From an uncultured Roseivivax sp. (lineage in GTDB: Bacteria; Pseudomonadota; Alphaproteobacteria; Rhodobacterales; Rhodobacteraceae), in assembly GCA_964612785.1 (NCBI GenBank), contig CAZTEV010000004.1, positions 1 to 44,308 of the forward strand: 44,308 bases of DNA, read 5' to 3'. Under the pieces are notes generated by a model. The model was not told where the DNA came from. It did no database searches and was given only the letters and a program-made list of their open reading frames with translations. Position numbers and translations under genes: made by a program. Below, piece by piece: positions 1-44,308 of the stretch. How positions within the stretch are numbered: position 1 is the first letter of the stretch; each line of letters begins with the position of its first letter.

Positions 1-556
1 CACGCAGTCCGATCACCTCGCGCTCGGTCACGATCATGTCGAGGGGCGCATCGGTGGGCTCCTGCGGCAGGTGCGCGGCCTCCTGCGCGGCATAGGCGAA
101 GCCCACCGCCAGGGCGCCCTGCCCGGCGCGCAGACTCGCCAGCGTGCGGTCGTAGAAGCCGCCGCCATAGCCCAGCCGCGCGCCGTCCCGCGTGAAGGCC
201 ACGAGCGGCACGATCAGGATTTCCGGGATCATCCAGTCGAGACCCTCGGGCACACGCGCTCCGAAAGGACCCGGCACCATGGCGCATCCCGGCTCCCAGC
301 GCGCGAAGCGCAAGGGACGGCCCTTCCCTTCGATCACCGGCACGCCAACGGGGCCATGGGCCGCGGCCTCTTCCATGGCGGGGATCGGGTCGATTTCGGT
401 CCGGATCGGCATGTAGCCCGCCAGCGGCACGCCGCGATAGCCCGCGAGAACCTGCGACAGATGCCCGGCAGCCCCGGGACCGCAAGCCGCATGCGCGGCC
501 TTGCGGCGGGCGAAAGCGTCCTGGCGCGCGGTGGCCTTGGCGTCGGACAGGTTCAC
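1..556 (-). CDS. ygfA: 5-formyltetrahydrofolate cyclo-ligase (3' end runs off the window)
   Basis: Not in the ORF track. Manual translation from GTG at 556 (GTGA overlap with the mgtE stop) gives MNLSDAKATARQDAFARRKAAH...RLGYGGGFYDRTLA...AVGFAYAAQ...LPQEPTDAPLDMIVTE. RLGxGGGxYDR and PxEPxDxxLDxIVTE are family signatures. Confidence 0.9.
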   Translation of the reverse strand, partial: MNLSDAKATARQDAFARRKAAHAACGPGAAGHLSQVLAGYRGVPLAGYMPIRTEIDPIPAMEEAAAHGPVGVPVIEGKGRPLRFARWEPGCAMVPGPFGARVPEGLDWMIPEILIVPLVAFTRDGARLGYGGGFYDRTLASLRAGQGALAVGFAYAAQEAAHLPQEPTDAPLDMIVTEREVIGLR

Positions 557-1947
557 AGCAGGATGGCCGAGGCGAGACCCAGGAAGGCGAAGAAGCCCAC
601 GACGTCGGTCACGGTCGTCACGAAGGTGCCCGAGGCAAGCGCGGGGTCCACTTTCAGCTTTTCGAGGACGATGGGAATGCCGATCCCCGCCAGCGCGGCG
701 GCCACCATGTTGATGATCATCGCCGCGAAGATCACCCAGCCCAGCGTGGCGGAGCCGAACCAGATCAGCCCCACGATGCCCATGACCACGGCGAAGGCCA
801 CGCCCATGATGAGGCCCACCGCTGCCTCGCGCCGGATGACCCGGAAGGCGTTCGAGCCCGTGAGGTCGCGCGTAGCCAGCGCGCGCACGGCCACGGTCAG
901 CGATTGCGTGCCTGCATTCCCGCCCATCGAGGCCACGATCGGCATGAGCACCGCAAGCGCAGTGATCTGCGCGATCGCGGCTTCGAATTGCGCGATCACC
1001 AGCGAGGCGAGGATTGCCGTCGCGAGGTTCACCGCAAGCCAGGGGAAGCGCTGTTTCGTCGTCTCGAGCGCGGTATCCGAGAGCGAACTTTCCTCGCCCA
1101 CACCGGCCAGACGCAGGATGTCTTCCTCGTGCTCCTCGTCCAGCACCATCATCGCGTCGTCGATGGTGATGACGCCCACCAGCCGCTCGGTCTCGTCCAC
1201 CACCGGGGCGGAGATCAGGTGGTACTGGTTGAAGGCATAGGCCACATCGGCTTCGGGCCGGGTGACCGGGATGACGTGGAAACTGGCATCGGTGATGTCG
1301 GCGAGCTTCACCGCCCGGGGCGAGGACATGAGCTTGCCCAGCGCCACCTTGCCCACAGGCTTCATGCGCGGATCGACCAGGATGACGTGGTAGAACTGAT
1401 CCGGCAGATCCTCGGTCGCGCGCATGTAGTCGATGGCCTCGCCCACGGTCCAATGCTCGGGCGCCATCACCACTTCGCGCTGCATCAGGCGGCCCGCGGA
1501 ATAGTCCGGGAATTCCAGCGATTGCTCGATCGCGAGCCGGTCGCGGTCGGTCAGCGCGCCCAGGATCGAGTCGCGCTGCTCGGCCTCCAGATCCTCCAGC
1601 AAGTCGACCACATCGTCGGAATCGAGGTCCCGCACGGCATCCGCCAGCACTTCGGGGCGCAGGACGCGGATCACTTCCTCGCGGATGCCCTCTTCGAGTT
1701 CGGTCAGGATTTCGCCGTCGAATTCCTGATCGTAGAGATGGATGAGGGCCAGCCGGTCGGTCGCGTCGATCTGCTCCAGCATGTCGGCAATGTCGGCGGC
1801 GTGCAGCGGCTCCATCAGCGCGACCAGCGCATCGCGATCCCCCGCCTCGACCGCCTCCAGAATGGCGGCGATGGTGCGCGGCGACAGCGCGTAGGCGTCG
1901 TCCTCGGGGGTTTCGGGTTCGGGGGCGATGTCGGGCTCGTGCACCAT
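553..1947 (-). CDS. mgtE: magnesium transporter MgtE
   Basis: N-terminal MgtE domain (LHAADIAD), CBS pair (SAGRLM...), and TM region with MGGNAGTQ and DPALASGTFVTTVTDVVGF. Confidence 0.95.
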   Translation of the reverse strand: MVHEPDIAPEPETPEDDAYALSPRTIAAILEAVEAGDRDALVALMEPLHAADIADMLEQIDATDRLALIHLYDQEFDGEILTELEEGIREEVIRVLRPEVLADAVRDLDSDDVVDLLEDLEAEQRDSILGALTDRDRLAIEQSLEFPDYSAGRLMQREVVMAPEHWTVGEAIDYMRATEDLPDQFYHVILVDPRMKPVGKVALGKLMSSPRAVKLADITDASFHVIPVTRPEADVAYAFNQYHLISAPVVDETERLVGVITIDDAMMVLDEEHEEDILRLAGVGEESSLSDTALETTKQRFPWLAVNLATAILASLVIAQFEAAIAQITALAVLMPIVASMGGNAGTQSLTVAVRALATRDLTGSNAFRVIRREAAVGLIMGVAFAVVMGIVGLIWFGSATLGWVIFAAMIINMVAAALAGIGIPIVLEKLKVDPALASGTFVTTVTDVVGFFAFLGLASAILL

Positions 1948-2075
1948 TACTCGGTCCTCACTGGGCTTTGGCTGGAGACTAGGACAGCGCCTGCGAAAGC
2001 AACAGGGCGGATCGACAATTTACCCTGCCCGCGCACCCGCATAGGCTCGCGCGCGGGCAGAAGGGAAAGGACGCC

Positions 2076-3362
2076 ATGACAGACGCGGAATTGCTGAGCG
2101 GGCGGGTCCTGATCTGGGACGACGCGCCTTTGCGCGCAGGCCCGGAGGCGGCGAGGATCGAGACCGATTGGGCGGTGCTTCTCCGGGATGGCCGGATCGC
2201 TGAGATCGGCCCCCGGGAGGCCCTGCGCCGCGCCCATCCCGAGGCGCCCGAGACGCGCTATGGCCGCGATCTGATCTGCCCGGGCTTCGTCGATGCCCAT
2301 GTGCATTACCCCCAGACGCGCATCATCGCGAGCTGGGGGAAACGGCTGATCGACTGGCTCGAGACCTATACCTTTCCCGAGGAGATGCGTTTCGGCGATC
2401 CCGCCTATGCCCGCGCGGTGGCCGACAGCTATCTGGATCTGACCCTTGCGGCGGGCACCACCACCGTCGCGAGCTATTGCACGTCGCATCCCGCCTCGGT
2501 CGATGCGTTTTTCGAGGCCGCCGCCGCGCGGGGCCAGCGCGTCTTCGCGGGCAAGACCTGCATGGACCGCAACGCGCCCGAGGCGCTGTGCGACACCGCT
2601 CAAAGCGCACATGACGACAGCGCCGCGCTGATCGCGCGCTGGCACGGGCGGGGCCGGGCCTCCTATGTCATTACTCCGCGCTTCTCGCCCACCTCCACGC
2701 CTGCGCAGCTCGAAGCCCTGGGCGCGCTCTGGGCCGCGCATCCCGATTGCCTGATGCAGACGCATCTGTCCGAACAGACCGACGAGATCGCCTGGGTCCG
2801 CAGCCTCTTTCCCGAGGCGCGCGACTATCTCGACACCTATGAGCGCTTCGGGCTTCTGGGCGCGGGCGGGCTCTACGGGCATGCGATCCATCTGGAGCCG
2901 CGAGAGATCGACCGGCTGGCGGAGGTTGGCGCGTCGGTCATCCATTGCCCGACCTCGAACACCTTCATCGGATCGGGCCTGTTCGACATGGCGGGGCTGG
3001 TCGCGCGCGGGCTGCGGGTCGGGCTGGCCACCGATACGGGCGGCGGGTCGTCCTTTTCCATGCTGCGGACGATGGCCGCGGCCTACGAGATCGGGCAGCT
3101 GCGCGGAGAGGCGCTGCACGCGGCGGAGCTTCTGTGGCTCGCAACTGCGGGGTCGGCGGAAACGCTGGGCATGAGCGGCGTGATCGGGTCGATCACCCCC
3201 GGAGCGGAGGCGGATCTTTGCGTGCTCGACCTGGCCTCCACGCCTGCCATCGCGCAGCGCGTCGCGCGGGCACGCGATGTCTGGGAAGAGGTCTTCGCGA
3301 CGATCATGCTGGGCGATGACCGCGCGGTGCGCGATGTCTGGGTGGCGGGGCGGCGCGTCTGA
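2076..3362 (+). CDS. guaD: guanine deaminase
   Basis: PGFVDAHVHYPQ, LIDWLETYTFPEE, YVITPRFSPTS, QTHLSE, HCPTSN, ATDTGGGSSFSM. RBS-like GGAAAGGA before the ATG. Confidence 0.93.
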   Translation: MTDAELLSGRVLIWDDAPLRAGPEAARIETDWAVLLRDGRIAEIGPREALRRAHPEAPETRYGRDLICPGFVDAHVHYPQTRIIASWGKRLIDWLETYTFPEEMRFGDPAYARAVADSYLDLTLAAGTTTVASYCTSHPASVDAFFEAAAARGQRVFAGKTCMDRNAPEALCDTAQSAHDDSAALIARWHGRGRASYVITPRFSPTSTPAQLEALGALWAAHPDCLMQTHLSEQTDEIAWVRSLFPEARDYLDTYERFGLLGAGGLYGHAIHLEPREIDRLAEVGASVIHCPTSNTFIGSGLFDMAGLVARGLRVGLATDTGGGSSFSMLRTMAAAYEIGQLRGEALHAAELLWLATAGSAETLGMSGVIGSITPGAEADLCVLDLASTPAIAQRVARARDVWEEVFATIMLGDDRAVRDVWVAGRRV

Positions 3363-3515
3363 CCCCGGCGGGGCGCCTGGCCGGTCGGTCGTGATGCGTT
3401 TTTTTGGAAAGGTGAAGCAGCAAGCGGGATCGCGAGCGAGGGTCTTGTGGTGGTCCGGATTGTCCCGTGGCACCTGCCCGGGCCCGAACAAGAGGCGACG
3501 ATGGGACGGGCGCGC

Positions 3516-4856
3516 CTAGAGCGTTTCGGCGAGGCGGCGCGCGTGGCGGTTCTGCTCGGCGATGGTGGCGGCGAGGTCGATGGTGGTCAGCCGGCCGTCC
3601 CGCACGATCTGACATCCTTCGACGAAAAGATCGCGCACGCGCGTGGGGCCTGCCAGAAGCAGGGCGGCGGGATCCCAGCTGCCCGCGGCCTCGATGCCGC
3701 TGACGTCCCAGACCGCGATATCGGCGCGCGCCCCCACCGAGAGATGGCCGCATTCGTCGCGGCCCAGAACCTCTGCCCCGCCGCGTGTGGCAATGCGCAG
3801 CGCCTCGCGCGCGGACATCGCATCGGCCCCATGCGCAACCCGCTGCAGGAGCATCGCCATACGCGCCTCAGCCATCAGGTTGCCGCTGTCGTTCGAGGCT
3901 GACCCGTCGACACCAAGGCCCACTGGCACGCCCGCATCCCGCATCGCCCGGATGGGCGCGATGCCCGATCCCAGGCGACAATTCGAGCAGGGGCAATGGG
4001 CGATGCCGGTTGCGGTTCTGGCAAAAAGATCGATCTCCTGCCCGTCGAGCTTCACGCAATGGGCGTGCCAGACATCGGCCCCTGTCCACCCAAGCTCCTC
4101 GGCATATTGGCCGGGGCGGCAGCCGAATTGCGCGAGGCTGTAGGCGATATCCTCGTCGTTTTCGGCCAGATGCGTGTGCAGCATCACACCCTTGTCGCGA
4201 GCCAGAAGGGCCGCGTCGCGCATCAGTTCGCGGCTGACGGAGAAGGGCGAACACGGGGCCACGCCCACACGGATCATCGCGCCGGGGGCGGGATCGTGGA
4301 ACGCGTCGATCACGCGGATCGTGTCGTCGAGGATCGCGGTTTCGTCCTCGACCAGAGCATCGGGCGGCAGGCCGCCTGCGCTTCGGCCGATGGACATCGC
4401 GCCGCGCGTCGGGTGGAACCGCAGCCCGATCTCGCGCGCGGCGTCGATCGTGTCGTCCAGCCGCGCACCGTTCGGGAAGAGATAGAGGTGGTCCGAGGTC
4501 AGCGTGCAGCCCGACAGGGCCAGTTCCGCAAGGCCCGTCAGCGCCGATATGCGGATATCCTCGGGCCCCATGCGCGCCCAGACCGGATAGAGCCGTTCGA
4601 GCCATCCGAACAGAAGCGCGTCCTGCGCGCCGGGCACCGCCCGCGTCATGGACTGGAAGAGGTGATGGTGCGTGTTGACGAGGCCCGGCGTGATCACGCA
4701 GCCCGCCGCGTCGATGATTGTGCCGGAGGTGGCAAGGCCATGGCCGATCTCGGCAATCCGACCATCGCGGATCCGCAGATCCGCGTCCTGCCATTCGCGG
4801 TTGTCCACGTCCATGGTCAGGATATGCGCCGCGCCGCGCAGAACCCACTCGGCCAT
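3516..4856 (-). CDS. 8-oxoguanine deaminase / AtzB-like metal-dependent amidohydrolase
   Basis: PGLVNTHHHLFQSMTRA, DHLYLFP, APCSPFSVS, HTHLAE, HCPCSNCRLGSG, GVDGSASND. Confidence 0.85.
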   Translation of the reverse strand: MAEWVLRGAAHILTMDVDNREWQDADLRIRDGRIAEIGHGLATSGTIIDAAGCVITPGLVNTHHHLFQSMTRAVPGAQDALLFGWLERLYPVWARMGPEDIRISALTGLAELALSGCTLTSDHLYLFPNGARLDDTIDAAREIGLRFHPTRGAMSIGRSAGGLPPDALVEDETAILDDTIRVIDAFHDPAPGAMIRVGVAPCSPFSVSRELMRDAALLARDKGVMLHTHLAENDEDIAYSLAQFGCRPGQYAEELGWTGADVWHAHCVKLDGQEIDLFARTATGIAHCPCSNCRLGSGIAPIRAMRDAGVPVGLGVDGSASNDSGNLMAEARMAMLLQRVAHGADAMSAREALRIATRGGAEVLGRDECGHLSVGARADIAVWDVSGIEAAGSWDPAALLLAGPTRVRDLFVEGCQIVRDGRLTTIDLAATIAEQNRHARRLAETL

Positions 4857-4859
4857 CGC

Positions 4860-5651
4860 CTAGCCCGCCAGTCGCTCTAGCGCGGCGCGGTGCAGGTCCG
4901 GCGTCGCGGCGGCCACGACTTGCCCGCCCTGCAAGGCAGGCCCGCCCGCCCAGTCGGTAACGATGCCGCCCGCCGCCTCGATCACGCCGATGGGGGCCTG
5001 GATGTCATAGGCGTTGAGCCCGGCCTCGATCACCAGGTCGATCTGACCCGCGGCGAGCAACGCATAGGCATAACAATCCATGCCGTACCGGGTGAGTTTC
5101 ACGCCGCGCGCCACCCGGTCGAAGGCGGCACGCTCGGCCTCCGTGCCGATTTCGGGAAACGTGGTCATGAGCCGCGCCTCGGACAGGTCCGCGGTCCCGC
5201 GCACCTGCAGGGCGGTCTGGCCCAGTGGCCCTGTGGTGGTCGCCCGGCCAAAGCCACCGACGAAGCGTTCTGAGGTGAAGGGCTGGTCGATCAGGCCGAA
5301 ATGGACCTGTTCGGGGGAGGACAGCGCGATGAGGACGCCCCAGCTTGGTGTGCCGCACAGGAAAGCCCGCGTGCCGTCGATCGGGTCGAGCACCCAGGTC
5401 AGGCCGGATCGGCCCGGTTGGTGGCCGAATTCCTCGCCCAGAATGCCATCTTCGGGTTGGCGTTCGGACAGGATGGCGCGCATCGCCTGTTCCGCGGCGC
5501 GATCCGCTTCGGTGACCGGGTCGAAGCCTGAGGCCAGCTTGTTGTCGGTCGCAAGGTCTGCCGTCCGGAAATAGGGCAAGATGGCCGCACGGGCCGCATC
5601 GGCCATGGCATGCGCGGTGTGTTCGATCCGCGCCTGATCCAGCTTGGGCAT
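4860..5651 (-). CDS. hisN: histidinol-phosphate phosphatase (inositol monophosphatase family)
   Basis: FDPVTEADRAAE, GILGEEFG, WVLDPIDGTRAF, DCYAYALLAAG, YDIQAPIGVIEAAGGIVTDW. ATG at 5651 preferred over GTG at 5663. Confidence 0.8.
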   Translation of the reverse strand: MPKLDQARIEHTAHAMADAARAAILPYFRTADLATDNKLASGFDPVTEADRAAEQAMRAILSERQPEDGILGEEFGHQPGRSGLTWVLDPIDGTRAFLCGTPSWGVLIALSSPEQVHFGLIDQPFTSERFVGGFGRATTTGPLGQTALQVRGTADLSEARLMTTFPEIGTEAERAAFDRVARGVKLTRYGMDCYAYALLAAGQIDLVIEAGLNAYDIQAPIGVIEAAGGIVTDWAGGPALQGGQVVAAATPDLHRAALERLAG

Positions 5652-5757
5652 CCCCCCCGTCACGCAGAAAGCCTTCCGATGTTCGGGCCGCGCTCAGCGG
5701 CCCTTTGGTTTGATGCGCCTGCGCGCCGATGGTTGGAATTCAGAGAGCACGCGGGTC

Positions 5758-6138
5758 TCAGGCAACGTCGGACAGGACGCGCGCCAGCTCGAAGAGGCGG
5801 CGCCGCTGGTTCTCCGGGATCGCATAATAGGACCGCACGAGGTCGAGCGCTTCCTTGTCGCCCAGAATATCCGCAGGCACCTTGGTCTGAGCGGGGGCCT
5901 CATCCGACTTTTCCTCGGTATCGTCGATGCCTTCGAAAAAGCAGCTGACCGGGACGTCGAGGGCGTCGGCAATGTCCCACAGACGCGATGCCGAGACGCG
6001 GTTGGCACCCGTCTCATACTTCTGGATTTGCTGGAACTTGATCCCGACCTTTTCCGCCAGTTGCTGCTGTGTCATGCCGACCAGCCACCTGCGATGGCGA
6101 ATCCGCTTGCCTACATGGACATCGACGGGATGCGTCAT
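5758..6138 (-). CDS. XRE-family HTH transcriptional regulator (conserved alphaproteobacterial type)
   Basis: MTHPVDVHVGKRIRHRR...TQQQLAEKVGIKFQQIQKYETGANRVSASRL. RBS-like AAGGGA before the ATG at 6138. Confidence 0.9.
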   Translation of the reverse strand: MTHPVDVHVGKRIRHRRWLVGMTQQQLAEKVGIKFQQIQKYETGANRVSASRLWDIADALDVPVSCFFEGIDDTEEKSDEAPAQTKVPADILGDKEALDLVRSYYAIPENQRRRLFELARVLSDVA

Positions 6139-6232
6139 TCCCTTTTCCCTTATAATGCGCCAGTCGATCCACTTGTCAGATAACCTCTGACGGTGCTGCT
6201 GCACGACTGGCCGGACTACTCGTACCTCACAC

Positions 6233-6248
6233 AGGTAACAGTTTACCT
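6233..6248. promoter_or_regulatory. palindrome, candidate operator between the XRE gene and the quinone oxidoreductase
   Basis: AGGTAA-cagt-TTACCT, a perfect inverted repeat in a divergent intergenic region. Confidence 0.35.
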
Positions 6249-6443
6249 AAGCAACATCTGCGATGAACCTACAGCGAAAAGGCTTTGCGATACAAGGTGC
6301 AAGAATGTTCGGGCCTTGCCGGAAAGCCGGTGTCCACCCGGGGGTTTTCGCAAAGTCATCTCATGGGTCGTGGGCGCCCGCGCACGCTTGACGCGCCAGC
6401 GTCGGGCGCGCGACAAGTGCGGCGTCAGATAGCAAAGGAAAGC

Positions 6444-7409
6444 ATGATGCGCGCGCTTCTCGTCGACAGCCACGACGCCCCGCCGAAAGAGACCGAAGTG
6501 GCCATGCCGGACCCCGGGCCGGACGACATTCGCGTGCGGATCGAGGCCTGCGGACTGAACTTCGCCGATCTGCTTATGATGAAGGGCACCTACCAGGACA
6601 CGCCTACCCTGCCCTTCACCCTCGGGATGGAGGTTGCGGGCGTGGTCGATGAGGTCGGCGCGTCCGTGGCAGACTTTCGGCCCGGGGATCGGGTCGCAGT
6701 GTTTGGCGGACAGGGCGGGCTTGCGGAGTTCGGCTTGTTCGAGGCGCGTCGCGCGGTCAAGTTGCCCGATGCGATGAAGGCCGTCGACGCGGCCGCGTTC
6801 CAGATCGCCTACGGGACCAGCCATGTCGCGCTTGATCATCGTGCGCGATTGCAGCCCGGGGAGACGCTGGTGGTGCTGGGCGCGGCAGGCGGCGTCGGAC
6901 TGACGGCGGTGGAAATCGGCAAGCTGATGGGCGCGCGGGTCGTGGCCTGCGCGCGGGGGGCTGAAAAGCTGGCCGTGGCCCAAAAGGCCGGAGCCGATCA
7001 TCTGATCGATGCGGAGACCGCCGATCTGCGGGCCGAGATCAAGGCGCTTGGCGGGGCCGATGTCGTCTACGATCCGGTGGGGGGCGATCAGTTCGAGGCA
7101 GCCTTCCGCGCCTGCAACCCCGAAGCGCGGCTTCTGCCCATTGGCTTCGCCTCGGGCGATGTGCCGCGGATCAAGGCCAACCACCTTCTGGTCAAAAACC
7201 TGTCGGTCATGGGTCTGTATTGGGGGGGATACCTGGCGTTTCGGCCGGACATCATCACCCGAAGCCTGCACACGCTGATGGGCTGGTACACGGAGGGCCG
7301 CCTGAAACCGCATGTCAGCCACGTTCTGCCGCTGGCGCGCGCGGGCGAAGGGCTGGAATTGATGCGCACGCGAAAATCCACCGGCAAGGTCGTCATCGAA
7401 ATCGCCTGA
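6444..7409 (+). CDS. NADPH:quinone oxidoreductase family protein (MDR superfamily)
   Basis: ACGLNFADLL, LGMEVAGVV, GAAGGVG nucleotide-binding motif, C-terminal RKSTGKVVI. RBS AAGGA. Confidence 0.9.
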   Translation: MMRALLVDSHDAPPKETEVAMPDPGPDDIRVRIEACGLNFADLLMMKGTYQDTPTLPFTLGMEVAGVVDEVGASVADFRPGDRVAVFGGQGGLAEFGLFEARRAVKLPDAMKAVDAAAFQIAYGTSHVALDHRARLQPGETLVVLGAAGGVGLTAVEIGKLMGARVVACARGAEKLAVAQKAGADHLIDAETADLRAEIKALGGADVVYDPVGGDQFEAAFRACNPEARLLPIGFASGDVPRIKANHLLVKNLSVMGLYWGGYLAFRPDIITRSLHTLMGWYTEGRLKPHVSHVLPLARAGEGLELMRTRKSTGKVVIEIA

Positions 7410-7617
7410 GCCGACAGGGCGTTCACTGCGGCCAAGCCCCCACAGGATCGTTGCGCAGATAAACCTCCAAATCCAAAGCATCGCACACAAGATCCAAGCC
7501 GCCACGTCCGGACCATGCCTAAGCAGCAAACCTTGCTGATTGCCTAACAGCTGCACGAATATCCCAAGAAACCGTGACGCGACCGAGCGGGCGTTGCCCC
7601 AACCAAGGACCGGGCAG

Positions 7618-8517
7618 ATGACTGACGAGACCTTTACCCATGCCGCCGAGGATGACGCGCGGAATGCCGAGATCCTGCTATGGGTGAACGGGCGTCTCGT
7701 GCCCCGCGCGGAAGCGGTCGTTTCGGTGTACGATTCGGGGTTCATGCTGGGCGATGGCGTGTGGGAGGGGCTGCGGCTTTACAACGGCAAATGGGCGTTT
7801 CTGGACGCGCATCTGGACCGGCTTTTCGAGGCGGCGAAGGCCTGCGACATCGAGATCGGCATGACCCGCGAAAAGCTGATCGATGCGCTTGAAAAAACAC
7901 GCGCGGCCAATGGGATGCAAAGCGATGCTCATGCGCGCCTGATGGTCACGCGCGGCGTGAAGGACCGCCCGTTCCAGCATCCCGCATTGTCGCGCTCGGG
8001 GCCCACCATCGTCATCATCATGGAGCATTCCAAGCCGCAGATTTCGCGGCCGATCCGGCTGGCCACGGTGCCACATATCCGCGGCCTGCCCATGAGCCAG
8101 GATCCGAAGCTCAATTCGCATTCCAAGCTGAACTGCATCCTCGCCTGCATCGCGGCGGAAAAGGCCGGGGCGGACGAGGCGTTGATGCTCGATGTGCATG
8201 GTTTCGTGAACACGACCAATGCCTGCAATTTCTTCATCGTACGCCACGGCGAGGTTTGGACCTCGACCGGGGATTATTGCATGAACGGGATCACCCGCGC
8301 TCAGGTCATCGATATCTGCCGCACCGAAGGCATTCCCGTGTTCGAGAAAAACTATTCACTGACAGAAACTTACAGCGCGGACGAGGCGTTTCTGACCGGA
8401 TCTTTCGGCGCACAGACGCCGGTCTCGGAGATCGACGGGCGACGCATCGGCGATGGCACTCTCGGCCCCGTGACCGCGCGCATCCGGGAGGCTTACATGG
8501 CCCGGGTGGGCGCATGA
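7618..8517 (+). CDS. PLP fold-type IV aminotransferase (branched-chain/D-amino acid aminotransferase-like)
   Basis: SVYDSGFMLGDGVWEGLR, HLDRLF, RLMVTRG, NSHSKLNC, GADEALMLD, GITR, ADEAFLTGS. Confidence 0.88.
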   Translation: MTDETFTHAAEDDARNAEILLWVNGRLVPRAEAVVSVYDSGFMLGDGVWEGLRLYNGKWAFLDAHLDRLFEAAKACDIEIGMTREKLIDALEKTRAANGMQSDAHARLMVTRGVKDRPFQHPALSRSGPTIVIIMEHSKPQISRPIRLATVPHIRGLPMSQDPKLNSHSKLNCILACIAAEKAGADEALMLDVHGFVNTTNACNFFIVRHGEVWTSTGDYCMNGITRAQVIDICRTEGIPVFEKNYSLTETYSADEAFLTGSFGAQTPVSEIDGRRIGDGTLGPVTARIREAYMARVGA

Positions 8518-9251
8518 ATATCGCGATGTGGTCGGGGCCACGCAACCTGTCGACTGCGCTCATGTATGCCTTCGCGGCCCGTGGCGATTGCGCGGTCTGG
8601 GACGAGCCCTTCTATGCGGCCTATCTGCGCCGGACCGGACTTTCGCATCCGATGCGCGCCGAGATCATCGCTGCAGGAGAACAAGATGCCAGTGACGTGG
8701 CGCGTTCATGTGCGCGAAGACATCCCGACAAGCCCTTGTTTTATCAGAAACATATGTGTCAGCACATGGTCGAGGGCATGCCGCGCGACTGGCTCGGCGC
8801 GGTTCGGAATGTCTTTCTGATCCGACATCCCGCACGGGTGCTGGCGAGCTTTGCGTCGAAATACGAGGCGGCGGGCCTCGACGATATCGGGTTTGTGCAA
8901 CAGGACGCGCTTTTCGAGGAGGCGGCCTGGCAATCCAAAGACGCACCGATCGTCATTGATTCCAGTGACATACTGGCCGCTCCTGAGACGGCTTTGAGCT
9001 TGCTTTGTGAGGCGCTTGGGATCGAATACCACAAATCCATGACGCAATGGCCCGCAGGCCCGAAGCCCTTTGACGGGGTCTGGGCGCCGGTCTGGTACGC
9101 CTCCGTGCATGGCTCGACCGGGTTCAAGCGCCAGGAGCGGGAACTGCCCACCCTAGCCCCGCCCTATGATGCCATCGCCGAGGCCGCGCTGCCCTTTTAC
9201 GAGCGCATGCGCGCCCGCGCCATCGACGTCCCGCGCCAGGACGCGCGCTAG
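8514..9251 (+). CDS. sulfotransferase-like P-loop protein (aminotransferase-associated)
   Basis: MNIAMWSGPRNLSTALMY, DEPFYAAYL, QKHM, FLIRHP, DGVWAPVWY. ATGA overlap with the upstream stop. Confidence 0.8.
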   Translation: MNIAMWSGPRNLSTALMYAFAARGDCAVWDEPFYAAYLRRTGLSHPMRAEIIAAGEQDASDVARSCARRHPDKPLFYQKHMCQHMVEGMPRDWLGAVRNVFLIRHPARVLASFASKYEAAGLDDIGFVQQDALFEEAAWQSKDAPIVIDSSDILAAPETALSLLCEALGIEYHKSMTQWPAGPKPFDGVWAPVWYASVHGSTGFKRQERELPTLAPPYDAIAEAALPFYERMRARAIDVPRQDAR

Positions 9252-9263
9252 CCCGGACGACTG

Positions 9264-10106
9264 CTAGATCGCGGCAAAGCCCGAGCGCAGCAGATCCACG
9301 AGCGCCTGCGCCGGCCCGCTGGTCGATTTCGCCGCATAGAGGTTGATCTTCGTGGTGCCGAGATCCGGCAGGGACCCGCCGCTGTCGATCTCCTCGAGTT
9401 GCGGCGGCGCATGTCCTTCGATCAGCGCCACGACCCCGAGATCGGCCGAGACCGTGGCCTCGATGGAGCGGTCGCTGTCGGTGTCAATCACCTGAAACCA
9501 TGGGATATCTGCGGCATCGAGCTGGCGGATCACTGCGGGGCGAAAGGCGCATATGCGCGCCTGCGCATAGGGCAGTGGACGCTGCCGCCAGGCGGTCCCG
9601 CCGGGCGCGCCATACCAGCGCAGGGGCGCCTCGCTCAGGGTTTCGCCCTGGGCCTCTTCCTCGGTGGTGAGGATGATGTCGACTTCGCCATCCGCAAATT
9701 TCTGCTTCAGATTGTAGGTCGAAAAAGTCAGCAATTGCACACGCATGCGCGGAAACGTCGAGGCGAAGGCCTTCATCGCCCGGGGCACCACCGGGTACAG
9801 GATGTCCTCGGGCACGCCGAGTGTGATCTCCCCTTCGAGCGCGTCATGCGTGAGAAGCGCATAGACCTCGTCATTGAGGGCGATCATGCGCCGTGCGTAG
9901 CTCAGAAGCTGCTCGCCCGCGGCGGTCAGCGCAACGCCACGCCCGGCCCGCTCCAGCAGCGGAAGGCCCAGAAGCTCTTCCAGACGCTTGATCTGCATGG
10001 AGACCGCCGATTGCGTCAGGTTCAGCATCCGTGCGGCCCGCGTGACACCCCCGTTTTCGGCCACCGCCGCAAAGGATCGCAGCGTCGTCAGGTCCAGATT
10101 GCGCAT
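9264..10106 (-). CDS. LysR-family transcriptional regulator
   Basis: MRNLDLTTLRSF...TRAARMLNLTQSAVSMQIKRLEE HTH plus substrate-binding domain. Confidence 0.93.
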   Translation of the reverse strand: MRNLDLTTLRSFAAVAENGGVTRAARMLNLTQSAVSMQIKRLEELLGLPLLERAGRGVALTAAGEQLLSYARRMIALNDEVYALLTHDALEGEITLGVPEDILYPVVPRAMKAFASTFPRMRVQLLTFSTYNLKQKFADGEVDIILTTEEEAQGETLSEAPLRWYGAPGGTAWRQRPLPYAQARICAFRPAVIRQLDAADIPWFQVIDTDSDRSIEATVSADLGVVALIEGHAPPQLEEIDSGGSLPDLGTTKINLYAAKSTSGPAQALVDLLRSGFAAI

Positions 10107-10120
10107 ATGTCCCTCAATCA

Positions 10121-10135
10121 ATCACGGTTTTTGAT
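10121..10135. promoter_or_regulatory. LysR-type recognition box (T-N11-A)
   Basis: ATCA-cggtttt-TGAT dyad between the divergent LysR and DUF1127 genes. Confidence 0.55.
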
Positions 10136-10241
10136 GCCCTACCTAAAAAACATTCATTTTTCAAATGCGACGGATCGCCATATCTATCACGCATCACAAC
10201 AAGACAGCCACAACGCATCACGAATACTGAAAGGTCACATC

Positions 10242-10451
10242 ATGTCGTTTCTTGATCTTACCCTGCCTCTGAGCCGCCCTCGCAGGTCTTTCCGGGCGCT
10301 CCTGAAGGATATGGCGAGCCTTCACCGCCAGCGCCACGCCCTGGCCAATCTCGATCCGCACCTGTTGCGGGACGTGGGCATCACCCCCGAAGAGGCCCGG
10401 ATCGAGGCCGCACGCCCGGTTTGGGACGCGCCGCATCACTGGCAGGGATGA
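10242..10451 (+). CDS. DUF1127 (YjiS-like) small protein, 69 aa
   Basis: RQRHALANLDPHLLRDVGIT..EA..EAARPVW matches the DUF1127 pattern. RBS GAAAGG; divergent from LysR. Confidence 0.88.
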   Translation: MSFLDLTLPLSRPRRSFRALLKDMASLHRQRHALANLDPHLLRDVGITPEEARIEAARPVWDAPHHWQG

Positions 10452-10577
10452 GCCGCTGAGCATGCCTTCGGATCTTTGCCTCAAATCGACCGGAAATTCT
10501 TGAAATGGCGGGTCCGAGCCCCGATATTTCACGAAGTTTCCGGTCGTGTGCCGGGTGGATTGAATTCGGAGGAAAGA

Positions 10578-11321
10578 ATGGCTGAATACAGAACCGTTCG
10601 GACCGGCGCCGCCGCCGGCGCGCGTTCGGCTCAGATTGATGAGGGCCTGCGCGCCCACATGAACAAGGTCTACGGAACGATGTCCGTGGGCATGTTCCTG
10701 ACCTTCCTTGTGGCCTGGGCTGTCGGCTCCAGCCCGCAGCTGCTTGGCATTTTCCGCGACCCCGCGACGCTGCAGCCTAATATCCTGGGTTGGATCGTGA
10801 TGTTCGCGCCCCTCATCATGGTGTTCGCCTTCGGTGCCGCCATCAACCGGCTCTCGGCCGCAGGCGCACAGACGTTCTTCTATGTCTTCGCCGCGGTGAT
10901 GGGTCTGTCCCTGTCTTGGATCTTCGTGGCCTTCACAGGCATCTCGATCGCGCAGGTGTTCCTCGTGACCTCGATCTCCTTCGCGGGTCTGTCGCTGTTC
11001 GGCTACACGACCAAGAAGGACCTGTCCGGCTGGGGCACGTTCCTAATGATGGGTGTGATCGGCCTTGTCGTGGCGTCGATCGTCAACATCTTCCTGCAGA
11101 GCCCCGCGATCTTCTTCGCGGTCTCGATCCTGGGCGTGCTGATCTTCGCGGGTCTGACGGCCTATGACACGCAGTCGATCAAGAACGAGTATATCGAGCA
11201 TGCGCGCCACGGCGATCAGGAATGGCTGGGCAAGTCGGCGATCATGGGCGCGCTGCGTCTGTATCTCGACTTCATCAACATGTTCATGTTCCTGCTGCAG
11301 CTTTTCGGCAATCGCGAATAA
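10578..11321 (+). CDS. Bax inhibitor-1/YccA family membrane protein
   Basis: IDEGLRAHMNKVY, GYTTKKDLS, AGLTAYDTQ, GALRLYLDFINMF; about 7 TM segments. RBS GGAGG. Confidence 0.93.
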   Translation: MAEYRTVRTGAAAGARSAQIDEGLRAHMNKVYGTMSVGMFLTFLVAWAVGSSPQLLGIFRDPATLQPNILGWIVMFAPLIMVFAFGAAINRLSAAGAQTFFYVFAAVMGLSLSWIFVAFTGISIAQVFLVTSISFAGLSLFGYTTKKDLSGWGTFLMMGVIGLVVASIVNIFLQSPAIFFAVSILGVLIFAGLTAYDTQSIKNEYIEHARHGDQEWLGKSAIMGALRLYLDFINMFMFLLQLFGNRE

Positions 11322-11345
11322 GCGCGGCACAATCTGACCGACACG

Positions 11346-11381
11346 AACCGCCGGGGCGCCCTGCCTCGGCGGTTTTTCTTT
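11346..11381 (+). terminator. rho-independent terminator
   Basis: AACCGCCGGGGC-loop-GCCTCGGCGGTT followed by TTTCTTT, just after the BI-1 stop. Confidence 0.75.
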
Positions 11382-11432
11382 GCGCATGCGCATGGGGCGC
11401 GGCGCGCGACGTACGATGATGTCGGGATTGGG

Positions 11433-11508
11433 TGGTGCCCCCACACGGACTCGAACCGCGGACCTACTGATTACAAATCAGTTGCTCTACCAGCTGAGCT
11501 ATAGGGGC
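11433..11508 (-). tRNA. tRNA-Thr(TGT)
   Basis: Reverse complement GCCCCTATAGCTCAGCTGGTAGAGCAACTGATTTGTAATCAGTAGGTCCGCGGTTCGAGTCCGTGTGGGGGCACCA: 76 nt cloverleaf, anticodon TGT, encoded CCA. Confidence 0.97.
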
Positions 11509-11569
11509 ACTGCGCAGCGGTGTAATCCGCCCACGCGCGCGGTGCAATATCTGCCCGCGCGAAAATCGT

Positions 11570-12535
11570 CTACTCGGCCAGGTGACAGGCGACGCGCGTG
11601 CCGCGCACGTCGCGCAGGCTGGGACGCTCCTTGCGGCAGCGGTCGACCGCGATGGGGCAGCGCGGGTGGAAGGCACAGCCGGGCGGCGGGTTGATCGCGT
11701 CCGGGATCTCGCCTTTGGGCGGGTCGATGTCGCGGCCGAACCCGTCCATGCGCGGTGCCGCGTCGAACAGCATCTGGGTATAGGGATGCTTTGGCTCGGC
11801 ATAGAGCGTGTCGCGGGGGGCCTCTTCGACCAACGTTCCGAGGTAGAGAACGCCCACCACATCCGCCATGTGCCGCACCACGGTCAGATCGTGCGAGATG
11901 AAGAGATAGGTCAGGCCCAGCTCCTCGCGCAGGTCCGACATCAGGTTCAGCACCTGGCTTTGCACCGATACATCAAGGGCCGATGTGGGTTCGTCGCAGA
12001 CGATGATCCGGGGATTGGAGGCGAGCGCGCGCGCGATGCAGATCCGCTGGCGCTGCCCGCCGGAAAACTCATGCGGGTATTTGCCCGCATCTGCCGCGGC
12101 CAGACCCACCTGTTCCAGGAGCCGCTCGGCCAGCCCCTCGGTCGCGCCACCGCGGGCGGCCACCGGTTCGTTGATGATGTCGCGGACCTTCCAGCGCGGA
12201 TTGAGCGAGGCGTAGGGATCCTGGAAGATCATCTGCACGTTCTCACGCACCGCCGCGCGGCGCTCGCCCTCGGGTTCGGTCGCGAGGTCCACGCCGTCGA
12301 TCTCGACCTTGCCGGAGGACGGCGGCACGAGGCCCACGACGATCTTGCCGATGGTGGATTTGCCCGACCCGCTCTCGCCCACGAGTGCGTAGACCGAGTT
12401 CTCCTCGATCCCGAAGGACACGTCGGACACGGCGGTCAGCAGCGCGCGCGGCAGCCGTTCGATGACGCGGTTGAGCCAGGGTTTGGAGACGTCGAAGACG
12501 CGGGTCAGGTTCTCGACCTCGATGAGCGCGCTCAT
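11570..12535 (-). CDS. peptide/nickel-type ABC transporter ATP-binding protein (OppF/DppF-like)
   Basis: GESGSGKST, FSGGQRQRI, CDEPTSALDVS, C-terminal GCAFHPRCP...VACH. ATGA overlap with the upstream gene. Confidence 0.92.
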   Translation of the reverse strand: MSALIEVENLTRVFDVSKPWLNRVIERLPRALLTAVSDVSFGIEENSVYALVGESGSGKSTIGKIVVGLVPPSSGKVEIDGVDLATEPEGERRAAVRENVQMIFQDPYASLNPRWKVRDIINEPVAARGGATEGLAERLLEQVGLAAADAGKYPHEFSGGQRQRICIARALASNPRIIVCDEPTSALDVSVQSQVLNLMSDLREELGLTYLFISHDLTVVRHMADVVGVLYLGTLVEEAPRDTLYAEPKHPYTQMLFDAAPRMDGFGRDIDPPKGEIPDAINPPPGCAFHPRCPIAVDRCRKERPSLRDVRGTRVACHLAE

Positions 12536-13527
12536 GCGGGGACCTCTTCTTTCTCGGATGTCGCGGGCAGCGGGAACCAGCAGGCGGCGCGGCCTTCGCA
12601 GGCGGTCAGGTCCGGTGCCGGGTTCTGGCGGCACTTGGCCTCGGCCCGGTCGCAGCGGGGATGGAAGGCGCAGCCCGCAGGCAGATTATCGAGGCGCGGC
12701 ATGGCTCCGGGGATCTGGCGCAGGCGCTTCTGGCCCTGGCTGGCGAGCGGCGTGGAGCCCATGAGCCCCGCCGTATAGGGGTGCCGCGCCCGGGTCAGCA
12801 CTTCGCGCACGGGGCCAAGCTCGGCCATGCGACCGGCATACATGACCGCGACGCGGTCGGCGGCTTCGGCAATCACACCCATATCGTGCGTCACCAGCAT
12901 CACGGCCACGCCCTTGTCCCGGCAAAGCCGCTTCAGAAGCGCGATGATCTGCGCCTGCACCGACACGTCGAGCGCCGTGGTGGGCTCATCCGCGATCACA
13001 AGATCCGGTTCGGCGCAGAGCGCGAGCGCGATCACCACGCGCTGCCGCATCCCGCCCGAGAACTCGTGCGGATAGCTGCCGATCCTCTGGGCGGCGGCCG
13101 GAATGCCCACCTCGTCCAAAGCCGCGATGGCGCGCTTTTCCGCCTCCGACTGGCTGACGGGCAGATGTTCGAGGATGGTCTCCGTCAATTGCTCGCCGAT
13201 GGTCAGAAGCGGGTTGAGCGAGGTCAGCGGGTCCTGGAAGATCATGCCCATCCGCTTGCCGCGCAGACGGCGCAGCTTCTCGCCCTTGGCGGTGTGCACG
13301 GCCTCGCCCTTGAGCAGCACCTCGCCCGAGACGATCCGCGCGGGCGGGTCCAGAAGGCCGATTACGGCGTTGCCGGTCATCGACTTGCCGGCGCCGCTCT
13401 CGCCCACGACGCCGAGGATCTCGCCCTCGGCGATGTCGAAGCTGACGTTATCGACGGGTTTCAGCAGGCCACGGCGCGTGGGGATTTCCACGGTCAGGCC
13501 GCGGACGGAGAGGACGGGGGTGGTCAT
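12532..13527 (-). CDS. peptide/nickel-type ABC transporter ATP-binding protein (OppD/DppD-like)
   Basis: GESGAGKS, FSGGMRQRV, ADEPTTALDV, GCAFHPRC. Confidence 0.92.
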   Translation of the reverse strand: MTTPVLSVRGLTVEIPTRRGLLKPVDNVSFDIAEGEILGVVGESGAGKSMTGNAVIGLLDPPARIVSGEVLLKGEAVHTAKGEKLRRLRGKRMGMIFQDPLTSLNPLLTIGEQLTETILEHLPVSQSEAEKRAIAALDEVGIPAAAQRIGSYPHEFSGGMRQRVVIALALCAEPDLVIADEPTTALDVSVQAQIIALLKRLCRDKGVAVMLVTHDMGVIAEAADRVAVMYAGRMAELGPVREVLTRARHPYTAGLMGSTPLASQGQKRLRQIPGAMPRLDNLPAGCAFHPRCDRAEAKCRQNPAPDLTACEGRAACWFPLPATSEKEEVPA

Positions 13528-13531
13528 GGGA

Positions 13532-14488
13532 TCACCTCAGTTTCGGATTGAGCGCATCGCGCAGCCAGTCACCCAGCAGGTTGATCGACAGCGCCAGCGC
13601 CAAAAGCGTCACGGCGGGGAAGAACAGGATCCACCATTCGCCCGAGAACATGAATTCCTGACCGATGCGGATGAGTGTGCCGAGGGACGGCTTCGTGGGC
13701 GGTGCCCCGACCCCAAGGAAGGACAGCGTGGCCTCGGCAATGATGGCGAGCGCCAGCGAAATGGTGGCGATCACCAGAACCGGGTTCAGCACGTTGGGCA
13801 GGATGTGGCGGATCATGATGGCAAAGGGCTTGCGCCCGATAAGCCGCGCGGCCTGCACGTATTCGCGGTTCTTCTCGACCAGCGTGGCGCCCCGCACGAC
13901 GCGGGCGAATTGCACCCAGTCCGAAAGACCGATGGCGAGGATCAGCACCCAGATCGCCATCTGGTCGCGGTATTCAGGCGGCGTGATGCCCTTGGCGATG
14001 CCGAAGATCAGCATGGCCACCAGGATCGCCGGGAAGGTCAGCTGCACATCGGCCACGCGCATGATGATCGTCTCGGTCCAGCCGCCCAGATAGCCCGCGA
14101 GCAGGCCCAGAACGACGCCGATCACCATGGCCAGAAGCACCGCCGAGAACCCCACGAAGAGCGAAATGCGCATCCCGTAGAGGATCGTGGAAAACACGTC
14201 CCGGCCCTGATCGTCCGTGCCCATGAGGAAGGCGTCGCCGGTGAAGGCATTGGCCTCGCCCGGGGGCGTGAAGCCGTTCATCAGGTTCAGCGTGGCGGGA
14301 TCGAACGGGTTATGCGGCGCGATGAGCGGCGCCAGAAGCGCTGCCAGCACAAGCGCCACCACGACAAAGCCCGAGATCATCGCGACAGGCGCGTGGCGGA
14401 AGGACCAGGCCAGATCGCTGTCCCAGGCGCGCTTGATGCGCGAGGGCGGACGGATCGGCGCGTCGGACGGCATGTCGGTCTCGGCCAT
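13532..14488 (-). CDS. peptide-type ABC transporter permease (OppC/DppC-like)
   Basis: MGTDDQGRDVFS, EYVQAAR.IG, RHILPN, EATLSFLGVG. Confidence 0.92.
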   Translation of the reverse strand: MAETDMPSDAPIRPPSRIKRAWDSDLAWSFRHAPVAMISGFVVVALVLAALLAPLIAPHNPFDPATLNLMNGFTPPGEANAFTGDAFLMGTDDQGRDVFSTILYGMRISLFVGFSAVLLAMVIGVVLGLLAGYLGGWTETIIMRVADVQLTFPAILVAMLIFGIAKGITPPEYRDQMAIWVLILAIGLSDWVQFARVVRGATLVEKNREYVQAARLIGRKPFAIMIRHILPNVLNPVLVIATISLALAIIAEATLSFLGVGAPPTKPSLGTLIRIGQEFMFSGEWWILFFPAVTLLALALSINLLGDWLRDALNPKLR

Positions 14489-14489
14489 G

Positions 14490-15473
14490 TCAGTGACCTC
14501 CGGCTGTGCGGTCGACGCGCAGGCGCGGGTCGATCGCGAAGTAAAGCATGTCGACGATCAGGTTGATGCCGACGAACATGACGGAAATCATCATGAGATA
14601 GGCGGCCATCACCGGGATATCGACGAACTGGATCGCGTTGATGAACAGAAGCCCCACGCCCGGCCACTGGAACACCGTCTCGGTGATGATGGCGAAGGCG
14701 ATGATCGAGCCCAACTGCAGACCGGTGATGGTGATGACCGGCACCAGCGTATTCTTCAGCGCATGACGGAAGTTGATTGCACGCTCCCGGATGCCGCGCG
14801 CGCGGGCGAAGCGGATGTAGTCCATGCGCAGCACCTCCAGCATCTCGGTGCGCACGAGCCGCATGATCAGCGTCATCTGGTAGAGCCCCAGCGTGATCGC
14901 AGGCAGGATCAGCGCCTTGAGCCCGCTTGCGGTCAGAAAGCCCGTGGACCAGCCGCCCACCTGCGTGACCTCACCGCGTCCGAAGGAGGGCAGCCAGCCC
15001 AGCTCGACCGAGAAGACGTAGATCAGCAGGATCCCGATCAGGAAGGTCGGCAGCGACACTCCGATCAGGGACACGGTCATGATGACGTTGGCCGGTATGC
15101 CCCGCCTTCGGATCGCGGTGAAAATGCCAAGGCCGATGCCTCCGGCCAGCGCCAGAAGGCCCGAGACGAAGGCCAGCTCCAGCGTCGCGGGGGCGCGTTC
15201 GAGAAGGATCTCGCCCACGGGCCGCCCCTGCCGGTAGCTGAGCCCGAAATTGCCCTGCACCGCCTGTTCGAGGAACTTGTAGTATTGCACCACGAACGGC
15301 TGATCGAGGCCCAGCTCCGTGCGCAGGCGTTCGACATCGGCCTGGGTGCGTTCCTGCCCCAGCATGTTGTCGATGGGATCGCCCACGAAGCTGAACATGG
15401 AAAAGGCCACGAGCCCCGTGAACAGAAGCACGAGGATCGATTGGCCGACGCGGCGGATGATATAGGCGAGCAT
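14490..15473 (-). CDS. peptide-type ABC transporter permease (OppB/DppB-like)
   Basis: LGLDQP, GNFGLSY, DYIRFARARG, HALKN, ITETVFQWPGVG. Confidence 0.92.
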   Translation of the reverse strand: MLAYIIRRVGQSILVLLFTGLVAFSMFSFVGDPIDNMLGQERTQADVERLRTELGLDQPFVVQYYKFLEQAVQGNFGLSYRQGRPVGEILLERAPATLELAFVSGLLALAGGIGLGIFTAIRRRGIPANVIMTVSLIGVSLPTFLIGILLIYVFSVELGWLPSFGRGEVTQVGGWSTGFLTASGLKALILPAITLGLYQMTLIMRLVRTEMLEVLRMDYIRFARARGIRERAINFRHALKNTLVPVITITGLQLGSIIAFAIITETVFQWPGVGLLFINAIQFVDIPVMAAYLMMISVMFVGINLIVDMLYFAIDPRLRVDRTAGGH

Positions 15474-15479
15474 GAGCCC

Positions 15480-17036
15480 TCAGTTCACGTTGACCCAGCG
15501 CAGGATGAAGAAATTGTCTTCGCGCTGGATAAGGTCGATATTGTCAGCCGTGCCCCACAGAAGCGGCTGCACGTAGAGCGGCACGTAAACCATGTCATCC
15601 TGCACGATGCCAGCGATCTCGTCGAGCATGGCCTGACGGGCCTCGGGGTCGATTTCGGATTGCACGGCGGGGATCAACTCATCGACGCGCGGGTTCGAGT
15701 AACCGCCGAAATTCCAGGTGCCGATGTTTTCCTGCGGCGTGTGGACGAGGAAGCGGAACGGGTGCTCGGCATCAAACGTGCCGGGCGACCAGCCCAGCAG
15801 GTACATGTCGTATTCATCCGCCCGAAGCTCGGGCCAGTAGTTCCGCACCGGGATCGCGTCGAGCTGCGCCTCGAGCCCGATCTGCGCCAGCATCGCGACG
15901 GTGGCCTGGCACACGCTTTCGTCGTTGATGTAGCGATCGTTGGGGCATTTCAGCAGGAAGCGGAAGCCGTCCGGGTAGCCTGCCTCGGCCAGCAGCGCCT
16001 TTGCGGCTTCGACATCAAGCGCGGGGCGTTCGGAAAGCCCCTCGGAATAGCCCGACATGGCGGGGCTCACGAGTTGCGCCGCAGGTTCCGCCGAGCCGCG
16101 CATGATGGTCTGCAGGATGGCGGGCACGTTGATCGCCTGCGCCACGGCGCGACGCACCAGCGGGTCCTTGAACGGATTGCCCTCGACCGAGCCGTCGCCA
16201 CCCACCAGCGTGTCCTTGTCCTGGCTGAAGCCGTACATCATCACGCGCGCCTCGACGCCGCGCTTCAGCTCCACGCCGTCCGCCTGATCGAGCCGGTCAG
16301 CATCCTGCACGGGCACCGGGTTGATCATGTCGACCTCGCCCGAAAGAAGCGCCGCGACGGCGGTGGCGGAATTGTCGATGGGGGTGAAGACGCCTTCGGT
16401 GACGTTGCCGCGATCCTCGCCCCACCACTCCTCGAACGGGGTCAGGACTGTACGCAGGCCGGGATCGCGTTCGGAGACGCGGTAGGCGCCGGTGCCGTTG
16501 GTGTTGAGCGTGGCGAAGTTGCCCTGCTCGATATTGGGGCGGGTCGCGCCATTCGCCTCGGCCCAGCCGCTGTCCATGATCATCCAGTTGGCGATGCTGT
16601 CGGGGAAGATCGGGTTCGGGGCGGCGGTCCGGATCTCGACCGTGTAATCGTCGGGCGCGGTCACTTCGGTCACGCCCGAGAACCAGCTGGCCGTATCGCT
16701 TTCCGGCGACGAGGCGCGTTCGTAGGAAAAGACCACATCCTCGGCGGTAAAGGCGCTGCCGTCATGGAAGGTAACGCCTTCGCGCAGGGTAAAACGCCAG
16801 CCTTCGCCATCGCCAATGGGCTCCCACGCGGTCGCCAGCGCAGGCTCCACTGCCATGCCGCGGTCGCGGCGCACGAGGCCTTCATAGACGTTGTTCAGAA
16901 AGCCCAGAACGGGCGCGGAATTGCCCGCATGGGGGTCCATCGTGTTCGGATCGGTCTGCCCGGCCCAGCGGAAGGTCTCGGCTGTGGCGGGAAGCGCCAG
17001 CGCGCAGAGCGCAGATGCGGTCCAGAGGGCTTTCAT
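15480..17036 (-). CDS. ABC transporter substrate-binding protein, family 5 (copy 2)
   Basis: Signal peptide, TMDPH, YEGLV, PALATAW, FTLREGVTFHDG, NGTGAY, CPNDRYINDE. Confidence 0.92.
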   Translation of the reverse strand: MKALWTASALCALALPATAETFRWAGQTDPNTMDPHAGNSAPVLGFLNNVYEGLVRRDRGMAVEPALATAWEPIGDGEGWRFTLREGVTFHDGSAFTAEDVVFSYERASSPESDTASWFSGVTEVTAPDDYTVEIRTAAPNPIFPDSIANWMIMDSGWAEANGATRPNIEQGNFATLNTNGTGAYRVSERDPGLRTVLTPFEEWWGEDRGNVTEGVFTPIDNSATAVAALLSGEVDMINPVPVQDADRLDQADGVELKRGVEARVMMYGFSQDKDTLVGGDGSVEGNPFKDPLVRRAVAQAINVPAILQTIMRGSAEPAAQLVSPAMSGYSEGLSERPALDVEAAKALLAEAGYPDGFRFLLKCPNDRYINDESVCQATVAMLAQIGLEAQLDAIPVRNYWPELRADEYDMYLLGWSPGTFDAEHPFRFLVHTPQENIGTWNFGGYSNPRVDELIPAVQSEIDPEARQAMLDEIAGIVQDDMVYVPLYVQPLLWGTADNIDLIQREDNFFILRWVNVN

Positions 17037-17061
17037 GGCAGCGATCCTTTTCTAAAAGGGA

Positions 17062-17093
17062 TGATCCGGGCGCGACGAGGCGCGCCCGGATCA
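17062..17093. repeat. GC-rich stem-loop between the two binding-protein genes
   Basis: TGATCCGGGCGCG-acgagg-CGCGCCCGGATCA, a 13-bp perfect stem. Confidence 0.7.
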
Positions 17094-17152
17094 GGATAGC
17101 ACAGAACCCGAAGCGCGCGCGTATGTGCACGCGCCCCCGGGCTTTGGCGAGA

Positions 17153-18733
17153 TCAGTTGATCTCCATGAACTTGAACTTGGGATCGTCCTCGGGCGAGAC
17201 CTCGATGCCGATGGCGTCGGTCATGCCCCAGTTCAGCACCTGGTGGTGTACCGGCAGGTAGAGCTGCTCGTCCTGCACGACGTTCCAGATCTCCGCGATG
17301 GTGGCGTTGCGCGCCTCGAGATCCGTCTCGGAGGCGAGGCTCACGATCTGTGCGTCCACATCGGTGTTCGAGAAGCCGGTATTGTTCCACGAACCACGCT
17401 CTTCACCGCGCGTATGCACGAGGAAGTTGAAGATGTACTCGGAATCGTAGGTCGGAACGCCCCAGCCCAGCATGTAGAAATCCGTCTCGCCATTGGTGAT
17501 GAGCGGGAAATGCTGCGCCTTGGGCTTCGCGTCGAGGTTCACGGTGATGCCGATCTGCGCCAGCATGCCCACGGTCGCCTGGCAGATCGCTTCGTCGTTG
17601 ATGTAGCGATCGTTCGGGCAGTCGAGCTGGATGGAGAAGCCGTCGGCATAGCCCGCCTCTTCCATCAGCGCCTTGGCGGCGTCGATATCGGTGGTGGCGG
17701 AGCTGTCCATCTCCTCGGTCCAGCCGTTCACGAAGGGCGGTGCGATCATGCCTGCGGGCTGCGACTGGCCGCGCATCACGACCTGCTTGATCGCATCGCG
17801 GTTGATCGCCATGGACATGGCCTTGCGCACGCGCGCATCGGCAAGCGGGTTCGCGCCTTCGACATCGTCATTGGCCAGATCGTCGGCGCCCATGTTCATG
17901 CCGAAGAAGATCACCCGGTTCTGCGGCGCGGTCTTCACGACGAGGCCTTCGGTGTCGCCCACGCGGCCCAGATCCTGCACCGGCACGTCCTGGATGAAGT
18001 CGACCTCACCCGACAGCAGGGCCGCCACGCGGGTCGCGGCGTTCTGAATGGGAGTGTATTCGATGCGGGTCACGTCCATCGGGAACATGTCCATGCCCCA
18101 GTAATCCGCGTTCTGCTCCAGCACGGTGCGCACGTCGGGCTCGCGGCTGACCAGCTTGAAGGCGCCGGTGCCGTTGGTGTTCTGGGAAGCGAAGGTCGAC
18201 TCGCCGCCCTCGACATCCTGCACGGCGACCGAGTCGTTGGCCTCGGTCCAGCCCTTGTCCATCATGAACAGGTTGGTGAGGTTCGAGGGCAGGATCGGGT
18301 TCGGGCCGTCGGTGACGAATTCGACGGTCAGATCGTCGACCGCGCGGACCTCCACGATGGAGTTCAGAAGCTCCTTCATGTTGGAGTTTTCCGACTTCGC
18401 GCGGTTGATCGAGAAGACCACATCCTCGGCGGTGAAGTCGGCGCCGTCATGGTAGGTGACGCCTTCGCGCAGGTTGAAGACCCAGACATTGGGGTCGTCT
18501 TCGGAGGGCGCCCAGTCGGTCGCGAGCGCGGCCTGGAATTCGCCGGACATGTCGCGGATGATCAGCGGCTCGTAGATCTGGTGGGCAAGCGTGTGGGTCG
18601 GGCCCTCGTTCTGGGCATGGGGATCGAGCGTCAGCGAATCGCCTGCCCGCGCCCAGCGCAGAGTTTCCGCGGAGGCCGCCAGCGACGTGCTGGCCAGAAG
18701 CGCCGCGGCAAGAATGCCGGTGGTTTTCATCAT
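17153..18733 (-). CDS. ABC transporter substrate-binding protein, family 5 (copy 1)
   Basis: Signal peptide MKTTGILAAALLASTSLAASA, TLDPHAQNE, FNLREGVTYHDG, NGTGAF, CPNDRYINDE. RBS GGAG; start at 18733 or 18730. Confidence 0.92.
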   Translation of the reverse strand: MMKTTGILAAALLASTSLAASAETLRWARAGDSLTLDPHAQNEGPTHTLAHQIYEPLIIRDMSGEFQAALATDWAPSEDDPNVWVFNLREGVTYHDGADFTAEDVVFSINRAKSENSNMKELLNSIVEVRAVDDLTVEFVTDGPNPILPSNLTNLFMMDKGWTEANDSVAVQDVEGGESTFASQNTNGTGAFKLVSREPDVRTVLEQNADYWGMDMFPMDVTRIEYTPIQNAATRVAALLSGEVDFIQDVPVQDLGRVGDTEGLVVKTAPQNRVIFFGMNMGADDLANDDVEGANPLADARVRKAMSMAINRDAIKQVVMRGQSQPAGMIAPPFVNGWTEEMDSSATTDIDAAKALMEEAGYADGFSIQLDCPNDRYINDEAICQATVGMLAQIGITVNLDAKPKAQHFPLITNGETDFYMLGWGVPTYDSEYIFNFLVHTRGEERGSWNNTGFSNTDVDAQIVSLASETDLEARNATIAEIWNVVQDEQLYLPVHHQVLNWGMTDAIGIEVSPEDDPKFKFMEIN

Positions 18734-19031
18734 ATTCTCCCTGATGGACTGCCGGGCTTTCCTGCCCGGACGAATGCGGCAGAGCCTACCCATCGTGGCG
18801 GCGGCTTCAAGCGGTGACGCGGGGAGATGCGGAAATTGCCCGGACCATCCGGCAATGTGGCGCGCTGTTCATCACGGCAGGTGGGGTGGCTTGGGGCTGT
18901 CCGAGCAGGTCGGCACCAGGGCGCAGGGCGTTTGGGCACGGGGTGGCGGGCCGGTGCAAGGCGCTATGGGGCGAAGGCGCGGGCGAGGTCCCGGAGCAGG
19001 TCCGGGACAGGGCGGCGCTGCCAAATGCGGC

Positions 19032-19562
19032 TCAGGACATCTGCAGCGCGAAACTGACGATGTCGGGCGCGCCCCCCTCGACCTCTCGGACAAAACCGGC
19101 CTTTTGCAGAACGCGCATGGAGGCCGGATTCTGCACCGCAACTCCCGCCCTCAGCAGATGGATACCCTCGCGGTGAAGCGCCGCGGCCAGCCCCCGCACC
19201 AATTCGGTCGCAAGGCCCCTGCCCCAGGCCGCTTCCCCCAACAGATAGCCTATGCGCCGTTCGGTTCCCTTTTCGGGCTCGGGCCGGGTCATGACGAAGA
19301 CAAGCCCGATCAAACGGGCCGCTCCGCCTGTGCTGTCACGCTCCGCGATGGTTCCGACCGAGGCCCCGGCCGCACGCGCCTCCATCCAGGCCGACAGGTC
19401 CGGATCGTCGGGCGCAAGCTGGACGGGCTCGGGCAGATGGCGCAGCACGGGCGGCGTCAGAATGGCCCGCAAACCATCCGCCAGGGCGCGGCGCGCGACA
19501 GGATCGGCGCGCGCCGCGCTCCAGTCCCGAACGATCAGTCGATCCGTATCAAACCCGCGCAT
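19032..19562 (-). CDS. GNAT-family N-acetyltransferase (RimJ/RimL-like)
   Basis: TDRLIVRDW, IGYLLGEAAWGRGLATE, NPASMRVLQKAGF. Confidence 0.8.
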   Translation of the reverse strand: MRGFDTDRLIVRDWSAARADPVARRALADGLRAILTPPVLRHLPEPVQLAPDDPDLSAWMEARAAGASVGTIAERDSTGGAARLIGLVFVMTRPEPEKGTERRIGYLLGEAAWGRGLATELVRGLAAALHREGIHLLRAGVAVQNPASMRVLQKAGFVREVEGGAPDIVSFALQMS

Positions 19563-19628
19563 GCGACCAGCCTGCCATGCCGCCCCCGGGAAGGCGACAG
19601 GGAGGTGTGCAGGCCATGCGCGGCTGGG

Positions 19629-20615
19629 TCAGAGCGCGACCGTCTCTGCCCCCTGCTCACGCGCGAGCTTCGCCGCGACCGAGGCGACGGCCAGATCCTG
19701 AAGGCCCACGCCCGTCCCGTCAAACAGCGTGATCTCGTCATCTGAGGTCCGGCCCCTGTGATCGCCGTTGATGACCGCGCCGATGGGGGTGATGTCACCT
19801 TCCTTGATCAGACCCTGCCCCACGGCATGCTGCGCCTCGCCGATGCTGATCGACTGCGCGATCTCGTCGGTGAAGACGGTGGCGCGGGCCAGAAGCGCCG
19901 CGTCGACTTCCTGCTTGCCCTTCGTGTCGGTGCCCATGCAGGCGATATGCGTGCCGGGCTTGATCCAGTCGGCCATCAGCAGGGGCTCGAAGGCCGAGGT
20001 GATGGTGATGATGACATCCGCCTGTGCCCCCAGCTCTTCCTGAGTGACCGCCTCGAATTCAAGGCCGATCTCTTTCGCCACCTCACCCAGTTTCGGCAGC
20101 ATGTCGGGATGCGGGTTCCAGGCGACGACCTTTTCGAAGCCGCGCTGTTCGGCGGCGGCGCGCAGCTGGAACGCGGATTGATGGCCGGCCCCCACCATGC
20201 CCAGCACCTTTGCATCCTTGCGCGCCAGATGCGCGATGGAGACCGAGGACGAGGCCGCCGTGCGCACGGCGGTCAGGTAATTGCCGCCCACCAGCGCTTG
20301 CAGCCGCCCGGTATCGGGATCGAACAGAAAGACGGTCGATTGGTGATTGGTCAGGCCCTTCTCGGCATTGCCGGGCCAGTAGCCGCCCGACTTCAGGCCC
20401 AGCGATCCGCCCACCTTGTCGAAGCCCGACTTGAATCCGTAAAGCGCGTCCGCATAGCCGATGGCTTCGCGGATGACGGGGAAGTTGTAGGCGTCGCCCT
20501 TGGCCATGGCGCCGAAGACCTGCTCCACCGCCGTGAAGGCCGAGGCGCGGTCGACGATCTTCTGGCACATCTCTTCGGTGACGATGACGACGCTGCCGTC
20601 TTTTGCGTGGCTCAT
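19629..20615 (-). CDS. bhcD: iminosuccinate reductase (ornithine cyclodeaminase/mu-crystallin family)
   Basis: NFPVIREAIG, YGFKSGFD, GLKSGGYWPGN, NHQST, GNYLTAVRTAA, GAGHQS, FDGTGVGLQDLA. Last gene of the bhcABCD order. Confidence 0.88.
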   Translation of the reverse strand: MSHAKDGSVVIVTEEMCQKIVDRASAFTAVEQVFGAMAKGDAYNFPVIREAIGYADALYGFKSGFDKVGGSLGLKSGGYWPGNAEKGLTNHQSTVFLFDPDTGRLQALVGGNYLTAVRTAASSSVSIAHLARKDAKVLGMVGAGHQSAFQLRAAAEQRGFEKVVAWNPHPDMLPKLGEVAKEIGLEFEAVTQEELGAQADVIITITSAFEPLLMADWIKPGTHIACMGTDTKGKQEVDAALLARATVFTDEIAQSISIGEAQHAVGQGLIKEGDITPIGAVINGDHRGRTSDDEITLFDGTGVGLQDLAVASVAAKLAREQGAETVAL

Positions 20616-20658
20616 GGTGTTTCCTTCTCGTCCCGCTGTTCTTGTTCTTGGGTCTCGC

Positions 20659-20690
20659 AAAAACGCGCGCCCCGGTTGATGGGACGCGCG
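20659..20690 (-). terminator. terminator-like hairpin between bhcC and bhcD
   Basis: Minus strand CGCGCGTCCC-atcaacc-GGGGCGCGCG followed by TTTTT. Confidence 0.55.
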
Positions 20691-20709
20691 CGGATCACTG
20701 CATCAAAGC

Positions 20710-21873
20710 TCAGTAGGCCTTGCCGCGGGCGGAGACGGGCCAGATCGTCTCGACCTTGCCGTTCCGCAGGCCCACATACCAATCGTGGACGTTGCAGGTC
20801 GGATCGCAATGGCCCGGCACGAGCTTCAGCTTCTCGTTGACCTTGAGATTGCCGTCGGGGTCCGACACGACGCCATGCTCGTCCGAGCATTTGACGTATT
20901 CCACGTCATCGCGCCCGTAGATGAAGGGCAGACCGCTATCCACGGATTGCGCCTTGAGGCCCGCATCGACGATGGCCTTTTCGGCCTTGGCGTGGCTCAT
21001 GACAGAGGTCAGGATGAAGAGCGCGTTTTCCCACTCGCCCTGGTCGATCCGCTTGCCGTCCTTGTCGAGGATGCGGCCGTAATCGGCATCCATGAAGGCG
21101 TAGGAGCCGCATTGCAGCTCGTTATAGACGCCGGAATTCGACTCGAAGTAGTAAGAGCCCGTGCCGCCACCGCCGACGATATCGCATTCAAGGCCTTCTG
21201 CCTTCAGCGTGTCCACGGCGTCCTTGACCATGGCGATGGCGATATCGACCTTGGCCTTGCGGTCCTCGTAGCTGTCCATGTGCTGCATCGCGCCCTGATA
21301 GGCCTGGATGCCGGAAAACTTCAGGCCCGGTGCCGCGTCGATGGCCTTGGCGATCTCGACCACGGCGGGCGTGGTGGTCACGCCGCAGCGGCCCGCGCCG
21401 CAATCGATCTCCACCAGGCACTCGATCTCGGTGCCGTGCTTTTGCGCCGCCGCCGACAGGTCGGCCACGTTCTCGATCTCGTCGACGCAGCAGATGGTGC
21501 GCGCGCCAAGCTTGGGCATGCGGGCCAGACGGTCGATCTTGGCCGGGTCGCGCACCTGGTTCGACACCAGCACGTCCTTGATGCCGCCGCGGGCGAAGAC
21601 CTCGGCCTCGGACACCTTCTGGCAGCAGACGCCGACGGCGCCGCCCAGTTCGACCTGCAGCTTCGCCACATCGACCGATTTGTGCATTTTGCCGTGGACC
21701 CGGTGGCGCATGCCGTGGGCCTTGGCGTAATCGCCCATCTTCTTGATGTTGCGCTCCAGCGCGTCGAGGTCGAGCACCAGGCAGGGCGTCTGCACATCGG
21801 CCTCGTCCATGCCGATGGCTGCGGGGATGTCGTAGCCGACTTCGTATTCGTCGAGATTAACGGTATCTTTCAT
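20710..21873 (-). CDS. bhcC: beta-hydroxyaspartate aldolase (DSD1/alanine-racemase-like PLP enzyme)
   Basis: VGYDIPAAIGM, QTPCLVLDLDALERN, HRVHGKMHKS, CCQKVSEAE, QAYQGAMQH, GGGTGS, ELQCGSYAFMDADY, PGHCDPTCN. 387 aa; RBS AGGAG. Confidence 0.92.
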   Translation of the reverse strand: MKDTVNLDEYEVGYDIPAAIGMDEADVQTPCLVLDLDALERNIKKMGDYAKAHGMRHRVHGKMHKSVDVAKLQVELGGAVGVCCQKVSEAEVFARGGIKDVLVSNQVRDPAKIDRLARMPKLGARTICCVDEIENVADLSAAAQKHGTEIECLVEIDCGAGRCGVTTTPAVVEIAKAIDAAPGLKFSGIQAYQGAMQHMDSYEDRKAKVDIAIAMVKDAVDTLKAEGLECDIVGGGGTGSYYFESNSGVYNELQCGSYAFMDADYGRILDKDGKRIDQGEWENALFILTSVMSHAKAEKAIVDAGLKAQSVDSGLPFIYGRDDVEYVKCSDEHGVVSDPDGNLKVNEKLKLVPGHCDPTCNVHDWYVGLRNGKVETIWPVSARGKAY

Positions 21874-21896
21874 TGTCTCTCTCCTTGTTGGGGGAT

Positions 21897-21918
21897 GGTG
21901 GGTTTTCACCCACCCTAC
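21897..21918 (-). repeat. GTAG-family REP element
   Basis: Minus strand GTAGGGTGGGTGAAAACCCACC: a GTAG head followed by an imperfect palindrome, in the bhcB-bhcC spacer. Confidence 0.65.
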
Positions 21919-21938
21919 GGAGTGTTCGGGCGGCGCGA

Positions 21939-22916
21939 TCAGGCGCCGGTCATCCAGGGCAGCTTGTCGAGATCGACATTGCCGCCGGTGACGATCACGC
22001 CGACGCGGCGGCCGCGATACACCTCGGGGTTCTTGAGGATCACGGCGAGCGGAACCGCACAGGACGGCTCCATCACGATCTTCATGCGCTGCCAGGTGAG
22101 CTTCATCGCGTCGATGATTTCCTGCTCGGACGCGGTCTGCACGTCGGTCACGAAGTTCGACACGAAATGCCAGGTGTTCTCCTTGAGCGGCACCTTGAGC
22201 CCGTCGGCAATCGTGACCGGCGCATCGTCGGCGATGATGTGACCGGCCTTGAAGGACCGCATGGCGTCATCGGCCTGTTCGGGCTCGGCCGCGTAGATCT
22301 TCACGTCGGGCGCGAGGTTTGACAGGGTCAGACAGGTGCCCGAGATCATGCCGCCGCCGCCGATGGGCGCGACCATGGTATCGAGACCCTCGACCTGCTC
22401 CATCAGCTCCGCCGAACAGGTGGCCTGCCCCGCGATCACGCGCGGATCGTTATAGGGATGCACGAATTCCGCGCCGGTTTCCTTCTGCACCTCGGCAAAG
22501 ACCGCCTCGCGACTCGATGTCGAGGGCTCGCATTCGGTGATCTGCCCGCCATAGCCGCGCACGGCGGCCTTCTTGGCCTCGGGTGCGGTCTTGGGCATCA
22601 CGACATAACAGGGAATGCCCCGCCGCCCCGCCGCGTAGGACAAAGACAGCGCGTGATTGCCCGAGCTGTGCGTGCAGACGCCCTTTTCGGCCTGCGCGTC
22701 CGACAGACCGAAGACGGCATTCGTCGCGCCGCGCACCTTGAAGGCGCCCGCCTTCTGGAAGTTCTCGCATTTGAAGAACAGCTCCGCGCCTGTGAGCTCG
22801 TTCAGATAGGACGAGGTCAGGACCGGCGTGTTGTGGATGTAGGGTTTGATCCGCTCATGCGCGGCGCGCATGTCGTCGATCGTCAGCTCGGCGGCTGTGG
22901 TGGTTGCGTCCAGCAT
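21939..22916 (-). CDS. bhcB: beta-hydroxyaspartate dehydratase (Ser/Thr dehydratase family, PLP)
   Basis: FKCENFQKAGAFKVRGA, THSSGNHA, VHPYND..VIAGQAT, PIGGGGMISG, TGGNVDL. Lies between bhcA and bhcC. Confidence 0.9.
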   Translation of the reverse strand: MLDATTTAAELTIDDMRAAHERIKPYIHNTPVLTSSYLNELTGAELFFKCENFQKAGAFKVRGATNAVFGLSDAQAEKGVCTHSSGNHALSLSYAAGRRGIPCYVVMPKTAPEAKKAAVRGYGGQITECEPSTSSREAVFAEVQKETGAEFVHPYNDPRVIAGQATCSAELMEQVEGLDTMVAPIGGGGMISGTCLTLSNLAPDVKIYAAEPEQADDAMRSFKAGHIIADDAPVTIADGLKVPLKENTWHFVSNFVTDVQTASEQEIIDAMKLTWQRMKIVMEPSCAVPLAVILKNPEVYRGRRVGVIVTGGNVDLDKLPWMTGA

Positions 22917-22930
22917 AGCGTCTCCTCCTC

Positions 22931-24121
22931 TCAGGCGGCCGATTTCACGGCGGTCGCATTGCCGCTGCGATAGAAATCCTGTGCCGCGGCCACGCCCGAT
23001 CCCAGGGTGATCGGGTAGTCGAGATCCGCCATCGCCATCTCGATGGCGCCGAGGCCCGACAGGACCATGACGTCGGTCAGACTGCCCAGATGGCCGATGC
23101 GGAAGGCCTTTCCGTTCATCTCGCCCAGGCCGATTCCGAAGGACACCCCGTAGGCGTCGAAGGCATGTTCGGTCAGGACGTTGCTGTCGAAGCCCTTGGG
23201 AACATAGATGGCGCTGACCGTGTCGGAGTAAAGATCCGGGCTTTGCGCCACGAGTTCAAGCCCCCAGGCCTTGGTCGCGCGGCGCACGCCTTCGGCAAGC
23301 CGCGTGTGACGGGCATAGACGTTGTCGAGGCCTTCCTCGAACAGCATCTTCAGGCTTTCGCGCATGCCGTAGATCAGTTGCAGCGGCGGCGTGTAGGGAA
23401 ACCCGCCCGAGGCATTGGCCTTGGTCATGTCGCGGAAATCGAAGAAAGTGCGCGGCAGTTTCGCGCCCTCCATGGCATCGAGCGCCTTCGGGCTGACGCC
23501 CAGGATCGCCATGCCGGTGGCCAGCATGAAACCCTTCTGGGAGCCGGAGACGGCGATGTCGACGCCCCAGGCATCCATCTCGAAGGGCATGGAGGCCAGC
23601 GAGGACACACAATCGACGAACAGCATTGCCGGATGGCTGGCCGCATCCATCGCGGCGCGCACGGCGGCCACGTCGGATTTCACGCCCGTCGCGGTCTCGT
23701 TATGGGTGACGAGGACGGCCTTGATCTCGTGGCCCTTGTCGGCGCTGAGCGCGGCTTCGAACTTGTCGGCAGGCGCCCCCGCGCCCCAGGCGCATTCGAT
23801 GATCTGGACATCGAGCCCGTGCCGCTGGCACAGATCGATCCAGCGATGCGAGAACATGCCGTAGCGCGCGACAAGAACCTTGTCTCCGGGCGACAGCGTG
23901 TTGGTGACCGCCGCTTCCCAGCCGCCCGTGCCCGAGGCCGGAAAGGTGATGACGGTGCCGTCCTTGGTGCCGAACACCTTCTTGGTGTCCTCGAGCACCG
24001 GCGCGAAGGTCTCGACGAAGTCGGGCGCGCGGTGGTCGCGGGTCTGCACATGCATCGCCGACAGAAGCCGCTCGGGGATGTTGGTGGGGCCAGGAATGAA
24101 AACGGGGTTCTGCGTGCTCAT
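22931..24121 (-). CDS. bhcA: aspartate-glyoxylate aminotransferase (class V PLP)
   Basis: MSTQNPVFIPGPTNIP, DHR, SGTGGWE, THNETATGV, SGSQKGFML, PYTPP, FRIGHLG. Confidence 0.92.
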   Translation of the reverse strand: MSTQNPVFIPGPTNIPERLLSAMHVQTRDHRAPDFVETFAPVLEDTKKVFGTKDGTVITFPASGTGGWEAAVTNTLSPGDKVLVARYGMFSHRWIDLCQRHGLDVQIIECAWGAGAPADKFEAALSADKGHEIKAVLVTHNETATGVKSDVAAVRAAMDAASHPAMLFVDCVSSLASMPFEMDAWGVDIAVSGSQKGFMLATGMAILGVSPKALDAMEGAKLPRTFFDFRDMTKANASGGFPYTPPLQLIYGMRESLKMLFEEGLDNVYARHTRLAEGVRRATKAWGLELVAQSPDLYSDTVSAIYVPKGFDSNVLTEHAFDAYGVSFGIGLGEMNGKAFRIGHLGSLTDVMVLSGLGAIEMAMADLDYPITLGSGVAAAQDFYRSGNATAVKSAA

Positions 24122-24160
24122 CGGTGCGATTCTCCCTATGGATGGCCAGAACCTAGACTT

Positions 24161-24288
24161 TCGGAAACCTTTTTCAATTTTCTCGATAACCTGGAATACA
24201 GGCGCATGCAGCGATTTTATATCTTGAAAATCAAAGACTAAGCCTTTCCATTTCTGCGACGCGGAAATTTCTTGAAAAACTTTTTCAA
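24161..24288. promoter_or_regulatory. candidate BhcR operator sites in the bhcA/bhcR divergent promoter
   Basis: Perfect palindrome TTGAAAAA-C-TTTTTCAA at 24272-24288 and a 14/17 copy TCGGAAAC-C-TTTTTCAA at 24161-24177. Confidence 0.55.
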
Positions 24289-24324
24289 AACCCGGACACA
24301 GGGGAACACCTGCAGGAGCGCCCC

Positions 24325-25155
24325 ATGCAAGCCCCCAAACGCCAGCGCGGCCGCCCCAAGTCGCAATTCACCGAAAGCTCTGCCGGCACGCTGCAATCGC
24401 TCGATCGGGCGCTGTCTGTACTGGTGGCGCTGTCACGCGCCGGGCGGATGACGCTGACCGATCTGGCCCTGGCCGTGGGCGTGCCGACGGCCACCACGCA
24501 CCGCATCCTCATGACGCTGCAGAAGCACGATTTCGTGGCCTTCGACGAGGACCGGCAGGATTGGCTCGTCGGGATCGAGGCGTTCCGTACGGGCGCGGCC
24601 TTCCTCAAACGCTCGAACCTCGTGGAGATTGGGCGCCCGGTCATGCAGCTTCTGATGGAAGAGACCGGCGAGACCGCGAACCTGGCCGTGCCGCAGAAGG
24701 CCGAGGTGGTGTTCGTGGGACAGATCGAGACGCTGAACCCGATCCGCGCCTTCTTCCCGCCTGGCACGCGGACGGCCATGCATGCCTCGGGGACCGGCAA
24801 GGCCATCCTCGCCCATTTGCCCGACGACAAGGTGAAGCGGCTGCTTTCGGCTGCGGGGCTTGAACAATTCACGCCCAACACGCGCACCACGCCCGCCGAT
24901 CTCTTCGCGGATCTGGAGCGGACCCGCGCGCGCGGCTGGTCCTTCGACCGCGAAGAACGCTACGAGAGCATGTCCTGCATCGGCTCGGCCATCTTCGACG
25001 AGATGGGCAATCCCTGTGCGGGCGTGTCGATTTCGGGCCCCAGCATCCGCTTTGACGACGACCGGATCGCGACCTTCGGCGCGGCGGTGAAACGCGCAGC
25101 CGACGAAATCACGCACCGGCTGGGCGGCCTGCCCCCGAAACCGCCCGCGTCCTGA
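24325..25155 (+). CDS. bhcR: IclR-family regulator of the bhc cluster
   Basis: N-terminal KRQRGRPK, QSLDRAL, TGETANLA, HASGTGKA, RGWSFDREE, GVSISGP. Divergent from bhcA; RBS AGGAG. Confidence 0.88.
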   Translation: MQAPKRQRGRPKSQFTESSAGTLQSLDRALSVLVALSRAGRMTLTDLALAVGVPTATTHRILMTLQKHDFVAFDEDRQDWLVGIEAFRTGAAFLKRSNLVEIGRPVMQLLMEETGETANLAVPQKAEVVFVGQIETLNPIRAFFPPGTRTAMHASGTGKAILAHLPDDKVKRLLSAAGLEQFTPNTRTTPADLFADLERTRARGWSFDREERYESMSCIGSAIFDEMGNPCAGVSISGPSIRFDDDRIATFGAAVKRAADEITHRLGGLPPKPPAS

Positions 25156-25160
25156 GGCCC

Positions 25161-28100
25161 CTATTCCGCCGCGACCGCCGCAGGCCCGGCCGCCGCCGCC
25201 GCGGGGCGTGCCGACAGCACCAGCCGCAGAAGCGGCGGCACGGTCAGCAGCGTCAGGAAGGCCGACATCGACAGACCGCCGACCACGACCGCGCCCAGCC
25301 CGCGATAAAGCTCTGATCCGGCGCCCGGAAACAGCACGAGCGGCAGCATCCCGCAGATCGAAGTCAGGGTGGACATGAAGATCGGGCGGATCCGGTTGCG
25401 CGTCGCCTCCTCGATCGCATCGACGGGCGCCATGCCCTCCTCGCGCAGATGGTAAAGCGACTGGTGCACGATCAGGATCGCGTTGTTCACCACGATCCCC
25501 ACAAGGATCACGAAACCCAGAAGCGTCAGCATATCCAGCGGTTGCGTGCCCACGAGGTTCAGAACCGCGAGTCCGCCCACCCCGCCCGCCGCCGCCACCG
25601 GCACGGAGATCATCACGACAAGCGGCAGCACGAAGGATTCGAACAGCACCGCCATGACCAGAAAGACGATGACCATGGCCACCGCGAGGTTGATCTGGAT
25701 CGCGTTCCAGGTCTGGGACAACTGGTCCGCCGTGCCCGAGACCGACAGGCGCACGCCCGGCGGCAATCCCTGCGCCTCGAGCGCGCCGATCACGTCGCGT
25801 TGCAACAGCTCCACCGCCGCCTCGAGCGGCAGCGCATCCGAGGGCCGGACCTCCAGCGTCACGGTGCGCAGGCGTTCGAGATGCCGGATCTCGGTCGGAC
25901 CGGCGGTCACGCGGACCTCGGCCAGCTCGGAGGCGGGCACGATCCGGCCCGAAGGCGTCACCACGGGAAAGGCGCCCACATCCTGCGTGCGCAGGCCCGC
26001 CAGCGCGGTATCATCGCCCTTCAGCGTCAGGTCGAGACGGCGGTTGCCCACATTGATCTCGGCCACGCGCAGCCCGTCATTGTAAGCATCGACCGTCGCG
26101 GCCAGATCCTGCGTCGACAGCCCCGCATCGGCGAGCCGCACGCGATCGGGGATCAGCCGCACCTCGGGCGCGCCCAACTCCAGCCCCGGAATGGGCCGGA
26201 ACTGATGCCCTTCGGAGCGCGGCAATTGCTGACCGATGATGCCCGCCGCCTGCCCCGCGACGGAGAGGATATCCTCCAGCTCCTCGCCCGAGATATTGAC
26301 CTCGATCGTGCGGCCCCCGCCGACGCCACGCCCGAAGAGCGACGGCTGCGTCATGAAGCCGAACGTGCCGGGTTCCGCGAAGATGGGCCGCGACAGGATC
26401 GGGATCACATCCGCCACGCGACTGCCATCGACCGCGGCCGCGCCCACGAAGGAATTGCCCGGCGTCGCCACGAAGAAGAACGAACTGAGCGCCGGGCGTC
26501 CATCCTCGGTCTCGGCCTCGGGGCGGGCTTGCCACATGGGCTCGGCCACCGCCTCGATCCGCTGGGCGATGGTCTCGGTCGTATCGAGATTGTAGCCCGG
26601 CGGCGGGATCAGCAGGCCGAAGACAAGGTTCCGGTTGCCCTCGGGCAGGTATTCGAGCTTCGGCAGGAACGCCCAGGCGGCAATCGCCGCCCCCGTGCCG
26701 ATGGCCGCCACCATGACAAGCCCCGCCGCGCGGAACCGCACGGTGAAGCGCACATAGGCCATGATGAGCCAGGAAAAGGCGCGTCCGAAATGGTCGATGC
26801 CGGGCAGCGGAAGGGTCTTGGTCTGGCCGTCTTTCAGCAATCGGCTCGACAGCGCGGGGATCACCGTGACCGCCACCACGAGCGACAGCAGGACCGAGAC
26901 CGAGATCGCGACCGCGATGTCGCGGAAGAGCTGCCCCGCCTCGAGTTGCATGACGAGGATCGGGATGAAGACCATCACGGTCGTCAGCGCCGAGACGAGG
27001 ATCGCCCCCCAGACCTGCTTCGCGCCCAGATAGGCGGCCTCGGCCCGGGATTTGCCTGCCTCGCGCAGGCGGTAGATGTTTTCCAGAACGACGATGGCCG
27101 CATCGACGATCATGCCCACCGCGAAGGCGATGCCTGCCAGCGAGATGACGTTGAGCGTCCGCCCCGTCACCGCCATCGCCACGAAGGTCGCGACGATGGA
27201 CACCGGGATCGCCATGGAAATCACCAGCGTCGCGCGCGGGGAACGCAGGAAGATCAGCAGGATCGAGGCTGCCAGAAGTCCACCGATCCAGATGTTCTGG
27301 GTCACGAGGTCGATGGCGCCTTCGATATAGACCGTCTCGTCATAGACCTGTTCGAGCTGGAGGTTCTGTTCGGCCACCGGGCCCTCGGACAGCTCGGCCA
27401 GGACGGTCTTCACCTCTGCCATGGTGGAGATGACGTTGGCGCCCTGTTCACGCACGATGTTGAAGGCAAGCGCGGGCTCTCCCCGGAAGCGCAGGCGCGC
27501 GGTGCCTTCCTTGTAGGCAAAGCCCACCTGGGCCACATCCGCGACGCGGACCCGCCCGAGCGCACCGGTCCGCCCCTGGCTTTCACTGCGCAGGACAACG
27601 CTTTCGATCGCCTCGACATTGTTCAGATTGCCGTCCGCGCGGACCACATAGCGGCGCTTGCCCTCGTCCACATCGCCAGCCGACAGGCTGATGTTTTCGG
27701 CGCGCAGGCGGTTCACCACGGCGGGAATGGTCAGCCCGAAGCGGGCCAGTTCCGAGGGTTGGATGACGATCTGCAATTCGCGCGCCACGCCCCCGAAGGC
27801 GTTCACGGTCGACACGCCGTCGATCCGTTCGATCCGTTCCTTGATCACGTCCTCGACGAAATCGCCGTATTGCGGCAAGGGGCGCGCGGTGGCTTCGGTG
27901 CCGCGCACGATCACCCAGGCGATGGGGCTGTCATCCGAGCCCGAGGTATTGAGCGTGGGCTCGCCCGCTTCCGCGGGATAGCCGCCCACCCGGTCGAGCC
28001 TGTTCGACACGAGCAGAAGGATATCGCCCATATCCGAGCCCACGGCGAATTCGAGCGTGACCTCGGCCCGGCCCGTGCGGGCGCGGCTGGTCATGATCTC

Positions 28101-28331
28101 GAGCCCTTCGAGCCCGCGGAAGGCGTCCTCCTGCGGGTTGATGATCTCGCGCTCGACCTCGACCGGGGCGGCGCCGGGCCAGTTCGTCTCGACCACCACG
28201 ATGGGTTTGCGCACGTCGGGGGCCAGCTGAACGGGGATGCGCGACAGGGCGAGCACGCCGAACAGCACGGCCATGATGACCACGGCCAGGACCGCGACGG
28301 GCCGTTCGATGGAGGCGCGGATCAGGTCCAT
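25161..28331 (-). CDS. RND efflux permease (AcrB/AcrD/AcrF family)
   Basis: 1056 aa. LNVISLAGIAFAVGMIVDAAIVVLENI, GIVVNNAILIV, RIRPIFMSTLT. Confidence 0.92.
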   Translation of the reverse strand: MDLIRASIERPVAVLAVVIMAVLFGVLALSRIPVQLAPDVRKPIVVVETNWPGAAPVEVEREIINPQEDAFRGLEGLEIMTSRARTGRAEVTLEFAVGSDMGDILLLVSNRLDRVGGYPAEAGEPTLNTSGSDDSPIAWVIVRGTEATARPLPQYGDFVEDVIKERIERIDGVSTVNAFGGVARELQIVIQPSELARFGLTIPAVVNRLRAENISLSAGDVDEGKRRYVVRADGNLNNVEAIESVVLRSESQGRTGALGRVRVADVAQVGFAYKEGTARLRFRGEPALAFNIVREQGANVISTMAEVKTVLAELSEGPVAEQNLQLEQVYDETVYIEGAIDLVTQNIWIGGLLAASILLIFLRSPRATLVISMAIPVSIVATFVAMAVTGRTLNVISLAGIAFAVGMIVDAAIVVLENIYRLREAGKSRAEAAYLGAKQVWGAILVSALTTVMVFIPILVMQLEAGQLFRDIAVAISVSVLLSLVVAVTVIPALSSRLLKDGQTKTLPLPGIDHFGRAFSWLIMAYVRFTVRFRAAGLVMVAAIGTGAAIAAWAFLPKLEYLPEGNRNLVFGLLIPPPGYNLDTTETIAQRIEAVAEPMWQARPEAETEDGRPALSSFFFVATPGNSFVGAAAVDGSRVADVIPILSRPIFAEPGTFGFMTQPSLFGRGVGGGRTIEVNISGEELEDILSVAGQAAGIIGQQLPRSEGHQFRPIPGLELGAPEVRLIPDRVRLADAGLSTQDLAATVDAYNDGLRVAEINVGNRRLDLTLKGDDTALAGLRTQDVGAFPVVTPSGRIVPASELAEVRVTAGPTEIRHLERLRTVTLEVRPSDALPLEAAVELLQRDVIGALEAQGLPPGVRLSVSGTADQLSQTWNAIQINLAVAMVIVFLVMAVLFESFVLPLVVMISVPVAAAGGVGGLAVLNLVGTQPLDMLTLLGFVILVGIVVNNAILIVHQSLYHLREEGMAPVDAIEEATRNRIRPIFMSTLTSICGMLPLVLFPGAGSELYRGLGAVVVGGLSMSAFLTLLTVPPLLRLVLSARPAAAAAGPAAVAAE

Positions 28332-28334
28332 GGA

Positions 28335-29585
28335 TCAGCCCTGCCCGTCTTCGCCGCCCGCCTCGCCCGCGGGTTCGGCGGATTGCGGGGTTGGGGCTTC
28401 GGTGGCGCTGTCGGCCTTCGCGGCCTCGGCCGGGGCGGCCTCCCGGCCCGGGACCTCGCCCTCGCCTCCGCCACCCGGCGGGCCGCCATTCGCAGGCGCG
28501 ATCTGCTGCCCCGGGCGCAGGCGTTCATTGCCGCGCACCACGACCTCGTCGCCCGCGCTGAGACCGGACAGGACCTCGAACCCGCCCGCGAGCGCCGCGC
28601 CGATCTCCACGCTGCGGGGCTGCGCGGTGCCGTCCGCGTTGACGAAGACGCTCCAGCCGCCGGGCGCCTGCACAAGCGCATCCTTCGGCACGACCGTCAC
28701 CTCGCGGGGCGCGCTGATCGGCACGTCGAGCGTGACCGACTGGCCCACCGCCACGTCGCGATCCGCGCCCGCGATGGAAAACCGCACGGGCCGCGTCCGG
28801 GTCGCGGCGAACTCCGTGGGCAGGATCGCGCGCAATTGCAGATCGAGCGCGCCGCCCACATCCGTGCGCGCCGAAACCTGCAGATCGGGGCGCAGCGCGG
28901 CGATGAACCGGGCGGGCACGTTGGCCTCGACCTCGGTCGCGCCCAGATCGAGCAGCGTCGCGACCTGCGTGCCCGCGCCGATATATTCCCCGGTCTGGGC
29001 GCTGACCTGCAGGATCACCGCCTCGAACGGCGCGCGGATCGTGGCGTTGCGCAGCCGGTATTCGGCCTGGGCCAGCGCCGTCTCTGCCGCCTGGATCCGC
29101 GCGCGCGCCTGCTGTTCGGCGCCCAGCGCCGCGTTGTAATCGCCAGAGCGTTCGTCGAACTGGGCCTGCGCGATGGTGGAATTCGCCGCGAGCGCCTCGG
29201 CCCGGCGCAGGGCCTTTTCGGCGCGGTCGCGTTGGGCGGTGGCAACGGTCACGCCGGCCTCCGCGATGGCGATCTCGGCCTGGGCCAGATCGCGGTCGAT
29301 TTCCAGAAATTCGGTATCGAGGCGCGCCAGAACATCGCCCGCCTGCACCCGCTCGCCCACCTGAAGCGGCACGTCGAGGACAATGCCCGCCACCCGTGCT
29401 GCGACCGCGCTTTCGCGGCCCGACACGACCTCGCCGAAGACCTGCACGGTCTCGGCCATGGTGCGCAGGCTCACGGCCTCGGTGGCGACGCTGGCGGGCC
29501 GGCCGCCCTGCGCGGCGGCGATCCCGGGGACCCAAAGGGCGAGACAGGCCAGAAGGGCGAAAACGGGGCGGTAAAGGACGCGCAT
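28335..29585 (-). CDS. RND periplasmic adaptor (membrane fusion protein)
   Basis: N-terminal signal/anchor, VGERVQAGDVLARLD lipoyl half-motif, coiled coil, IRAPFEA, GLSAGDEVVVRG. Start uncertain (29585 or 29657). Confidence 0.88.
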   Translation of the reverse strand: MRVLYRPVFALLACLALWVPGIAAAQGGRPASVATEAVSLRTMAETVQVFGEVVSGRESAVAARVAGIVLDVPLQVGERVQAGDVLARLDTEFLEIDRDLAQAEIAIAEAGVTVATAQRDRAEKALRRAEALAANSTIAQAQFDERSGDYNAALGAEQQARARIQAAETALAQAEYRLRNATIRAPFEAVILQVSAQTGEYIGAGTQVATLLDLGATEVEANVPARFIAALRPDLQVSARTDVGGALDLQLRAILPTEFAATRTRPVRFSIAGADRDVAVGQSVTLDVPISAPREVTVVPKDALVQAPGGWSVFVNADGTAQPRSVEIGAALAGGFEVLSGLSAGDEVVVRGNERLRPGQQIAPANGGPPGGGGEGEVPGREAAPAEAAKADSATEAPTPQSAEPAGEAGGEDGQG

Positions 29586-29721
29586 GGAGGGGTTCCTTGA
29601 GCTATGCGGTGGGCTGTGCGGGACATGCTGCAGAGCAGAATGTAGCGCGAATTTCACCGCGACCAGAGACCATGCGCCCGCCCGCGCGATCCTGGTTGCC
29701 GCACCCTCGGATCCCGCCCGT

Positions 29722-30558
29722 TCAGTGGCTCATCAAAACCGGAATGCGCGCGCGCAGCGCGATGTCGTGGGTGACGCCCCCGATCAGGCCTTCGCGGATC
29801 GGGGAATGCTCGTAGGCGCCCATGACCAGAAGGCCCGCGCCCACGCTTTCGCAATGATCGACCAGCGTATCGGCGATGGATTGCCGCCCGCGCGGCAATT
29901 CGGTGATCGTGACCTTCACGTTATGCCGGTCGAGCACCATGCCCACGTCGATCCCCGGCAGGCTGTCGGCCAGCGGCGAGCGGCCGACCGAGACGATCTC
30001 GACCTCGGTCTCGGTTTCGAGGATCTGCATCGCATCGGCCAGCGCGCGGGCCGCCGCTCGGCCCCCGTCCCAGGCCACCACGGCACGGCCCCCGAAGACC
30101 GACCCCTTGTAGCCTGCCGGAAAGGTCATGACCGGGCGCCCGCTGTCATAGGCGACGCGGTCGGGGTGGATTTCCACATGCCGCATGGTGCCGTCGAGAC
30201 TTTCCTCGTGCATGCCCAGAATGGTGATGTCGAAGAGACGCGCATATCGCGCGACCGTGCGCTGGACCGATCCGCCGGAATCGATCCAGTGCAACATCTT
30301 GTCGGGCACCTCGGCGCAGACCTCGTAGAAGCGGCGTTCGATATCGGCGGTCGGGCCCTCGGCCACTTCGAGGATCGCCGCCTGCACCTTCGAGGGCATC
30401 CAGCTGTGCTGCATCTTGCGCGACAGGAACGGATTGCCATGGGCGAAAAGCCCGTTCAGATGCGCGTCGAAATATTGCTGCATCAGGACCGCGCCCGAAA
30501 GCGCGGCCTCCGATCCCGGCAGGCCGTTATAGGCCACGAGAATGTTCTTGATGCTCAT
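29722..30558 (-). CDS. universal stress protein (tandem USP)
   Basis: MSIKNILVAY, VVAWDGGRAAARALADA, LLVMGAYEHS..RE.LIGGVT, IPVLMSH. Confidence 0.88.
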   Translation of the reverse strand: MSIKNILVAYNGLPGSEAALSGAVLMQQYFDAHLNGLFAHGNPFLSRKMQHSWMPSKVQAAILEVAEGPTADIERRFYEVCAEVPDKMLHWIDSGGSVQRTVARYARLFDITILGMHEESLDGTMRHVEIHPDRVAYDSGRPVMTFPAGYKGSVFGGRAVVAWDGGRAAARALADAMQILETETEVEIVSVGRSPLADSLPGIDVGMVLDRHNVKVTITELPRGRQSIADTLVDHCESVGAGLLVMGAYEHSPIREGLIGGVTHDIALRARIPVLMSH

Positions 30559-30582
30559 GGCCTGTCCCCCTGCCCTTGCGCC

Positions 30583-31566
30583 TCACGCACCGTAGAGCCC
30601 TGCGCTTTTTGCGCGCAGCTTCACCAGTGCCAGAACCGTGTCGATGGTGGGCGTGGGCGTGTCGGTCACGCGGCCCAGCTCCTGCACCGAGCCCACAAGC
30701 GCGTCGATCTCCATCGGGCGGCCCTGGTCGAGATCCTGCAGCATGGACGTGCGATGCGCGCCCACTGCAGCGCCCCCGTCGATCCGGCGGTCCACGTCGA
30801 TGGGGAACTTGACGCCCAGCTTCTCGGCGATCTCCTGCGCCTCGACCATCATCGCGCGCGCCACGGGGCGCGTGCCCTCGTCGGTGCAGAGCACATCGAG
30901 CGTCGCATGGGTCAGCGCCGAGATCGGGTTGAAGGACAGGTTCCCCCAGAGCTTCACCCAGATCTCGTCCCTGAGCCTCGGCCGCACCGGCGCCTTGAGA
31001 CCCGCCGCGCCCAGCGCCTTCGACAGCGCCATGGCGCGTTCGGATTTCGAGCCGTCAGGCTCTCCGAGGCTGAAGCGGTTGCCCTCGATATGCTTGATGG
31101 TGCCGGGCTCGGAGACTTCCGCCGCCGGATAGACCACGCAGCCCAGAACCCGGTCCGGGCCGAAGCCGTCCCATTGCGCATTGCCCGGATCCACCGAGGC
31201 CAGCCGCGTGCCTTCCAGATCGCCACCGATCTTGTGGAAATACCACCACGGCACGCCGTTCACGCCGCTCACGATGGTGGTGTTCTCGCCGATGAGCGGC
31301 TGCATCTTCGGCACCACGGGCGGCACGGAATGCGCCTTCAGGGTGACGATGACGTAATCCTGCGGACCCAGATCCTCGGGGTTGTCGCTGGCGGTGACAG
31401 GCACCGTGACGGGATCGGCGCCTTCCTCGATCAGGGTGAGCCCCTTCTCCTTCATGGCCGCCAGATGCGGACCGCGGGCGACAAGGCTCACATCCGCGCC
31501 CGCCTGCGCCAGTTTCACGCCCATATAGCCGCCAATGGCGCCTGCACCGAATACACAGATCTTCAT
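30583..31566 (-). CDS. ketopantoate reductase-family oxidoreductase, probable oxalyl-CoA reductase (PanE2-like)
   Basis: GAGAIGG, NGVPWWYFH, IWVKLWGNLSFNPISALT, TSMLQD..GRPMEID. Starts 5 bp after the oxalate-CoA ligase-like gene. The family call is secure; the specific function is inferred from context. Confidence 0.8.
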   Translation of the reverse strand: MKICVFGAGAIGGYMGVKLAQAGADVSLVARGPHLAAMKEKGLTLIEEGADPVTVPVTASDNPEDLGPQDYVIVTLKAHSVPPVVPKMQPLIGENTTIVSGVNGVPWWYFHKIGGDLEGTRLASVDPGNAQWDGFGPDRVLGCVVYPAAEVSEPGTIKHIEGNRFSLGEPDGSKSERAMALSKALGAAGLKAPVRPRLRDEIWVKLWGNLSFNPISALTHATLDVLCTDEGTRPVARAMMVEAQEIAEKLGVKFPIDVDRRIDGGAAVGAHRTSMLQDLDQGRPMEIDALVGSVQELGRVTDTPTPTIDTVLALVKLRAKSAGLYGA

Positions 31567-31571
31567 GGGGA

Positions 31572-33098
31572 TTACGCCTTCTCGACCAGACCAAGCTTCT
31601 CGGCCAGACCGATACGCTGCATCTTGCCGGTGGCGCCTTTCGGGATCTCGTCCATGATGATCACTTTGCGCGGCACCTTGAAGTCGGCCATGCGTTCGGC
31701 CGCGAAGGCCCGGATGGTCTTTTCATCGGCGTCAGCCCCGTCCTTCAGCACAACCGCCGCCGCGACTTCTTCGCCGAGTTTCGGATGCGGCAGGGCGAAG
31801 GTGACGACCTGCGCGATGCCTGGATGATCGAGCAGCACGCCATCCACTTCGAGCGGGCTGATCTTTTCGCCGCCGCGGTTGATGATTTCCTTCAGACGGC
31901 CCGTCAGGTGCAGGTAGCCGTCTTCGTCGAAGGCCCCCTGATCGCCGGTGCGGAACCAGCGCGCGCCATCGGCCTCGAAGAAGTTCTTGGCGTTGGCCTC
32001 GGGATTGCCCTCATAGCCCGGGGTCACGTTCGGGCCGGAGATCACCACCTCGCCGGTGCCCTCCACGAGCCGATTCTCGATCTCATGGGCGATGCGCACC
32101 TTGGGACCGGCCTCGACGCCCACGGCACCGGGTTTCTGCGCGCGCGGCGGCAGCGGGTTGGAGGCCATCTGGTGCGCTGCCTCGGTCATGCCGTAACCCT
32201 CGATCACCGGGGCGCCGAAGGTTTCCTGCAGCTGCACCATGACCTGCGCGGGCAGCGACGCGGAAGACGAGCGCAGGAAGCGCAGGCGCGCGCCCTCGAT
32301 CACGTCGGCATTTCGGCCCGCCCGCGTCAGGATCGCCTGATGCATGGTCGGAACGGCGGTGTACCAGGTCGGATCGGCCTCTTTCATCCAGCCGAAGAAC
32401 TTCATCGCGTCGAAGCCCGGCGCGCACCAGACCGAGCCGCCCGCCGACAGCGTGGCGGCCACGGCGGCAATGAGCCCGTGAATGTGGAAAAGCGGCATGA
32501 CATTCATGCAGCGATCCGCATCGGTCAGGTCGAGCGAAGTGGCGATGTGCTGCGCGGAGGCCGCGATATTCGATTGCAGAAGCGGCACGATCTTGGGCCG
32601 AGAGGTCGTGCCCGAAGTGTGCAGGATCAGCGCGACGTCTTCCGCGTCAGGGGCGCGCCCGGCGCTGCCCGTCAGATCCGAGGACAGGGTGAAATAGCCC
32701 GAGGCCGCGCCTTCGGGCACCGAAAGCCGGATCACCCCCATGCCAAGCTTGTTCGCCGCCGCAAGCGCGGGGCCGTCATACCCGTCTTCGACCAGCAGCG
32801 CCTTGGCCTTCAGATCTTCGAGGTAGAAAGCGTATTCATCCTCGCGGTAGGCGGGGTTCAGGGGCGCGGTGGTGGCCACCTGCGCAACCGTGATGAAGGC
32901 CGCGGCCATTTCGGGGCCGTTCGGCAGCACGATGGCCACGCGGTCGGCCGCGTCGATTCCCATGCCGTTGAGCGTCGCGGCAACCTCGTCCGTGAGGGAC
33001 CGCAGGCCCTCATAGCTCAGCCAGTCCCGCCCGGGCGCACCGATGGCGGGCAGCTCACCGGAATGCGGGGCAATCAGCGCCTTCAGGGTCGTTTCCAT
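31572..33098 (-). CDS. acyl-CoA synthetase, probable oxalate-CoA ligase (AAE3/Pcs60/Oxs-like)
   Basis: APLNPAY, LHTSGTTSRPK.VPL, MPLFHIHGL, TWYTAVPTMHQ, LRFLRSSSASL, GYGMTEAAHQMASNPLP, INRGGEKISP.EVD, PKGATGK.QR. This motif set is characteristic of oxalate-CoA ligases. Confidence 0.82.
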   Translation of the reverse strand: METTLKALIAPHSGELPAIGAPGRDWLSYEGLRSLTDEVAATLNGMGIDAADRVAIVLPNGPEMAAAFITVAQVATTAPLNPAYREDEYAFYLEDLKAKALLVEDGYDGPALAAANKLGMGVIRLSVPEGAASGYFTLSSDLTGSAGRAPDAEDVALILHTSGTTSRPKIVPLLQSNIAASAQHIATSLDLTDADRCMNVMPLFHIHGLIAAVAATLSAGGSVWCAPGFDAMKFFGWMKEADPTWYTAVPTMHQAILTRAGRNADVIEGARLRFLRSSSASLPAQVMVQLQETFGAPVIEGYGMTEAAHQMASNPLPPRAQKPGAVGVEAGPKVRIAHEIENRLVEGTGEVVISGPNVTPGYEGNPEANAKNFFEADGARWFRTGDQGAFDEDGYLHLTGRLKEIINRGGEKISPLEVDGVLLDHPGIAQVVTFALPHPKLGEEVAAAVVLKDGADADEKTIRAFAAERMADFKVPRKVIIMDEIPKGATGKMQRIGLAEKLGLVEKA

Positions 33099-33133
33099 GG
33101 GATAAGTCCTCGTTTCCTTGAGATTTCAGTTTG

Positions 33134-34651
33134 TTATTCGGCAGGCGACAGATCGCGGCGCAACCAGCGCTTGACGTGCTTCAGAAGCGGCAGCACGAAG
33201 AAGAGGACGCTGATGGCGATGAAGGTGCCCGAAATCGGCCGCTCCACAAAGGCCAAAACGTTGCCCTGCTCCGAGATGAGCGTCTGACGGAAGCTTTTCT
33301 CCATCAGGGGGCCCAGCACCAGCGCCAGCACCAGGGGCGCCATCGGGTAATCGGCCTTGCGCAGCAGGTAGCCCCCGACGCCGAAGCCCACGATCAGCCA
33401 GACATCGTGCAGCTTCTGGCTGGGCGCATAGCCGCCCACGAGGCACAGGATGAACACGAGCGCGCAGAGTACGGTGAACGGCATCCGCAGCGCCCAGACA
33501 AACAGCGGAATGAGCGCGAGATTGACCAGTACGGCGGCCAGGTTCGCGGTATAGAGCGAGGAGATCAGCCCCCAGACGAAATCGGGCTGCTCGATGAACA
33601 GCATCGGCCCCGGCACAAGACCCCACATGACCATGCCGCCCAGAAGCAGCGCCGTGGTGGGCGAGCCCGGGATGCCCAGCGTCAGCATCGGCAGAAGCGA
33701 TCCGGTGGAGGCCGCGTTGTTTGCGGTCTCGGGGGCGGCCACGCCCTCGATGGCGCCCTTGCCGAATTTCTCGGGCGTCTTGGAGGTCAGCTTGGCGATC
33801 CCGTAAGACATCAGCGCGGCGGGCGTCGCGCCTGCGGCGGGCAGCATGCCCACGAAGAAGCCCAGGAAAGAGCCGAGGCTCATGGTTTTCCAGAGCTTGT
33901 TGATCTCCTTGATGCCGTACCACAATTCGCGGAACGTCAGTTTCGCGGGCGTGACCTGCGGCGCGGTCTTCTGGGTCTCGATCGTATAGAGGATCTCGCC
34001 GATCCCGTAGACGCCGATGGCCAGCACCAGGAAGGAAATACCGGAATAGAAGCCGGGCTCGTCGAAGAAGATGAGCCGCGGCTGGCCCGAGATCAGGTCG
34101 AGACCGACCGTCGACAGCGCGAGGCCGAGGCAGATCATGATGATCGTTTTCAACACGTCATCGCCCCCCAGCCCCACGAAGGTCGTGAAGGCCAGAAGCA
34201 CCAGCGCGAATTCCTCCGCCGGGCCGAAGGCCAGCGCGATATCGGCAAGTGGGGCCGCGAAGATGGTGAACAGGATCACGGAAATCGTGCCACCGACGAA
34301 GGACGCGCAGGCCGCCGCAATGAGGGCGAGCCCCGCCTTGCCCTGCTGCGCCATGGGCCGCCCGTCGAATGTGGTGGCGACCGCCGTCGAGGCCCCGGGA
34401 ATGCCCAGCAGGACCGACGAAATGGCCCCACCATACATCGCCCCGTAATAGATCGCGGCCAGCAGAATGATCGCCGAGGCGGGCGGCACGATGAAGGTGA
34501 TGGGCAGCACGATGGCCACCCCGTTCACCGAGCCGAGGCCCGGCATCGCCCCGATGAACAGTCCTGCGGTCACGCCAATGAGGACAATGAACAGATTGAG
34601 CGGCGACAGCGACGTGCCGAAGCCGTCAGCGAGATATCCCAGCAATTCCAT
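33134..34651 (-). CDS. tctA: tripartite tricarboxylate transporter large permease
   Basis: GAMPGLG, YYGAMYGG, IPG....ATTFDG.PMAQQG, GVAAPETANNA, LTLGIPGS. Confidence 0.92.
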   Translation of the reverse strand: MELLGYLADGFGTSLSPLNLFIVLIGVTAGLFIGAMPGLGSVNGVAIVLPITFIVPPASAIILLAAIYYGAMYGGAISSVLLGIPGASTAVATTFDGRPMAQQGKAGLALIAAACASFVGGTISVILFTIFAAPLADIALAFGPAEEFALVLLAFTTFVGLGGDDVLKTIIMICLGLALSTVGLDLISGQPRLIFFDEPGFYSGISFLVLAIGVYGIGEILYTIETQKTAPQVTPAKLTFRELWYGIKEINKLWKTMSLGSFLGFFVGMLPAAGATPAALMSYGIAKLTSKTPEKFGKGAIEGVAAPETANNAASTGSLLPMLTLGIPGSPTTALLLGGMVMWGLVPGPMLFIEQPDFVWGLISSLYTANLAAVLVNLALIPLFVWALRMPFTVLCALVFILCLVGGYAPSQKLHDVWLIVGFGVGGYLLRKADYPMAPLVLALVLGPLMEKSFRQTLISEQGNVLAFVERPISGTFIAISVLFFVLPLLKHVKRWLRRDLSPAE

Positions 34652-34663
34652 TGGATGCGTCCC

Positions 34664-35155
34664 TCAGAAGAAGCGCGCGTAAAGCGGGATGAAATACGGC
34701 TCAGTGAAGCCCTTGGGCAGCAGGATCTTCAGCGTCACCTCGAAGAAGAAGAACAGAAAGACCGGCGTGCCGATGGTCAGGATCGCGGTCAGCACCCAGC
34801 CATGTCCGCCGAAGATCTTGAGATACCAAAGCAAGAACAAGGGCAGCGCGATATAGGCGCCCGTCCAGGGCATCAGCGCGACCGTCACCACAAGCGCGAT
34901 GGTCACGATCACCACCGAGCGCAGCGTGTCGCTGTCGAAGAACGGGTCGTTGTCCGAGGGCTTGTCGCGCAGCGACCGGAAGATGATCCCGCCCGCACAG
35001 ACGAACATGATGGCCGACAGCCAGAACGGGAAGGCCCCGCCGCCCGGTCCGCCCGTCTCACCGTTCCAGCCGATGGGCAGGACGGTGGCGTGCCACATGA
35101 AATACACGGAAAGCGCCATGATGGCGCCGGCGATCACTCGATCCGCGGTCAGCAT
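34664..35155 (-). CDS. tctB: tripartite tricarboxylate transporter small permease
   Basis: About 4-5 TM segments, GPGGGAFPFWL, FEVTLKILLPKG. Lies between tctC and tctA. Confidence 0.85.
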   Translation of the reverse strand: MLTADRVIAGAIMALSVYFMWHATVLPIGWNGETGGPGGGAFPFWLSAIMFVCAGGIIFRSLRDKPSDNDPFFDSDTLRSVVIVTIALVVTVALMPWTGAYIALPLFLLWYLKIFGGHGWVLTAILTIGTPVFLFFFFEVTLKILLPKGFTEPYFIPLYARFF

Positions 35156-35174
35156 GAAAAGTCTCTCATTCCGG

Positions 35175-35212
35175 AAAAAGGGGGCGCGCACCTCCTCCTG
35201 CGCGCGCGCCCC
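35175..35212 (-). terminator. stem-loop with U-tract after tctC
   Basis: Minus strand GGGGCGCGC...GCGCGCCCC followed by CTTTTT. A hairpin after a binding-protein gene is a common way to bias expression. Confidence 0.55.
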
Positions 35213-35239
35213 GGGGTCAGACGATGCAGGACGGCTGGA

Positions 35240-36214
35240 TCAGCCCTCGGCCATCGAGCCCAGCAATTCGTCGTGCTTGGCCCGCTCCTCGAGGAAGTAG
35301 TCCTGCAGCTCCTGACCGGTCAGGAAATCAGCCATCAGGGCCTTTTCCTTGGTGTAGGTCTGCCATTCCTCGGTCGCGTTCAGCTTCTCGAACATCTCGG
35401 TATAATAAGCGACCGCTTCCGGATCCATGCCCGCGGGCGCCACGAAAGAGCGCTGCATCCAGTAGACCAGCTCATGGCCGAGCTCGGTCATGGTGGGGGT
35501 GTCCGGGAAGACCTCGATCCGGTCGGGGGTAAAGGCCGCGATGGGGCGCAGCTTGCCCGCCTGGAAGAAGCCCAGCGCCTCGGAGGGGTTGTTCACGGAG
35601 CTGTCGATGTGACCGCCCACGAGGTTCTTGGCAACGTCCCCGCCCCCTTTGAACGGAACGTAGGTGATATCGAGGCCAAACTCGTTCTGCAGCATCGCGG
35701 TCACGAGGCTGTCTTCCTGACCGGTGCCGGTACCGCCCATCTTCCACGACCCGCCCGAGGCCTTCACCGCGGTCACGTAATCATCCAGCGTCTCGATGTC
35801 GCTGTCGGCGTTCACCCACAGAACGAAGGTGTCGAGCGCCATGCGCGCGATCGGGGTGAATTCCTCGATGTTGACGCCGATATCGGTGCGCAGCGGCGTG
35901 GTGTAATAGGAGTTGAGCGTCGCCATGATGACGTGGTTGTCGCCTGCCTTGTCCTTCAGGTAGCGCAGCGCTTCCGCGCCCGAGCCGCCGCCCTTGTTCA
36001 CCGGCAGGATCGGCATCTTCGACAGGCCTTCCTTCTGGATGATCGACTGGAACAGCCGCGCGAGACGATCCGCGCCGCCGCCCTGGCCTGCCATGATGAC
36101 CATTTCGACGGGCTTCTGCGGCGCGAATTCCTGCGCCGCGACCGGGGCCGCCATCATCAGACCTGCCGAAGCGGCCATCGCCATCGCGATCCGCCGTGTG
36201 AACGTGGTTTTCAT
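35240..36214 (-). CDS. tctC: tripartite tricarboxylate transporter substrate-binding protein (Bug family)
   Basis: Signal peptide containing TRR, PQKPVEMVI..GQGGGADRLAR, NKGGGSG, YVPFKGGG, PDTPTMTELG. RBS GGGAGA. Confidence 0.9.
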   Translation of the reverse strand: MKTTFTRRIAMAMAASAGLMMAAPVAAQEFAPQKPVEMVIMAGQGGGADRLARLFQSIIQKEGLSKMPILPVNKGGGSGAEALRYLKDKAGDNHVIMATLNSYYTTPLRTDIGVNIEEFTPIARMALDTFVLWVNADSDIETLDDYVTAVKASGGSWKMGGTGTGQEDSLVTAMLQNEFGLDITYVPFKGGGDVAKNLVGGHIDSSVNNPSEALGFFQAGKLRPIAAFTPDRIEVFPDTPTMTELGHELVYWMQRSFVAPAGMDPEAVAYYTEMFEKLNATEEWQTYTKEKALMADFLTGQELQDYFLEERAKHDELLGSMAEG

Positions 36215-36378
36215 CCTGAAATCTCCCTTTGAATGACCGGTAATCCGCTGCCGAACCGCGTCTCCTTCGCGGTGGGCTGGTACGGATCTAAATATCGTCG
36301 CGAAATATTATTCCAATTTTTTCGTGTGCATGTGTTAATTATTGCCAACACAAATTCCAGATGTGTAAACTTGTAAAT

Positions 36379-37785
36379 ATGAGCAAGACCCTGATCGGTC
36401 CGCAATTGCGGGCGCTACGCACCCAGAACAACCACACACAGGCCGAAATGGCCCGAAAACTGGGGGTCAGCCCGGCCTATGTGAACCTGCTTGAGAACAA
36501 CCAGCGCAGCGTTTCCGTTAAAGTGTTAATGGCGCTGAGCGAAGCCTACGGGGTCGATGCCCGCGCCCTCGTGCAGGATACGAGCGCCAGTCAGCTGGCC
36601 GAATTGCGCGCCAGCGTGCGCGATCCGATCTTCGCCGGATCCGCCCCCGACCTGACGGAACTGCGCGCCGCAATCGACCACGCGCCGGGGCTGGTGCGGC
36701 TGTTCGTGCAGCTGCACGAGAATCATCACGCGCTTCTGGACCGGATGCGGCAGCTCAGCGCCGGGGATACCGCAAGCGAGATGCAGGCGGTCCGCCCCGA
36801 GACGGCGATCCACAACTTCTTCCGCAAACGGATGAACCACTTTCCCGGGCTGGAGGCCGCGGCAGAGGCCGCGCGCGCGGCCATCGGTGGCAGCGCGGAC
36901 GAGCTCTATGGCAATCTCAAACGGCATCTGCGCAACGCCTACGGGCTGCGCGTCGAGGTTCTCGACATGGAGCAGATGGCAGGCGCCCTGCGCTTCTTCG
37001 ACACCGAAGCCGGTGTGGTGCACCTGTCCGAGACGCTCGACCATATCAACCGCAAGTTCCAGCTCGCGCATGTGCTGGCGATGGTCAGCTGCGACTCGCT
37101 TCTGGCCGAATTGGTGGCCGATGCGGACATCCCGAGCGGGCCAGGCCGCGCCCGCTGCCATGTGGAGCTTGCCAATTACGTCGCCGCCGCGATCCTGATG
37201 CCCTATGAGCCGTTCCTCGCCTTCGCGGAGGAAACCGCCTACGACATCGACCGCATCGCCACGCGCTTCGGCGTCTCCTTCGAGCAGGTGGCCCAGCGGC
37301 TGACCACCCTGCACCGTCCGGGCGCCAAGGGCGTGCCCTTCTTCTTTCTGCGCATCGATGCGGCAGGCAACGTCACCAAAAGGTTCAACGCCACCCCGTT
37401 CACCCTGGCCGAGCAAGGCGGCTCCTGCCCGGTCTGGACGATCCACCGCGCCTTCGCCACGCCCGGTGAGATCGTGCCCCAATTCGTCGAGATGCCCGAT
37501 GCCGGTCAGTTCTTCACGATCAGCCGCTCGACCTCCCGCCCGGTGGTCAGCCATGATGAGCCCGCGCGCTCGCTGGTGGTGACATTGGGCTGCGAACGCG
37601 CGCATGCCGATCGCATCGGCTATGCCGCGCCCTTCGACCCGACGGCCGAACGGATGGTCGCGAAGATCGGCATCAACTGCCATATCTGCCCCCGCCGGGA
37701 GTGCGGTCAGCGCGCCTACGAGCCGCTGCATGTCAGCCTGCCCGTGGACACGCATCGCCGCGGCTCCACCCGATACCAGAGCTGA
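36379..37785 (+). CDS. short-chain fatty acyl-CoA regulator (ScfR; PrpR/RamB/PccR-type XRE)
   Basis: XRE HTH (TQAEMARKLGVSPAYVNLLENNQR), FQLAH, LANYVAAAILMPY, FGVSFEQVAQRLTTL.RPG.KGVPFFFLRID.AGN.TKR, and C-terminal IGINCHICPRREC.QRA Cys cluster. No RBS, possibly leaderless. Confidence 0.9.
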   Translation: MSKTLIGPQLRALRTQNNHTQAEMARKLGVSPAYVNLLENNQRSVSVKVLMALSEAYGVDARALVQDTSASQLAELRASVRDPIFAGSAPDLTELRAAIDHAPGLVRLFVQLHENHHALLDRMRQLSAGDTASEMQAVRPETAIHNFFRKRMNHFPGLEAAAEAARAAIGGSADELYGNLKRHLRNAYGLRVEVLDMEQMAGALRFFDTEAGVVHLSETLDHINRKFQLAHVLAMVSCDSLLAELVADADIPSGPGRARCHVELANYVAAAILMPYEPFLAFAEETAYDIDRIATRFGVSFEQVAQRLTTLHRPGAKGVPFFFLRIDAAGNVTKRFNATPFTLAEQGGSCPVWTIHRAFATPGEIVPQFVEMPDAGQFFTISRSTSRPVVSHDEPARSLVVTLGCERAHADRIGYAAPFDPTAERMVAKIGINCHICPRRECGQRAYEPLHVSLPVDTHRRGSTRYQS

Positions 37786-38040
37786 CGGGGCCCACTCGCA
37801 GGCATTGATGACCGACCAGGTGCAATTCCGCCCGGCCGGGTCGCATTTCGGCCGGATCGGAAACGCCCTCTATACGATTGCGCCAATTCCGCCCCATTTC
37901 GAAAAGCCTTCATGCCCTTCGCACCCCTTCGCGCCGCAATTCTGCTTGGATATTGTCAATTTCAGGAAAGGCGTTTTGGCGTCCAGACGAAAACCTGACA
38001 ATTCGATCTCCGCAAGGATGATCCAGCGAAAGGCAAAGAT

Positions 38041-38322
38041 ATGACCCATCTCTCGCATGACGCATTCATCCTGCCGAGCCGCCCGGGATATTACGCCTTC
38101 ACGGCGAAGAACGTGTTTGACGACATCGACAGCGTCTCCGAGCATCTTGGCCGGACACTTCCCGATCTGGAGAGCGATCTGGAATTGGAGAAGCTGGCGA
38201 AGTCGGAAAAGCCGAGCGCGGCCAGATCACAGGGCAGCACGCTGACCAGTATCGTCTTTCTGATTTTCGGAAGCCTGGCGCTGCAATCTCTTCTGGGCCG
38301 TGCCATTCACTTGATCATGTAA
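38041..38322 (+). CDS. hypothetical small protein with a C-terminal hydrophobic helix
   Basis: 93 aa ORF, AAAGG upstream, terminator immediately downstream, TM-like SIVFLIFGSLALQSLL. No family recognised. Confidence 0.5.
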   Translation: MTHLSHDAFILPSRPGYYAFTAKNVFDDIDSVSEHLGRTLPDLESDLELEKLAKSEKPSAARSQGSTLTSIVFLIFGSLALQSLLGRAIHLIM

Positions 38323-38340
38323 GAAATCAAAACGGATTGA

Positions 38341-38372
38341 AAAAAGGGCGCCATATGGCGCCCTTTTTCTTT
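38341..38372. terminator. bidirectional rho-independent terminator
   Basis: AAAAAGGGCGCCATATGGCGCCCTTTTT, a perfect palindrome with A/T tails between convergent genes. Confidence 0.85.
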
Positions 38373-38444
38373 TGTCCTGACCGCACTGCAAAAGAAAACG
38401 GGTGACTGACGCCACCCGTTTGCCGAAGCGCGCCGCCGCGCATC

Positions 38445-40247
38445 TCAGCCAAGTCCAAAGAGCGCCAGGAGCGGCAGCACCAGAAGGAAGCCCATATCGC
38501 CCATGCCGCCGCCATCTCCGCCGCCGCCACCGCCGCTCTTTTCCTCTTCCTCCTCCTCGTCCTCTTCCTCGGCGTTCTGCGCCTGCGGCGCGGGCGCGCT
38601 CGTGGTCATCAGCGCCGCCACATCGTCCCCCGAGATGGCGGGCGCTTCCTCGGCTACCGGTTGCGCTTCGGGTTCAGGCGCGGCCTCGGGCTCGGGCACG
38701 ACGTTTTGCGGATCGGCATCGGCCTCGCGCATCACCTCTGCGAAGTCGTCCGTCGCGGTGAAGCCGTCGATGACCACATGCATGATCTCTCCGGGCTTCA
38801 GATCGGCGATCAGCACGCCATCCTGGATCGCGTCCTCAAGAGGGATCTCGGTCAGCACTGCGTCGGAGCTGTTGTCGCCCGGGGATTGCCCGTCCTCGAC
38901 GCCCAGAACCCTGATCGTCGCCGAGGAGATGGAGGTGAACATCTGGGTCAAGTCGATCTCTTCGACGGCCTGGGTGTCGCTGATCGAGGCGATGAAGAAC
39001 ACGACCTCGTCCTCGCCGTAGAAGCCATGCACATCCGCCGTCTCACCCACAGCCTCGGTCTCGCGACTGTCGGCGTCGAAATCGAGGATGGCCTTTCCGG
39101 GCAGGCTGTCCGACATCATCGAGAACATCTCGCCCGGCGTGGTCAGCTCTTCGTAGGTGAAGCCTTCGCAGAGCGTGTTGGCGGTGTTTTGCAGAAGCGG
39201 CCAGACCTGCGCCTGATCGACGCCCATATAGACCATCTCCTCGAGAGTGTTCAGCATCTCGTGGGACTGGTACAGGCCGTAATCGTCTTCGCGGTCGTAA
39301 TGGCCTGAATTTCCTGCCTGATTCCACTCGGTCACATAGACGTCGATATCGTCGAACTCCTCGCCCCAGGTCTGTTCGACCATGTCGAGCTGGAAGGTGC
39401 GGCTGCCGGGATTGACGCTGCCCTTGGAGTAGAGGTGCGTCACGACGCCATCGACGGCGTCCTTCGCTTCGTCGGTTTCGAAGGAGTGCAGGATCAGCTC
39501 GTTCGCCACCAGCGTCCAGTTAATGGAGCCCGAGGAACCCACGATCTCGTCGCCGAAATCGGTGCCGTAATCGGCGTTCAGCGCAGCGACGATGTCGTCG
39601 GCATTATCGTATTCGGCGTAGTCGTCGGTCAGCGAGGCGTAGTTGTAATTGTAGCCCGATTGCACGATCAGATCGATCTCCGCCGCTTCGGGATGCTCGT
39701 CCGCCATAAACGACAGCTCGTCGTCGATGATGCGCGTCATCTCGGCGGCGAGGCGGCCATATTCGACCGACGACATCTCGCCCGAGCCCCAGTATTCGTT
39801 GCCGATCTCGAAGGCGTCGATGGTCGCATCGCCATAGACGCCGCTGACCACGTCGTTGACGAAGCCGCGCAGGGCGTCCTCGTCGAGGTCAACGTAGCGG
39901 TCGCCGTTTTCATCCGTCTCTTCGGACAGGAAGTTGCGCGTAGGCAGCACGATGACCGCTGACAGCCCCTCCTCTGCGGCGAAGGACATGAAGTCCGACA
40001 GCGAGATGAAGGCGCATTCCTCGCCCTCCTCGTCCACCTTGATCTCGGCGTCTGGGTTGGTGATGTCGAAGTAGTTCTCGGTCAGCGAGCCGCCGGGATA
40101 GCGCAGCGAGGTGACGCCCAGATCCTCGACCAGCTCGGCGAAGGCCGTCTCGTCGCTCAGGTCGTCGCGGGAGGCCAGGATGTTGCCGCCGAAATGCGCC
40201 TCGGTAAATGTGGCGTCGAGTGCCTCATGTGCGGTCAGAGTTACCAT
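38445..40247 (-). CDS. clan GH-A glycoside hydrolase-like protein with acidic linker and Gly-rich hydrophobic C-terminal tail
   Basis: SLRYPGGS, FEIGNEYWG (N150-E151, acid/base-like), VTHLY, VYVTEWN (E307, nucleophile-like), resembling GH51/GH79. Tail EEEEEEKSGGGGGGDGGGMGDMGFLLVLPLLALFGLG. RBS GAGGTG. Confidence 0.7.
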   Translation of the reverse strand: MVTLTAHEALDATFTEAHFGGNILASRDDLSDETAFAELVEDLGVTSLRYPGGSLTENYFDITNPDAEIKVDEEGEECAFISLSDFMSFAAEEGLSAVIVLPTRNFLSEETDENGDRYVDLDEDALRGFVNDVVSGVYGDATIDAFEIGNEYWGSGEMSSVEYGRLAAEMTRIIDDELSFMADEHPEAAEIDLIVQSGYNYNYASLTDDYAEYDNADDIVAALNADYGTDFGDEIVGSSGSINWTLVANELILHSFETDEAKDAVDGVVTHLYSKGSVNPGSRTFQLDMVEQTWGEEFDDIDVYVTEWNQAGNSGHYDREDDYGLYQSHEMLNTLEEMVYMGVDQAQVWPLLQNTANTLCEGFTYEELTTPGEMFSMMSDSLPGKAILDFDADSRETEAVGETADVHGFYGEDEVVFFIASISDTQAVEEIDLTQMFTSISSATIRVLGVEDGQSPGDNSSDAVLTEIPLEDAIQDGVLIADLKPGEIMHVVIDGFTATDDFAEVMREADADPQNVVPEPEAAPEPEAQPVAEEAPAISGDDVAALMTTSAPAPQAQNAEEEDEEEEEEKSGGGGGGDGGGMGDMGFLLVLPLLALFGLG

Positions 40248-40354
40248 GACGCCACCTCGGAGATATGCGAGGTGACCGAATGACCGGCTGGGGCGAAATA
40301 GAGGGTCAGCGTCTTACCGGCAGATCCGTCGCGAATGATAATGGCAGTTTTCAT
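40241..40354 (-). CDS. putative 37-aa small ORF overlapping the hydrolase start
   Basis: AGGAG-tgcaaa-ATG, then MKTAIIIRDGSAGKTLTLYFAPAGHSVTSHISEVASW*. The TGG TAA end overlaps the hydrolase ATG (ATGGTAA). Confidence 0.4.
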   Translation of the reverse strand: MKTAIIIRDGSAGKTLTLYFAPAGHSVTSHISEVASW

Positions 40355-40998
40355 TTTGCACTCCTGGTGAATTGAGGCTCCTCGACGTTTGCGAGGCATG
40401 TCTAATTCGACCGGGATTGGTGCTATTTTTGAATATTACGAAACGGACAGTTTCATTTCCAAAAATCTATTCACCTATATCAATTGTCATGTTCGAAATT
40501 CAGATGGGGTGAGTTTACAATTCAGACGCTTATTGTGAATTGTGTTCTCGAATATATCGAATGCCGATTGGCCAGGGGCTGAGTGAGGCGGAGTATCATC
40601 CATGGGGAAATGGAACCTGATCCGTTTCAACCCGAGAGGCCCCGCTAGCCTTTCGGGCATAAAGGTGTCGAAAATGAGATGATCTGCGCGCAGAGGCGCC
40701 GGTTCAAAAGACTACAGTCGGGTGCGCCCGCCGATTCCCGAAAAGACCGATCCTTTCGGGTCATTCCTCTCAAAGGGCGTTTTCGGCGCTGCCCGTTCGA
40801 TGCTGACAGGTCTCGAAAGTATATTCGCAATGTCAGGATTGCATTCGCGCAATACCGTCGCACCGCCGCCTATCCGGTTACACGACTGCCCCGATCGGGG
40901 CCCGCCGGGCACATTCCTTTCATCGCAGAACGCGGGCCCCAAGGCCGCCTCTGAGAGCCCCCGAACCCTGCCGCGAGGCAGCCTTGAAAGGAACCGAC

Positions 40999-41511
40999 AT
41001 GACGACACCCAAGCTTCCGACCCTGCTTTCGCTGGCCTCGGCAGTCTGTCTCTCGCTGGTGGGCGCGCAAGCCCAGGCCGAGACGCTGACCAGCGATCTG
41101 ACCTACCGCATCGTCGCGGCTGCCGAAGACGGCACCGAGGCCCTGATCGACCGCGACAGCGTGCGTCCGGGCGAGATGCTGCAGTTTGAAATCACCCATG
41201 CCAACGGCACCGAAGCCGACATCGAAGGTCTGAGCGTCGCGCTGCCCGTGCCCGCAGGCGTGACGGTGGTGCTTGGCGCGCAGACGTCTTCCGTGCCAGC
41301 CGCATTCGAGGTGCAGGCCGAGATGGATCCCGAGACCCCGGGTCTCGAATGGTCGGCGCTGCCCGCCTCCCGCACCGTGATCGACGCCGATGGAACGGCG
41401 CGCACCGAACCCCTTCCGGCCGAGGCGGTGACCGCCGTTCGCTGGAACTTCGAATCCGCTCTGGCGAGCGGTGAGACCGCCCTCAACGCCTATCGGGTGG
41501 TCGTCAACTGA
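40999..41511 (+). CDS. secreted single-domain DUF11-like protein (lacks the terminal strands)
   Basis: RBS GAAAGGA, signal peptide ending AQAQA, VRPGEMLQFEITHAN...LSVALPVPAG...VRWNF..ALASGETALNAYRVVVN. Confidence 0.75.
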   Translation: MTTPKLPTLLSLASAVCLSLVGAQAQAETLTSDLTYRIVAAAEDGTEALIDRDSVRPGEMLQFEITHANGTEADIEGLSVALPVPAGVTVVLGAQTSSVPAAFEVQAEMDPETPGLEWSALPASRTVIDADGTARTEPLPAEAVTAVRWNFESALASGETALNAYRVVVN

Positions 41512-41570
41512 GCGCCGAGCGCCCCTGCTTCGATGCCTCTTCTCTCCCTGTCTCTCTTTAAGCCCTAGAA

Positions 41571-44192
41571 ATGGATAACCCTGTGAAACATCGCACCTTC
41601 TTCCGCACGACCAGCGCGCTTGCGCTGGCCTCCGTCCTGGGGGTCGCCGCACATGCCGCGACGCCCGAGGCGGGCTCCGTCATCGGCAACCAGGCCACCG
41701 CGACCTATGTGAACGGCGCGGGCGACACGATCACCGTGACCTCGAACAAGGTCGAGACCGTGGTCCAGCAGATCGCGGGTCTCTTGCTGACCGCCGACAA
41801 CAGCGAAGAGATCGCGCCGGGCGGCAAGGCCTTCCTGCCGCACATCGTGACCAACACCGGTAACGGCGCGGACGCGTTCGACCTGACCGCTGTCGAAGGC
41901 TCGGGCGATTTCGACTTCGCCTCGGTCGTCATCTACGCCGATGCCGACATGGACGGTGTGGCCGACAACGCAACGCCCATCACCGAGACCCCGGTCCTGG
42001 CCGCGGGCGAGCGCTTCGGCATCGTCATCGTGACCACCACGCCCGCCACCGCAACGGCAGGCCAGACCGAGACGGTCACCCTGACCGCCACCAGCCAGCT
42101 CGACGGCACCGAGACCGTCACCAACCTCGACACCCTGACCGTCGCCACCGGCGCGATCATGGAACTCGTCAAGTCGATGAGCGTCGACAAGAGCGCGGGC
42201 GACCCGACCATCGTCGATGCGGGCGACACGGTCACCGTGACGCTGACCTACTCCAACACCGGCCTGTCGGCCTCGACCGGCTACACCGTCAGCGACGTGA
42301 TCGACGCGCGTCTGCCCTACACGCTCAGCTCGGCCCAGTGGTCGGACGCGACCGTGGCAGGCGGGCTCGATGAATCGAACGGCGCGCTGGTCGATGCCAC
42401 CAACGGCGTGGGCGAGACCATCGCCTGGCAGGCCGATGCGGCCTCCAACACCGTGCAGTTCGAAATCTCCAGCGTCGCCCCCGGCCGGACCGGCAGCGTG
42501 ACGTTCGAGGCCACCATCGGCGCGCTGGCCGAAGCGGGCCTGATCGAGAACACCGCGACGCAGCTCGACGCGTCCGGCGCCTATCCGAACTCGAACACCG
42601 CATCGGTGGAAGTCGATGCGCAATACGTTCACGTCATCGACGACAGCTTCACGCAATCCGACCTGTCGGTTCTGCGCTCCTCGACCGATGACGACGCGGC
42701 GAATGACAGCGTGCTCGAGACCACCGATACCGCGCAGGGCGGCACGGTCGTCTTCGAATTCGTGCTCGGCAACGACTCGAACCAGAACGATGCCTACACC
42801 CTCGACGTGAGCAACCTCGACTTCCCGGCAGGGACCACCTTCCGCATCGTCGGCGCCGATGGCGCAACGCCCATCGTCGGTGAAATCCCGCTCGCGGCCG
42901 GCACAGGCACCAAGGTCAACCTGATCGCGACCCTGCCCGCCAACACCGCACCCGCGGCAGCAGGCACGACCAACTACACCGCGACGATCGAGGCCACCTC
43001 GACCCAGAGCGGCAACGTCAACACCTCGACGGCCGAGTTCACCGGCGCGGTCCTGGCGGCGACGGTCGACCTGACCAATGCGGTCGCAGGCTCCGAAGGC
43101 ACGGGCGACAACCCCGACAACGCGGGCACCCCGTGGGTCACCACGACCGCCGATCCGGGCGAGACCGTGATCTACCCGCTCGAGCTTGCGAACCAGGGCA
43201 CCACGTCGGACAACTACAACCTGACGCTGGCCGCTCCGCTGCCTGCCGGTTGGACCTATGAGTTCCAGCTTGCCGACGGCACGGTCGTGACCAACACCGG
43301 CACCATCCCCGCAGGACAGAGCGCGACGATCAACCTCGTCATCACGCCGGCGGAAGATGAAGTTCCGGGCACCACGTCCTTCGAGATCGTCGCCACCTCG
43401 CCCATCTCGGGCCAGAGCGACAGCATCGTCGACGCGCTGACCGTCAACACCATCGTCGACCTCGCGATCTCCGCGGATCAGACGACCCAGGCGGCCCCGG
43501 GCGGCGTCGTGGACATCCTCCACACCGTGACGAACGAAGGCAACATCACGATCACCGAAGGTGCGCTGACCCAGACCGGCCTGTCGCAGTTCTCGGGCGT
43601 GATCTACCTCGACCAGAACGGTGACGGCGTGCTCGATCCGACCGATCCGGTGATCGACAACATCGACGACATCGCAGGCGGCATCGCCCCGGGTGACACG
43701 GTGCAGCTGATCTACCGCGTCCAGGTGGGCTCCGTGCCCGGCGTCGCGGAAACCGGCACGATCGCAATCGACACGGCGCTCAACAGCGGTGCCGCAACCG
43801 ATGGCGACACGCTCGACAACGCGGTGGAAGACCAGGTCGTGGTCGTCTCGGGTGACGTGACCCTGACCAAGTACCAGGCCATCGACCCCGATTGCGACGG
43901 CAACCCCGGCGTCTTCACCAAGGAGCGTCAGGCCGTCGAGCCCAACCAGTGCATCCGCTACCGGATCGTTGCGGCCAACACCGGCACCGCCTCTGTCGAC
44001 AATGTCGTCATCAAGGACATCGTGCCGGCCTACACCGCTTACGAGACCTGCGGCGCGCTTTGCGACGCGGCTGTCACCCCGGCGACCGGCACGCTGAACG
44101 TGACCGGCAACCCGCTGATCGAGAGCACCCATGGCGCGCTCGTCCCCGGTGCCGATGCCTCGCTCGAGTTCACGGTCCGCGTCGATCCCTGA
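41571..44192 (+). CDS. large secreted DUF11/Ig-like repeat surface protein (putative filament subunit or adhesin)
   Basis: Signal peptide ending AAHA. Thr/Ala/Val/Asp-rich. Repeated PG.....(h)..N.G...D modules, DUF11 motifs (LVKS...GDTVTVTLTYSNTG...VSD...PG..GSVTF...IENTA) and DxDxDG Ca-loop-like motifs. Start may be GTG at 41583. Confidence 0.85.
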   Translation: MDNPVKHRTFFRTTSALALASVLGVAAHAATPEAGSVIGNQATATYVNGAGDTITVTSNKVETVVQQIAGLLLTADNSEEIAPGGKAFLPHIVTNTGNGADAFDLTAVEGSGDFDFASVVIYADADMDGVADNATPITETPVLAAGERFGIVIVTTTPATATAGQTETVTLTATSQLDGTETVTNLDTLTVATGAIMELVKSMSVDKSAGDPTIVDAGDTVTVTLTYSNTGLSASTGYTVSDVIDARLPYTLSSAQWSDATVAGGLDESNGALVDATNGVGETIAWQADAASNTVQFEISSVAPGRTGSVTFEATIGALAEAGLIENTATQLDASGAYPNSNTASVEVDAQYVHVIDDSFTQSDLSVLRSSTDDDAANDSVLETTDTAQGGTVVFEFVLGNDSNQNDAYTLDVSNLDFPAGTTFRIVGADGATPIVGEIPLAAGTGTKVNLIATLPANTAPAAAGTTNYTATIEATSTQSGNVNTSTAEFTGAVLAATVDLTNAVAGSEGTGDNPDNAGTPWVTTTADPGETVIYPLELANQGTTSDNYNLTLAAPLPAGWTYEFQLADGTVVTNTGTIPAGQSATINLVITPAEDEVPGTTSFEIVATSPISGQSDSIVDALTVNTIVDLAISADQTTQAAPGGVVDILHTVTNEGNITITEGALTQTGLSQFSGVIYLDQNGDGVLDPTDPVIDNIDDIAGGIAPGDTVQLIYRVQVGSVPGVAETGTIAIDTALNSGAATDGDTLDNAVEDQVVVVSGDVTLTKYQAIDPDCDGNPGVFTKERQAVEPNQCIRYRIVAANTGTASVDNVVIKDIVPAYTAYETCGALCDAAVTPATGTLNVTGNPLIESTHGALVPGADASLEFTVRVDP

Positions 44193-44210
44193 TCGCTGAC
44201 ACGAAAGAAA

Positions 44211-44241
44211 GCTCTCCCGCCGCCCAGGCGCGCGGGGGAGC
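44211..44241 (+). other. GC-rich hairpin after the DUF11 gene (no U-tract)
   Basis: GCTCTCCCGCCGCC-ca-GGCGCGCGGGGGAGC, an imperfect stem. Confidence 0.45.
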
Positions 44242-44308
44242 CCCCTCTGCCCGAGATTTTCTCAGATTTCCGAAGGCCTCACCAGCCGCCCCGCCTTTTC
44301 AGCCCCCC

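What the first reader, a model, noticed from the sequence alone, without database searches (positions are those of the whole stretch)
41571..44192. Split DUF11 domain suggests a head-to-tail, possibly isopeptide-crosslinked pilus subunit
Seen: the internal DUF11 domain is complete: LVKS (K201)...GDTVTVTLTYSNTG...VSDVI (D242)...PGRTGSVTFEATI-GALAEAGLIENTAT (N327)...SNTASVEV. The C-terminal domain has the same first part, LTKY (K767)...PNQCIRYRIVAANTG...IKDIVP (D816)...PGADASLEFTVRVDP, then stops, lacking the last two strands. The mature N-terminus matches that missing piece: ATPEAGSVIGNQATATY (N40)...TSNKVETVV. Known: donor-strand complementation builds chaperone-usher and several other filaments, and Lys/Asn with a catalytic acidic residue forms spontaneous isopeptide bonds in Ig-like adhesin domains. 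Inference: the N-terminal hairpin of one subunit completes the C-terminal domain of the next, with a possible intermolecular K767-N40 bond catalysed by D816, giving a sortase-independent covalent fibre in a Gram-negative bacterium. Ca-loop-like motifs (DADMDGVAD, DQNGDGVLD) and four Cys in the last domain would stiffen it.
Basis: partly seen in the sequence, partly recalled or inferred. Interest (0 to 1): 0.85.

Follow-up and report, generated by a model that had tools for sequence, protein, structure and literature searches.

The report
Head-to-tail covalent pilus shaft subunit
This bacterial gene encodes a likely secreted protein whose last domain lacks two strands that are predicted to come from the front end of the next copy, so copies would plug together and likely lock by a self-made chemical bond into a surface fibre between a predicted adhesive tip and a likely outer-membrane anchor, an apparently undescribed kind of pilus.

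Summary
Observation confirmed. The 873-residue protein has a complete DUF11/CLIPPER domain (K201, D242, N327) and a C-terminal one that stops two strands short (K767, D816); its N-terminal hairpin (N40) has no confident place in the monomer model. The split triad is kept in 128 of 131 distant homologues. Two natural tandem fusions join acceptor directly to hairpin, and a complex model docks the hairpin in the register of the intact domain (0.84; best control 0.00). The gene sits in a conserved cluster: acceptor-only adhesins keeping Lys and Asp, a donor-only 1,900-residue probable outer-membrane barrel, and a 170-residue acceptor-like protein without Lys or Asp. Best reading: shaft subunit of a sortase-independent, covalently locked fibre (0.62). 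Complementation between chains is well supported; the bond, repeated shaft copies and export route are inferred. Against: no donor-acceptor covariation signal, no direct profile match of hairpin to domain tail, Lys-Asn distance not measured. Donor strand plus isopeptide lock is published for Clostridium BsaA; nine literature searches found no description of this system. The scan noted the same system before in other genomes.

The parts
40999..41511 (+). 170-aa gene for a small acceptor-like DUF11 protein with a signal-peptide-like start, ending at the same strand as the shaft's last domain, without the Lys and Asp; candidate chaperone or reversible cap of donor hairpins (inferred)
   Evidence: profile match to the acceptor alignment 90%, E 1.7e-6; Asp column Ala/Gly/Leu/Val in 62 of 62, Lys column Lys in at most 4 of 62; present in 62 of 65 loci; Atlas look-alikes carry DUF11 in 29-44% of members
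41571..44192 (+). 873-aa shaft subunit gene: signal peptide, donor hairpin, five complete Ig-like domains, incomplete acceptor domain
41571..41657 (+). likely Sec signal peptide, residues 1-29, ending A-H-A (cleavage site inferred from the A-x-A rule, no predictor run)
   Evidence: sequence; helix 13-27 in the model
41658..41768 (+). donor hairpin, residues 30-66, with N40 (codon 41688-41690) and S58-N59
   Evidence: N40 in 63 of 63 shaft genes and 129 of 131 distant homologues; low-confidence free hairpin in the monomer model; forms nearly the whole interface in the complex model
41769..42149 (+). domain 1 (67-193), complete Ig-like sandwich with acidic loop D124-D132 (41940-41966), calcium binding untested
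   Evidence: model strands 71-191, pLDDT 83-92; homologous to domains 3 and 5; D124 129 of 131, G129 131 of 131
42150..42617 (+). domain 2 (194-349), complete DUF11/CLIPPER domain, K201 (42171), D242 (42294), N327 (42549); intramolecular bond predicted
   Evidence: PF01345 3-113 of 114, 34.5 bits; triad in 123 of 131
42618..43847 (+). domains 3-5 (350-759), complete Ig-like stalk domains; domain 4 is NEW3-like; acidic loop D681-D689 (43611-43637) in domain 5
   Evidence: D681 131 of 131
43848..44189 (+). acceptor domain (760-873): CLIPPER fold without its last two strands, K767 (43869), D816 (44016), likely disulfide C775-C794
   Evidence: PF01345 10-84 of 114; 9IFR Z 9.1, rmsd 1.9, 91 aligned; Lys and Asp invariant in 56 acceptors, 20 of them from adhesins
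44193..44308 (+). spacer before the base gene; the base gene's start and donor hairpin are lost in a 100-N assembly gap just past the window end; the gene continues to the end of contig C4 and into contig C1
   Evidence: the 95%-identical relative G005 has the intact base gene with a donor hairpin at residues 53-89 (E 1.3e-14)

Best explanation
The protein carries a complete CLIPPER domain, a C-terminal CLIPPER domain that lacks its last two strands and an N-terminal hairpin predicted to supply them, and is likely the repeated shaft subunit of a surface fibre whose subunits would lock by a spontaneous Lys767-Asn40 bond between chains. Steps: (1) export to the periplasm by Sec (inferred from the signal peptide); (2) the 170-aa acceptor-like protein would cap free donor hairpins without bonding to them (inferred, untested); (3) an acceptor-only adhesin starts the chain, the first shaft's hairpin completes it, and each further shaft completes the one before, so all chains run N to C from tip to cell (donor/acceptor distribution shown by sequence, binding predicted, order inferred); (4) completing the fold brings Asn40 into the place of Asn327 beside Lys767 and Asp816, and the bond forms as in the solved CLIPPER domain (register predicted, bond inferred); (5) the donor hairpin of the 1,900-aa probable outer-membrane barrel holds or ends the chain, and the barrel would be anchor and exit pore (inferred).
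For: Truncation at the same point in 123 of 131 homologues. Split triad in 128 of 131 at a median 31% identity, against 123 of 131 for the intact domain and at most 11% for other lysines. Natural tandem fusions P0122 (four junctions) and P0128 (one) run from acceptor straight into a donor-like hairpin, Lys, Asp and Asn kept at all five, with no signal peptide between; a Pfam DUF11 match crosses one junction. Monomer model: six confident domains and a hairpin at pLDDT about 50 or less. Complex of 756-873 with 30-192: score 0.84, best of 3 controls 0.00, a mark reached by 116 of 157 solved complexes and 2 of 215 mismatched pairs; runs agree in at least 89% of contacts, partner pLDDT at least 91. 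Of the top 10 covarying tail-body pairs of intact domain 2, 9 can be mapped to the split domain: 3 are among the model's 25 best contacts (0.17 expected; 0-1 in six shifted registers) and 8 have both residues in the interface. Half-only partners cannot close on themselves: 10 complete adhesins end in an acceptor and have no N-terminal donor hit, 51 large proteins start with a donor and have no C-terminal acceptor. Base donors have Ser for Asn in 4 of 50, at least 3 separate changes, against 0 of 63 shafts, and those four shafts keep Lys and Asp, as expected if the shaft's Lys also serves shaft donors. Precedent for the chemistry: CLIPPER K715-N806 with D748 (PMC12617251), BsaA N35-K74 with E56 (PMC11580942).
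Against: No donor-acceptor covariation: no pair above z 4 among 3,366, while control blocks had 6 and 7. No direct profile match of hairpin to the domain-2 tail. The pairs N40-K767 and N40-D816 are not among the 25 best contacts listed, though all three residues are in the interface lists, and no distance was available. The two fragments are halves of one known fold, so the pass may come from likeness to solved domains, and it cannot tell between-chain from within-chain binding. The acceptor alone is modelled at pLDDT 90.7, so the model gives no sign that it is unstable alone. The barrel rests on sub-threshold Pfam hits (24.1 bits against a cut-off of 28.7) and an Atlas lead of 0.89. No fibre, bond or expression was observed.
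Confidence: 0.62

Rival explanations
1. Modular adhesin, not a polymer: tip, one shaft and base join 1:1:1 by the same complementation and bonds, giving one long fibrillar adhesin in three pieces. Selectivity of each junction would stop shaft-shaft joining.
For: One shaft gene, one tip and one base in this genome; eight other clusters have 2-3 different short subunits in a row, which could be a fixed order; the fusion proteins hold a fixed number of units.
Against: The shaft's own donor and acceptor dock in the model; shafts keep Lys and Asp where the base donor has lost Asn; shaft donors and shaft acceptors are joined to each other in the fusions.
Confidence: 0.2
2. Head-to-tail fibre held by strand complementation only; the three residues are kept for packing or react too slowly to matter.
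For: Some DUF11 domains lack the bond (PMC12617251); four base donors and one short subunit have Ser at the Asn position; the BsaA N35A mutant still formed SDS-resistant oligomers until heated (PMC11580942).
Against: The split triad is as well kept as the intact one (128 against 123 of 131) and Lys and Asp were lost together in both proteins that lost either; a buried unreacted lysine has no other obvious use (inference).
Confidence: 0.1
3. The chain closes on itself: a circularly permuted domain that makes a covalent ring of six domains, or a small cyclic oligomer.
For: The fragment model cannot exclude it; six domains might bend into a ring.
Against: The best of five monomer models left the hairpin at low confidence; tip and base proteins carry one half only; 326-340 aa relatives have too few domains and almost no linker for easy closure (inference).
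Confidence: 0.05
4. An ordinary free adhesin: the last domain is stable as it is and the N-terminal stretch is an unrelated sorting or linker segment.
For: Acceptor alone models at pLDDT 90.7; no covariation and no direct profile match.
Against: Fusions, triad conservation, complex register and the half-only partner genes.
Confidence: 0.03

Closest known systems
CLIPPER / DUF11 (PF01345) intramolecular isopeptide domain, PDB 9IFR (PMC12617251; passages and section 2.4 read)
   Same: Fold (Z 9.1, rmsd 1.9), Lys-Asp-Asn order, use in stalks of Gram-negative adhesins; domain 2 is a complete member.
   Different: Described as a bond within one chain; the main text has no occurrence of 'donor'. Here the last domain is cut before the Asn strand and the Asn lies at the N-terminus.
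BsaA of Clostridium perfringens, TasA family, 'exchange and lock' (PMC11580942; passages read)
   Same: N-terminal donor carries the Asn; the acceptor carries Lys and the catalytic acid; self-made bond between subunits, no sortase needed.
   Different: Gram-positive, TasA-like subunit, Glu catalyst, SipW processing. Here a CnaA-like CLIPPER fold, a two-strand donor, Asp, a six-domain subunit, and dedicated tip, small protein and probable outer-membrane barrel.
Chaperone-usher pili (FimH/PapG tip, FimA/PapA rod, PapH/FimI terminator, usher); general knowledge plus passages in PMC11821415
   Same: Incomplete Ig fold completed by the next subunit's N-terminus; acceptor-only tip; small periplasmic partner; large outer-membrane protein in the cluster.
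   Different: No usher or PapD-type Pfam hit; two donated strands; predicted covalent lock; the barrel protein itself carries a donor; the small protein looks like an acceptor, not a strand donor.
Archaeal thread, Saci_0406 (PMC9715654; passages read)
   Same: Head-to-tail donor-strand filament with a proposed bond between subunits and a cap protein that has only one half.
   Different: Proposed bond joins the N-terminal amino group to Asn two subunits away; archaeal, different subunit, no outer membrane.
Sortase-dependent pili (RrgB, BcpA, SpaA); fold hits, mechanism from general knowledge
   Same: CnaA-like domains with self-made Lys-Asn bonds; covalent shaft.
   Different: There the links between subunits are made by sortase at an LPXTG signal; this protein ends at the last strand with no such signal.
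TTHA1873 of Thermus thermophilus, PDB 7WRK (fold-search row only; paper not read)
   Same: Small hypothetical protein that aligns with 108 residues of the acceptor model (Z 8.3).
   Different: No sequence match to the small-protein alignment at E 10; whether it belongs to such a cluster was not checked.

Membership tests
CLIPPER / DUF11 domain | PF01345 match above the curated cut-off | tested here: met
   whole protein 52.7 bits, domain 2 34.5, last domain 29.8, cut-off 24.6
CLIPPER / DUF11 domain | CnaA-like beta-sandwich | tested here: met
   model of the last domain against 9IFR: Z 9.1, rmsd 1.9, 91 aligned, second of 48,161 chains and tied with the first; domain 2 was not searched alone
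CLIPPER / DUF11 domain | Lys, Asp and Asn within one domain | tested here: met
   met for domain 2 (K201, D242, N327; 123 of 131); the last domain has no Asn strand, which is the finding
CLIPPER / DUF11 domain | isopeptide bond actually formed | not testable with these tools
   needs mass spectrometry or a structure; no side-chain distances are returned
Chaperone-usher pili | incomplete Ig fold completed by the N-terminus of the next subunit | tested here: met
   predicted only; two strands, not one
Chaperone-usher pili | usher-family outer-membrane protein | tested here: not met
   no usher family among Pfam hits at E 0.01 for three whole base proteins and one fragment, none in NCBIfam; remote kinship by fold not tested
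Chaperone-usher pili | PapD/FimC-type chaperone | tested here: not met
   the small protein hits DUF11 weakly and no chaperone family at E 1; the rest of the genome was not searched for one
Sortase-dependent pili | C-terminal LPXTG-type sorting signal with membrane helix | tested here: not met
   the chain ends on the last strand
Sortase-dependent pili | pilus-specific sortase gene | not tested
   no family search was run; none appeared among the neighbour families that I identified
BsaA / TasA exchange-and-lock fibres | donor Asn, acceptor Lys and acid conserved together | tested here: met
   128 of 131; BsaA residues from PMC11580942
BsaA / TasA exchange-and-lock fibres | TasA-family sequence | tested here: not met
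   no TasA-type family in Pfam or NCBIfam at E 1 and no PDB sequence match
Type V pili | lipoprotein precursor with a lipobox cysteine | tested here: not met
   the first Cys is residue 775; the lipobox feature is from PMC9715654 passages

The most novel reading that the evidence does not exclude
A widespread, unrecognised pilus pathway of Gram-negative bacteria: subunits polymerise by two-strand complementation and weld themselves without any enzyme; a Lys/Asp-less acceptor mimic chaperones the donor end (the reverse of classic chaperones); and one giant barrel is at once pore, reversible holder and terminator, with interchangeable tip adhesins clipped on from elsewhere in the genome. It would also be a natural family of split-domain protein glues.
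Probability: 0.4. Interest if true: 0.9.

Novelty: new variant of a known kind. Interest (0 to 1): 0.78.

Why it matters
[quoted passage not shown] A fibre that joins both principles, with its own tip, chaperone-like protein and barrel, would be a new pilus family, with relatives in Pseudomonadota and Balneolota here and 607 representatives at E 1e-30 or better. It gives a testable job to many proteins annotated only as DUF11 or hypothetical, bears on how marine bacteria hold on to surfaces, and offers natural donor/acceptor pairs for protein ligation. The key test is a two-fragment mixing experiment.

Tried and rejected
Truncation artefact: rejected. PDB sequence searches with the whole protein, the acceptor profile, domain 2 and the small-protein profile found no relative (the last gave only weak adaptin-ear hits, E 0.008-0.03). 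Foldseek with the whole model returned long Ig chains at TM 0.09-0.23, uninformative; Foldseek with the acceptor gave weak pilin and carbohydrate-binding-module hits. No solved filament of this type appeared in the rows shown, which does not exclude one. Direct hairpin-versus-tail profile comparison failed. Donor-acceptor covariation gave no signal (252 rows, about 139 effective); many donor positions are nearly invariant, which limits the test. The scan of 301 genomes with the acceptor profile (42 with a match) also hits ordinary complete DUF11 domains, so it is not a count of the system; I took 8 of the 41 other genomes with matches, chosen for clustered hits. Expression: two RNA runs hold pieces of the stretch or of a relative, but contigs cannot show transcription. 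One contig joint from 41735 to 43851 in run X4 was not followed. The careful tree did not finish; the quick tree was used. Binding of the small protein to donors and the fold of the barrel were not modelled. Papers on DUF11 grappling hooks (PMC13319060), haloarchaeal tafi (PMC11821415) and a cyanobacterial DUF11 signal peptide (PMC13297417) describe other things (passages read).
Full report
What is there. The closest relative is 95% identical and is named Roseivivax sp. by its source; 345 proteins passed E 0.001 among 7,992 candidates scored. The model (56-row alignment, mean pLDDT 83.5, pTM 0.48) shows a signal-peptide helix, a hairpin (strands 43-47 and 53-57) at pLDDT about 50 or less, and six confident beta-sandwich domains. 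Domain 2 covers PF01345 (DUF11) positions 3-113 of 114; the last domain covers 10-84. DUF11 was renamed CLIPPER and shown by crystallography to hold a Lys715-Asn806 bond with Asp748 nearby (PMC12617251; passages and section 2.4 read, supplements not read). A model of the last domain alone matches that structure, 9IFR, at Z 9.1, rmsd 1.9 over 91 residues, chain range 18-110 of a 123-residue chain. If the entry is numbered from 18, which puts K767 on Lys715 (my inference), the match stops 8 residues before Asn806 and leaves the last 30 residues unmatched.

Is the truncation real and are the residues selected? Of 150 representatives listed (3,557 passed E 0.001, 607 passed 1e-30), 144 have the N-terminal hairpin, 133 the C-terminal acceptor and 131 both; 123 of the 131 end within 3 residues of the same point. 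At a median identity of 31%, K767, D816 and N40 are each kept in 129 of 131 and all three in 128; the intact triad of domain 2 is kept in 123; the other seven lysines in at most 11%. N40 is not unique among asparagines: ten are kept in 95% or more. The two acidic loops are conserved (D124 129, D681 131 of 131), calcium binding is untested, and only C775-C794 is a broadly kept pair.

Does the hairpin complete the last domain? Three lines say so. First, natural fusions: P0122 (3,865 aa) and P0128 (2,023 aa), each from one metagenome contig, are tandem repeats of the whole unit in which the acceptor's last strand continues after a few residues into a donor-like hairpin and the next domain 1, at five junctions, with Lys, Asp and Asn kept and no signal peptide between; Pfam's DUF11 match 2876-2965 crosses one junction. 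Second, a complex prediction of 756-873 with 30-192 scored 0.84 against a best control of 0.00, a mark reached by 116 of 157 solved complexes and 2 of 215 mismatched pairs; the runs agree in at least 89% of contacts and partner pLDDT is at least 91; strand 42-46 pairs with 811-815 and 58-61 with 765-769, and domain 1 hardly takes part. The halves belong to a solved fold, so the pass may come from likeness, and it cannot tell between-chain from within-chain binding. Third, the register agrees with independent covariation in intact domain 2: of its top 10 tail-body pairs 9 map to the split domain, 3 are among the model's 25 best contacts (0.17 expected, 0-1 in six shifted registers) and 8 have both residues in the interface. 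This places N40 where N327 lies. Against: the hairpin was not matched to the domain-2 tail by unconstrained profiles (best hit there in 13 of 52), donor-acceptor covariation was no higher than controls, the N40-K767 pair is not among the 25 contacts listed, and the acceptor alone is modelled confidently.

Between chains or within one? The surroundings answer this. In 65 loci (63 fetched plus two of this genome) I found 57 donor-plus-acceptor shafts, 51 large proteins with an N-terminal donor and no C-terminal acceptor, and 22 open frames with an acceptor only, of which 10 are complete adhesin-like genes of 919-1,983 aa, 11 are cut by the locus edge and one is a cut shaft. Loci without a scored base are cut contigs, broken base genes or missed the threshold. 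The adhesins carry GEVED, DUF6923, SpaA-like and whole DUF11 domains (two scanned), and Lys and Asp are invariant in an alignment of 36 shaft and 20 adhesin acceptors. The large proteins (1,900-2,400 aa) have Ig-like domains, a whole DUF11 domain, weak barrel hits below cut-off near the C-terminus and, in one Balneolota member, an OmpA domain; Atlas look-alikes are mostly unnamed, with one 'outer membrane protein' cluster at 0.89, a lead only. A 170-aa gene lies just upstream in 62 of the 65 loci; it matches the acceptor profile (90%), ends at the same strand and has no Asp in 62 of 62 and Lys in at most 4. Proteins with one half cannot close on themselves, so complementation must at least join tip to shaft and shaft to base.

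This genome. The window is the start of contig C4; a 100-N gap follows its last base. The base gene continues from C4 into C1 across a 55-base overlap, but its first 285 or so codons are missing; the relative G005 has it whole, with the donor. One acceptor-only adhesin of 1,740 aa lies on C1, on the same strand about 18 kb beyond the base, with Lys and Asp; G005 has its counterpart in the same place. The shaft is patchy: full-length in 2 of 40 relatives searched, 1 of 9 in the genus. Eight clusters picked from other Pseudomonadota repeat the plan with 18 short subunits of 326-476 aa ending in an acceptor (donor profile hit in 12), a small protein (Asn at the Asp position in 6, Asp in 2) and a 1,639-2,188 aa protein.

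Polymer or single spacer? Not shown. One clue: base donors carry Ser for Asn in 4 of 50, at least 3 separate changes on a quick tree, against 0 of 63 shafts, while those four shafts keep Lys and Asp. The base link therefore need not be covalent, and the shaft's Lys is most simply kept for shaft donors. Recent loss could give the same picture, so the weight is modest. My odds: complementation between chains 0.9, covalent bond 0.8, repeated shaft 0.7; the whole mechanism 0.62. Which side of the outer membrane the base's donor faces, and whether the fibre passes through the barrel, are open.

What is known. Donor strand plus self-made bond is published for BsaA of Clostridium perfringens (N35, K74, E56; PMC11580942, passages) and proposed with other chemistry for the archaeal thread (PMC9715654, passages); self-crosslinking spore fibres and designed split isopeptide proteins appeared as search listings only (PMC13111695, 10.64898/2026.08.13.744004). 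Tip, rod and terminator logic is that of chaperone-usher pili (general knowledge), but no usher or PapD-type family was hit. Nine searches listed no paper on a split-DUF11 fibre; I saw only the listed rows, the library lacks most subscription papers, and the supplements of PMC12617251 may list such proteins. Eight earlier notes of this scan describe the same system in other genomes; my reading was written down before I saw them, they are unchecked, and I count them as no support. None was found by sequence or in this genome.

Verdict. It is not a member of any pilus family tested, but works like a donor-strand pilus with a BsaA-type lock: a new variant of a known kind, interest 0.78.

Noticed in passing
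P0122 and P0128 (protein ids): Tandem fusions of the shaft unit (four and two units, one shortened) that end in DUF7933 repeats and a short twice-repeated acidic motif; they keep an N-terminal donor-like hairpin but have no free acceptor at the end.
   Followed up: partly
L004-L058 flanks; G005 in L073:7570-11653; G000 C1: A LuxR-type response regulator (45 loci), a PAS hybrid histidine kinase (40 loci) and a small molybdopterin-oxidoreductase-like protein (31 loci) travel with the cluster; a likely regulator of it.
   Followed up: partly
L024:18621-19355 and relatives; L073:1857-2717 (-): A 244-aa protein with no Pfam family lies just after the base gene in about 30 loci (family in 34 loci); possibly a fifth member of the system.
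   Followed up: no
G000 C1:46500-64700; L073:3263-18638: Glycosyltransferase genes (families 2 and 1/4), a large membrane protein and sugar-related genes lie between base and tip genes in this genome and G005; possible surface polysaccharide or fibre glycosylation.
   Followed up: partly
window 38445-40247 (-): 600-aa very acidic protein with a weak glycoside-hydrolase-like hit (NCBIfam E 0.025) and a C-terminal glycine run followed by a hydrophobic tail, like a sorting signal; divergent from the cluster and present at the same place in G005.
   Followed up: no
L019 and L030, just after the shaft gene: The base gene is broken (open frames of 277 and 896 aa) in two Roseobacter-group genomes whose shaft is intact.
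   Followed up: no
L048 and L053: One genome holds two separate copies of the cluster on different contigs.
   Followed up: no
PDB 7WRK and 5MKC (fold-search rows): The acceptor model matches the Thermus hypothetical protein TTHA1873 (Z 8.3) and the RrgA Jo.In complex; the first may be a solved member of such a cluster, the second is recalled as an engineered split isopeptide pair.
   Followed up: partly
window 41735 to 43851, run X4: One low-depth contig joins the donor region to the start of the acceptor with 24 other letters between; perhaps a short relative or a chance alignment.
   Followed up: no
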